DNA from: Eledone cirrhosa | Taxonomy: Eukaryota | Direction of reading: 5' to 3' | NCBI GenBank assembly: GCA_964016885.1 | Contig: OZ024742.1 | Span: 25,110,001 to 25,174,000 of the forward strand | Length of the DNA stretch: 64,000 bases | In this document: positions 1 to 64,000 of the stretch, in pieces | Position numbering within the stretch: position 1 is the stretch's first letter | How the letters are laid out: the number at the start of each line of letters is the position of its first letter | The notes under the pieces: generated by a model | What the model was told of the DNA's origin: nothing | The model's input: only the letters and a program-made list of their open reading frames with translations | Database searches by the model: none | Translations under genes and position numbers: made by a program

Positions 1-111
1 GCATCTATATATCGGTATATACATACAAACACCACTACACTCTCACACAACTCAGACATACAAAGAAAAAGGTATATACCTATACACATATACATATACA
101 AATAGAGAAAC

Positions 112-176
<65 letters not shown>

Positions 177-376
177 CACATATACACACATACACATACA
201 TACACATACATACATGTACATACACATAGATATATATACACACATACACACATACACACATACATATATAGTCATACACACACATACACCTACACGAACA
301 TACACATACACATATATAAATATATATATACACACACACACACACACATACACACACACACATATATATAAAATAA

Positions 377-411
<35 letters not shown>

Positions 412-985
412 CATATACATACACACATACATAGACATATATGTACATACATACACATACATAGATACATACACACACATACATATATATATACACACAT
501 AGACATATACATACATACACACACAACATACATACACACATATATACTCATACATAGAATTAGATATATATTCATACATACATACGCACTTACATATACT
601 CATATATACAAATACATACGCATCCATATATGCGTATATACATAGAAACACCACTACACCCTCACCCAACTCAGACATACAAAGAAAAAGGCATATACAT
701 ATACATATATACACGCATTAATAGAGATATATATACACATATATATATATATATATATATACACATACACTTATATATATATATACACACACACACATAC
801 AACCATAAATACACATACAAACACCCACATATACATATATATACACATATATATATATATACACACACATAAAAAAATAGACATGCACATATATATTTTT
901 TTACACATATATATACACACACATATACATATACACACCCTCACATATACACACATACACATAAGTTATATTATAATAATAAATA

Positions 986-1040
<55 letters not shown>

Positions 1041-1291
1041 CGAATATAGACATATATACACACATAGATATATACATATATATATACACATACACATACA
1101 CACACACATATACACACTCACATATATATGTGTGTGCACACACACATATATACACATACACACATATACACATAAACACATATATGTGTATACATGCACA
1201 CACACACACATATATCCACATAGATACGAAGATAGACATATAAATAGAGAGACATACATATATATACACACACACATATACATACATACAT

Positions 1292-1356
<65 letters not shown>

Positions 1357-2103
1357 CACACATACACATACACATATATATACACATGCATATATACACA
1401 TATACACATACATACACACATATATATACACACACAATCTTACATTCTTATTTGCATGCGCATATATGTATTTTTATATTCAGATATAAATACCCAAACA
1501 TATATACACCTACCTACATATATATTCATACATACACGCTTACAAACACAGATGATAATAGTATGGGGGAAAGGGGGGGGGGGGGGTGGAGAAGGGGATT
1601 ATAGTAAATATATGTTTCAAGAAACATAGAATATTATCCGTATCTGGATCCAATGTATGTTTTTACATAGTTTCAGTGTTAGGAAATACAATAAACAAGA
1701 AATAAGGCAAAATTTATGCATTTCAAAATAAATAAGTATACCATTAATTATATGTTAACTAAACTAAAGATAGTTAACATATTGATTTCTAAGGTGTAAA
1801 TTAGTTAGGTTTATAATATTTGAAGCAGAATTTTGAAGTTAAATAGTAGTAGAGTATTAATTATAGTATAACTAAATTAAAGTTAATAACGTTATGGTAT
1901 CAATATTAGGAAATGAATTTAGTAATAGGGAAAAAACAAATAAAGTATTACATCGGTAGTAGAATATAAATTATAGGTTAACTAAATTAAAAATTATATA
2001 TTTATTTCTATAGTATATGTTAATTAGGTATATAATAAATAAAACAGATATTGTATTTTATCAATAGCAGAATATAATTATATGCAAATAGAAATCAAAA
2101 TTA

Positions 2104-2134
<31 letters not shown>

Positions 2135-2682
2135 CACATATATATATACATATATATACATATATATATACATATATACACATATACACACACATACACA
2201 TACACATACACATATACATATACATATTTTTTCAAAAATTGCAAAGAATATATTAACTAGGTATATATCCAAAACACATCCCATTCTATGATTACATGAC
2301 ATTCTGCAATTCGTCTGTATAAGGATACTAATTTTAAGCCAATTAAATTAAATTTTTAGGTTGACTAAAATTAAAACCAAATTATAAATATATTTCTAAA
2401 ATGTATATTAATTAGGTCTATAATACTAAAAATTATTTCTCTGTCATTGGATACACGATATTTTGTTATATTTTATCTGTAAAAGAATTATAATAAAAGG
2501 TTTAAATAAATTAAAATTAATCTATAAATTAAATTACTAAGTATATATTAGTAATATTTAAAGGTTTTTCACAATTTATGATTACATAATATTTTATATT
2601 CTCATCTGTAATAGAATTTTAATTAAATTAAATTTATAGGTTAACTAACATTTAAATTAAATTAATTTCTAAAATAATGTTA

Positions 2683-3755
2683 TTAATTAGGTTTATAATA
2701 TTTAAATGTTTTTTTTAGTTTATGATTACACGATATAATTAATTCCTGTCGTTTATTTAATAGGATATCCTTAGATTTCATTATTTCAAATAGTTCTTGG
2801 GAACATAATCTACATTCATTTCTATTATTTTGATAAGGGGTGGCTCTTTTGAGCACACTCCAGGTCAAATCATATTCTATATTCTTATTTTTATAACTAT
2901 TGATTTTTTCTGCTAGAGATGTTGTATTAGCCAGTGCGGCATTTTTAAAACTATGCTTGTGGGTATTAAACCTTGTCTTAAAATTGTTAGAGGTAGCTCC
3001 TATATATGAGCAAATAGAATCTTTAGTTTTAACATTACATTTATAGACTATGTTGTTAACAAGACAATTCCCTTTTAATGGGCAGTTTGCTTTGTTTCTA
3101 CAGTTACAACCTTTCGTTAATTCTGTATTTGAGGAGATATTATGGTTAATTTGATGTACTGGTGGTATACTTATGGTTTTCTTACATTTATATGCATTAT
3201 AGGCACTTATATTTTGTTTTATGTTATTTGTTGTAGAGTATGAGAATTTAACTGTAGACCTATTTAAGATTTGATGGTATTTGTGGTTTGGCGGGAAGTT
3301 TTTCTCTAGGATATAAAAAAATTTTTTAGCAATATTATCCTTAATTTGTAAATTAAATGGAGCATTATACCAAGTAACCCGTCTATTACGGTTTCTATGT
3401 TGTTTATTATTTTTATTATTTTTATAGGTTGTATCGTGATTTTTACTAGGAGGATTAATGTTAATGATCTCACCACAACCATTTTTAGTTATATTTGTAG
3501 ATTTAGGTGTTTTATCCTTTTTATTAGGAGTTTTATTATTAATATTTATTAGAGTTGTATGATGAGTAGTTTTTTGAGAGTTACTATACTTTATATTAGA
3601 AGATTTGGTATTTTGGGGTATAGTGTGGGTGGCATTTAGGTGTGTACTTTTCATTTGGTGTTTGTTGGTAATATTAGGTTGTATGCTTTCAGTATTTTTA
3701 GTAGAAGGTATATATTCTAATCTATTTTTGTGGCCACTTCTATCTAGAGCTTCGT
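2683..3755 (-). pseudogene. Inverted partial copy of the PLE ORF (end of thumb, linker, GIY-YIG endonuclease)
   Basis: The 323-aa ORF 2683..3654 is identical to the C-terminus of 3846..5348. Reverse-complement identity extends to 3755. Confidence 0.92.
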
Positions 3756-3845
3756 AATATTATTACACATGCTAGACTAACACTTATTGAATTTCAGAAT
3801 GAATACTGGACCAGAAACACATATAGTAATCTATTTGATATTACT

Positions 3846-5348
3846 ATGGGTTCAAGCGATTCCGCCCAAATTACTGATCTTGTGGGCCTCTTTCTCCTTT
3901 TCAACATAAATGCCTCCTTTCCCCACCTCAAAGGTGGTTTATATCGTGATGACTGTCTTCTTCTTTCTAACAACCTTAGCCTTTCAGAAATTGAAAAAAA
4001 CAAAAAACATATTAGAACTTTCCTTAAAGACTATTATAATCTTAATATTACTTTTGAAAAAACAAGTAAAGTAGTAAATTTCCTAGATATAACTTTAGAT
4101 TTAACTACGGGTATCTACCAACCTTACCATAAACCAAACCAAAACTTACATTACATACACTCACAATCTAATCACCCTAAATCTATCCTTAAAAACCTTG
4201 CATATAATATATCACTTAGAATTTCTAACCTTTCTTCTAACCAAGATGTATTTGATAAAAATGCGACCTTCTATAACGAAGCTCTAGATAGAAGTGGCCA
4301 CAAAAATAGATTAGAATATATACCTTCTACTAAAAATACTGAAAGCATACAACCTAATATTACCAACAAACACCAAATGAAAAGTACACACCTAAATGCC
4401 ACCCACACTATACCCCAAAATACCAAATCTTCTAATATAAAGTATAGTAACTCTCAAAAAACTACTCATCATACAACTCTAATAAATATTAATAATAAAA
4501 CTCCTAATAAAAAGGATAAAACACCTAAATCTACAAATATAACTAAAAATGGTTGTGGTGAGATCATTAACATTAATCCTCCTAGTAAAAATCACGATAC
4601 AACCTATAAAAATAATAAAAATAATAAACAACATAGAAACCGTAATAGACGGGTTACTTGGTATAATGCTCCATTTAATTTACAAATTAAGGATAATATT
4701 GCTAAAAAATTTTTTTATATCCTAGAGAAAAACTTCCCGCCAAACCACAAATACCATCAAATCTTAAATAGGTCTACAGTTAAATTCTCATACTCTACAA
4801 CAAATAACATAAAACAAAATATAAGTGCCTATAATGCATATAAATGTAAGAAAACCATAAGTATACCACCAGTACATCAAATTAACCATAATATCTCCTC
4901 AAATACAGAATTAACGAAAGGTTGTAACTGTAGAAACAAAGCAAACTGCCCATTAAAAGGGAATTGTCTTGTTAACAACATAGTCTATAAATGTAATGTT
5001 AAAACTAAAGATTCTATTTGCTCATATATAGGAGCTACCTCTAACAATTTTAAGACAAGGTTTAATACCCACAAGCATAGTTTTAAAAATGCCGCACTGG
5101 CTAATACAACATCTCTAGCAGAAAAAATCAATAGTTATAAAAATAAGAATATAGAATATGATTTGACCTGGAGTGTGCTCAAAAGAGCCACCCCTTATCA
5201 AAATAATAGAAATGAATGTAGATTATGTTCCCAAGAACTATTTGAAATAATGAAATCTAAGGATATCCTATTAAATAAACGACAGGAATTAATTATATCG
5301 TGTAATCATAAACTAAAAAAAACATTTAAATATTATAAACCTAATTAA
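3846..5348 (+). CDS. PLE reverse transcriptase (C-terminal half) - thumb - Cys linker - GIY-YIG endonuclease; N-terminally truncated
   Basis: Motifs: FDITMGSSDSAQITDLVGLFLL, GLYRDD, VNFLDITLDL, YIHSQSNHP, CNCRNKANCPLKGNC linker, NIVY...YIG...FKTRFNTH, CRLCSQE, LLNKR. The Met at 3846 is internal; the frame continues upstream to 3756 (NIITHARLTLIEF...YWTR). Confidence 0.93.
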   Translation: MGSSDSAQITDLVGLFLLFNINASFPHLKGGLYRDDCLLLSNNLSLSEIEKNKKHIRTFLKDYYNLNITFEKTSKVVNFLDITLDLTTGIYQPYHKPNQNLHYIHSQSNHPKSILKNLAYNISLRISNLSSNQDVFDKNATFYNEALDRSGHKNRLEYIPSTKNTESIQPNITNKHQMKSTHLNATHTIPQNTKSSNIKYSNSQKTTHHTTLININNKTPNKKDKTPKSTNITKNGCGEIININPPSKNHDTTYKNNKNNKQHRNRNRRVTWYNAPFNLQIKDNIAKKFFYILEKNFPPNHKYHQILNRSTVKFSYSTTNNIKQNISAYNAYKCKKTISIPPVHQINHNISSNTELTKGCNCRNKANCPLKGNCLVNNIVYKCNVKTKDSICSYIGATSNNFKTRFNTHKHSFKNAALANTTSLAEKINSYKNKNIEYDLTWSVLKRATPYQNNRNECRLCSQELFEIMKSKDILLNKRQELIISCNHKLKKTFKYYKPN

Positions 5349-6664
5349 TAACATTATTTTAGAAATTAATTTAATTTAAATGTTAGTTAACCTATAAATT
5401 TAATTTAATTAAAATTCTATTACAGATGAGAATATAAAATATTATGTAATCATAAATTGTGAAAAACCTTTAAATATTACTAATATATACTTAGTAATTT
5501 AATTTATAGATTAATTTTAATTTATTTAAACCTTTTATTATAATTCTTTTACAGATAAAATATAACAAAATATCGTGTATCCAATGACAGAGAAATAATT
5601 TTTAGTATTATAGACCTAATTAATATACATTTTAGAAATATATTTATAATTTGGTTTTAATTTTAGTCAACCTAAAAATTTAATTTAATTGGCTTAAAAT
5701 TAGTATCCTTATACAGACGAATTGCAGAATGTCATGTAATCATAGAATGGGATGTGTTTTGGATATATACCTAGTTAATATATTCTTTGCAATTTTTGAA
5801 AAAATATGTATATGTATATGTGTATGTGTATGTGTATGTGTGTGTATATGTGTATATATGTATATATATATGTATATATATGTATATATATATGTGTATG
5901 TATATGTATATGTATATGTATTAATTTTGATTTCTATTTGCATATAATTATATTCTGCTATTGATAAAATACAATATCTGTTTTATTTATTATATACCTA
6001 ATTAACATATACTATAGAAATAAATATATAATTTTTAATTTAGTTAACCTATAATTTATATTCTACTACCGATGTAATACTTTATTTGTTTTTTCCCTAT
6101 TACTAAATTCATTTCCTAATATTGATACCATAACGTTATTAACTTTAATTTAGTTATACTATAATTAATACTCTACTACTATTTAACTTCAAAATTCTGC
6201 TTCAAATATTATAAACCTAACTAATTTACACCTTAGAAATCAATATGTTAACTATCTTTAGTTTAGTTAACATATAATTAATGGTATACTTATTTATTTT
6301 GAAATGCATAAATTTTGCCTTATTTCTTGTTTATTGTATTTCCTAACACTGAAACTATGTAAAAACATACATTGGATCCAGATACGGATAATATTCTATG
6401 TTTCTTGAAACATATATTTACTATAATCCCCTTCTCCAACCCCCCCCCTTTCCCCCATACTATTATCATCTGTGTTTGTAAGCGTGTATGTATGAATATA
6501 TATGTAGGTAGGTGTATATATGTTTGGGTATTTATATCTGAATATAAAAATACATATATGCGCATGCAAATAAGAATGTAAGATTGTGTGTGTATATATA
6601 TGTGTGTATGTATGTGTATATGTGTATATATGCATGTGTATATATATGTGTATGTGTATGTGTG

Positions 6665-6715
<51 letters not shown>

Positions 6716-6968
6716 ATGTATGTATGTATGTATATGTGTGTGTGTATATATATGTATGTCTCTCTATTTATATGTCTATCTTCGTATCTATGTGGATATA
6801 TGTGTGTGTGTGCATGTATACACATATATGTGTTTATGTGTATATGTGTGTATGTGTATATATGTGTGTGTGCACACACATATATATGTGAGTGTGTATA
6901 TGTGTGTGTGTATGTGTATGTGTATATATATATGTATATATCTATGTGTGTATATATGTCTATATTCG

Positions 6969-7023
<55 letters not shown>

Positions 7024-7601
7024 TATTTATTATTATAATATAACTTATGTGTATGTGTGTATATGTGAGGGTGTGTATATGTATATGTGTGTGTATATAT
7101 ATGTGTAAAAAAATATATATGTGCATGTCTATTTTTTTATGTGTGTGTATATATATATATATGTGTATATATATGTATATGTGGGTGTTTGTATGTGTAT
7201 TTATGGTTGTATGTGTGTGTGTGTATATATATATATAAGTGTATGTGTATATATATATATATATATATATGTGTATATATATCTCTATTAATGCGTGTAT
7301 ATATGTATATGTATATGCCTTTTTCTTTGTATGTCTGAGTTGGGTGAGGGTGTAGTGGTGTTTCTATGTATATACGCATATATGGATGCGTATGTATTTG
7401 TATATATGAGTATATGTAAGTGCGTATGTATGTATGAATATATATCTAATTCTATGTATGAGTATATATGTGTGTATGTATGTTGTGTGTGTATGTATGT
7501 ATATGTCTATGTGTGTATATATATATGTATGTATGTGTGTGTATGTATCTATGTATGTGTATGTATGTACATATATGTCTATGTATGTGTGTATGTATAT
7601 G

Positions 7602-7658
<57 letters not shown>

Positions 7659-7848
7659 TTATTTTATATATATGTGTGTGTGTGTATGTGTGTGTGTGTG
7701 TGTATATATATCTTTATATATGTGTATGTGTATGTTCGTGTAGGTGTATGTGTGTGTATGACTATATATGTATGTGTGTATGTGTGTATATATATCTATG
7801 TGTATGTACATGTATGTATGTGTATGTATGTGTATGTGTGTATATGTG

Positions 7849-7901
<53 letters not shown>

Positions 7902-8205
7902 ATATATATATATATATATATGTATATGTTTCTCTATTTGTATATGTATATGTGTATAGGTATATACCTTTTTCTTTGTATGTCTGAGTTGTGTGAGAGT
8001 GTAGTGGTGTTTGTATGTATATACCGATATATAGATGCGTAAGTATTTGTCTGTATATATGTATGTATGTCTGTATGTATTTGTGTGTATATATAGGTAT
8101 GTATGTGTATATCTGTATGTATATAAGTATGTAAGTGTATGTATATGTGCGTGTATGTGTGTATATATATGTGTGTCTATATAGTATGTGTGATTATATG
8201 TGTAT

Positions 8206-8265
<60 letters not shown>

Positions 8266-8425
8266 GTGTATTTATATGTATGTGTGTATATGTATGTATG
8301 TGTGTATATGTATATGTTTATATATGTGTGTATATGTATGTTCTAAGTGTGGATGTGTGTATATGTATGTATGTGTTTGTATATGTGTATGTATATGTAT
8401 ATGTGTATATATGTGTATGTATATA

Positions 8426-8489
<64 letters not shown>

Positions 8490-9117
8490 CTTGATATATT
8501 TCTTTTTTCTTTTTTCTTTTTCTTTTCTTTCCTTTTTAATGTTTATTTATTATTTATTATTTTTTATTTTCTTAGTTTATAGATACATCTATATTAAGCA
8601 GTCTGCCCAAACCGTTGAATACTGACCTCTCCCCCCCCTCCCACCTAATTTCTGTATCTTGATCTAAATGTGTGTGCCAGTGTTTATGTGAGTGAATTAA
8701 TATCCATGTGCTTAGGATTTTATATCCATATATATATATGTGAGTGGGGGTGTGTGTGTGTTTGTATGTTCGTAGTTATGTGTATGTTTATGCATATACG
8801 CGCGTGTGTGTGTGATTGTACGGATATGTGTGAGTATGAGAATATGTGTATACACTTATTTCATATTTATGTGTCTATACGCATCTTATCTGTGCATTAT
8901 AAACTTACAGAGACATTAACCTTGAAATTTTGTATTTGCATCCATCCTTTTGGTATGCGTATACAAGTTGTGCATACATTTTTGTAAAATATGTGTAAGG
9001 GTAGTTACATGTATATACACACACCGAACTGCATTAAACCTTTTGTATTTTCATTGGTCAATTTTGTTCCCAAACGGACCTGAAATTTTGAATTGTTGTT
9101 ATTATCAATAAATATAT

Positions 9118-9271
9118 TTCATTATTTCTGAAGACGGCGTATATATGTGTTGGTATGTATATTTAATCTTGATAGTTTGTATAATTTTGTATAATTTTGT
9201 ACATAGATCTATTGAATATGCATGCCAATTCTAACACATATATATCCTAGAAACGATCGTTAAATAATGAA
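9118..9271 (+). ncRNA. Type I hammerhead ribozyme with extended stem II
   Basis: Stem I ttcattattt/aaataatgaa (10 bp); CTGAAGA at 9128-9134; long stem II; GAAA at 9250-9253; palindromic stem III cgatcg; predicted cleavage triplet GUU. Confidence 0.8.
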
Positions 9272-9324
9272 CTTTTTTTGTTTAATATAAGGAACTGTTT
9301 CATTGTTTATTCATTATTTGTTTA

Positions 9325-9381
<57 letters not shown>

Positions 9382-9614
9382 TCATTTTATTTGAGTTAAA
9401 TAAAAAAGGATGAATAAATAATTTATTTCTTGTCCAATTCAATAATCTGAATTCAAAATAATCTCGTGAAAATTAAAAATATTTAAAATTAAAATATAGA
9501 GCTAATAACACTATCCACAGTATTCTTTCATATTGCTATATACTTTAAGGGAAGCAATTTATTTGCAATTTCTAGCAAATCATATGAACTCATAGATATA
9601 CCCTTCTTAATAAT

Positions 9615-10402
9615 AATTGTTTCTACTTTTGGCACAAGGCCAGCAATTATCCCAGTGCATTACTGGTACTTTATTTTATCGACCCCGTAAGGATGAAAGG
9701 CAAAGTTAACCTTGGCAGGATATGAACTCAGAAAAGTGACGTAACTCTATGCTGCAAAGAATGGTGTCTGGTTCTCTACCAATACTACCAATCCACCACG
9801 TTTAATAATAATAAAATAATAATAATAATAATATTAATTGCTTCTACTTTTTAGGCACAAGGCCGCAATTTTGGAGGAGGGGAAAGTCAATTAAATCACA
9901 CCAGTGCATGACTGGTACTATTTTATTGCCCCCATAAGGATGAAAAGCAAAGCCAACCTCGGCCTGATTTGAACTTAGAACTAATAATAATAATAATGGT
10001 TTCTGATTTAAGCACAAGGACAACAATTTTGGGGGAGAGGAATTATTTTATGGTATATAGTTATGTCCCTTTATGTTCTGAGTTTAAAATTCTTTGCCTT
10101 TCATCCTTACAGTATCGATAAAATAAAGCACCAGTAATGCACTGGGGTCGATCTAATCAACTTCCCTCTCCCCCGAAATAGTTGGCTTTGTGCCTAAATC
10201 AGAGACCAATAATAATTGTTTCTACTTTTGGCACAAGGCCAGCAATTACCCAGAACATTACTGGTACTTTATTTTATCGACCTCATAAGGATGAAAGGCA
10301 AAGTTAACCTCGACTGTATTTGAACTCAGACCGTAAAGGGACATAACTATGCTTGAAAGCATGGTGTCCGACCCTCTACCAATACTGCCAATTCACCGCC
10401 CT
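9615..10402. mobile_element. Cluster of tRNA-derived SINEs with a Meta-domain-like core (about 4 copies, mixed orientation)
   Basis: Repeated gcctttcatccttacggggtcgataaaataaagtaccag core, B-box gagttcaaatc, (AAT)n tails. Confidence 0.85.
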
Positions 10403-11627
10403 AGAAACCATTACTAATAATTTCTAACATCGATAAATAAGATGTGTTAGTATATAAAATGAAAGTGAATGAAATGTGTTATCTCAGTCTTATCCAAAAT
10501 TCCTTCTATTTTGTGACTCATATTCAGCTGCTTTGCCTTATTCAGCTTATACATTAGTGATTAGTAGCTACTGACTGTAAACAGACTGTTGTGAAAGAGC
10601 AGGGAGCATGTCACCATCAACTATAAATTAAAAAAATCACCAATAATCACCATATTGCAGTTTTGGAGGTCTTATTCACGCCAGTCACCAATTTGGTACT
10701 TTGTCAAAAACTAGGCTTTTTTTTACCCTTGATCACCTCTGAGCAACCAATGTTCAGAGGCATTCAGTCAGGACCTTCCTTTCTATTTAGGACTAACTAA
10801 TACAATACCTAATATGTCATTTCCTTATTTCAGACAAATAGTAGGGTGTAATTTAAGGGGGATATAGTTGCTGTTTCTAGCACACAGTGGTGCCCATCCT
10901 GGGGTTGGTGGATAACCAAATTTGTAGAGGATCCAATAAAAGGAATTGGAAATAATGTTACTCCCAGTGCCAAAATATTGATTATAGACCTTCTCTCAGT
11001 TTCTATGACAGGTATTCAGTTGTTTGATCAATTGAGTCCTCAACTCTTGAAGTGACAAGTAAGTGGCTGAGTATCTGACAGATATGTGTACCCTTAACAT
11101 AATTCCCAAACTAAATCAGCTTTACATAGTAGGTAATAAGGCTAGACTTTGAATTACCAGTACAGACCATCCAATGGGCTTCTAAATAGTTTTCATCTAC
11201 CAAATTTTCTTCACAAGGCTTAGGTCAGGCCAACCTGAAGCTAAAGTAAAGAAACATCCCAGTAAAATGTTTTGTATTTGTTCCAATTGTTTAAAACATT
11301 GATAAATATTTCAGTAGAAACCATTAATGAATATTTAAGTAGTTCATTTTCTCATTGCCTTGTCATAGCTATATCACTGGGTTGTGAGAGTTTTCTTGGA
11401 AGTTACAGGGGCCACCCATTGCTCCATCTCTCCTAGTAGCATACTGCTGTTTGCTTATTTGTTGCAGCAGTTGCCTGTTTATATCTAAACTAGCCATCGT
11501 ATCTGGATGCCATCTCACTATCCACCACCTGTGACCCATTTTCTTGCAGAACAGCTCTGCCTAGATAATCATTTGAAAAAATATCACTGATAAAATGTCA
11601 CAGTCTATTAATAATATATATATATTT

Positions 11628-11948
11628 GAAGGCACATGGCTTAGTGGTTAGAGCATTGGCCTTGCAATCGAAAGGTTGTGAGTTCAATTCTCAGACCGGG
11701 TGATGTGTTGTTTCCTTGAGCAAGACACTTTATTTCACATTGCTCCAGTTTACTCAGCTGTAGAAATGAGATGATAGGGACTGGGGTCCCTATCATTCCA
11801 CTGCAAAGTGGTCGTGTAAAAACCACCCAACACTCACTGTAAATGAGGTTGGTGTTAGGAAGGGCATCCAGCTGTAGAAATAAAGCCAGAATCAGTTCCC
11901 GTCCCACCCTTGCAAGCAGGGAAAAGTGGACGTAAAATGATGATGATG
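11628..11948 (+). mobile_element. tRNA-head CORE-like SINE with RTE-type tail
   Basis: A-box tggcttagtgg, B-box gagttcaattc, core ccttgagcaagacacttt, tail cccgtcccacccttgcaagcagggaaaag...(tga)n. Confidence 0.85.
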
Positions 11949-11982
11949 TTGTTGATATATATATATATATATAGTATATATA

Positions 11983-12290
11983 TCATCATTTTATGTCCGC
12001 TTTTCCCTTTTCCCTGCTTGAAAGGGTGGGACGGGTCCTATTCAGCACACCATATCTCCACTTGTCACGGTCCTTCGTCATCTCCTCCGTGAGCTTCAGC
12101 GATCTGAAGTCTGCTCTCACCACCTCCGCCCATGTTTTTGGTGGTCTTCCTCTACTGCGTCTTCCTTCTACTGGGATTTCTTGGCACTTCTTTATCCAGC
12201 AGTCAACCTCCATGCGCATCACATGTCCATACCATCTCAGTCTTCTCTCCCGCACACCACAACTTATCCCTCTTATACACAGTTTCTCTC
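11983..12290 (-). mobile_element. RTE-clade LINE 3' fragment
   Basis: ORF 11986..12255: RRLRWYGHVMRM...VEGRRSRGRPPKTW...DRDKWR, the typical RTE C-terminus, followed by a (tga)n tail. Confidence 0.9.
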
Positions 12291-12299
12291 TCTATATAT

Positions 12300-12614
12300 A
12301 TATTTGTGTAATATTAAATGTGGGTGCGATGAAATATGCCCATACTACACCGCTTAAAAGAGTTTGTGATAAGAAGGGCATCCAGCTGTAGAAACAATGA
12401 CATACAAAATTTAAGAAAACTTTTCAGTTATTTCATGTTCTTGATAATTTAGTGAAACAATAAAATTTATCAAGCACATGAAATAACTGAAAAGTTTTCT
12501 TAAATTTTGTATGTCATAGTTTCTGCAGCTGGATACCCTTCTTATCACAAACACCTTTAAGCGGTGTAGTATGGGCATATTTCATGGCACCCACATTTAA
12601 TATTACACAAATAT
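12300..12614. repeat. Fold-back inverted repeat, ~148-bp arms, ~19-bp loop
   Basis: 12300-12447 is the reverse complement of 12467-12614 with about 7 mismatches. Confidence 0.95.
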
Positions 12615-13291
12615 CCTGTAAAGTGGTTAGTAATAGGAAGCGCATCCAGTCATACAAAACATGGGACACTTCACTTGTGCCAGTGCAATAAATACTTCCC
12701 TGGTGCTGGTGCACAAGAAAATGAACCAGGTGTACAATAAAATGGTCCTGCTGCAATCTATAGATCAGCTGCTTCAATGGACTTCTGTCAAAACCTCTCT
12801 AACATAGAAAGGTAACATTAAATGTTGATGAAGAAAATAATGATGTCGGTGATGCTGATGGTGATAAATGCATTGCAAATATTTATAAGTTTATCTTTCA
12901 TGATTGGAAAAAATTCCCCAAATGTTTTATCTATATTTTAGTTAAATCTAAAAGAATCCTTATTTCCAAGAAGAATGAATAAATAAAATATTTCTTGGCC
13001 AATTGTAATAATCTGAACTGAAAATCATCCAGTGGGAGTTAATATATATTTCAGATAAAGATAGTGTTATATTGAAGTAGATACCATTGTTGAAGGGAAT
13101 AACAAACTTACAGACAAAAGTAAATGTAATAATCTTTCTGCTTATATGTCCTTCTGTCTGAGTAAAACAATTATTTCCATAAGCTTTGCCTAAAGATGTG
13201 TTGAGTTACAGTCACATATAGGCAAAAAACAAGCTACTAATATATATATATATACATGTGTGTATATATATATATATATAGATATAGATAT

Positions 13292-13724
13292 GATCATCAT
13301 CGTCACCGTTTTACATCGATGTTTCCACGCTAGCATAGATTAGACAAGTTGTTCTGTTGTGGGCAATGCTAGGTCAGGTGACAATGTCTTGCTCACACAG
13401 AACTAATTTTGGCTTGGTTTCTACAGCTGGATGCCCTTCCAAACACCAACCTCATTTACAGTGAGTACTGAGTGCTTTTTACTGTGGCACCTACATGAAC
13501 ACTTTACAGTGTGGACTGGGTGCTTTGTTGTGACACCTACTCGACCACTTTACAGTGGGAGGGGCGTGGAGGCATATTGTCTATATGCTTCAGCTTCGGC
13601 TTGTATCAGTGTGAACTCGGGTCTTCTGTATTACTGCAAAACGCTAGAGGTCTCGGTCCTGTGTTGTCTCCTTTGAGAGGTGTAGTTGTGTAAGGTCAGT
13701 TTCTATCCTCTCATTCCAGGTCTT
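13292..13724 (-). mobile_element. 5'-truncated RTE LINE (ORF end + 3' UTR)
   Basis: Colinear with 28075-28500, which is directly joined to RTE coding sequence. Confidence 0.75.
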
Positions 13725-13934
13725 TTGTGTGTGTGTGTGTGCATGCTTGTTCCTGTAACTATTGTTTTTTTTTAGGGATGCCATATAGACAAACGAGTTT
13801 CTTGGGCTTTTTTAAAATCTGGCAGAACTCATTCCTCTCCATATTTGAATACAGCAGATTTCTTCCAGAGAAGAATCGAGTGAGAGAGAGAAGGGACATG
13901 AGAAAGAGGAATGAGGAATATAGAGGAAGAACCA

Positions 13935-14090
13935 ACACCAGTACATAACTGGTATTAGTTTTATTGACCTCAAAATGATGAAAGGCAAAGTTGACCGTGG
14001 CAGGATTTGAACTCAGAGAGCAGAGTTCGGAAATGAATGCCGAGAAGCATTCTTTTCGATATTCTAATGACGTTGCTAATTCACCACCTT
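13935..14090 (-). mobile_element. Diverged Meta-like SINE
   Basis: gatgaaaggcaaagttgacc...ggatttgaactcag motif. Confidence 0.7.
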
Positions 14091-14192
14091 GTGTGTGTGT
14101 TGAACATTGACAATAAAACATAATTCAAAGATATGTTGTTAATTAGTTCATTTTCTAGTTTTATGATCACTTCAGAGGGTGATAGATCAGTG

Positions 14193-14388
14193 GTGATAGA
14201 TCAGGGATTTTGACAGTGTGATAGATCAGGGATTTTGACAGTGTGATAGATCAGGGATTTTGACAGTGTGATAGATCAGGGATTTTGACAGTGTGATAGA
14301 TCAGGGATTTTGACAGTGTGATAGATCAGGGATTTTGACAGTGTGATAGATCAGGGATTTTGACAGTGTAATAGATCAGGGATTTTGA
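14193..14388. repeat. 25-bp minisatellite, ~8 copies
   Basis: Unit gtgatagatcagggattttgacagt, nearly perfect. Confidence 0.95.
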
Positions 14389-14566
14389 GACTAATAGGTC
14401 GGAGCACAACCACTACCTGCTAGTTGATATATCGATCTACCATAGTAAATCAACCTCCTGAAACGATCATAAATCAATGAACTAAGTATGAACCTATCTT
14501 CGACTTTTGTTGAATTTTCATTGCTCAATACGTAAACACACACACACACACAAATATATATATATA

Positions 14567-14623
<57 letters not shown>

Positions 14624-14625
<2 letters not shown>

Positions 14626-14838
14626 ATGATATTAATAAATGGAAGCTATATTTATAAAACCATATTTATTTTATTATATTTATTTTAAGGGTACCAAAAA
14701 ACTTTGGTACGCTCTCATCAGATAAAATACAACATTTATTTTATAAATAGTGACATACCCCAGAAACCAGACCTTATCGGTTCAGGTTCCAAATGAGTGC
14801 TTCGAATCTGTTATAAATAAATTTGTTGAATTATCAGC

Positions 14839-14843
<5 letters not shown>
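14624..14843 (-). mobile_element. Short PLE-terminus-like fragment with degenerate hammerhead (14667-14729), flanked by (TA)n
   Basis: Homologous to 18145-18360 and 57405-57700. Minus strand has CTGATGA and the gtacca/tggtac stem, but GAAA reads AAAA. Confidence 0.7.
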
Positions 14844-14882
<39 letters not shown>

Positions 14883-15164
14883 TGACCCTGTAGCCTGAGT
14901 AGAATCTTCAGGAGAATCTTATGTGATGAGGGCCTACTCCAAAAACTATAGTACTCTCTACGTAATCTTATTGAACCCATCTCTTCAAGGCTGCATTGAG
15001 TTGTAACAGCATTATCAACCCTACCATAATCAGGTGGATACCAGAATATATATATACATACACATGCACACACACACACACACATATATATACACACACA
15101 CACACATACACACTCACACTTGTCGTTCTTTACAGAAGAAAACATTTGTTGTTTCAAAGTAAAA

Positions 15165-16530
15165 TGTATTGTAGTGGGATATAGAGAGCGGGAGAGAATT
15201 TGCTGGTTTAGTGAGAGGGTATTGTGAGTGTGAGAGAGGGTGAGGTATGTAGTGGAATATAGAGAGGGGGGATGATGTGTTGGTCTAGTGAGAGAGGGGG
15301 AATTGTGAGCGAGAGTGAGATATGTAGTGGGTTATAGAGAGGGGGAGAGAATGTATTAACCTAGTAAGAGAGGGGGAGTTAAGAGAGTGAAAGAGAGTGA
15401 GGTATGTAGTGGAATATAAAAGATGGGGAGAGAATTTGTTGCTTTAGTGAGAGGGGGAGAGAGTTTATTGTCCTAGTGAGAGAGGGGATATTGTGAGAGT
15501 GAGAGAGTGAGGCATACCGTGGAATATAAAGAGAATTTGGTGGTCTAGTGAGAGAGGGGGAATGAAGAGAGTGAGTAATGTAGTTGAATATAGAGAGGGG
15601 GAGAGAGTTTATTGGCCTAGTGAGAGAGGAGGTATTGTGAGAGCGAGAGTGTGTGAGGCATACTATGGAATATAAAAAGGGGAAGAGAATTTGGTGGTCT
15701 TAGTGAGAGAGTGAGTTATGTAGTGTTACAGAGTGAGAGGGAGTGATTTTGTTCCTTTAGTGCGAGAGGAGGAATTGTGAGAGAGAGAGTGAGGCATGTA
15801 GGGAGATATAGAGAGGAGGAAGTGAGAGAGAGAGTAAGGTATGTAGTGGGATATAGTGAGGGGGAGAGAGTTTATTGTTTTAGTGAGAGAGGGTGAGATA
15901 TGTAGTAGGTTAGAGAGAGAGGGAGATGGTTTGTTGGTGTAGTGAGAGAAGGGAAATTAAGTGAATGGGTGAGAGTGGGGTATGTAGTAGGATATAGTGA
16001 GGGAGTGTCGTATGTATTGGTAGAGAGAGAGGGGGAGAGAGTTTGTTGGTTTAGTGAGGGATGGGGAATTGTAAGAGAGAATGAGGTATGTAGTGAGATA
16101 TAGAGAGGGAGATACTGTCGTGGTCTATTGAGAGACGGGGGAATTGTGAGAGTGAGTGAGCTATGTATTGGGATATAAGAGAATGTGTTGGTTGAGTGAG
16201 AGTGAGGTTATTATGAGAATGAGGTATGTAGTGGAATATAGTGAGGGGGAGAGAATTTGTTGCTCTAGTGAGAGAAAGGAGTTAAGAGAGTGAGGTACGC
16301 AGTGGAGTACAGAGAGGGGGCGATAATTTGGTGCTCTAGTGAGAGTGGGGGAATTGTGAGAGAGTGTGAGGTATGTAGTGGCATATAGAGAGGGAGAGAG
16401 AGTTTATTAGCCTGGTGAGAAAGGGGGAGTTGTGAGAGTAAGAGAGAGTGAGGCATGTAGTGGTATATAGAGAAGGTGAGAAAGGTATAATAGTTTAATG
16501 AGAGAGGGGTAATATTTTGAGAGAGAGTGA
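15165..16530. repeat. Degenerate purine-rich (GA) minisatellite, ~70-bp unit
   Basis: Recurring gagagtgaggtatgtagtggaatatagagaggggga...ttggtctagtgagaga. Confidence 0.9.
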
Positions 16531-16679
16531 CAAAATTATTGTACGATAGAAGAAAAAATTATTACGTTTCGCAGTAATGTGGCTGTATGAATGTGTGTGT
16601 TTATATGTGTGCGCGTATTCATGTGTGTGTGTTTGTATATATATATGTCTGTGTGTGTTTATATATATATTTATGTGTG

Positions 16680-16990
16680 TGAAAGTGCATGGTTAGTGTG
16701 TTCGGCTTACAATCGTAAGGGCGTAAGTTCGATTCCCGGTGGTACGTTGTGTCTGTGAGCAAGCTACTTTATTTCACGTTGCTCCAGTCCACTCAACTGG
16801 CAAAAATAAGTTGTACCTGTACTTTGAAGGACCAGCCTTGTATACTGTGTCACACTGAATCTCCCTGAGAACTACGCAAAGGGTTCACGTGTCTGTGAAT
16901 GCTCAGCCACTTGCACGTTAATTTCAGGTGTAGGCTGTTCAGTTGATAGTATCAATTGGAACACTCGTCATAACCGACGGATTGACTCCT
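16680..16990 (+). mobile_element. tRNA-head CORE-like SINE with a third tail type
   Basis: B-box agttcgattcc; core tgagcaagctactttatttcacgttgctccagtccactca. Confidence 0.75.
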
Positions 16991-17340
16991 TTTATGTATA
17001 TATATATATATAAATGAAAGGTATAGAAATTGTTTTAGCGATAAGCTAACAGTATTCCATAACATATATGCGACTATGTCGTCAAGATGGGAAAAATAGT
17101 TAACGTAAGATGTAGGAAAAATAATTCAAACTCATCTCAAAAGAGAATCAGGATATAAATTTATCCACAGAATTTAGTGAAATCCAGGGAAAAATTAATA
17201 GAGCCTTAACTCATGATAAAATAAAGTCTAAAATACTTATCCTTCAATTTGGAAAAACATCAAATGCTCTATATATGACAAGTAAGTATATTTTGAAACA
17301 GTGAGCAGGTTTGAAATTAGAAAATAGAATAGCCTTCACC

Positions 17341-17432
<92 letters not shown>

Positions 17433-17466
17433 ATGTATGTATGTATGTATATATATATATATATAA

Positions 17467-17552
17467 GAACGAGTAGGACCCCGACGGCTGAGCACAAGCC
17501 GTTTCGACGGCTAATTCTGGACTAAATGGAGCCGTCGGGGTCCTACTCGTTC
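17467..17552 (-). other. Hammerhead-like three-way junction lacking CUGANGA
   Basis: Minus strand: 16-bp stem I, 7-bp stem II (gacggct/agccgtc), GAAA-cggct-loop-agccg-TC. Confidence 0.6.
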
Positions 17553-17632
17553 CTATTACCCACTCTACTACCCTAAGTATTGAGTACTTTGGTGCGTTAT
17601 GGTCCACCTGGTTCCTTACCACATTTCTTCCG

Positions 17633-17675
<43 letters not shown>

Positions 17676-17687
17676 TATATATATATA

Positions 17688-17880
17688 CGAGGGCAATCCC
17701 AAAAGTAAGGTCTCCTTCTGATATTGCAAATTCCGATATTGAAATTTTTCCTTTAAAATCCTGTTGATGGTGCTTCGGGAAACTTCATGGATCCAAATTA
17801 CAGAAAGCATCCAGAGTGATCCGCCGATCTTTACGTATATTTTCCTCGGAAGGAGACCTTACTTTTGGGATTGCTCTCTA
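17688..17880. mobile_element. Mariner-type MITE
   Basis: TIRs cgagggcaatcccaaaagtaaggtctccttc / gaaggagaccttacttttgggattgctctc; TA flanks. Confidence 0.85.
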
Positions 17881-18095
17881 TATAATAACTACGCGAAATT
17901 CGCACTTGGCGGTAGCGTTCAACGGGAGCTCCATTCTCAACGGCTGCCAAGACAAGATTGAGCATCCCAGCGAAGCGCGAGCATGCTTGTTTGGGAGTGA
18001 AGGAAGCACCAATCACAACAGTGTTGCCAACAGCCGTACGAACAGTTTCTCTGCGTCTCCATCGCTTTGGAAACCTTACTTTGGGGATTACCCTC

Positions 18096-18096
<1 letters not shown>
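17881..18096 (-). mobile_element. 5' end of a related mariner, including the transposase start
   Basis: TIR cgagggtaatccccaaagtaaggtttcc ends at 18096. Minus-strand MELPLNATAKCEFRVVI resembles mariner transposase N-termini (AKCEVRSVI). Confidence 0.75.
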
Positions 18097-18144
<48 letters not shown>

Positions 18145-18360
18145 GAAGTTATATTTAATTTGTTGGGATTCAACAAGCTTAAAAATGTTATAACTGATAT
18201 AAAGCACTCAACAATTTACTGGAGTAAATATTCAATATATTAATAAATGGGAACTATATTTATAAAACCATAATTATTTTATTATATATATTTCAAGGAA
18301 GGTCAACCAAGTCAGTTTTGGTGTGCTTTCATCAGATAATTTTGTATTTTATCTGATGTT
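18145..18360 (-). mobile_element. Short PLE-terminus-like fragment with minimal hammerhead (18277-18340), flanked by (TA)n
   Basis: Minus strand: ttat-CTGATGA-aag...ctt-GAAA-tatata-TA-ataa. Same family as the 14624 and 57405 copies. Confidence 0.7.
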
Positions 18361-18362
18361 TT

Positions 18363-18451
<89 letters not shown>

Positions 18452-19122
18452 GTAATCTAAAACGAGAAAGAAAGAACCACTATCAACTCGGTTACCATGA
18501 ATATATAATCAACCGTAAAAAACATAAATGGCTTTTAATATTGCTTTATTTTATGAATATCTACGGGAAAAACGTTAGAATGAATGATAATATTTCAATT
18601 ACCATGCCTAAACATTGATACACACAACTTTATTTGTTAACTTTGATCAACACCTTCATTTATCTATAATTTAGTACAATACCTAATCCTTACATATCTA
18701 TTGAATTTATTTAACTTGATTTTTAATACATTTGTAATCTCTTTTAAATTTTAGTTTTAATACCCAATCCAAAAATTTTACGAAACTTATCTATAACTCC
18801 AAATGTTAAATTGACTTTTTGATCTATTATTTATAGTATAATATAGCATATACTTCTTTTAAATATACTTACTGCACTATAATATCTAAATTTGAGACGG
18901 ATTCAAACTTATATATAAATGTGAACTTTTTCGATATCTTATTTATTTATTTATAATATAATGTATTATAATATATATGTAGTTATATATTGTATTTTAT
19001 ATATTTTTAAATATACCTACCATACTTCTATATACATGATTCAAATATAGAGAAAATATTCAAACTAAAAATTATTATAGACATTATTTTGAATTTTATA
19101 CATGCACTCATTGTTCGTTTTT

Positions 19123-19162
<40 letters not shown>

Positions 19163-19886
19163 AATGTAACACGTTGTTAAGAGTATAACTGTTATCATTT
19201 ACCTAAAGTATACTACATTAATAATACCTAATATATATCTATATATATACATCCCTATATCTAATAATTGTTTATACTTTAGGCACAAGGCCAGTAATGA
19301 CCCAGTGCATTACTGGTACTTTATTTTATCGACCCCGTAAGGATGAAAGGCAACTTGGTTATACATATCTATAAATTTTATCCGTAACATATTTTATTTT
19401 ATTTTTACCTTATACATACTCATTAATATATACCTATATACATAATAGTTATTCAAATATTTATAACAATAAGTACTTCAAAAGCTTTACATACATAATA
19501 TGTTGAGATATTTGTTAAAGTTTAGATTTAGGTAATTAATCAACAGTATAATATTTCATTCTTTACATGCCAGCTAAATCCTTTAAAACGTTATTCTCAC
19601 AATTCAGAAGTTTAGAAATGATAACACACTTATTGAATTTATATAAATAATATATAAATAAGTAGCAAATAATCCTGAAATCCGGAGTCTTCACATTAAT
19701 AATATAAATTAAATATTTCCAAATTCTAACCGTTTAACTTATTTTTCGTTGAGTGCTTCCAATCTACTGTAAAACTCATTCTTTTACATAATCATCGAAT
19801 ATTGTTTAACAACTTAATACTTATATATATATATGTGTGTTATGGAATACTGTTAGCTTCTCGCTACAACAACTTCTATACTTTTC

Positions 19887-19921
<35 letters not shown>

Positions 19922-20009
19922 CATGTTTACTTAAAATTATTTTTAGATAATTAAAATATACACAGACATGTACATAATGTCAAATGAAATTGGAAGGCCT
20001 ATATATATA

Positions 20010-20390
20010 TCATCATCATCATCACTATCATCACCGTTTTACGTCCGTTCTTCCACGCTAGCATGGGTGGGACGGGTTGTCCAGTTGTAGGCAGTGTCCG
20101 TTGGCTGACCTTGTCTTGCTCATACGGGAACTGATTCTGCCTTGATTTCTACAGCGGGATGCCCTTCCATACACTGAGTACTGAGTGCCTTTTCTCAGTG
20201 GCACCTACACGTCCACTTTATAGTGTGGACTGGGTGTTTTTTTGCCGTGGCACCTCCACAACCAATTTTCAGTGGGAGGGGGATGCGGCATATTATCTAT
20301 ATGCTTCAGCTTCGGCTTATACTCGTGGGAAGTCAGGTTTTCTGTATTACTGCGTGACACCAGAGGTCACGGTCGTCGTGTCATCGCCTT
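20010..20390 (-). mobile_element. 5'-truncated RTE 3' UTR copy
   Basis: Colinear with 28075-28440; (cat)n tail at the left end. Confidence 0.75.
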
Positions 20391-20746
20391 TATATATATA
20401 CACATATATATATATATATATATGCGTGTGTGTGTGTATACATTTATATATACATATGCGTGTGTGTCTATATGTGTATACATTTATATATATACTGGTC
20501 ACACACGTATACACATACACACGCACACACACACATACATATATATGCACACACACTTAGGAACCCTTCCTACTTAGCAGGAAATATTCGCTACACCCAT
20601 CTTGTCATAACAAATGGTATATGACACACAACTTAATATTCTGTCACCAAATTCGAACTAGATACAGTAATGCTGTATTCGATTTTTGAAGTCACTTGTT
20701 ATAATTTCTATCAACAACATCACCATCTCTCTCTGTTTCTCTTCCA

Positions 20747-20826
<80 letters not shown>

Positions 20827-21188
20827 GTATGTCTCTGTTTTAATCTACTCTTTCACTTTTATGAAGATACCCGGAAAAACCCATCTCTCGGCAAAAAAAT
20901 GCTCAGATTTACGTGAAACTTGTTTTATTTCATTTGAATTCCAATTTCAGGTATTTTTCCCTTATGCGCCAGTTTGGCTGTATTAAATTACATACAAGCA
21001 CACAATCAGAGAGTTTTAGTAGTATATAGATAAATATATATATATATATTTATATATACATATATATACATATAATGTGTGTGTGTCTGAGAGAGAGAGA
21101 GAGTCCCAGATTCAATTGGGGGTAACCACAGTTAGTGAAGTACACAATACATTTGTAGTGTAAACATCAGGTTTAATATAGAAATGTC

Positions 21189-21254
21189 TTCTACAGGACT
21201 AGAACTGTTTCAATCATGATCTCTTTTGAATGAAACAGTTCTAGTCCCGTAGAA
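21189..21254 (-). other. 66-nt near-perfect hairpin (pre-miRNA-like)
   Basis: 24-bp stem ttctacaggactagaactgtttca / tgaaacagttctagtcccgtagaa. The single mismatch becomes a G-U pair on the minus strand. Confidence 0.45.
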
Positions 21255-21934
21255 TATAATACTGAAATATGTATGAACACACACACACACACACACATGT
21301 ATATGCACACAAAAATACACGCACACATGTAATTGTTGTTGTTGACTGTTTGTACAAGAACGTCTATTCCCACCTTTTCTTTGTACTTTATTTAATAAAT
21401 GAAAAAGAATGTATATGTATATATATATGTGTGTGTACATACATATATGGAAATATTTGTATTTATATGTACATATATTTAAATATATTCTCCTTTCCTG
21501 AATTTTATTTTAATTCTTTTCTCAAATAGATACTCTCTTCTTTATACCATACTTATAGTTTTTCAGTTTGGGCAATATTATGAATTATTGTAGCCAAATG
21601 TTAGTGTAGTGAATTCTTTTATTTTTCATATATTTTTATGATTATTTATATTGGTAATTTATAAAAATCTTTTCTATATTTAAACATTTTTTATTTACCT
21701 TTTATGAGACAAATATATTCCTAAAGCAACCTCTCATACACTGGGTAACATTGTAGTTATTAATTTATAGTGTGGTCACTCCACTTGATATCTTTCATTA
21801 ACATATTTCTTATGAAAGATATTACATATGAGATTGAATTAATTTTGAAAAGAAGATTTTGTATAATTTTAGTAATATAATGTTTTCAATATTAATCTGG
21901 TCTTTAATATTGAGAACAGTATATTGAGAACATT

Positions 21935-23180
21935 ATGCTTTGCAGCAAAGAGTTACGGCCCTTTATGGTCTGAGTTCAAATCCCACTGAGGTTAACTTTG
22001 CCTTTCATCCTTACGGGGTCAATAAAATAAAGTACCAGTAATGCACTGGGTTAATTGCTATTCTTGTGCCAAAAGTAGAAACAATATTAATCTGTTCTAT
22101 AGAATATAATTCATCCTTTCAGTTATCCTTTATAAGAGAGGTTTATACATGTGCATGGTATGGTCCTGTAACTCCTGGTAGTTGTAGGGGGGCTGTATTG
22201 TCATACAGTGTTACTTGGGAATTGTAAGTCTGGTCGACCCCATCCCTCTCCAAACTTGAGAACAACAGATTTCTTCCAGAGAGAGAAAGAATCGACCCCA
22301 GTACTAGACTGGTACTTTTTTATTGACCTTGAAAGGATGAAAATTGAAGTTGACCTCGGCAGCGTTTTAACTCAGAGAGCAGAGAGCCAGAATGAATACC
22401 ATAAAGTATTCTATCCGATGCTGTATATACACATGATCAATACATATATAATATATATTTATCATTTAATGTCAGTTGTCCCTTATATATGTATATACTA
22501 TGTGTACAACCCATGCAAATGCTGAAAAACAGACATACAAACAATGTTGATGATGAACCAGTACATAAATAATTGTCTCTAATTTAGGCACAAGGCCAGC
22601 AATTACCCAGTGCATTACTGGTACTTTATTTTATCGACCCCGTAAGGATGAAAGGCAAAGTCAACCTCGGCGGGATTTGAACTCAGATCGTAAAGGGACG
22701 TAACTATGCTGGAAAGCATGGCGTCCGACCCTCTACTGATACTGCCAATCCACCGAAATAATATTATTTAACACTGATTTCTAAAATATTTGACAGGCAG
22801 TTTGAAAATGGCACCTAAATTTCACCTCGGGTCTCATGTTTGATTGCCCACAACGTTCACAGGCCTGAAATTATTAAGTCATACACTATCCACAGTATTC
22901 TTTCATATTGCTATATAATTTAAGTGAAGCAATTTATTTGCAATTTCTAGCAAATCATATGAACTCATAGATATACCCTTCTTAATAATAATTGTTTCTA
23001 CTTTTGGCACAAGGCCAGCAATTATCCCAGTGCGTAACTGGTACTTTATTTTATCAACCCCGAAAGGATGAAAAGTAAAGTTAACCTCGGCGAGATTTGA
23101 ACTCAGATCATAAAGGGCAGTAACTCTATGCTGCAAAGCATGGCATCCGTCCCTCTACCGATACTGCCAATCCACCGCCC
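21935..23180. mobile_element. Four Meta-like SINE copies (about 21935-22085 +, 22295-22420 -, 22571-22756 -, 22990-23180 -)
   Basis: Same core and B-box as 9615-9800. Confidence 0.8.
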
Positions 23181-23282
23181 TGTACATAGAATAATGTTCA
23201 AATGTCAGGAAAATGAACAGTGCATGAGTCATGAAATTTATGTGTGCGTGTGTATGGAGGGGGTTATCAGGTGTAGTGTTGG

Positions 23283-23500
23283 CGAATTTCAGGAAGCATG
23301 GAGGTTTTAAAGGATGCAGTGTCTCGACAGTGTAATAACTGATGCAGGTAGTTTGTTCCATGCTTCAGTAACTCTGAGCGTGAAAAAATGTTTCCGAAAT
23401 TTGGGAGCTGTGTTTTCTGACTTTGTAGGCATGCCCATGTGTGTTAGAAACATGGGAATCAAAAAGGTGCTCAGGGTTGTTGTTGGTAAGATGGTTAATA
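23283..23500 (-). mobile_element. CR1/L2-group LINE 3' fragment
   Basis: Minus strand KFRKHFFTLRVTEAWNKLPASVI matches the HFFxxRVxxxWNxLP terminal motif. Confidence 0.8.
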
Positions 23501-23686
23501 ATTTTTTGGGTGTTCTTGGCTTAGTCCTTCTCTGTTCTGTTGCTAAAAATAGGTAAAAACAGGAGTTCTTGAAATAGCTAAAAACAGGAGTCTTAAACAC
23601 AAGTCGGTTTGTCAAGGAATAATATACATTGTCATATGAAAAATAATTTTGAACCTTTTGTGTAGGAAGAATATACTGAACTACTC

Positions 23687-23722
<36 letters not shown>

Positions 23723-24314
23723 CATACATACATTACTATATCTCTCTCTCTATATATATATATATATATAGATATATAGATATATGATATACACTTAAAG
23801 AATGTCACAAAAAACAAGCTAACAAAAACAGTCATATACTGAGGCTATTGAATAAACCATTTCAGTGTTCTTTGAAAACAATATGTTATATAATTCTATT
23901 TCTGAATATATATTTTGTGTTGCTCTTCAATTTGAATAATCTTATGTAAAAAAAAATATATTTATCTTTTGCTCTGGAATCTAAATAATTCTGTATATAA
24001 ATACATATTTATCATTTATTTTAAAATTTAAAATTTCTCTATATGAATATGTATTTATCATTACCCTAAATCTGTCTCTGTGTGATTACACACACACTCA
24101 CACACACAGATATAATATGTGTGTGAATGTCATAAGCAAAACTGTCACAATATTTGCAAGAGAACAACTCAAGAAGAAACTCATATTCAATAGACATACT
24201 ATAAGTATTATTAGAGTTCGGGTTTCAGTTAATAATCTAAAAAAATATTTTAAAAACCAAGTATCCCTAACACTCTAACAGGGCGTATGATGATGATGAT
24301 GATGATGATGAATA

Positions 24315-24990
24315 GGATGGTGGATTGGCAGTATCAGTAGAGGGTTGGATGCCATGCTTTGCAGCAAAGAGTTATGGCCCTTTATGGTCTGAGTTCAAAT
24401 CCCACCGAGGTTACACTTTGCTTTTCATCCTTATGGGGTCGATAAAATAAAGTACCAGTAATACACTGGGATAATTGCTGGCCTTGTGCCAAAAGTAGAA
24501 ACATTATATATACTATTATATTTCCATAGTAAAGGCTTTCATCATAATCATTTTTACGTCTGCTTTTCCCTGCTTGCAAGGGTGGGACGGGAACTGATTC
24601 TGGCTTGATTTCTACAGTTGGATGCTCTTCCTAACACCAACCTCATTTACAGTGGGTGCTGGGTGCTTTTTTTCCATGGTGCCTACACGTCCACTTTACA
24701 GTGTGGGCTGGGTGCTTTTTTGCCTTGGCACCTCCACATCCACTTTGCAGTGGAATGATATGGACCCCAGTCCTATCATCTCATTTCTACAGCTGAGTAA
24801 ACTGGAGAAATACATTTGGCACAAGGCCAGCAATAACCCAGTGCATTACTGGTACTTTATTTTATCGACCTCGTAAGGATGAAAGGTAAAGTTAACCTCG
24901 GCGGGATTTGAACTCAGAATGGCAAGGGCCGTAACTCTATGCGTCAAACAAAGCGTCCAACCCTCTACCGATACTGCCAATCTACCACCC
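24315..24990. mobile_element. SINE cluster: Meta-like (+, 24315-24505), CORE/RTE-tail (-, 24540-24808), Meta-like (-, 24815-24990)
   Basis: Direct similarity to other copies in the window. Confidence 0.8.
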
Positions 24991-26984
24991 TGAGAGTTAA
25001 TGATACTGAAGCATGTCTGGAATTGTTACCATTCTGTTAAAACATGAACAGGTTCACTTCTTGTACACTTTGATTAATAATACATTTTAATTAATTTCAA
25101 TTTCAGGCTCATCTCTGTTGCCTTTTTTCACTAACATTAGAAAATAATATAATAGGTATTTTTTCTCCACACAGGTGTAATTTATATTCTTGGCTCTGTA
25201 TACCAAGTATCCTTTTTAGAATTCTAATTAGTGCCTTTTCAATTCAAAGCAGTCTATAATTTACTGTTGTTTATAATCAATTAAGAATGTTTATAAAAAA
25301 AATTGCATGTGAATATAACCAATGATAGACTATGAGAACCCTCATACAGTAGCAGGCATCATCAAAGAATGAAGAGCCAGATTTGCAACATATTGCTGGA
25401 GAGCTAAAGATGAAATTATTAGTGTAATTCTTTTGTGGGATCCTACACAAGGTAAAGCTAGCAGGGGACAACAATCCAAGGCTTATAATAAACAGATTTG
25501 TGATACTATAAACTGCAATCCCTCTGCCCAATAGAATTGGATGGGGAACAGAAAGTCAAGTGAATCCATCCAAGCAGTGGGATCCAGAAGATTTGTGACA
25601 ACATAAACTGCAATCCTTCTGACCTGCCGAATATGATGAACAATAAAATTGGATGGCAATAGAGATTCATGGGAATACTTCCAAGCAGTGTGATCTATTT
25701 ATTATGAATGCTTTAAACTAGAAACAAGGATTGAGAGGATTCTTCAGTTGTGTTAAGGGCATGACAACTTATCTAGCTGCATGGAATATGCACCCAGTAC
25801 ACTGTGTAAAGTGGTTGGGGATAGGAACGGTATCTAGATGTAAGAAACCTATCAAAGAAAGGGCCGAGCAAACTCTTCAGCTGTGTCAAAGACATGACAA
25901 GCTCCCTAGTGCTGCTGCCATGATAAAATGTACTCAGTGCACTCTCTAGTGTAGAGGAAAGGATATAAGTGACATACATGCCCCTGGCCTATCTGAGAGA
26001 TCAAAATCTCCAATTAAGTAATGTCTTTGTCTGTCAACACATCCAGTCCTTGCTAGCAGGAAAAGCAGATGTTAAATGATGATGATGAAAAGGATGATGC
26101 TGATGATACAATGAAAAATGACATTAATTCTGTTTTAGATGTTTTCCAGAATATTGCTGATGCAAATAATGACAATATAATAAAATAATTGATAAAACAA
26201 ATACAATAGTAGATTGATCTAATATTGACTCAGTTTAAAGTTGTTCTTCATTCAACATGATTACTTTTTGTCTTTATATGACAAAAGAACATTTATCACC
26301 AGAAAATGATAATCCTTTAAATTTGCTTATAAAACCTAAAGCGCTGTCGACTAAAACTGCTACTTATTTATACATTTTTCTCCTTTGGAAATTGCTAATT
26401 TAGCAACAAAACACGTGCTTTCAGGTAAGTCAGGGTTTTAAAACTTATGTTTAACATGTTTTACAGGGTCATTTTAGGCTAAACTGCTGAAACATTTTCA
26501 CATGACAAAGATATTTTAGATTCAGCAGTCGCCAGCATTGTGGCTTTCAGAACAAAAAGAAATATTACAAAAAACTCCATATAGGATTATATACATACAT
26601 TGATGTATTTTTCTTTCTATTTCTTTTTTGAGTAAATTCCATTCATATCTTGTAATACTAAGTCAACTTGAATGGTGGTTTATTTTAGTGAATATGGACA
26701 GTTAAAAGACAAATTGATATCGGCAGGTTTTGGCCAGGACTAAATGCTACAAATTATTTTGTCTGGCTTTTGGTTGTTGAAAAATCGATAAAGAAATATC
26801 AACAATTTTCCAATATTGGAGGGTCTGGAATCACCTTTACTGTGGACAAAATTTTGATGGGAAACTTGAAATTCCAATTGCTGTAAGACTAGTTTATAGG
26901 GCGTTCTACATTTGATATTGAAAGTAGCTTTGGTCACTTTGATTATTTACACTTCACTTATTGGTGATGGTGCATGGTTTAGAG

Positions 26985-27648
26985 CAGGGGTCAGCAATTT
27001 CTTTCCCTGCATGGGCCGGATCAAGTATGAGTGATAGATAGCGGGCCAGACAAAGGCCATAAAAGAATAATTATGGAAAATTACACAAGCTGAAATTTAA
27101 TCACGAGTGTTGACTATACTTAAAAATAATTTGTGTTAACCACAGATGAATGTTGTCGGTTTCAGGAAATAGAGATGAGGGGTCACCATTGACGGAGTAA
27201 AGGCAGTACACCATCTGAGACAATTAACCCTTTAAGGCAGTCTTTTTATGTTCGTCAGCAGGCTCAAGTTGACTCTCAGTTTTTTGTTTTTACATGGGAG
27301 TGGTGATTGGGTAGAAATGTTTCAGAATTTTATTATTATTATTATTATTATTATTGTTATTATTTTTGTTCTGTGTTAGCGGAAATGATGTGCGGAATCC
27401 TGCATATGCAACAAATATTTTATTGCGTTTTTGCTGTCAAAGCATTCACATTCGGTTGGTGGTGAACAATATGTAGAGTGAATCAGAAAATTTGTGGAAG
27501 AATGTTATTGTATTTGAAAGTCTCGTCTCTCATATTACAATAAATTTAAATTTTAAATAAACAACTCATTGGGCATCAGTTCTTGCAGACCATCAAAATC
27601 CCTTTGCAGGTCGGAACTGGCCCACGGGCTGTAGGTTGCCGACTCCTG
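26985..27648. mobile_element. Non-autonomous hAT element inserted into a SINE head
   Basis: TIRs caggggtcagcaa / ttgccgactcctg, subterminal gggcc/ggccc motifs, 8-bp TSD gtttagag/gcttagag. Confidence 0.85.
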
Positions 27649-27962
27649 GCTTAGAGCATTGTCAGGTGGTGAGTTCAATTCCTAGATCAGGGGGTGTGTT
27701 GTGTCCTTGAGTAAGGCACTCTGTCATGTTACTCCAGTTTACTCAACTGTAAAAATGAGTTGCTAGGTCACTGTTGCCAAGCGTCATCAAACTTTATCAT
27801 TCCCTTGGACAACATCAGTGGTATGGAGACGGGAGACTGGTATGGATGCTGGTCTCTGACCAACAAAAAGAACAACAACACTTTCCCTCACTTTGTGCCT
27901 CAAAAGGGAACTTTCTAGGTGCAAAGCTCATGGTAATTCGTGATCGAAGGAGGTCTCTACCT
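27649..27962 (+). mobile_element. CORE-like SINE (head interrupted by the hAT element)
   Basis: B-box gagttcaattcc, core gtgtccttgagtaaggcact; tail shared with 31562-31865. Confidence 0.7.
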
Positions 27963-28074
27963 CTATCTGTGTATTGGTGGAGATATCCCAATTGTTTGAA
28001 ATTCTAATCTTATTTTGCTTAACTGTATCCCTAGTTATTGCTTATAACAAAGACGCGATGGTGGGATCAAATCA

Positions 28075-29270
28075 TATCATCATCATCACCGTTTTTCATT
28101 CATTCTTCCATGCTAGCATGGGCTAGACGGGTCGTCCTGCTATGGGGAATGCCAGGTCAGGTGACCATGTCTTGCTCATAAAGAACTGATTTTGGCTTCA
28201 TTTCTACAGCTGGATGCCCTTCCTAACATCAACCTCATTTACAGTGAGTACTGGGTGCTTTTTTACTGTGGCGCCTACATGACCACTTTACAGTGTGAAC
28301 TGGGTGACTTTTGTCCTGACATCTCCACAACCACTTTGCAGTGGTAGAGGGTGGGGGCATACTGTCTATATGCTTCAGCTTTCACTTGTTCCCGTGGGAA
28401 GTCAGGTCTTCTGTATTACTGTGTAATGGTCTTATGACATCGCCTATGAGAGGTGTAATTGGGTAAGGTCAGCTTTTATCACCTTATCACAGGTCTTCTT
28501 GGGTCTCCCCACTCCAAGGCTTCCATCAACTTTTAGTGCTCCTCATGCGCCTCTTTTTACGCAGCTGTCATCCTTCATATGCATCACATGTCCATACCAA
28601 TGTAATCTCCTCTCCTGCCAACAGCATTTGTTTATTCCTCTTATGCTTAGTCTCTCTCTCAATTTGCTTATGCTTTGCCGATCATGTATATTACACACCC
28701 ATCGGAGCATGCAAGCTTCGTTTCTTTCTAATCTATGCAAGTCTTCTGCACACAATGCCCAGGTCTCTGCTGTTCATATGCACACATCATGCAGTCTGCC
28801 TTTCACTTTGAGGGAAAAGCTTTCCACAGCTAACAGTGGTAGTAGCTCCCTGAACTTCTTACTCTGGTTACTGTACTTTCAGAACACCCACCTCTGCTGT
28901 TAATTCGGGCACCTAGGTAGCAAAATCTGTGTACTGTTTCTACAGAGCCTTCCCAGAATTTGGTAGTGCTTGTTTCCTGTGCTATAACTCTTTCTGTTAC
29001 TTTCATGACATGGTCCATCAGCTTTATACCAATATAGTTTTCTCTATCTAGTGCATCACCTTTATCCTTGTAGCATTTGACAATGATGCTGCTACACTAA
29101 TCATTTGGTATGATGCCCTCTAGTATTACTTGGTTAACAATACATGCGGTTATGGTGTTACCTACCGACCCAGATGCCTTCAGCATCTCAGCAGCTCTAC
29201 CCAATAGACCGGATGTTTTCCCAGTTTTCATATCCTTAATTGCCTTACTTACTAGACTGCTGTAAACTCA
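28075..29270 (-). mobile_element. Decayed RTE LINE 3' portion with ~400-bp 3' UTR
   Basis: Fragments GIKLMDHVMKVTERVI, FCYLG, MLRWVCN, RRLHWYGHVMHM, GRPKKT; internally deleted. Confidence 0.85.
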
Positions 29271-29279
29271 AATCCTTAT

Positions 29280-31545
29280 CATTCAAGAGAAGGTCAAACT
29301 GTAGAAAGAAACTGTGTTGTTTTAGTGCATAAACTTTGTTAAACCTATAGTATTGGTTTATCAGCAGTTTATGAAGCAAAGGCAAATCAACTATTGAAAT
29401 TCTATACAAGCAGTGTTTTCAAGAAGCGAATGAGCATTAGAAAAAAATAATGAAAGTTAGTAAAAATACTGAAATGACGTAGTGATAATGGAATGATTCC
29501 TACAATATAGCTGTGATGGAAGGGAATTGTCAGATTGGTTGATTTTGAAGCAGCCATAGTTGTTCCATGTGGGACTTAAATCAGAATATGATTGTGTAAT
29601 TGTGAAGGATGGATTTAAAAATTCAAGAAGCATGATGAAATTTCCTTTCACAAAGTAGGAGGAGAAACATTCTTTATGTAAACCAAGAAGGAGCTACTGT
29701 ATTAGGATGAATTTGCAAGATCATAACTAATGGGTACCTCAGTCATGAAACTGCCTTATATGGGCATTAAACACAGGGAAACAATAACCACAGAAGACAA
29801 TCCAACACCATGAATTTCAAACAATCAAAATACAAACTTACTATCATAGGGTACTCAAATGCTGTGGGTAAGTACAGATGTATAAGCTGTTAGTGATAGA
29901 AAAATGTAGATGCTCCAGAGCCTTGATAACCTTGGAAATAACCAAGTAATATACTGTTCAAATAAAAATGGCTGGATTACAACTAAAATTACCCTAGAAA
30001 CTTTCAAAAATATTCTGCATCAGAAGCTAGAGCTAATTCTACATCAGTAAGCTTACCAGAAGCCAAACAAAACTGTACATCTGTAGGTCTACCAGAAGCT
30101 GCATCAAATTCTAAACCTGTAAACTTACCAGAAAACAGGCCAAACTGTTCATTTGTAGAAGTCAAAGCTACCTCTACATATGTAGGCACACCAGAAGCCA
30201 TGGCAACTATATATCTGTAGGCATACTGGGCATTAGGTCTATCAGAGGTCATACAAAACTGTACATCTGAAGAAGTCAGAGCTAATTCTAGATATGTAGG
30301 AATACCAGAAGCCACAGCCAACTCTACATCTGTAAATCTACTATCTGCCACAGCCAATTATACATCTGTAGGCTTACTTGGCATTAGGTCTATCAGAAGC
30401 CAGACCCAACTGCACATCTGTAAGCCTTCCAGAAGCCAGATCAAATTGTACATTTTCAGGCCTACCAGAAGCCAGTCCACATTGTACAGCAGTAAGCCTA
30501 CCAGACACTATACCATATTGTACATCTGTAGGTATACCATACACCAAAACTAAATATACATCTGTAGATTTACCAGAAGCCAGAGCTAACTCTTCAGGTT
30601 TACTAGAAGCCAGACCAAATTGTACATCAGTAGGCCTCCCAAAAAACTGCAAATTATTCTTATTATGGACAACTATTCAGGACACTACTAGCCAGCAGTA
30701 GGTCACTAATCCAACTCCAAAATCAAAGAAAACTCTACTTTTCCTGAATCATAAATTAGATGTGGTGAATGTTGCAAATCTGCACTCAGACATTTATTAA
30801 TGGATTTAAGACAATAGATGTCCTGTTTATTGTGAGAAAACGATAGAAGGTAGAAGGATATACAGTAAAGAAAGCCTGACATAAGTTATAACCAGCCTTG
30901 ATGGTGGATAGTGCACATGGTGAATGTGCTGTAAAGATTTTACAGGCAATCAAATCATCATCATGATCATTAACATTTAATATCCATTTGCCTTGCTAGC
31001 ATGGGTTGACTAGATTGTCACAGATCAAGTCAGTACTTAACTAAAGCAAGTAACATCTCTGATGAGCTGGGGGCCACATCTCACATGCATTCCCACACTC
31101 TTTGTTTAGCAAACTTTCTATGGTAGGATGCCCTTCTTATCACCAATCACTTTATAGAATATACTGGGTGCATTTTATCCTGTCACCAACATTAGGAAGG
31201 TTGTTGTGTCTTTGATGCAACTGAAGCGTCCCTTTGATCTTTTGTTACTTGAGTATGAAAAACATGTTACAATATCTGTTGCCAAATATATAGTAAGTGA
31301 GCTTGATGAAGAAAATGTGGTTGAGGTGATGACTGTTAATGTAGAACCACCTGTTGTGTAACATCTTATAGACTCAGAAATTCTAGAGACTCTTCTAACA
31401 TTGATGAAAAATATAGGAAATGATGAAGACATTGATAAAGATGAAAGTATTTCCAATGATAAGTTGATTGAGGTTGTGAATGAATTAATAAAAAGTACCA
31501 CTTTGACAGACAAGAACTAATGCATTTGCATTTGTCGAATACACT
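29280..31545 (+). pseudogene. pogo/Tigger (CENP-B/Jerky-like) transposase fossil, frameshifted, interrupted by a SINE remnant (~30955-31230)
   Basis: Hand translation across frames gives YSIGLSAVYE, LLKFY, EGWI*KFKKH, ETALY, YKLLVI, YCSNKNGWIT, PEARxNCTSVGLPKNCK, MDNYSGH and an acidic C-terminus ELDEENVVEVM...HLIDSEI. Confidence 0.8.
30020..30642 (+). repeat. 36-bp codon-structured tandem repeat (PEARPNCTSVGL), ~17 diverged copies
   Basis: Recurring ccagaagccag...tgtacatctgtagg; ORF 30378..30701. Confidence 0.92.
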
Positions 31546-31561
31546 CACTCTATCTTTGTTC

Positions 31562-31865
31562 TGTGGCTTAATGGTTAAAGTGTTGGGCTTACAATTGTGA
31601 AGTTGTGAGTTTGATTCCTGAACTGGGCTGTGCATTGTGTCTTTCAGCGAGACATTTTTATTTCATGCTGCTCTACTTTACTCAGCTGGAAAAAATAAAT
31701 TGTGACATGACTGGTGCCAAGCTCTATCAGTCTTTGCCTTTCCCTTTGACAACATCAGTCGTGTGCAGAGTGGTGACTGATATTCATGGGAGACTGCTGG
31801 ATTTCCCTGAGTTTGTGCCTTGGGGGGTAACTTTCTAGGTGCAAACCCATAATCATTTATGAACA
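31562..31865 (+). mobile_element. CORE-like SINE, diverged
   Basis: tggcttaatggtt A-box, gagtttgattcc B-box, core remnant. Confidence 0.7.
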
Positions 31866-32519
31866 AAATTGTTTTTACGACTTTTGGAAACAACAGGGAA
31901 CAGATTTGAATTTTCGATACAGCTATTCCTTGACACACTCTCTCCCTCTCTCTCTGTGTAAATGATATATTTATATTTGAGATTTACACCTTTCATTGGA
32001 TACAATCATCTGTCAACTCTCATATTAACATTTTAACACCAGCACCTTTTATTCACTCATAAAACTTTCTAGAATTGTCCCATCACATGACAGCATGTAA
32101 TAAAACAAAATGAATATTTAACTCCAAGAAGAATTTTATAAATTCACATTTATTGAAATATTTGTTGATTTTTTTAATTATTATTTTATTCACCCAACTT
32201 TGCATATCCTTCTTGGTATTTCTGCCTAGCAACTCTCCTTGATATACCTTCTATCTAAGACACAATCTAGTTTTGTGTGTTCTTTACACACAAAAGAATC
32301 ATGTATTTACAAAGTATTTATCATTTAAGCTTGTATTCATTGACACTCACAAAATAAAAACAGCACTCAGCACAATACATCTTCTTTTATTAGTACAATT
32401 AACATATCTGTTATTGTGTAACCATCTTTTCTACATAGAAATGTTAAGTTGACCCTTTGTAGTGAAAATAATAGAGGTTGTAATTTAGTAAACAGTCTTC
32501 CTTGGTTGTTTAATATTAA

Positions 32520-32933
32520 CCCTTTAGCATTTAAACCAGCCATATCTGGCCAGAATTCTCTCACCTCTTTCTGTTCAAATTAGTTGTAACCTGCTGCTGA
32601 TACCGATGTTTAAGTATCGTTCTCAAAATAAATAACATCAAAATCTCATAGATTCAATATAATGTGAGATAATTTTGTAAAATAAAGCCTTTACAGTGAA
32701 AATACAATACTAAATATATTTGTTTCTACATTTGGCACAAGGCCAGCAATTATCCCAGTGCATTACTAGTGCTTTATTTTATCGACCCCATAAGGATGAA
32801 AGGCAAAGTTAACCTCGGTGGGATTTGAACTCAGACCATAAAGGGTCATAACTCTTTGCTGCAAAGCATGGCGTCAGACCCTCTACTGATACTGCCAATC
32901 CACAATACTAAATATAATGTAAATGTTAAAGGG
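32520..32933. mobile_element. piggyBac-type MITE containing a Meta-like SINE
   Basis: TTAA|ccctttagcattta ... taaatgttaaaggg|TTAA. The SINE at 32719-32901 has a 15-bp TSD acaatactaaatata. Confidence 0.85.
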
Positions 32934-33271
32934 TTAATGGACTGTCTTTTAGCCTTCCAATTTCCTTACATTGGAATTTTTTCTTTGCAGATATTCATAG
33001 GGAAAGATCAAAAGACATGAGGCCCTTTTGTTTGAATGAACTGTTTAAAAAGATATCCAAAAAAGAATGTGTTTTGTGGTTCCAACTTGAGATACTAAAG
33101 ATGGGACATCAGCAAAAATCTCAAATACAAACCACACCACACCTCCCCAGAGCTGACTGTAATCCTGACAGCCCTTAAATTACAGACTTCTGTGATTAAC
33201 TTTACAGTTCCAGTACTACACGAATCTAGGAACAGAAGTGGTACAACATTCTTGGAAAGTACAGCAAGTAT

Positions 33272-33455
33272 GGCGGTGGATTGACAGTAGAGTGTCTGAC
33301 ACCATGCTTGGCAGCAAAGAGATATGGCTCTTTACGGTCTGAGTTCAAATCCCACCGAGTTTAACTTTGCCTTTCATCTTTATGGAGTTGATAAAATAAA
33401 GTACCAGTAATGCACTGGGATAATTGCTGGCTTTGTGCCAAAAGTAGAAACAATT
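33272..33455 (+). mobile_element. Meta-like SINE
   Basis: Full head, core and tail. Confidence 0.8.
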
Positions 33456-33514
33456 CTTGGTAAGCAAAACAATTAAATTACTTGCAACTTTTGTTTAATC
33501 ATCTTGTTTAATTG

Positions 33515-34025
33515 CAGTATATACTTGAATATAAGCTGATCCAAATATAAGCTGACCCCTATTTTATATCTGAGAAATAGGCAAAAATCAAAACCCTGTT
33601 TTTAAGCTGAGGCAGCAAATCAATGCATTATGTTTAGCTGGAGTGGTTTCAAAATTCTCATGATTGGAGAATATATTAATGAAGTTTTAATATTTTGATA
33701 TTTAAAATGCTTTAAGTGTTGTATAGAGTATAGTTTTTGTTTCACATCTCCATTATGTTATGCTTTTTTTACCAATTTCAGATCGTTTTGAAGGTCATAT
33801 TTATTCAAAACACAAAAAGAGGTAACGTGAACTATTAATTTCACGTCAAAAGTGAAACTGATGTAATATTTACCGCCAAAGAGAAAATAATTAGCACCTC
33901 ATTTACATAGAATTTTGAAGATGATGAAAATCAGTGAAATATTGACCTCAAATATAATCCACCCTCTCCTTTTACCATCAATTATATGGTCACATATTTC
34001 TCAGCTTATATATGATTATATACAG
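33515..34025. mobile_element. Tc1/mariner-superfamily (Tc2/pogo-like) non-autonomous element, decayed
   Basis: Degenerate TIRs cagtatatacttgaatataagctga / tcagcttatatatgattatatacag, with a subterminal tataagctga repeat. Confidence 0.6.
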
Positions 34026-34177
34026 TAATCCTGTTTTACTAATACAGGTGTCTGTATAGTACAGAACCTTATACACTACAATAATTACATTTATGTTTAA
34101 ATTTTGTTGGTTAACCTTAAAACAATTACATTGTACAAGAGTCATGTTAACCTTTTCAGGACCCTAGAAATATATAT

Positions 34178-34368
34178 AATTGTTTCTACTTTTGGGACAA
34201 GGCCAGCAATTATCTCAGTGTATTACTGGTACTTTATTTTATCAACCCCGAAAGGATGAAAGGCAAAGTTAACCTCGGCGGAATTTGAGCTCAGACCACA
34301 AAGGGCCTTAACTCTTTGCTGCAAAGCATGGCATCCAACCCTCTACTGATACTGCCAATCCACCGCCC
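34178..34368 (-). mobile_element. Meta-like SINE
   Basis: Full length; flanked by the repeated ccctagaaatatatataat (TSD-like). Confidence 0.85.
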
Positions 34369-34394
34369 TAGAAATATATATAATGATCATTGTT

Positions 34395-36056
34395 TGTCTA
34401 TTTTATCATAGTACAGTCTATTTTGTCATAGTAGTCTATTCCGTCATAGTACAGTGTTTCATCATACTACAATATATTCTGTCATAGTACAGTCTATTCT
34501 GTCATAGTACAGTGTTTCATCATAGTACAATCTATTCTGTCATAGTACAATCTATTCTGTCATAGTACAGTCTGTTTCATCATAGTACAGTGTTTCATCA
34601 TACTACAATATATTCTGTCATAGTACAATCTATTCTGTCATAGTACAGTCTGTTTCATCATAGTACAGTGTTTCATCATACTACAATATATTCTGTCATA
34701 GTACAATCTATTCTGTCATTGTACAGTCTATTCCGTCATAGTACAGTCTATTCCATCATAGTACAGTCTGTTTCATCATAGTACAATCTATTCTGTCATA
34801 GTACAGTCTATTCTGTCATAGTACAGTCTATTCTGTCATAGTACAGTCTATTCCATCACAGTACAGTCTATACCATCATAGTGCAGTCTGTTTCATCATA
34901 GTACAATCTATTCTGTCATAGTACAGTCTATTCTGTCATAGTACAGTCTGTTTCATCATACTACAATCTATTCTGTCATAGTACAGTCTATTCTGTCATA
35001 GTACAGTCTATTCCATCATAGTACAGTCTGTTTCATCATAGTAAAATCTATTCTGTCATAGTACAGTCTATTCTGTCATAGTACAGTCTATTCCATCATA
35101 GTACAGTCTGTTTCATCATACTACAATCTATTCTGTCATAGTACAATCTATTCCATCATAGTACAGTCTATGCTGTCAGTACAGTCTGTTTCATCATAGT
35201 ACAGTCTATTCTGTCATAGTACAATATATTCTGTCATTGTACAGTCTATTCTGTCATAGTACAGTCTGTTTCATCATAGTACAATCTATTCTGTCATAGT
35301 ACAATCTATTCTGTCATTGTACAGTCTATTCCGTCATAGTACAGTCTGTTTCATCATAGAACAATCTATTCTGTCATAGTACAATCTATTCTGTCATAGT
35401 ACAATCTATTCTGTCATTGTACAGTCTATTCCGTCATAGTACAGTCTATTCCGTCATAGTACAGTCTTTTTCATCATTGTACAGTCTATTCTGTCATTGT
35501 ACATTCTATTCCGTTATTGTACAGTCTATTCCATCATAGTACAGTCTGTTTCATCATAGTACAATCTATTCTGTCATAGTACAGTCTATGCCATCATAGT
35601 ACATTCTATTCCGTCATTGTACAGTCTGTTTCATCATAGTACAATCTATTCCGCTATTGTACAATCTATTCCATCATAGTACAGTCTGTTTCATCATAGT
35701 ACATTCTATTCTGTCACAGTACAATCTATTTCATCATAGTACAGTCTGTTTCATCATAGTACAGTCTATTCCATCATAGTACATTCTATTCCGTCATTGT
35801 ACAGTCTATTATGTCATAGTTAAGTCTATTCTGTCATGGTACAGTCTATTCCATCATAGTACAGTCTATTCCGTCATTGTACAGTCTATTCCGTCATTGT
35901 ACTGTCTATTTTGTCATAGTACAGTCTATTTTGTCATTGTACAGTCTATTCCGTCATTGTACTGTCCATTTTGTCATAGTAAAGTTTATATCATCATATC
36001 ATAGTACAGTCTATTTTATCATAGTACAGTCTATTTTATCATAGTACTGTCTATTA
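34395..36056. repeat. 20-bp minisatellite, ~80 copies
   Basis: Unit gtcatagtacagtctattct with interspersed variants (ctgtttcatcat, caatctatt, ttccgtcattgt). Confidence 0.97.
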
Positions 36057-37143
36057 TAAAGTGTCAAAATATTTCCTCATGATTCTGTAACCATGTCAAT
36101 ACAATTACATGACATAAAATATGAACACATAAAAAACTGTTTAAATTTATTAAACATTATTAATGTGTAAAGCTATCAATTAAAAATATATATATATATA
36201 TGCATGTCTTCCTTTTAGCATGGGTTCTTTGACCCCTTGTGTCTTTAATATTTATTATTATATCCTTGAAAAGAAAATTGTCTTTGGCATTTTATGTGTT
36301 GAAGAATATTGGAGATTTCAAACAGAATTAGCAAATTTGGTTTTTTATTGGACATGAATAATTTATTAAAATTCGCCTGGGTGGGGAGAAGTCACACAGC
36401 CTGTGAACAGTATGTAATGAATCATTAGTATGGAAGTATGTAAGTGATATAATCAAGATAGTAAATTTGAATAATTTCATGTGGTATTTAGTGGAACTGT
36501 TGGTGATGCATTTATCAATATTTTAACCCATTTTTCTCAACTTATTCATGTTTTGTCATTTGAATTATCCTTATTGATTGTTTTCAAATTCAATTTACAC
36601 ATTCAGCAACTGAAACATTTAAATAACAGTTCTCTTTTATTTTCTTTACATTTCTATAAAGAAACTATTTACAACCCCAATTATGTTTCTTATATCCTTC
36701 CATATATAAGAATCAGGAACATCACTTTTCAGGACAAATGTTTGCCAGTTGTGTCTTGATTTTAAACTGTTTACTTTTATTGCAGAATATTCATTTTAGC
36801 CATGTCAGAACATATACCCTTTGTTGGCATTTCTTTTTGTTATGAAGTGTTTCCTCATAATTCTACGACATTGTCACTGATAGATTCACACTACATAAAA
36901 TATTTATGCATCACAAACTTGTTTAAAATTACTTCACATTATAGGTCAAATAAATTGCTTAACACTATCATCTTTTTAAAAATGATATTAGCAATTATTT
37001 GTTTAAATGTGGATGTACCCCCCCCCCCCCCCCACCTCCTTTTTTTTTTGTTAAATGTTCACATAGTTATATTTTGAATACCATAAATTAAAAATTTGCA
37101 ACTCTTAAAATGTTTTCATTTAAAAAAAGAGGAGAAAGAAGAA

Positions 37144-37870
37144 AGTAGAGGGTCGGACGCCATGTTTTCTAGCATGGTTAAGTCCCTTTACGATCTGAGT
37201 TCAAATCCCGCCGAGGTTGACTTTGCCTTTCATCCTTACGGGGTCGATAAAATAAAGTACCAGTAATTCACTGGGTAATTGCTGGCCTTGTGCCTAAAGT
37301 AGAAACAATTATTATTATTATTATTAACTTTGCCTTTCATCCTTACGGGGTCCATAAAATAAAGTACCAGTAATACACTGGGTATTTGCTGGCCTTGTGC
37401 CAAAAGTAGAAACAATTATCATTAGTGCGGTGGATTGGCAGTATCGGTAGAGAGTCGGACATCATGCTTTGCAGCATAGAGTTACGGCCATTTATTGTCT
37501 GAGTTCAAATCCCGCCGAGGTTAACTTTGCCTTTCATCCTTACGGGTTCGATAAAATAAAGCACCAGTAACGTACTGGGGTCGATTTAATCGACTTTCCC
37601 CTCCCCCAAAATTACTGGCCTTGTGCCTATAGTAGAAATCATTATTATTATTAATGATATAAAAAAATAAAAAAAAAACGGCGGTGAATTGGCAGTATCA
37701 GTAGAGGGTTGGACGCCATGCTTTTCAGCAGAGTTACGTCCCTTTACGGTTTGAGTTCAAATGCCTTCGAAGTTAACTTTGCCTTTCATCCTTACGGGGT
37801 CGATAAAATAAAGTACCAGTAATGTACTGGGTAATTGCTGGTCTTGTGCCAAAAGTAGAAACAATTATTA
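37144..37870 (+). mobile_element. Four head-to-tail Meta-like SINEs
   Basis: Copies start at about 37144, 37324, 37427 and 37679, each ending in agtagaaa(c/t)..(att)n. Confidence 0.88.
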
Positions 37871-37994
37871 TTAATATTGTTATTGTTATTATTATAATTT
37901 TAGATTAAAATATATATTGCTTGCATTTGAAGTATATAAATATATTTTGTTTGCATTTAAAATGTATAAATATATTTTGTGTACATTTAAAGCA

Positions 37995-38843
37995 TTAGCA
38001 TTTAAAATGGCCTTATCCAGCCAGAATTCTTACACCTCTTTCTGTTTAAACCAGCTGTAACTGTATACAGATGTTTAGGTATTGTTTTCAAAATAAATAA
38101 TATCAAAATCTCATAGATTCGATATTATGTGAGATATTATGTGAAAATATAGTAGGAAATATAATAGTAATTATGTGAAAATATAATAGTAAATATGTGA
38201 AAATATAATAGTAAATATAATAGTAAATATAAAAGTAATTATGTGAAAATATAATAGTAAATATAATAGTAAATATAAAAGTAATTATGTGAAAATATAA
38301 TAGTAAATATGTGAAAATATAATAGTAAATATAATAGTAAATATAAAAGTAATTATGTGAAAATATAATAGTAAATATAATAGTAAATATAAAAGTAATT
38401 ATGTGAAAATATAATAGTAAATATGTGAAAATATAATAGTAAATATAATAGTAAATATAAAAGTAATTATGTGAAAATATAATAGTAAATATGTGAAAAT
38501 ATAATAGTAAATATAATAGTAAATATAAAAGTAATTATGTGAAAATATAATAGTAAATATGTGAAAATATAATAGTAAATATAAAAGTAATTATGTGAAA
38601 ATATAATAGTAAATATGTGAAAATATAATAGTAAATATAATAGTAATTATGTGAAAATATAATAGTAAATATAATAGTAAATATAAAAGTAATTATGTGA
38701 AAATATAATAGTAAATATATGAAAATATAATAGTAAATATAATAGTAATTATGTGAAAATATAATAGTAAATAAAATAGTAAATATAATAGTAATTATGT
38801 GAAAATATAATAGTAAATATCGAGTAATGTAAATGCTAAAGAG
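37995..38843. mobile_element. piggyBac-type MITE with an internal AT-rich minisatellite expansion (~38140-38820)
   Basis: Ends match the 45557-45775 copy; right terminus taaatgctaaagag|TTAA. Confidence 0.8.
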
Positions 38844-41734
38844 TTAAAAACATTTAACATTAGGCCAACTAGACAGCTACCAAAGTCATACACACACCCA
38901 AGAGGGGCATGTTACTGAATCTTAAAGGGTCAGAGTTTTATACAAATTTATATAGTTAACTTAAATATACAATAATTTTCTGCAACCAATGAATAAATCA
39001 CAAAATATCTTCAATCAGGAACAACCTTGTGGAAATATTTAAAGAGGTGGAGAGGATCATATGGTGTTTTGACCAGTAATATGGGAGGGGTTGAATGAAT
39101 GTGGGCTGTATTTAGTAATTATCTTAGTGTGGTCAGAGCAAGAAGTGTCAAAATCTACATTTGTCAGCTTGCCAAAGTCAGATTTATTTTATTTTGGAGA
39201 ATGAGGAACATAATTTTGTATGGTGAGTCAAAGGTAGCAAATCCTCAGGCACCAGCCTTGACCTACTCCCAGATATTTATTAACTGGTGTTGACAAACAT
39301 ATTTCTTTATTCCTTTCACCACCATTTCCCCCTCTCTTCCCCCCCCCCCTTTTTTCTGAGCAGAAGGGGCTTTTTAGTAGAGACAATAATTGACAGCTTT
39401 TCTTGTGCTGGTGCCACAAAAATGCACCTAGAACACTCCATAAGGTGGTTGGTGATATGAAGGGCTTCCCATTGTAGCAACCATACCAAAAAATGTCGAG
39501 AAGACACCCTCTTTAGTGCTGGTAATTTACATAAATATATCCAGTACACACTGTAATGCGGCTGGTGATATGATGGGCATCAAGCCACAAAGAGCTTGCC
39601 AAAAAAACAAACCCTTTTATGTTTTTTGGCAAGCTCTTTGTTACGTCAATGGCATGGCAACCTTTCTAGCGTTGCTGATCTACATAAGTTCATCCAGTAC
39701 ACACTGTAAAATAGTTGGTCATTGGAAGGATATCCGACCATGAAGAGCTTGCCAAAAAGAAAGTCTTGGGAGGACACAACAGTTGTGTGGAAAACATAAC
39801 AGCCCCACCTAGCACTAGTGTCACAAAAAAATGCACTTAGTAGAGTGTGGGGCCATACGTAAGAGGGATACAAGCCCTCAGTTCATCTGAAAAGTCACAG
39901 CCTCCAGTTGAGTGCTATCATCTTCAGTGAGTAATGAATCTTGCTTGTTAAGTTTCATATTTGGCATGGTTGCAATGGTTGGATGTTCATCCTAACATCA
40001 ATACTTTACCAGTTGTGACATCACTGGTACCAAGATCTATTGGTGTTTACCTTTCCCTTTGACAACATTGGTGGTGTGGAGATTGGTCACTGATATGCAT
40101 TATATGGTGTGGAGAGTGGTGACTGGTATGCATTATATGTATGTGCATACATCCCTGTTGATGCATGTGTTTGTGATTATGCCTGGAAAGTTAGCAGTTT
40201 GACAAAAACGATTGATAAAATAAGTACCAGATTTAAAAAAAAAAATACATATATGGGGTCGATATGATGGACTAAATCATGGCTTCTTCTCAACATAGCC
40301 ACAGTCTATTGATTGAAACAAACATAAATAAAAGAATAATTTGTGATATTTGTACAGTATTCTATGTACTATACATACACCTTTGATGAGTTGTAGTGCA
40401 CCTGAGCACTGTACACAATACTTTTCATTATATTTTATATATCATAACTTCTTATATATTTAAATGTTGGTAAATCAATGATAAATATTGATTGCCAGCT
40501 GAAGTATTTATATAAATATACTGAAGCGAAAACCAAACCAAACAGTGAGTGTGCTTTACTAATTATAGGCAATATTAGGACAACATGACCCTCCACAAAT
40601 ATAACAATATCTACATTAAATTTATCTTAAATCTCCATGTTTGATTATCATCATCCTCATAATCTCTACATTCTCTTTTTCATTGGAGCATGGGTGGATT
40701 GGGAAGATTTGAGGCAATGTTTTACAGCCACATACCCTTCCAGATGATAACTCTTTTGCAATATGCAGGGGTGTGGTGCATCGACTCTAAAAACCAAGAT
40801 ACACATGTTGTTTATACATACACACAGATACACCCATACACACACACAAATCTATATGTATATATATATATCCATCAAAGCTGTAAATACAGATAGAGAA
40901 AGAGGAGAGAATGGAGAAAAATGAATGGCAAAAGAGTAAACAGGAATATTGAAAAAAACACACACACCTATCTCCCCCCCCCCCCCACACACACACACAC
41001 AACATACACTGAAATAGGTATACAAACAAATAGATCTATTTATTTTTCTTTATACAACACAAGTGACAAAATATATGATAGAAATTTTAAATATTTTGGC
41101 AAGATTTCACGTGTGGATGGTTTCTCAGAAAATTTTCTAAAAGCCTCTGTCAAAGCATATTCTTACAATGATAATATTGGGAGTTTATTGTCATTTCATA
41201 CATGATATATTGAAATTCAATTCAAAATCTATTTTTACATATTGGGTATATGAAAAATCTGAAACCTCTTTCCAAACACATATAAGCATACACACATGTG
41301 AACATAAGCCCATGCACACACACATATATATGTACATACACACTTGCATACATATACACATTGTGCATGTACATATGAACATACATATGTACATACACAC
41401 ACATTTATATAAGCTGGGTGCACGGCAACAACACTGCTCTTTAACAAAACTAGGGTTCTAGTTGTGCCTTCAATGATCTTGTCCAGTTTCTTTGGCTTTA
41501 ATATAGAGAAGTATCTCCAAACTGATACAAGACCAGTTTTCCTTCTGGGGTCCTTTCACCTAAAGGAGAGTGTTGCTAACCCACAGGACAAGGCATGCTG
41601 GAATCTATCAGATGTCCAATTCTGGCAATGTGGACTTTTTACCATCTTTTTCCCACATAACATTTGAATAATATGCATTGTAAAGTTATGTTATTACCTC
41701 AACATCCAGTCTAAACTAATGAGATCGTGTAGGT

Positions 41735-41985
41735 GTCATGACAAATAAAACCCCACTCAGTCCAAGCTGAAATGTGGCCATGTAGGTAACACGGTAAAAA
41801 GCTCCCAGTCCACACAGTAATTGTGGTTTGTGTTAGGAAAGGCATCCAGCCATAGAAAACCTGCCAGATAGTCCTATACGAGCGAGACACGGTTACTCGA
41901 CCAATCTTGCCTCAAGTGGGACAATTCCCGTCTAACCCATGCTAGGATGGAAGATAGACGTTAAATGATGATGATGATGATGATG
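41735..41985 (+). mobile_element. SINE/LINE tail with ggaaggcatccagc motif and (tga)n end
   Basis: Same tail module as 11860-11948. Confidence 0.65.
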
Positions 41986-42124
41986 TTCCATTTTGCCGGG
42001 ACCCACATTTGGAGCAAAGTCAACAACAATAATAATAGTAAAAATAACTGTTTCTACTTTAGGCACTAGGCCAGTAATCTGAAGGGGGGGGGGGGTCGAT
42101 TAAATTGACCCCAGTAGATTACTG

Positions 42125-42379
42125 TGAAGCGCATGGCTTAGTGGTTAGAGCATTGGGCTTGCAATCGAAAGGTTGCGAGTTCAATTCTTGGACCGGGCGA
42201 TGTGTTGTTTCCTTGAGCAAGACACTTTATTTCACGTTGCTCCAGTTTACTCAGCTGTAGAAATGAGATGATAGGACTGGGGTCCCTATCATTAAATCAC
42301 CCAAGACACCTCCAACAAGATATATCTTGGAGGAGGTCAGCTAAACCTGCATAGGTGTGAGCTGTCACACACACACACG
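42125..42379 (+). mobile_element. CORE-like SINE with (CA)n tail nested in a Meta-like SINE (42048-42500, -)
   Basis: 13-bp TSD cagtagattactg at 42112-42124 and 42380-42392. Confidence 0.9.
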
Positions 42380-43134
42380 CAGTAGATTACTGGTGCTTTA
42401 TTTTATTGAGCTCCTGGTGGGTGAAAGGCAAAGTGACATGGGCCGGACGTAAAGAAATGTAACAACTACTACTCTAAGAACTCTGCCACTCTACCTCCCG
42501 CCTACTTCTTAGAATAATAATATTATTAATTATAAAACCCATGATATACAATATTTTTCCTATGTTCTCTCATTGATTGAAACAAAGCAAAAAGAAATTG
42601 AAGAATCTAGAGCAAGTGTCAACTTGATTGTACAAGATTTCAGTATGGCGCTAGAATTCCAAATAATTGGTGAGGAAGAATTGAAGTAGATAACTCTGGT
42701 GTTTGAACTGTGAGCTGATTAGTGTATGTTAAATGATTGGCAATTGAATTTTGAGAATGAATATTGATCTTGCTGATTATAATTTCACTCAAAATTGGGA
42801 ACCATTTATTAGGCAGACGGCAACAAATTTGGAAATGAAGTATAAATATTGCAAAACTTACCATGCAGCAAATTAAATTCTCTTGGAGCAGTGACACGTA
42901 CAGACATAGCCAGTCACTCACTGTAGTACTTTCTATCTCCCTCTCACATGTACAGCCATATATGTGCATATATTGGTACATATATGTACATATACATATG
43001 TGTATATATAAATATAATTATACATATATATGTGTGTGTGTTTTATATCTACATACATATGCCTACATATATATTGTGTATATATGCATATAATTATATG
43101 TATGTATATATGTGTGTGAAAGGTTTATATATAG

Positions 43135-43522
43135 ATGGCTTAGTGGTTAGAGCATTAGCCTTGCAATCGAAAGGTTGTGAGTTCAATTCTCAGACCGGGT
43201 GATGTGTTGTTTCCTTGAGCAAGACACTTTATTTCACATTGCTCCAGTTTACTCAGCTGTAGAAATGAGATGATAGGACTGGGGTCCATATCATTCCATT
43301 GCAAAATGGATGTGGAGGTGCCAAGGCAAAAAAGCACCCAGCACTCACTGTAAAATGGACGTGTAGGCACCACGGAAAAAAAGCACCCAGCACTCACTAT
43401 AAATGAGGTTGGTATTAGGAAGGGCATCCAGCTGTAGAAATCAAGCCAGAATCAGTTCCCGTCCCACCCTTGCAAGCAGGGAAAAGCGGATGTAAAATGA
43501 AATGATGATGATGATGATGATG
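43135..43522 (+). mobile_element. CORE-like SINE with RTE-type tail
   Basis: Head nearly identical to the 11628 copy; longer RTE-UTR-derived tail. Confidence 0.85.
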
Positions 43523-43688
43523 CCTACATTTATATATGTATATATATGAATATAATTGTATGTATGTGTGTATATCGTTTATATATATTTAAACATACAT
43601 GCCTACATATATATATGTATATATAGATGAATATAATTATATATACGTGTGTGTGTGTTTGTGTGATTTATAAATATTTATATATACA

Positions 43689-43732
<44 letters not shown>

Positions 43733-44156
43733 CATATATATATATACACACACACACATATATATATATATATGTATACAGATATATATATATATTTTCA
43801 GTGTACAATAGTTTTTGCTTTGTTGTTTACATTTACATTGTGCGCGCACACACACACACACCACACACACACACATGCTTGTGTGAATTTGCATATGCAT
43901 CCAGATTAGAATGGAAAAAGTTGAAGATATTGAAATAGTAAGTTTGAGTAAAATTTGATTAGTCAATGAAAATAGAATGGTATTTACTGCAGTTGTTTAA
44001 AAAACTCACCAATGGCTGACTGATTTGTTTCTCATGTTACAATACAATACCAATGATACATCATGGCATACGATTGAATAATTTAATTATGAAATGAAAT
44101 CGGGCAGAAATTTAATCTTTCTTTGTGATTATTGCTGTTGTTGTTGTTATTGTTGT

Positions 44157-44310
44157 AATCATCATCATTATCGTTATCATCATCAACATCATCTTCATTA
44201 TCATCATCACCATAATCACCATCATCATTATTGTTATCATCATCACCATCATTATCATCATCATCACCATCATCACCATCATCAACATCGTCATTATCAT
44301 CATCACCATC

Positions 44311-44345
<35 letters not shown>

Positions 44346-44363
44346 TATAATCATCATCATCAC

Positions 44364-44395
<32 letters not shown>

Positions 44396-44560
44396 TCATC
44401 ACCATCATCTTCATCATCATCATCACCATCATCATCATTATCATCATCATCATCATCACCATCATCTTCATCATCATTATCAACATCATCTTCATTATCA
44501 TCATCAACATCATTTCATTATCATCATCAACATCATCAACATCATCATCATCAACATCAT
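44157..44560. repeat. Degenerate (CAT)n trinucleotide array
   Basis: Gives poly-His/Ile/Met ORFs in several frames. Confidence 0.95.
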
Positions 44561-44696
44561 CTACTTTGTGGCCAAAATGAAAGAAATCATTGTTATTATC
44601 TTTATTATTATTATTGTTGTTGTATATTTATTTTATTATCTGTTTAAACTGATGTAGCTAATAACGAAATTATTATCCTTATTATGATTATTAAGA

Positions 44697-45505
44697 GGGT
44701 GGTGGATTGGCAGTATCGGTAGAGCATCGGACACCATGCTTTGCAGCATAGAATTACGGCCCTTTACGATCTGAGTTCAAATCCTGCCGAGGTTAACTTT
44801 GACTTTCATCCTTACGGGTCAATAAAATAAAGTACCAGTAATGCAAGGAGTTTGATTTAATCGACTTCCCCCTCCCCCAAAATTGCTGGCCGTGTGCCTA
44901 TATAAGAAACCAAGCTTTGACTCATAGAGTTACGGACCTTTCCATTCTGAGTTCAAACCACGCCGAGGTTAACTTTGCCTTTCATCCTTACGAGGTCGAT
45001 AAAATAAAGTACCAGTAATGTACTGAGTAATTGCTGGCCTTGTGCCAAAAGTAGAAACAATTATTATTAATATTAAGGGTGGTGGCTCTGTAGTATTGGT
45101 ATAGGGGCGGACAAGATGCTTTGCATCATATAGTTACGTCCGCTTACATTCTGAGTTCCAACCCTGCCAATCTTAGCTTTCCTTTTCATCCTTCTGGGGT
45201 TGATAAAATAAAGTACCAGTAATGCACTGGGTTTGATTTATTCAACTTTTGCCTCCCCACGAATTGTTGGCCTTGTGTCTTAATCAGAAACCATTAAGTG
45301 TGGTGAATTTCCATTATTGGATGAGCATTGGACACCATGCTTTGTGGCATAGAGCTATGGCCATTTACATACTGAGTTCAAATCCTACCTTTCATCTTTA
45401 TGGGTTTAATGAAATAAAGCACTAGTAATGCAGTGGGGTTGATTTAATCAATGTTCTCCTCCCCCAAAATTGTTGGCGTTGTGCCTAAATGAGAAACCAT
45501 TATTA
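44697..45505 (+). mobile_element. Four head-to-tail Meta-like SINEs
   Basis: Copies start at about 44697, 44925, 45077 and 45298. Confidence 0.88.
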
Positions 45506-45556
45506 TTATTATTGTTATTTATCTATTTATCTGGTTTAACTTTGATGCTGCTTTAA

Positions 45557-45775
45557 CCCTTTAGCATTTAAACTGGCCATATCCGGCCAGAATTCTCTCA
45601 CCTTCTTCTGTTTAAACTGGCCATAACTGACTGCTCACTCATGTTAAGGTATTGTCCTCTAAATAAATAACATCAAAATCTTGTAGATTCAATATTATGT
45701 GAGATAATTATGTAAGATAAAGCGTTTAACACAAACATACAATAGTATATATAGAGTAATGTAAATGCTAAAGGT
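45557..45775. mobile_element. piggyBac-type MITE, uninterrupted copy (~219 bp)
   Basis: TTAA|ccctttagcattta ... taaatgctaaaggt|TTAA. Confidence 0.85.
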
Positions 45776-48419
45776 TTAAGCTAGTTATTTTAGGGATTAC
45801 CATGCTACAACTAGTAATCTAGAGTAAATCCAACTTTTTCCTAGTCTATCTTGTCATTTTATTACTGCTGGTAATCCAGAACCTTTCTCAATATTCGAGC
45901 TCTTCCCAGTTGGTATGTTTTCTAGAGTAGGTCAATCCTTGGAGTAAAGTCTACCTTTGACAGGTAGGTACGTCTCAGATAGTTAGTTCTTCTTTCTCTG
46001 GTAACATCAACAATCTGGCATTCACATTCATTTCAATTAGAAGATATATCTTTTCTTTGTTCAGTTGGCTTTTATCTCTCTATCTGTGACATATTCTAGG
46101 GTAGGGTTGCTTTGTCATTCTCTAAGATCTTTTCTGTTGGATTTGTGTACCCCCTTTTCAACATCATCATCATAATTTAACATCCAGGGATGGTTTCCTA
46201 CATACACAGTTTGGATGGGCCTTCACCTCCTTCCACAAAATATCACAGCAGCTACTGCCTCAACTAAGAACACCACCACCATACTGCCACTAATATTAAC
46301 ACCACCACCTCCACTATATAATAATTCTACCAACAAGAACACCACAGGCACTAAAACCACCACAAACAATAATAAAAGCATTAACAACACCAACAACAAC
46401 AAAAATACAAGCTGCTATCAACACTACCACACACATTACCACCATCACAACCAACAACAACAACAGTTACAACAATACAACAACACACCACCACTAACAC
46501 CCCCACAACCAACACCAACACACTGCTGCTACCGCCGCCACCACCACCACCACCACCACCACCAACAACAACAGTTATAACAAGCTGCTATCAACACTTT
46601 AGCTAGTAAATTAAGGTTATTAATCACACAACAATCTGATTTAATTGCTTCATTTATAAAGCAGCTCCCAGTTTATGATGATTTCTTGTTTAGGAATAGC
46701 TTCTGGTAACTGGCACTCCTCTACTCAACCCCAACAATCTGTTCAGCTCCTTTGATGATGCTATTATATAGCAGTATAAACACAGCAGTTAACTGAGGCA
46801 AGAGGAGCTCTACTGCTGGTTAGTTTTCCACCAAAAAATATATCTTAGTCATTAATCACAGCAGATTATTCAACCAAAACAAACTTGAATCTTATGTATG
46901 TTAAAGTATGTATATGTATGTGTGTGTGTCTGTGTATGTATATGTGTGTGTGAGTGTATAGATGTGTGTGTACATATGTATGAATGTGTGTGTATGTATG
47001 TATGCATGTATGTATTCTCTTTCTCTTAATTTTGAGTATATTTTTTTGACCGGCCACCTTCCTATGTATGTATGTATGTATGTATGTATGTATGTATGTA
47101 TGTATGTATGTATGTATGTATGTATGTATGTATGCATGTATGTATGTATGCATATATGTACATATGTATGTATGTGAGTATGTATGTATACTTTCACATC
47201 TATTTTCCATTCTAATGTGTGTATACATAAACAGACACACATGCACAAACCCATACTGACATATATATATATGGAATATGGTAGGGTTCCAGTTGTTTGA
47301 ACACCAGAGCAACCTACTTGTGAAATTAACTAGTGTCTGAGCATTCTACAGACTTGTATTCCCATAATATAGTTCACAGCCTATTAATTACATGTTTGAC
47401 AGCTGGGAAGACTAGATCAATGTAGAATAAAGGAACTTGCTTAAGGATACAATGCACTGTAGGGAATTGAACTTATGGCCTTGTAATTGTGAGCCAAATA
47501 CAATAACCACTAAGCCACATTCCATCATCACACATATATAAATTGTGAGAGTTTGTATACTGTATATGTTTGTTTTATATTTCAATTATTTTATATCTGT
47601 ACAGAAGCTTATTTGAAGATGTACTTGTGCTTTCTATTCTGAAAAATAAAGTGTTGATTCTGTTATGTTGAAATGATCACAGAATTATAAGGAAAAGTTG
47701 AAAGTGATTTTGAATTTTGTGTGTAGTTAGTTTCATTTACATTCTGAAGCAGGTGATATTTTAAAGTCACTTTCAACTTTTCTCTTGTAAAATAAAATAT
47801 ACATACTACTTAATTTAATATTCATGCTGACCCTTATCAATGATCATGAATGTTGGGAAATGCCTGAAAGATGATTGTGAAGACAAGCGACTGAAATGGG
47901 GTTCCTTTGAAGGGTCTTTGGAGTAATGTTACTTGATAGCTCAGAGAGTTGTTCAAGTTAGAGCTGCTATTTCTCTGAATTGAGAGATCACAGCTTTGAT
48001 ACTATGGACATGTGGTAAGAATATCTCAGGAAACATTCACTGGACATATTTTATGGGCAAAAACAACTAGTAGGAGATCCAGGGGTAGATCTTGAGCAAG
48101 ATGGTTGGGGATTCAGCCTGGTCAATTAGAGACAGTTGCTTCTGATAGGACTCGCTGGAATGAATACTTGCGGTCTCTACCCCCATGACCCTCTCAGGAA
48201 TCAGTGTGTAAAGAAGAAAACACTACTTATATGCAGTGAGTACTCATTCAAATAATACTTGACTTTAATGTCTGTTTATACTTAAAATACATCCATCAAT
48301 ATTTCATTGATGAGGATGCTGATGAATATATATAATATATATTGTCCTGATCTCCAAGGAGAGTGTTTTATGGTGAGCTAACTGATAGTTCTCGTTAATG
48401 TGGTTATCCTAAGAAATGT

Positions 48420-48700
48420 TCACCATCATCCATCATCTGAGTGTGATTATTGTACAGATCGCCATGACTCATTCTCTCCAATCTGTTTGGTCTGTCATTG
48501 CTCATGGTAGGTCTTCTCGGATGCACTCAGAATCCTTGTACTGTTGCTTTATGTAGGTTCAATGTCATCTACCAACATTTGCATACCCATGCTTGAGTTC
48601 CCAAAGAAGACCATCGCTGATTGTCTCATCCTTTGCTCTCTAACAATGTCCAAGGAATCTTGTTCTTTCTCTGATGACATATGATATTGGTGAGAAATTA
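48420..48700 (-). mobile_element. RTE/RTE-X-like LINE 3' fossil
   Basis: Minus strand GHC*RAKDETISDGLLWELKHGYANVGR...AMTDQTDWRE*V followed by a (tga)-like tail. Confidence 0.7.
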
Positions 48701-49719
48701 CCATGGCGAAGTTCTTTCATAGAGTTTTGTCTCCAGGAGACATTCAGAGCAGCTTGAAGAAGTATTGGCAAGACCAACTGAAACACATTTTCACAGCTTG
48801 TGAAATTTCTGCCAAAGGTCTTGAAGGATCATTCCATATCAGAAGGTATCTGGATGAGAGTTTTATGATTAACTTACATATTGGCTACATTTTTATTTTT
48901 CATAGGCTCTCTCTATTTGCAATATCAAAGGTTTTTTAGATCAATAAAACCAGGGTAAGATCCATTTTTTTGTTCATAGCCCTTCACCTCTAGTTGTGCC
49001 TCTACTGGAAATGGAGGCACTCTTGATTTAAAGAAAGTCATCAGTTAAAAGGAATTTATTCAGATAAATGACAAGTATACTTGTTAGAAACTTACCATCT
49101 AGCTTGTGATCGATTTTTTTTAATGATAAAATTTGATACATACACAATCCATCCACCGATATATAAGACTCAGCCCAGATGATACAAACCCATAATAGCA
49201 TATAGATATAAAAGCCTCCAAGGTGGTCATGCTATATTCTGAGACCTTTTCTGTTATAAAGAAGAAATATAATTGAACTTATCTAGTCCTTGGGAATAGC
49301 ACCATCTGTTCAGACCACACTGTGGGATACAATTTCCACCAAAAAATGCCTTAACATAGATTTCATCTTTACCAGATATTTTATCAAGATTCAGGGTAGT
49401 TATTTCCTCTGGTATCTCATTTATTTGAGGTGGAATGTATGTTTTACTGGGTTAACCATTTTGATACCACCCACCCATTCAAAACTGCTTCTGCTTCTAT
49501 GAAATAGAACTCTGCTAATTTTAAAAGTGATCTCTTGAAATATAGATCTTCCATCATCACTTGATATAAGAACCTTTTGTTAAGCTGTTACAAATATTAT
49601 TGTAATAATGAAATAATTATCATGTTATTAATTCCCTTCAAATTCTTCATTAATTAATTCAAAAATTAATTAATAAAGAAATCTGGTAATGAAAAGGCTG
49701 AGATTTTATAATGTTTATA

Positions 49720-50830
49720 TTTGAAGTACCATAAAAGACATTTTTCAGGGAATTTTGTTTAATTTTTGTTATATTGGTGCTAGCTGGAGAAATGCTTATC
49801 TTTCAGTTCTTAGAATCTTTTAGCCGTATTAGCTTTAACATCTATATCCTATTATAGGTTTGTAATATAGGGGCTGAGTCATAGATCAGGGGTGGGTGGC
49901 GTGAGTATATATAAAATGTTATCATCAAAGCTATTATTAGCTAGAGCATTATTTTATTAAGTTACTGCTCTATCAAAGATCTCTGTATTTTAAAGGAGGT
50001 TCTTGTGCTAATATTATTGATTAGCATCTTTGTATGTGTAATATGATTTAGTGTTTATATGCTTTAATATCTAATTCTTGTTTGTTATAAGTACTATGAT
50101 TTAAATTAAGAGTGACATTTATGTAGTTTGTTATATCTAGTTATATATATTAATGACTACTTTTACTCCTAGTTTGTCAAAGGTGCAGATAAAATCCTTT
50201 CTAAATTTATCTAAAACATGTCCATTAAATAAAGTGGTTAAATTACGTAAAGGAAAAATTTGAAATGTATGATTTCTAATGCAAATAACCATCTCCAGGG
50301 CTATTTACCTGATTCTCTCAGTTATTATTTATAATGGTCCTTGATATTATGGTCATTTGCATTGGGACTCATATATTTCACATGTCCATTACAGTGACTT
50401 GTTGCAGCTAATATGTCATCACTGTATAAACCGATGTTGGAGCTGTTGAATCTAATATTCTAAACATACAGAGTATAGAGGCTGACAAAGTCACATATCT
50501 GTGTTCGTATGACACCATCAAATGGTGAAGGCGCATGGCTTAGTGGTTAGAGCATTGGTCTTGCAATTGAAAGGTTGTGAGTTCAATTCTCGGACTGGAT
50601 GATGTGTTGTTTCCTTGAGCAATACACTTTACTTCACGTTGCTCCAGTTTACTCAGCTGTAGAAATGAGATGATAGGACTGGGGTACCTATCATTAAATT
50701 ACCCAAGACACCTCCAACGAGATATACCTTGGGGGAGGTCAGCTAAACCTGCAATGGTGTGAGCTGTCACACATACACACACCATCAAATGTGCCAGATT
50801 GGTAGGATTTTTTATATACAGGCTGAAATC
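49720..50830 (-). pseudogene. Old, decayed Penelope-like RT fossil
   Basis: After removing the SINE, the minus strand reads GTFDGVIRTQICDFVSLYTL...NIGLYSDDILAA, then NVTLNLNHSTY and VKANTAKRF*ELKDKHF, colinear with the 3846 ORF. Confidence 0.7.
50525..50778 (+). mobile_element. CORE-like SINE with (CA)n tail
   Basis: 13-bp TSD acaccatcaaatg at 50512-50524 and 50779-50791; close match to 42125-42379. Confidence 0.9.
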
Positions 50831-51287
50831 TTACTATAGGGTAGAATGTATGTAGTATACATATTGATTTCTGCAGCTATGTAATCTAAGTCCATATATC
50901 TTTATGTGAAGTCTTGTGTCATGTTCACCCCACCTGAGGAAAGAGCCTGGTGAGGTTGAATGGCTGATGTAATAATTATTTATAGCTATTCTCCTGGGCA
51001 AGACTTTACATTTCAGCAATTGTAACTGCAAAGATAATGGAGAGTAAAATAATTGCTTCAGTATTGACTCAGTCTTTGAAGACCCATCGAACCCTTACTA
51101 GTAGGGAAACTGGATGTTAAATGATGATGGTGACATTTATATGTATGTATATGTATGTATGTGTGGATGCATGTATGTATGCATGTCTGTATGTATGCAC
51201 GTTTCTATGTATGGACATATGCAGGTATGTAGGTATGTACATATGCATGTATGTATGTACATATTTATGCATGTATGTATGCATATG

Positions 51288-51322
<35 letters not shown>

Positions 51323-52261
51323 GTATGTACATATGTATGCATCCATATGTATGTATATATTACAATATGGTATCCAATGATGTTGACTTGTTCTTCTCTT
51401 TGGTAAATATCATCTTGGTTAAGAGAGTGGAACTGGTTTTGTGCAGTGCCTTTGCTCACTATAAAAGCTTCATGGCACAAGCATTGCTTTATATCTGGAG
51501 ACCTCTCTGCACTTGTCGTCACATGGTACCATGGGCCCAGCACTATGTGTCAGTAATTGTCACAAGTGTAGTGTTTGTACCAGAGTTTTCAAGTCGCTGG
51601 TTGGACTAAAAAGTCACACTCGTTCAGCGCATCAGTAGGAGTTCTCCTACATGGATATAAAGTAGTGGCCGTACTCGAAAACGAGTTGGCAGTCACCATG
51701 TACATATGTATGCATGTATGTATGTATGTTTGTATGTATGTATGTGTGTGTATGTATGTATGTATGTATGTGTGTATGTGTATGTATGTGTGTATGTGTG
51801 TGTATATGTATGTGTGTGTGTGTGTATGCATGTATGCATGTGTATGTGTGTATATATGTGTGTGTGTGTATGCATGTATGCATGTGTATGTATGTATGCA
51901 TGTATGCATGTTTGTACGTATGTATGTATGTGTGTGTATGTATGTATGTATGTATGTGTATGTGTGTATGTATGTATGTATGTATGTATGTATATGTGTG
52001 TATGTATGTATGTGTGTATGTATGTGCGGGTGTATGTATGTATGCATGTATGTATGTGTGTGTATGTATGTGTGTGTATGTATGTATGTGCGTGTGTGTA
52101 TGTATGTATGTACGTATGTATGTGTGTATATTGTAATAAAAGTCATATTCATTTATAATTTACCATTTTGATACCTAAGAACCACCATTGGAATTGAGCT
52201 GCATAGATCACATAGTATGGCACTGTAAGACAAGACACATACAGATGTATATATATATATA

Positions 52262-53395
52262 TACACATACATATATATGAGCATATACACAGACACAAAG
52301 GCACATACATGGATGCACAAATATACACACAGACACATACTTATACTCAACAAAGTGTATATACACATACATATATATGTGCATATACACAGACACAAAG
52401 GCACATACATGGATGCACAAATATACACACAGACATACTTATACTCAACAAAGTGTATATACACATACATATATATGAGCATAAACACAGACACAAAGGC
52501 ACATACATGGATGCACAAATATACACAGACACATACTTATACTCAACAAAGTGTATATACACATACATATATATGTGCATATACACAGACACAAAGGCAC
52601 ATACATGGATGCACAAATATACACACAGACACATACTTATACTCAACAAAGTGTATATACACATACATATATATGTGCATATACACAGACACAAAGGCAC
52701 ATACATGGATGCACAAATATACACACAGACATACTTATACTCAACAAAGTGTATATACACATACATATATATGTGCATATACACAGACACAAAGGCACAT
52801 ACATGGATGCACAAATATACACACAGACACATACTTATACTCAACAAAGTGTATATACACATACATATATATGTGCATATACACAGACACAAAGGCACAT
52901 ACATGGATGCACAAATATACACACAGACATACTTATACTCAACAAAGTGTATATACACATACATATATATGTGCATATACACAGACACAAAGGCACATAC
53001 ATATATATGTGCATATACACAGACACAAAGGCACATACATGGATGCACAAATATACACAGACACATACTTATACTCAACAAAGTGTATATACACATACAT
53101 ATATATGTGCATATACACAGACACAAAGGCACATACATGGATGCACAAATATACACACAGACACATACTTATACTCAGCAAAGTGTTTATACACATACAT
53201 ATATATGTGCATATACACAGACACAAAGGCACATACATGGATGCACAAATATACACACAGACATACTTATACTCAACAAAGTGTATATACACATACATAT
53301 ATATGTGCATATACACAGACACAAAGGCACATACATGGATGCACAAATATACACAGACACATACTTATACTCAGCAAAGTGTTTATACACAGATA
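52262..53395. repeat. ~100-bp tandem repeat built from frozen microsatellite, ~11 copies
   Basis: Unit contains cagacacaaaggcacatacatggatgcacaaa...cttatactcaacaaagtg. Confidence 0.95.
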
Positions 53396-53577
53396 CATAC
53401 ACACACACGTATAATTATCTACTCACATAAAAGTAAATTTATATACATCAATCTCTGTATGCATTATTCAGGAGACTTTTGTGTTTTGAAGAATAAACAT
53501 AAACAAATGCAATGTGTTTATATCTACTAGTGTATATATATGTTTCTGCATGTGTTGGTATAGATCTATGTATGTAT

Positions 53578-53654
<77 letters not shown>

Positions 53655-53800
53655 TATACATATATATACATGTATATATATATGTATATATATATATATT
53701 TACATGTATATATATATGTATATATATATACATGTATATATATATATATGTATATTCATTCATCATTCATTTCATTTTATGTTCGCTTTTCCCTGCTTGC

Positions 53801-53868
<68 letters not shown>

Positions 53869-53873
53869 GTATG

Positions 53874-53948
<75 letters not shown>

Positions 53949-54180
53949 GTATATATATATATATATGTATATATATATGTATATATATTTATATACATAT
54001 ATATATATATGTATATATATGTACATATATATATATATGTATATATATGTACATATATATATATACATATATATATGTATATATATATATATATTTATTT
54101 ATACATACATATAAGTAAATATATATGTATAAATACATACATACACACACACATACACAGAGACACATACACACACACAC

Positions 54181-54226
<46 letters not shown>

Positions 54227-54983
54227 TTATACATAAAGATATATGTATATATGGATACATACATATACATGTGAAATCACACACAAACACATATAATTTG
54301 ATTTGATTTGGGTGACTTTTAAATAAGGCTTCTTAATTAAATTTATGTTTTTGTTCTTTATTTTCCGTTATTATTTCTTCTGGAACTTTCACTGTTGTGA
54401 AATTAAGTTTGGGACTTTTTTCTCTCTGTGTGTTTTTGTTTCTAATTTCATGGTCAACTGACCATTCCTGATTGGAACTCTCAGACAAAGACAGAATAAA
54501 TAATTGATTGAGGAATACTCGTTGTGGCATTGCTAAAGGAGACACTGGAGGTTTACATACTTTGCTCCACATTTTTGTAGTTGTTGTGGTTGTTTTGTTG
54601 TTGTTTGTTGTTTGTTGTATAATCTTATATTTCAAATATTTAATGTTTAGTTTTGTAGAAAATTGGTGACTCCTTCTCACATCAGAATTTCAGGCATACA
54701 CACTCACTTATACATGGATGCATGCACATGCTCACGCATACATATATATACATACATGCCCATAGAGACACATATGTATAAATATAATCATAAACACATA
54801 CACATACTCATGTATGTATTGACAAACACATGCATACATACACACACACACTCTCTCTCACACACGTATATATATATATGTTAAACCCTCATTTAACTCT
54901 TCCTAAGCATGAAACTAATAAGACTTTGTGTTTTTGCACCACTGTGCTAGTCTTGTCTATTTGTGTTCGTGTGTGTGTGTGAA

Positions 54984-55043
<60 letters not shown>

Positions 55044-55239
55044 AATTCACAAGTTGTTAAACAACTGCACAAATACGAACTGGCAGGTGACATATATACG
55101 TACATAAATATATGTATATATATATATATATATATATAAATATATATATATATATGTATATATATATACATATATTTATGTACGTATATATGTCACCTGC
55201 CAGTTCGTATTTGTGCAGTTGTTTAACAACTTGTGAATT
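55044..55239. repeat. Perfect inverted repeat centred on a (TA)n tract
   Basis: aattcacaagttgttaaacaactgcacaaatacgaactggcaggtgacatatatacgtacataaata and its exact reverse complement. Confidence 0.95.
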
Positions 55240-56805
55240 GTGTGTGGTATGAGGTAAATAGAGAGAAGATATATGGACCTAGTTGTGACAACCACCTCTT
55301 AAGAGAAGGTAATAAAGATATCACCTATGGCTATTTTGTGAGTTTGTTGGCTTGTCTCAAACATGATTTGAGGGATACTGCAGGGCCCTTTGTTATGGCA
55401 TGTGATTGAGTAGCATGTCTTCTCCTTTTCCTATTTTTTTTTTCTATTATTTTCTGAATTTTGATTATTTGTATACATACATACATTCATCCTCATCATC
55501 ATCATTGTCTCCATTTATCAGCCCCTTCCCTCTCCCCCTGCTAGTATGGGTTAGCTAAGCAGTCTTATTGTTAGATAAGTCAGAACAGATGACCATATCT
55601 TGATCATACAGAACTTTTCTGGCTTGATTTCTATGGTTGGATACCCTTTCTAACACCAACCATTGAAATAAATAATATTTTCAGAGTTGTATCACAATGC
55701 CCAAGTTGCTTTCAAAATTATATAAACATTCCCTGTGTTCCTCTCTTGTTGCAGATTAATACACTGAGCTATTGAGATTTACATTTATTAACCAAGGTAC
55801 AGCTATGTAAGTTTTGCCTCTCTATTCTTTCTTTCTACTGTTTGGGGCCGGGAAACAAAGGGCAGTGCCCAAAGCCCTCTCATGGTAGAGTAGAAGGAAG
55901 ATATATGTTTTCAAGTATTTTAATTGCCATAGAGTAGACATCACTGAAGGTACTTAACGGCCAGGTGGTAAAGTGGTTGTTAAGAAAAAGAGCATCCAGC
56001 TGAAGAAGACTTGCAAAACTAATATATGGGGAGGACTCTATAGCTGTGACAAAGACATGACAACCTCCTTGTTGCTGAAAATGTACATGACACACATACT
56101 CAGTGCACAGTTTAAATTGGTTGTTGACAGGCAGGGTAACCAGCCATAGGAAACCTGCCAATCAAAAGGTTGTGGGTTGTCTTCATCATTATCATCATCA
56201 TCCTGTTTTTGATTTTGCAGGACACAATAAATCCTTAAATAGGGGTAGGTCCGGCCTGACAGCTCTCCTTAGCATCCAGCTCCATGTGTTTCTGTCCACC
56301 AGTCTCAACCCTTTCTTGATCCCAATGGTTATCTTAGATGCAAGTTCTTTTTGGTCTCCCTGGGTCTCTACTGGCTCATGGACCAACATTCATCGCTTTG
56401 TTGATCCAGCCATCACTGTGCATGCATCTTCTTGAAGCACATCATTAATGTCATCTATCAGCAGTCTTTTCAGGAGCTCAGTTGAGCTGACATCATCCTG
56501 AGTGGTCACACCGCACAACCAGCAGGTCATAGATCGGTCATTTCTTTTGAGCCAATTCAAATGTGTCAAAGATATGACAACATCTCTAGTGCATGTGTCA
56601 CAATAAAATCAACTCAGTAATGTGTAGGATTGTATGTAAGCTCAAGCCATCAGCACTCAAACATAAGTGGGTTCCTGGTTTGTTGTGGTCAGTACCTCTG
56701 CTTTGAGTTCCAATCTCGTCTGCTGACAAACCATCTAACCCTTGCTAGCAAGGTGAACACATGTGGAATGAAACTGTCATGATGATATATGTATATACAT
56801 ATGTG

Positions 56806-56841
<36 letters not shown>

Positions 56842-56908
56842 ATTATATATATATATATATATAGTGACAAAACATAAGTCAATTGCATGAACTCATAATC
56901 CTTTATTT

Positions 56909-56966
56909 ACTGCTATATATATATTTCGATGATAGCCATTGAGTGGCTATGACCTCATCAGGCAGT
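56909..56966 (-). ncRNA. Minimal type I hammerhead ribozyme
   Basis: Minus strand: actgc-CTGATGA-ggtcatagcca(ctcaa)tggctatcatc-GAAA-tatatata-TA-gcagt; canonical G10.1-C11.1 pair. Confidence 0.8.
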
Positions 56967-57076
56967 TAGTCAGTTCTTAGATATGCCAGCTCTGTGTTTA
57001 TGGTGTTGATTGTATCAGAGCCTTGGGACATATGAGCTTGTTAGGAATAATTTAATGTTGTCAGCAGGAATAATCT

Positions 57077-57382
57077 TCATCATCATCATCATCACCGTTT
57101 TACGTCCGTTCTTCCACGCTAGCATGGGTTAGACGGGTTGTCCTGTTGTGGGCAGTGTCTGGTCGGCTGACCATGCCTTGCTCATACAGGAACTGATCTG
57201 GCTTGATTTCTACAGCTGGATGCCCTTCCTAACACCAACCTCATCTACAGTGAGTGCTGGGTGCTTTTTCGTGGCGCCTACACGTCCACTTTACAGTGTG
57301 GGCTGGGTGCTTTTTTGCCGTGGCACCTCCACGACCACCTTGCGGTGGGGGGGGGGGGGGGGGGGGCATATTGTTTATATAT
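57077..57382 (-). mobile_element. 5'-truncated RTE 3' UTR copy
   Basis: Colinear with 20010-20300 and 28075-28370. Confidence 0.75.
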
Positions 57383-57448
57383 CTTATATATATATATACA
57401 TATACAATTGATATTAAATAAATGGAAACTATATTTATAAAACCATAT

Positions 57449-57512
57449 ATATTCTATTATATATATTTCAAGGGTACCAACAATTTTGGTACGCTATCAT
57501 CAGATAAAATAC
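57449..57512 (-). ncRNA. Minimal type I hammerhead ribozyme within a PLE-terminus-like fragment (57405-57700)
   Basis: Minus strand: gtattttat-CTGATGA-tagcgtaccaa(aattg)ttggtaccctt-GAAA-tatata-TA-atagaatat; 9-bp stem I including G-U pairs. Confidence 0.8.
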
Positions 57513-58152
57513 AAAATGTTTTATAAATATTTGACATGACCAAGGATGATATACCTTAACAGTTCAAGTTATTCCTGGAAAGTCATTTATTCCATTTATT
57601 TAATATCAATTGAATACTTACTCCAGAAATCTGTCGAGTGCTTTGAATCAGTTGTAAACATCTATATTTATTGGATTTCCAACAAATTAAATATCTCTTA
57701 TACATATATATATATATATATATATAAACGGAAAAAATGAAACGAAATTTCATTTCCCACTCTTAGTACGGCTGTTACTTAAATATAAGTATGTACACGT
57801 ACATACATATATGTATACAGACGTACAGTAGTATGTATATATACATACATGCACACATATATATATGTACGTATGGATTCACCGAACATTTATTATAATG
57901 CTCGGTGTGCTTGTAAACAAACATCCCGTATTAAGCCGTAGTGTCCAGCAACCATCGTTGCTCGTTTGTTCAACACTGACAAAGGAACGCTGTACTAGTT
58001 TTAAGCTTAATAGCTATCGTCAGCAACGTATACCTTCCTGCCAGATTGTTGAACGTATATACTTACCTTATGCATATTAACAGCTGAGAAGCCCAATTTG
58101 CATATCGAGTGGGTTATATATATACAATTACACATATACATACACATATGTA

Positions 58153-58186
<34 letters not shown>

Positions 58187-58195
<9 letters not shown>

Positions 58196-60960
58196 TGTCC
58201 CCTCGTTATCGAGTATGGCCATTGCATAAAAATAATATATATATACATATACATACATATATATATATATATATACATATACATACACACACACATACAT
58301 ATATATTAATAACAATAATAATAACAACAATAATAATAACTACAACAACAACAATAATAATATACATATATATATATACACACACACGCACACACATAAA
58401 CATATCTATACACACACACACACACGATAGCAACTAACAGCGCTGCGATCGAATGTGGCTTTTTAGCCCAGCCAATGATCTAAAATGTCTTGCACAGAGT
58501 CGGCAACCAAAACATTCACTGGGAATAGTCGGCTGTAGTTGGAGTTCATGTACTTTTGCATGTCGCTTGAGCCCTCCTGCTGATTTACATTCTCTACCAC
58601 ATGTTTGACAAGCATGATGAGTAGCATCTCCAACAGCAGCCTGGTAGTCAACCACTGGTCTTACTTTATGACTGCGAAGATGACTTTCGAGTCCAGCTTT
58701 GCTTAGGCAGCATCTCGCACAGACACTGCTTGTCAGCACCATAGGAGGACCCTCGCCGTCTGGAAGTGCAACAGCAATGCCCTCCCTCACATCCCGCTTT
58801 ACTTTCTCGTATGCGATTCGAGATTCCTTAAAGGCAACTTTTCCCTCATATACAGTCTTTCTCCATTTATTACGATCAGCAGCAATATTTTCCCATGTAT
58901 CAGCAGAGATGTTAGCATCTTTCAAAGAGGCTTTCAAGGAATCCTTATACATCTTTTTTGGTTTATGTGGCGGTCGGTTTCATTTAACTAACTCTCCATA
59001 AAAGAGTTGTTTTGGTATTCTAGAATCCTTCATTCTGGCAAGGTGACCACTCCAACGGAGTCGTTGCTTAAGCACAAGAGCTTCTATACTGTCACACATA
59101 GAGCTTTCCAAAATCTCGACATCACTGATGTGGTCCCCCCAGTGAACGCCATGGATCCATCTGAGACACATCTGATGGAAACGCTCCAATTGCTTAAGGT
59201 GGTGTCGATATGTGACCCAGGTCTCGCAGACATAAAGAAGACAAGAGAGCACACATGCCTTGTACACCCTTACCTTTGTCTTCTTGCATATGTCTCACCG
59301 ACCCCAGAGTCGCCTTTCTAGCTTTCCGAAAGCATCACTTGCTTTCCTAATCCTAAGTGAGATTTCACTATCAAGGTTGCTGTATCGATTGACAGTGCTT
59401 CCCAGGTAGACAAACTGATCAACCACTCCAAGTCGTTTACCATACACATAGATATTTGGTTCACTGTACTGCTTACCAGGGGCAGGTTGGTACATGACGA
59501 TGGTTTTCTTGAGACTGACAGTCTATCCTAGGGCAGTGCAAGCGTCAGAAAATGCATTCAAAATGTGCTGCATATCACTCTCTGTGTGCGCTACAAGATC
59601 GCAATCATCTGCATACAGATGAGGTTTCTTATGATTGATGTAAATACTTTTGTCTTTGCAGCAAAGCGCCTGATCTTAAATATGCTGCCTGAGGTTCGAT
59701 ATCGGATGTAAACACCATGCTCGCAATTCCTGAATGCAATACAGAAAACCATTGCAAAGTATATGGCAAACAGGGTCGGTACTGGAATATCCCCGTTTCA
59801 CTCCATTTTTTACTGAGATAGGCTCCGACATTAACCAAAGCCTTCATGTCGTCATGGAAAGACCTAACTAAAGCAAGGAACTTATCAGGGCAACCAAGTT
59901 TCTGGAGAACCTTCCATAATGCATTTCTGTTAACAGTATCGAAAGCTTTTGTCAGATCGACAAAAACCTGATACAGATCCAAACCTTGTTCCATGCACTT
60001 CTCCTGGAGCTGACTAGCTGAGAAGATCATATCAGTAGTGCCGCGTCCAGCACAAAAACCAGATTGTATTTCAGGAAGAACATAATCTGCAATGTGTGCC
60101 AGCAGACGGTCCAGAAGCACCCTACATAAAACTTTCCCTACGACAGAAAGCAATGATATACTTCTTTAGTTCCCACAATAATTCCTGTTACCCTTTCCCT
60201 TGTACAAGACCACCATTACTGCATCTCTCCAGTCCTCAGGTACGGATTCATTAGCCCATATCCTGCCAAACAAAGAGTGAAGATGTTGCAGGAGTCTCTC
60301 ACCACCATATTGTAGGAGCTCAGCATGTATGCCATCCATACCTGGAGACCTTTCACTGTTCAGCTTCGAGATAGCCACTGCAACCTCCACAAGTGTCGGA
60401 GGTTCTGCGAGAGCTACTTTCACAGGACTTTCTGGAATGAGATTGAGGAAATCTTCACTGACGACAGACGGCTGATTCAAAAGATCATCAAAGTGCTCTC
60501 GCCACCTTCATAGAATTCCTTGTGAGTCACGAAGAAGTTCTTTGCCATCCTTGCTGCGAAGCGGTGTCACCAGAGAAGAAGACGGTCCATAAACTTCACG
60601 CAAGAGACTGTACAACAGCTTTGTGTTATTGGAATCTGACGCAGTTTGTATCTCACCAGCCTTCTCACTCCACCACTGATCCTTCATCTGAGAAAGACTC
60701 TGCCTAACACGTGATTTTACATCCTTGAGTTCCTCATGCAACGTATTCCTCTCCTGTGGTTTTGCTGTCAAGTAGCGTGACAGAGCACGCCTCTTATCAG
60801 CCAACAAGTCTTCTATATGTACATCATTCTCATTAAACCAGTCCTGATGTTTTCTCTGCACCAATCCCAGAACACGCCTGCCTACATCATAAACCGACTT
60901 TTTAAGGGTCAGCCAATCCTCACCAAGATCTGCAACCTGCATCTCTTCTTGCAATGTCCT
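58187..60960 (-). mobile_element. RTE-BovB-like LINE, 5'-truncated, frameshifted
   Basis: Six colinear ORF fragments: SPGMDGIHAEL, FVDLTKAFDTVNR, LYADDCD (~59600), FVYLGS, LRWSGHLARM, C2H2-like fingers. A probable 3' terminus atggccatactcgataacgaggggacagccatc at 58187-58225 is separated from the ORF by microsatellite. Confidence 0.92.
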
Positions 60961-60987
60961 CTATACATACATACATACATACATAAG

Positions 60988-61020
<33 letters not shown>

Positions 61021-61699
61021 ATATATACACACACACACATATATATGTATGTTCAAATTCACACATATGTTCCTTCATGAAGGCTTATAAGAGAAAAGGT
61101 TTCATCTGATTTAATTCAATTTATCCAACACCAATTACACATACACACACACACATATAAACATACTTGCATAGGTAGTTGTATACATGCCAACACAAAA
61201 ACATATATATATATACTCACAAACATCCTCATGTTAGAACTGAAATACACATATATATATACATATTTGGGTATACATGTATATACACAAAAACATATAT
61301 ACAGACCTCCCTAATATGTATATATGTATGTGTATGTGTATATACACACACAATACATTCGTACACACTTATACGCATAGACACTCATATACTGATTCTT
61401 ATACATATACATACACCATGTAATATCTCAATAGGCAGTCATTAATAATTTAATTAAATTATTTAACACTAATTAATCAGCTTCTTTTATTTGTGTTACC
61501 ATCAGACTGGAAAACCATATCTTCAGCAGCAGTGTGGAACATTGTAGTAAATATCAGGTCTGTCTGAGAAGTATCCGACTTTATAGCTTTTTTTTAAACT
61601 GTGGGCAATAGTAGCGTTACGGTGGGAAATGTATTCACAGTTGAGATTCTTAAAATCACGTGTGTCTGTGTGTGGATTTTTTCTTCTTTTTTTTCTTTT

Positions 61700-62370
61700 T
61701 TGCAAGCTCCCTGTATTCATCAGTCATAATCAGACAGCCTGCATTGGATGTATATCTTAATCATCGGCGTTTCATTTCACCCAATACTATCAACAAGGAT
61801 CCTCAGTTCTTGAGTAATATGATAATTGGAGAGGAGCCATTAATATAGCCCAGGAACTAAAGCTCAGTTATTGCAAAGGAAGCATGGACTTTTACCAAGG
61901 CTCTAAAATGTACTTCAGGTGTGCAGCAAATTCAAGATAATGCTGACTATTTTCTTCGACTACCAACACATTATGTATTATAAATGCACACCAGAAAGAC
62001 AAATAGTTACAAAGGAGAACTCCAGCATCTTTGTAATGTAGTTTGACACAAGAGACCTGATCTGTGGATATCACAAAACTGACAGGTTTATTGTGACACT
62101 TCACTAACTCCTTCATCACAGCTGATACAAGGGTTCTTGCCAAAAAGGGCAGTTTGCTCATTAGCCAGGCTCCCTACACATCAGACATGATCCCTTCTGA
62201 TTTGTGCTTATTTGCTAACATGAGGATGCCGTGGAAAAACTCCAGCTTTATGAGCTGAGAGGACATGATATAGGCTGTAACATCAGAGAGTCATTTTGGA
62301 AGAAGCATTTCAGATATGCTTAAAAAAGTAAAAAGTTAACTAGGCTAATTATGTGGAGACACATTGGTCA
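61700..62370 (+). pseudogene. Mariner transposase fossil
   Basis: NKDPQFLSNMIIGEE (~ITGDE), FFDY, HKRPDLW, FLAKKG, APYTSDMIPSDLCLF (~PYSPDLAPSDFWLF). Confidence 0.75.
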
Positions 62371-62769
62371 AACTTCAAAGGTCATTAGCAATTGAACTCC
62401 ACCAAGTATGGTTTCTTGCTTGTCATGTTTCCTTGCCATGAAGAATCTGTAGGGGAATTGCTTCTCTGGTCACCAGATGCAAAGTACCGCATGGGAAGTC
62501 CAAACATAACCAGCAGAACTCTTGTGGCGAAGGACACTGGCTCAACTGGACAGGATTTTTTTACTGTGATGAGAGATTGAGAATTCTTGAACACAAACTT
62601 TGTCTATGCCTTACCTTCAATGGAGAGATGACCCAAGAAGAGAAAGAGAGAGGAAGAAAGAGAATCTGAGAGAAGTATGGAGTGTTTTTTTCACAGCCTA
62701 AAGTTGGATACTTTATCGACAGAGCTCATATTCAGTTAATTGTTAAATAGTTGGCTACAGGAATGAAGT

Positions 62770-62772
62770 GGC

Positions 62773-62804
<32 letters not shown>

Positions 62805-62832
62805 CAGTAGTAGTAGTAGTAGCAGCAGCAGC

Positions 62833-62870
<38 letters not shown>

Positions 62871-63890
62871 ATGGTAGAACGGTAGAATTAGCTCCCAGAG
62901 ACAATTGAGAATTACTGAGCTAGAAAACAAAAACTGTTCTTTAATTTCTATTGTTAGTTATACTTCATTGGTTGTGTAATTGTAGTTCTGGCAGCAGTGC
63001 TATGGTGGTGGTGGTGGTGGTGGTGGTGGTAGTGGTGGTGATGGTGGTGGTGGTAGTGGTGGTGATGGTGGTGGTGGTGGTGGAGTGGTGGTGGTGGTGG
63101 TGGAGTGGTGGTGGTGGTGGTGGTGTTGTGGTGGGGCTGTTGTGGTGTTATGGTGGTGCTGTGGTATTGTTTGTGTAATTGTAGTTCTGGCAGCAGTGCT
63201 ATGGTGGTGTTGGGAGTGATGGTGGTGGTGGTAGTGATGGTGGTGGAGTGGTGTTGTGGTGGGGGTGTTGTTGTGGTGTTATGGTGGTGCTGTGGTATTG
63301 GTTGTGTAATTGTAGTTCTGGCAGCAGTGCTACTGTGGTGGTGGTGGTGCTGCTGTTGCTGGTGGTGGTGATGATGGTGTTGTGATGGTGATGGTGTTGT
63401 TGTGATGGTGGTGTTGTTGTTGTGGTGTTATGGTAGTGGTTGTGTAATTGTAGTTCTGGCAACAGGACTATGGAGGTGGTGGTGGTGCTGGTGGTGGTAG
63501 CAATTGTGATGGTGATGGTTTTGTTGTGATGGTGGTGGTGTTGTGGTAGTGGTTGTGGAATTGAAGTTCTGGCAGCAGTGTTATGGTAGTGGTGGTGGTG
63601 GTGTTGCGCTGTTGTTGGTGTGATGGTGTTATTGTGGTGTTGTAGTGGTGGTGGTGTGGTGCTAGCGATGGTGGTGTTGTGGTGATTATGTTCTTGTTGT
63701 GTAATTGTAATTCTGGCAGCAGTGCTACTGTGGTGGTGGTTGTGGTGTTCTGGTGGAGGTGTTATGGTGTTGTAGTGGTACAATTCTAGTTCTGGCAGTA
63801 GTGCTATGGTGGTGATGGTGGCAGTGGTGGCAATGTTGATTGTGGTGGTGTTTGTGGTGATGGTAATATTCTTGTTGGTGTTGTTGGTGT
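62770..63890. repeat. (GGT/AGT)n low-complexity array with about 7 recurring ~32-bp anchors
   Basis: Anchor ttgtgtaattgtagttctggcagcagtgcta at about 62972, 63172, 63302, 63440, 63553, 63697 and 63780. Confidence 0.9.
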
Positions 63891-64000
63891 AGCCATGATA
63901 CCTTACAACCATAATATATGAAAATTTCTCTTCACTTCTTTAAAAAAAAGCTCAAAAACCCTGACCTTTGGTATTCTTACATCAACACCCCACCAGCCAT

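Follow-up and report, generated by a model that had tools for sequence, protein, structure and literature searches.

A recent inverted insertion of a Hydra-clade Penelope-like element in Eledone cirrhosa, with two fixed ends suggesting that both target strands primed on one RNA

Structure of the insertion

The palindrome at the beginning of the window (the whole stretch of 64,000 nucleotides of Eledone cirrhosa DNA that was analysed) is probably a doubly truncated Hydra-clade Penelope-like element that inserted recently into (TA)n; both cut strands likely primed on the same RNA, at sites 137 nt apart. Self-alignment of the window gave one inverted match, 1-3759 against 8038-4272, with 97.9% identity. 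When upstream DNA was included, the mirror was found to extend 1.28 kb upstream of position 1. The whole insertion measures 10,742 bp (G000:C3:25108589-25119330, window -1411 to 9330), the palindrome starting 1,411 bp upstream of the window, with (TA)n at either border. A 137-nt extra tail is present on the left arm and is missing from the right one. The features are collected in Table 1.

Outside microsatellites the arms differ by a single substitution in 3,044 aligned bases, while nine substitutions were counted within microsatellites. There are 14 indels between the arms, 13 of them in microsatellites and one in a C run. The part coding for the linker and the putative GIY-YIG domain occurs twice in the palindrome, with no stop in either copy. 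Residues 1-283 are missing from the right-arm ORF remnant, so that this copy is unable to encode a whole RT. Taken alone, the locus is an ordinary dead copy.

An earlier note on this DNA had described much of this from the letters of the window. The palindrome is borne out by the self-alignment and by the mirror continuing upstream, and the spacer of 520 bp with the RT core and the doubled, uninterrupted putative GIY-YIG part were both seen. The mirror-image hammerhead predicted upstream on the minus strand was located about 1,060-1,215 bp before position 1. The claim that the arms differ mostly by repeat length agrees with 13 of 14 indels, and the recent age with the scarcity of substitutions outside the repeats. 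The arms are near-identical and head-to-head, as described, but their length had been given as about 3.75 kb and the paired arms reach about 5.0 kb. The view of the insertion as unusually large was not supported, since contig C1 has eight insertions with paired arms of at least 4 kb within its first 70 Mb alone. About 300 insertions with arms of at least 4 kb are estimated genome-wide.

Table 1. Features of the insertion in window coordinates
Feature	Position	Strand	Description
Left arm, upstream part	to G000:C3:25108589 (window -1411)		Mirror hammerhead, 137-nt tail to site B, (TA)n, unrelated flank
Left arm, in-window part	1..3755	-	5'-truncated copy, ORF residue 458 through 3' region
Left-arm ORF remnant	2683..3755	-	Thumb end, Asn/Thr/Lys-rich insert, Cys linker, putative GIY-YIG domain; RT core absent
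Head-to-head junction	3755..3755	.	One-base microhomology; unit positions 1658 and 1137
Unpaired spacer, 520 bp	3756..4275	+	RT core, residues 284-457 of full protein; YRDD 3942-3953
Right-arm ORF remnant	3756..5348	+	Residues 284-813 of 813-aa ORF
Asn/Thr/Lys-rich in-frame insert, ~100 aa	4335..4634	+	Between thumb and linker; absent from homologues
Linker and putative endonuclease	4923..5345	+	CxCx5C(x5C) 4923-4967; IVY...YIG 4980-5033; then CxxC, CxH
3' region, 3,983 bp	5349..9330	+	~45% purine/pyrimidine-alternating repeat
Degenerate AT-rich units	5349-6300	+	~110-140 bp each
Microsatellite blocks	5804-5921; ~6550-8486; ~8727-8814	+	Internal duplication of ~620 bp in ~6550-8486
C run	~6436-6455	+	
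Type I hammerhead motif	9118..9271	+	Stem I 9118-9127/9262-9271; CUGAAGA 9128-9134; GAAA 9250-9253
5' end hotspot of short copies, family-wide	9121..9121	+	Unit position 6460, A of initiator-like TCATT
Site A	9330..9330	+	Shorter of two fixed 3' ends
(TA)n target, right side	9331..9377	.	Matching (TA)n adjoins left end

The element and its protein

The family unit is 6.67 kb long and has one ORF of 813 aa, which was open in 14 of the 19 fetched copies that retain the ATG. A Foldseek search with the predicted model (pLDDT 83) returned telomerase RTs as all of its top eight matches (best E 1.6e-8). Pfam and PDB sequence searches of the protein gave no useful match. RWR was located at residues 37-39 and DKT at 115-117, and the motifs CNCRNKANC (in the linker), CRLC and CNH are common to 118-119 of 120 homologues. 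Downstream of the IVY...YIG motif, R, H, E and N appear in their usual order, and this pattern is conserved across homologues; a CCHH motif was not seen in the protein when judged by eye. Among the listed fold matches of the model there was no GIY-YIG entry, and Pfam was likewise blank. Based on its motifs and its likeness to published Hydra proteins, the C-terminal endonuclease is putatively of the GIY-YIG type. These motifs lie C-terminal to the RT, unlike in Naiad and Chlamys, which are N-terminal EN+ Penelope-like elements. The Asn/Thr/Lys-rich insert showed 2-4% occupancy among 44 long homologues and a pLDDT under 50.

The motif match, with published references compared by eye, supports assignment of the element to the Hydra clade. 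The earlier note had pointed to this likeness from the YRDD motif and the linker. YRDD, RWR, DKT, the CxCx5C linker and the (TA)n target were all found. Exact matches in the genome numbered 6,745 for the hammerhead end and 1,208 for the RT core, and junctions with (TA)n amounted to 4,011 for end B and 2,983 for end A. Terminal ends ran into (TA)n in 100 of 102 cases. Tandem copies with a period of about 6.67 kb also occur. The family is young, with thousands of ends.

Microsatellite-rich 3' region

The 4-kb region that follows the ORF had been proposed to be part of the element, and it does travel with the ORF: the 3' region of 30 RT-core matches was of the long form in 21, of a short form in seven and unresolved in two. 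Its length increases along the tree from 0.91-0.95 kb through 1.5, 2.6-2.7 and 3.4 kb to 3.6-4.5 kb (Spearman -0.70 over 39 loci), on a tree rooted on the most distant short-form copies. The intermediates in this ladder are one copy of 1.5 kb and two of 2.6 kb, with node support of 78-100. The six copies with the shortest regions contain 2-3% repeat, and a unit of about 3.6 kb would be expected for this short-form sister lineage. It is likely, as far as the comparison of copies goes, that the 3' region grew stepwise from a microsatellite-free ancestor. One master copy after another would have gained length in place, through local duplication and through microsatellites arising and expanding.

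An alternative, which we regard as rather unlikely, is capture: read-through as far as a downstream terminal repeat would have brought in most of the long 3' region at a single stroke, as host microsatellite DNA. Captured spacers of 0.9-1.5 kb have a precedent in Pen1_Av of Adineta vaga (PMC3846280), and at one locus of the present family (S23) flanking DNA was drawn into an insertion. Moreover, a stretch of about 500 bp in the long form (window ~8500-9010) has no detected counterpart in the short form, so that part of the region may be captured DNA. On the other hand, the unique blocks of the region are homologous in all long copies, and its first kb is a local amplification of the first 130 bp of the short form. 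In the 1.5-kb copy the repeat interrupts the ancestral sequence between short-form positions 236 and 241, the remainder being collinear. This and the ladder of lengths on the tree argue for stepwise growth rather than capture.

Each new copy would bring about 1.7 kb of microsatellite. Dispersal of microsatellites by the element, proposed in the earlier note, does occur, but the extent is weakly borne out: the element's share is estimated at ~3.3 Mb, which is roughly 1% (also an estimate) of the microsatellite-like DNA of the genome.

Hammerhead and RNA start

The hammerhead has an extended stem II of 115 nt and a predicted GUU cut after 9261. Its fold gave a z of -6.5. The motif has been retained in 13 copies from different lineages, among which a stem I base pair has changed from A-U to C-G. 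Rfam returned no hammerhead match, probably because stem II is long, and only sub-threshold miRNA matches driven by microsatellites were obtained.

The 5' ends of short copies are concentrated a few bases from the hammerhead core. It was found that 35 of 71 short-arm 5' ends lie at unit positions 6459-6467, and genome-wide 1,470 starts fall at 6460 versus 289 at 6461. By hand count, a preceding G was present in 31 of the first 100 copies starting at 6460, versus 10 of the first 100 at 6461 (Fisher p 4e-4); five of these 31 bases are explained by the partner arm and seven more may be. The fixed 5' base with its extra G suggests a capped sense template, with unit position 6460 as the probable RNA start.

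Three other origins of these ends and templates were considered and rejected. A stall of reverse transcription at 6460 was ruled out because 26 of 40 ATG-bearing copies extend past this position. None of these 40 begins at 6460, and a one-unit mRNA from there was discarded as the template of full-length copies. Ribozyme-cut RNA was discarded as the main template, since the first 100 of 577 matches include only about 10 that begin at the cut site. As a separate observation, three of the 40 long copies begin at 6603-6614, a weak and post hoc hint of starts near the cut site.

The putative start sites face outward from the palindrome, and a hairpin RNA would thus need host read-through. No host exon was recognised when ORFs were scanned over the window and the 20 kb upstream of it, although short exons would escape such a scan. 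LINE and Hydra relics were found by the same scan.

Inverted insertions and their outer ends

The sample comprised 65 insertions in the 61 loci that hold the first 100 of the 6,745 hammerhead-end matches. Forty-two insertions were inverted and 23 displayed one arm only, so inverted insertions are normal for the family and not exceptional. Both outer ends were visible in 40 of the inverted insertions, and in 39 of them (hand tally) one end was site A and the other site B, 137 nt beyond it. The tally falls to 38 if S23 is left uncounted, as this insertion fits the rule only if its 2.7-kb flank duplication is a template jump; on that reading S23 was rejected as an A+A exception. L029 has the single non-standard end. 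The same combination was observed in 6/6 RT-anchored loci and in 5/5 hand-picked loci.

The two arms of one insertion differ by 0.67 substitutions per 203 nt, versus 6.3 between loci (42 arm pairs). Paired arms share 139 of 152/156 minority variants, and this sharing holds even for arms 10-12 kb apart. Microhomology at the junctions is 0-4 nt; the automatic junction finder gave many false rows from AT-rich repeats, and its rows were used only where the junction had been seen otherwise. The rule of A and B ends, together with the shared variants, favours priming by both cut strands on one RNA.

It is improbable that a single cDNA folds back and primes itself, or that antisense RNA does so (PMC3846280), with the second end set by endonuclease cleavage. 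Such self-priming accounts for identical arms and short junction microhomology, and small palindromes are indeed frequent at the centre of short copies. However, a cDNA primed at A has no tail sequence, yet the tail-bearing B arm is the shorter one in most pairs and seven B arms consist of tail sequence only. The longer arm may be A or B, and the extra G at the fixed 5' base points to capped sense RNA; both stand against self-priming.

Arms formed from separate RNAs or by successive insertions, and later homogenised by gene conversion, are very unlikely. The arms of a palindrome are able to convert each other, and such conversion could be an alternative source of the shared variants. The element also re-inserts into (TA)n, including that of its own 3' region (L055). 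However, A+A, B+B and tail-to-tail combinations would then be expected, and none was seen as outer ends; the sharing of variants between distant arms also argues against this origin.

A fold-back artefact of long reads or assembly can be practically dismissed: near-identity of the arms is what a chimeric read would produce, and no read or contig across the 3755 junction was found in four short-read/reduced-representation runs, probably of other individuals, yet the mirror ends precisely at the element ends between flanks unlike each other, the 137-nt tail is confined to the left arm with the same A+B asymmetry in 39 of 40 sampled inverted insertions, and the site lies in the interior of a 379-Mb contig. 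The reads of those runs that match the junction region are the normal upstream continuation of the ORF; the contigs matching the left flank are repeats, and the empty site was not seen among them. Neither result speaks for or against the insertion.

Proposed mechanism and its implications

According to the preferred reading, with two primers on one RNA, the putative GIY-YIG domain would cut both (TA)n strands. On an uncleaved sense RNA, site A would be used by one 3'-OH and site B by the other, and 2-3 nt could pair at either site. An in vitro precedent exists (PMC11167929), in which reverse transcription starts at two internal sites and both strands are extended. The cDNAs would extend over variable distances (5.6 and 5.2 kb at the present locus), anneal at their 3' ends via 0-4 nt of microhomology and copy one another, which would leave a repeat with its arms head to head around an unpaired centre. 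Capped RNA beginning 7 nt ahead of the hammerhead core would account for most short copies, and longer read-through or multimeric RNA for the long ones. In the openly searchable literature, no paper on Penelope-like elements was found that describes priming from two ends, a G derived from the cap or a 3' region grown by microsatellites.

PMC8557442 names as an open task the question of how Penelope-like elements come to insert in tandem and inverted form and how they select microsatellites. The present family offers thousands of fresh footprints with a sharp rule: A and B ends, the same template and a fixed, probably capped 5' end. This rule discriminates between two-ended priming and self-priming, and an in vitro assay for it exists. 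In addition, a retroelement appears to have more than doubled its length by microsatellite growth in its own 3' region while active. Repeat annotation is affected where the 3' region is masked as simple repeat, and marker design where such microsatellite loci are multicopy.

A bolder idea, which we put forward as doubtful, is that the telomerase-related RT copies one capped RNA from both break ends and slips on its own (UA/UG)n tracts. If so, each cycle would make microsatellites longer and seed them anew, fresh (TA)n targets for the element among them. The slippage would be recorded in the stepwise rise from 0.9 to 4 kb and in the 13 differences in repeat length that separate the arms, which otherwise match at 3,043 of 3,044 bases. 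Hundreds of palindromes of 8-17 kb could then feed long double-stranded RNA to editing or silencing.

Comparison with known systems

The element resembles the Hydra clade (Craig et al. 2021, PMC8557442) in its RW-basic motif, DKT, YRDD, CxCx5C linker, and CxxC and CxH near the end of the endonuclease. Further likenesses are a hammerhead near the 3' end, with a GUU cut in several members, the (TA)n target, and the inverted 5'-truncated copy of Penelope-13_HM. In contrast, the unit of 6.67 kb compares with 1.1-3.0 kb in all 27 listed families; the general size below 3 kb, exceeded here, is descriptive of the clade and not diagnostic. The 4-kb microsatellite 3' region, the 100-aa low-complexity insert, the 115-nt stem II and the 137-nt tail also set the element apart. 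Hydra-1_Obim of Octopus bimaculoides belongs to a different family, according to a by-eye comparison of text sequences. Partial tandems (pLTR), inverted 5'-truncated copies and an optional tail, which characterise EN+ Penelope-like elements more generally, are likewise present in this family, with the tail on one end.

Poseidon PAc of Anolis carolinensis, in the available text of Frangieh et al. 2024 (PMC11167929), likewise has two internal RT start sites bounding a tail and an AT-rich target, with both strands cut and extended on uncleaved RNA as template. Its sites lie inside the ORF and its tail is 30-40 bp, whereas here the sites are non-coding and 137 nt apart. No connection is made in that text between this pair of sites and the opposite ends of a single inverted insertion.

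The Penelope elements of Adineta vaga (Arkhipova et al. 2013, PMC3846280) are similar in several respects: an inverted pLTR is present, optionally with a tail on one side; the pLTR contains an Inr-like motif; Asn-rich stretches are inserted in frame between RT and endonuclease; and long spacers precede the 3' pLTR. Those spacers are 0.9-1.5 kb long, unrelated among copies and read as captured host DNA, whereas the 3' region described here is common to copies, up to 4.5 kb long and microsatellite-rich. Self-priming on an antisense template was proposed in that study.

As far as the available text of PMC11702581 goes, L1 twin priming is also alike in that the second primer is the other target strand on the same RNA, in junction microhomology, and in an extra 5' G in copies extending to the cap. 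There, the second primer anneals close to the end of the first cDNA, which results in a 5' inversion with little overlap. In the present element both primers would start close to one common 3' point, so that kilobases are duplicated in inverted form.

Structure of the palindrome

Self-alignment of the window revealed an inverted match of 97.9% identity at its start, and with the upstream DNA added the mirror was found to run 1.28 kb further upstream of window position 1. The earlier note had described two near-identical head-to-head arms of ~3.75 kb each; the inverted repeat stands, the arm length was too short. A mirror-image hammerhead, predicted upstream of position 1, was present at the predicted place. 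The complete insertion measures 10,742 bp and is bordered by (TA)n on both sides, with two different flanks. One base is common to both arms at the junction, and the left arm carries 137 nt extra past the mirror end, followed by a (TA)n run. Across 4,997 aligned bases, 10 substitutions and 14 indels separate the arms; only 1 of the substitutions falls in the 3,044 bases of the non-microsatellite part, and 13 of the indels are in microsatellites. With 5' truncation of both arms, at residues 284 and 458, the window copy is dead. Four sequencing runs, of short-read or reduced-representation type and probably from other individuals, yielded no read across the 3755 junction. It is unlikely that the palindrome is an artefact, because its ends are asymmetric, its flanks differ and the rule on ends described below holds family-wide.

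A decayed Hydra-type element, with YRAD for YRDD, was observed ~2.3-3.5 kb before window position 1, adjoining RTE-like and other LINE relics. Elsewhere in the window, two small, perfect-looking palindromes are probably MITE-like repeats.

Coordinates of the features (C1, C3 and C6 are contigs of assembly GCA_964016885.1; L001 is the palindrome locus with its upstream DNA, L055 another fetched locus)
Feature	Coordinates	Strand	Remark
Inverted match	window 1-3759 vs 8038-4272
Head-to-head junction	window 3755
Unpaired centre	window 3756-4275
Complete insertion	C3:25108589-25119330
Window	C3:25110001-25174000
Frequent 5' start, unit 6460	window 9121
Predicted cut triplet	window 9259-9261
Stem I 3' strand with downstream pairing sequence	window 9262-9320
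Site A, unit 6670	window 9330
Hairpin at site B	L001:8589-8602	minus	perfect, 5 bp
Small palindrome	window 12300-12614		315 bp
Small palindrome	window 55044-55239		196 bp
Decayed array	window 29987-30698		~13-codon units, several frames open
Minisatellite arrays	window 34396-36055, 52258-53399, 62997-63760		periods ~20 bp, ~100 bp and shorter
Broken RTE-like LINE	window 58437-60960	minus	C-terminal C2H2 zinc fingers
Tandem array	C6:49531242-49557887		five full units
Tandem array	C1:183737157-183762700		four full units
17-kb palindrome	C1:30690876-30708055		L111, L044, L045
Nested insertion	L055:2900-3100		short copy in (TA)n

The element and its family

Other copies of the element are arranged as tandems with a period of ~6.67 kb, and the two arrays listed would be probable sources of multimeric RNA. 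The full unit encodes an ORF of 813 aa, open in 14 of the 19 fetched copies that kept the ATG. Pfam and PDB sequence searches gave no match to the protein, a search of a large protein collection returned 922 relatives, and a fold search with a predicted model (pLDDT 83, built on 39 sequences) placed telomerase reverse transcriptases in the top eight positions. The resemblance to the Hydra clade, suspected from YRDD and the linker, was borne out by motif: RWR, DKT, YRDD, CxCx5C, CxxC and CxH, which define that clade (PMC8557442), were all found. The element appears to work like a canonical endonuclease-bearing Penelope-like element. An Asn/Thr/Lys-rich insert of 100 aa, lacking in 44 long homologues, is reminiscent of the Asn-rich inserts in Penelope elements from Adineta vaga (PMC3846280).

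Exact-pattern searches of the 3.0 Gb genome, whose counts are lower bounds, detected at least 6,745 hammerhead ends, 1,208 RT cores, 85 ORF starts and 936 occurrences of a motif from the microsatellite block. The sample comprised all 61 loci behind the first 100 hammerhead-end matches, all from the initial 70.2 Mb of C1, and 15 further loci from RT matches in the same stretch. By hand tally, 42 of 65 insertions were head-to-head and 23 single-arm, L087, a locus of an intermediate lineage, being left out. Eight insertions had paired arms of at least 4 kb, which corresponds to roughly 300 genome-wide when scaled by RT matches (30 in this stretch, 1,208 in total). The window palindrome, which had been considered unusually large, is therefore typical of the family, and the window locus itself is ordinary.

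Probable growth of the 3' region

The proposal that the UTR travels with the ORF was confirmed. A 3' region of 2.6-4.5 kb sharing one set of unique blocks was found in 37 of 38 arms in which the ORF end and hammerhead were present, drawn from hammerhead-anchored and hand-picked loci. Seen from the ORF side, 21 of 30 RT matches had this long form and 7 a short form (0.91-0.95 kb, 2-3% alternating repeat), with 2 assigned to neither. Both forms were split with full support in an endonuclease tree of 55 rows. In a second tree of 55 rows (support 78-100, root set on the most distant short copies) the 3' length was 0.9, 1.5, 2.67, 2.61, 3.4, 3.8 and ~4 kb from base to youngest (Spearman -0.70 over 39 loci). 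In the long form, the opening kilobase is a locally amplified version of the first 130 bp of the short form, with additional repeat blocks appearing later. The 1.5-kb copy contains a 310-bp repeat block directly after a C run, within otherwise collinear ancestral sequence. About 500 bp of the long form, without match in the short form, could be captured DNA by analogy with Pen1_Av (PMC3846280). Two retrotransposons, L1 and Alu, are known as birthplaces of microsatellites (PMC3812793).

The sampled 70.2 Mb contained 244 kb of element, with 77 kb of alternating repeat, extrapolated to ~10 Mb and ~3.3 Mb genome-wide. Since the remainder of the window is 9.8% alternating repeat, the family's share of such repeat in the genome is about 1%, older copies left out. 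The suggested dispersal of microsatellites thus stands in that the 3' region is copied along, but its amount is small.

Proposed RNA 5' end and hammerhead

Short-arm 5' ends were located at unit 6459-6467 in 35 of 71 cases. Genome-wide, 1,470 copies begin at unit 6460 and 289 at 6461. A preceding G was counted by hand in 31 of the first 100 listed for 6460 and 10 of the first 100 for 6461 (p = 4e-4); the partner arm accounts for five of the 31 and possibly for seven more. Unit 6460 is the A of TCATT, an initiator-like motif. In L1 the extra G is a sign of cap copying (PMC11702581), and Penelope has an internal promoter without TATA (PMC2377424). From the sequence of these copies we infer a capped sense RNA whose first base lies 7 nt ahead of the core of the hammerhead. 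These start sites would point away from the palindrome, so that the suggested long dsRNA would need read-through from the host. None of 40 ATG-bearing copies (fetched from the 85 ORF starts) starts at 6460 and 26 extend beyond it, which means that long copies would derive from longer RNAs.

Few copies begin at the cut site of the ribozyme (about 10 among the first 100 of 577 matches), hence uncleaved RNA would be the usual template. With z -6.5 the hammerhead folds well, and it is conserved across lineages. In a fold of unit 6601-6647, the 3' strand of stem I was also able to pair with downstream sequence, which could keep the predicted ribozyme inactive. When the window was compared with sister copies L096, L104, L105 and L109, the predicted cut triplet read GUU in the young long-form lineage; the short-form lineage and a ~500-copy subfamily have GUA instead.

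Two fixed ends and proposed priming

Two positions account for the terminal ends, unit 6670 (site A) and unit 6807 (site B), and of 102 such ends 100 continue into (TA)n; the patterns used gave 2,983 A and 4,011 B junctions genome-wide. One A and one B were present in 39 of 40 inverted insertions with both outer ends seen, the exception being L029, with a non-standard end. The same combination was found in 6/6 RT-anchored and 5/5 hand-picked loci, the window locus among the latter. The insertion S23 was rejected as an A+A case, its mirror taking in 2.7 kb of flanking DNA and the end furthest to the right being B. The longer arm may be either A or B, and seven B arms consist only of sequence from the tail, which is the 137 nt between the sites. 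Over 42 pairs, paired arms showed 0.67 substitutions per 203 nt versus 6.3 between loci, and about 154 minority variants included 139 common to both arms. Readable central junctions displayed 0-4 nt microhomology or short inserts.

Priming of reverse transcription on one RNA by both cut DNA strands is the simplest reading. Gene conversion between arms is an alternative cause of the shared variants. Fold-back on an A-primed cDNA is disfavoured because it could not yield the tail, nor would insertions made independently hold to the A+B rule. For priming from both strands, short primer pairing is possible, as each site is followed by three bases matching (TA)n.

Site B lies at the 3' base of a hairpin, and no hairpin of that kind ends at site A. 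The central junctions of loci L022 and L035 contain short reiterated inserts of 11-13 nt, which suggest repeated slip-and-copy by the reverse transcriptase. In the 17-kb palindrome, a family insertion duplicated, in inverted orientation, 2.7 kb of flank in which a different Hydra family is represented by a nearly complete copy; a template jump of B-primed cDNA onto the flank is the likely origin. The nested insertion lies in another copy's own 3' region, so the element targets itself.

Comparison with known systems

For Penelope-like elements, the search of open literature brought up no paper on priming from two ends, on a G derived from the cap or on a 3' region grown by microsatellites, and the parts consulted of PMC13282606 and 10.64898/2026.07.22.740005 do not describe the present family. 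Although the single locus is ordinary, the family has value for a mechanistic question that is still open. An inverted copy with a one-sided tail has already been described for Penelope-like elements (PMC8557442, PMC3846280). The 27 listed Hydra families span 1.1-3.0 kb (PMC8557442), whereas the present unit, at 6.67 kb, is more than twice the longest. In vitro, PAc was found to start at two internal sites and to extend both strands (PMC11167929), which fits the two-ended reading proposed here.
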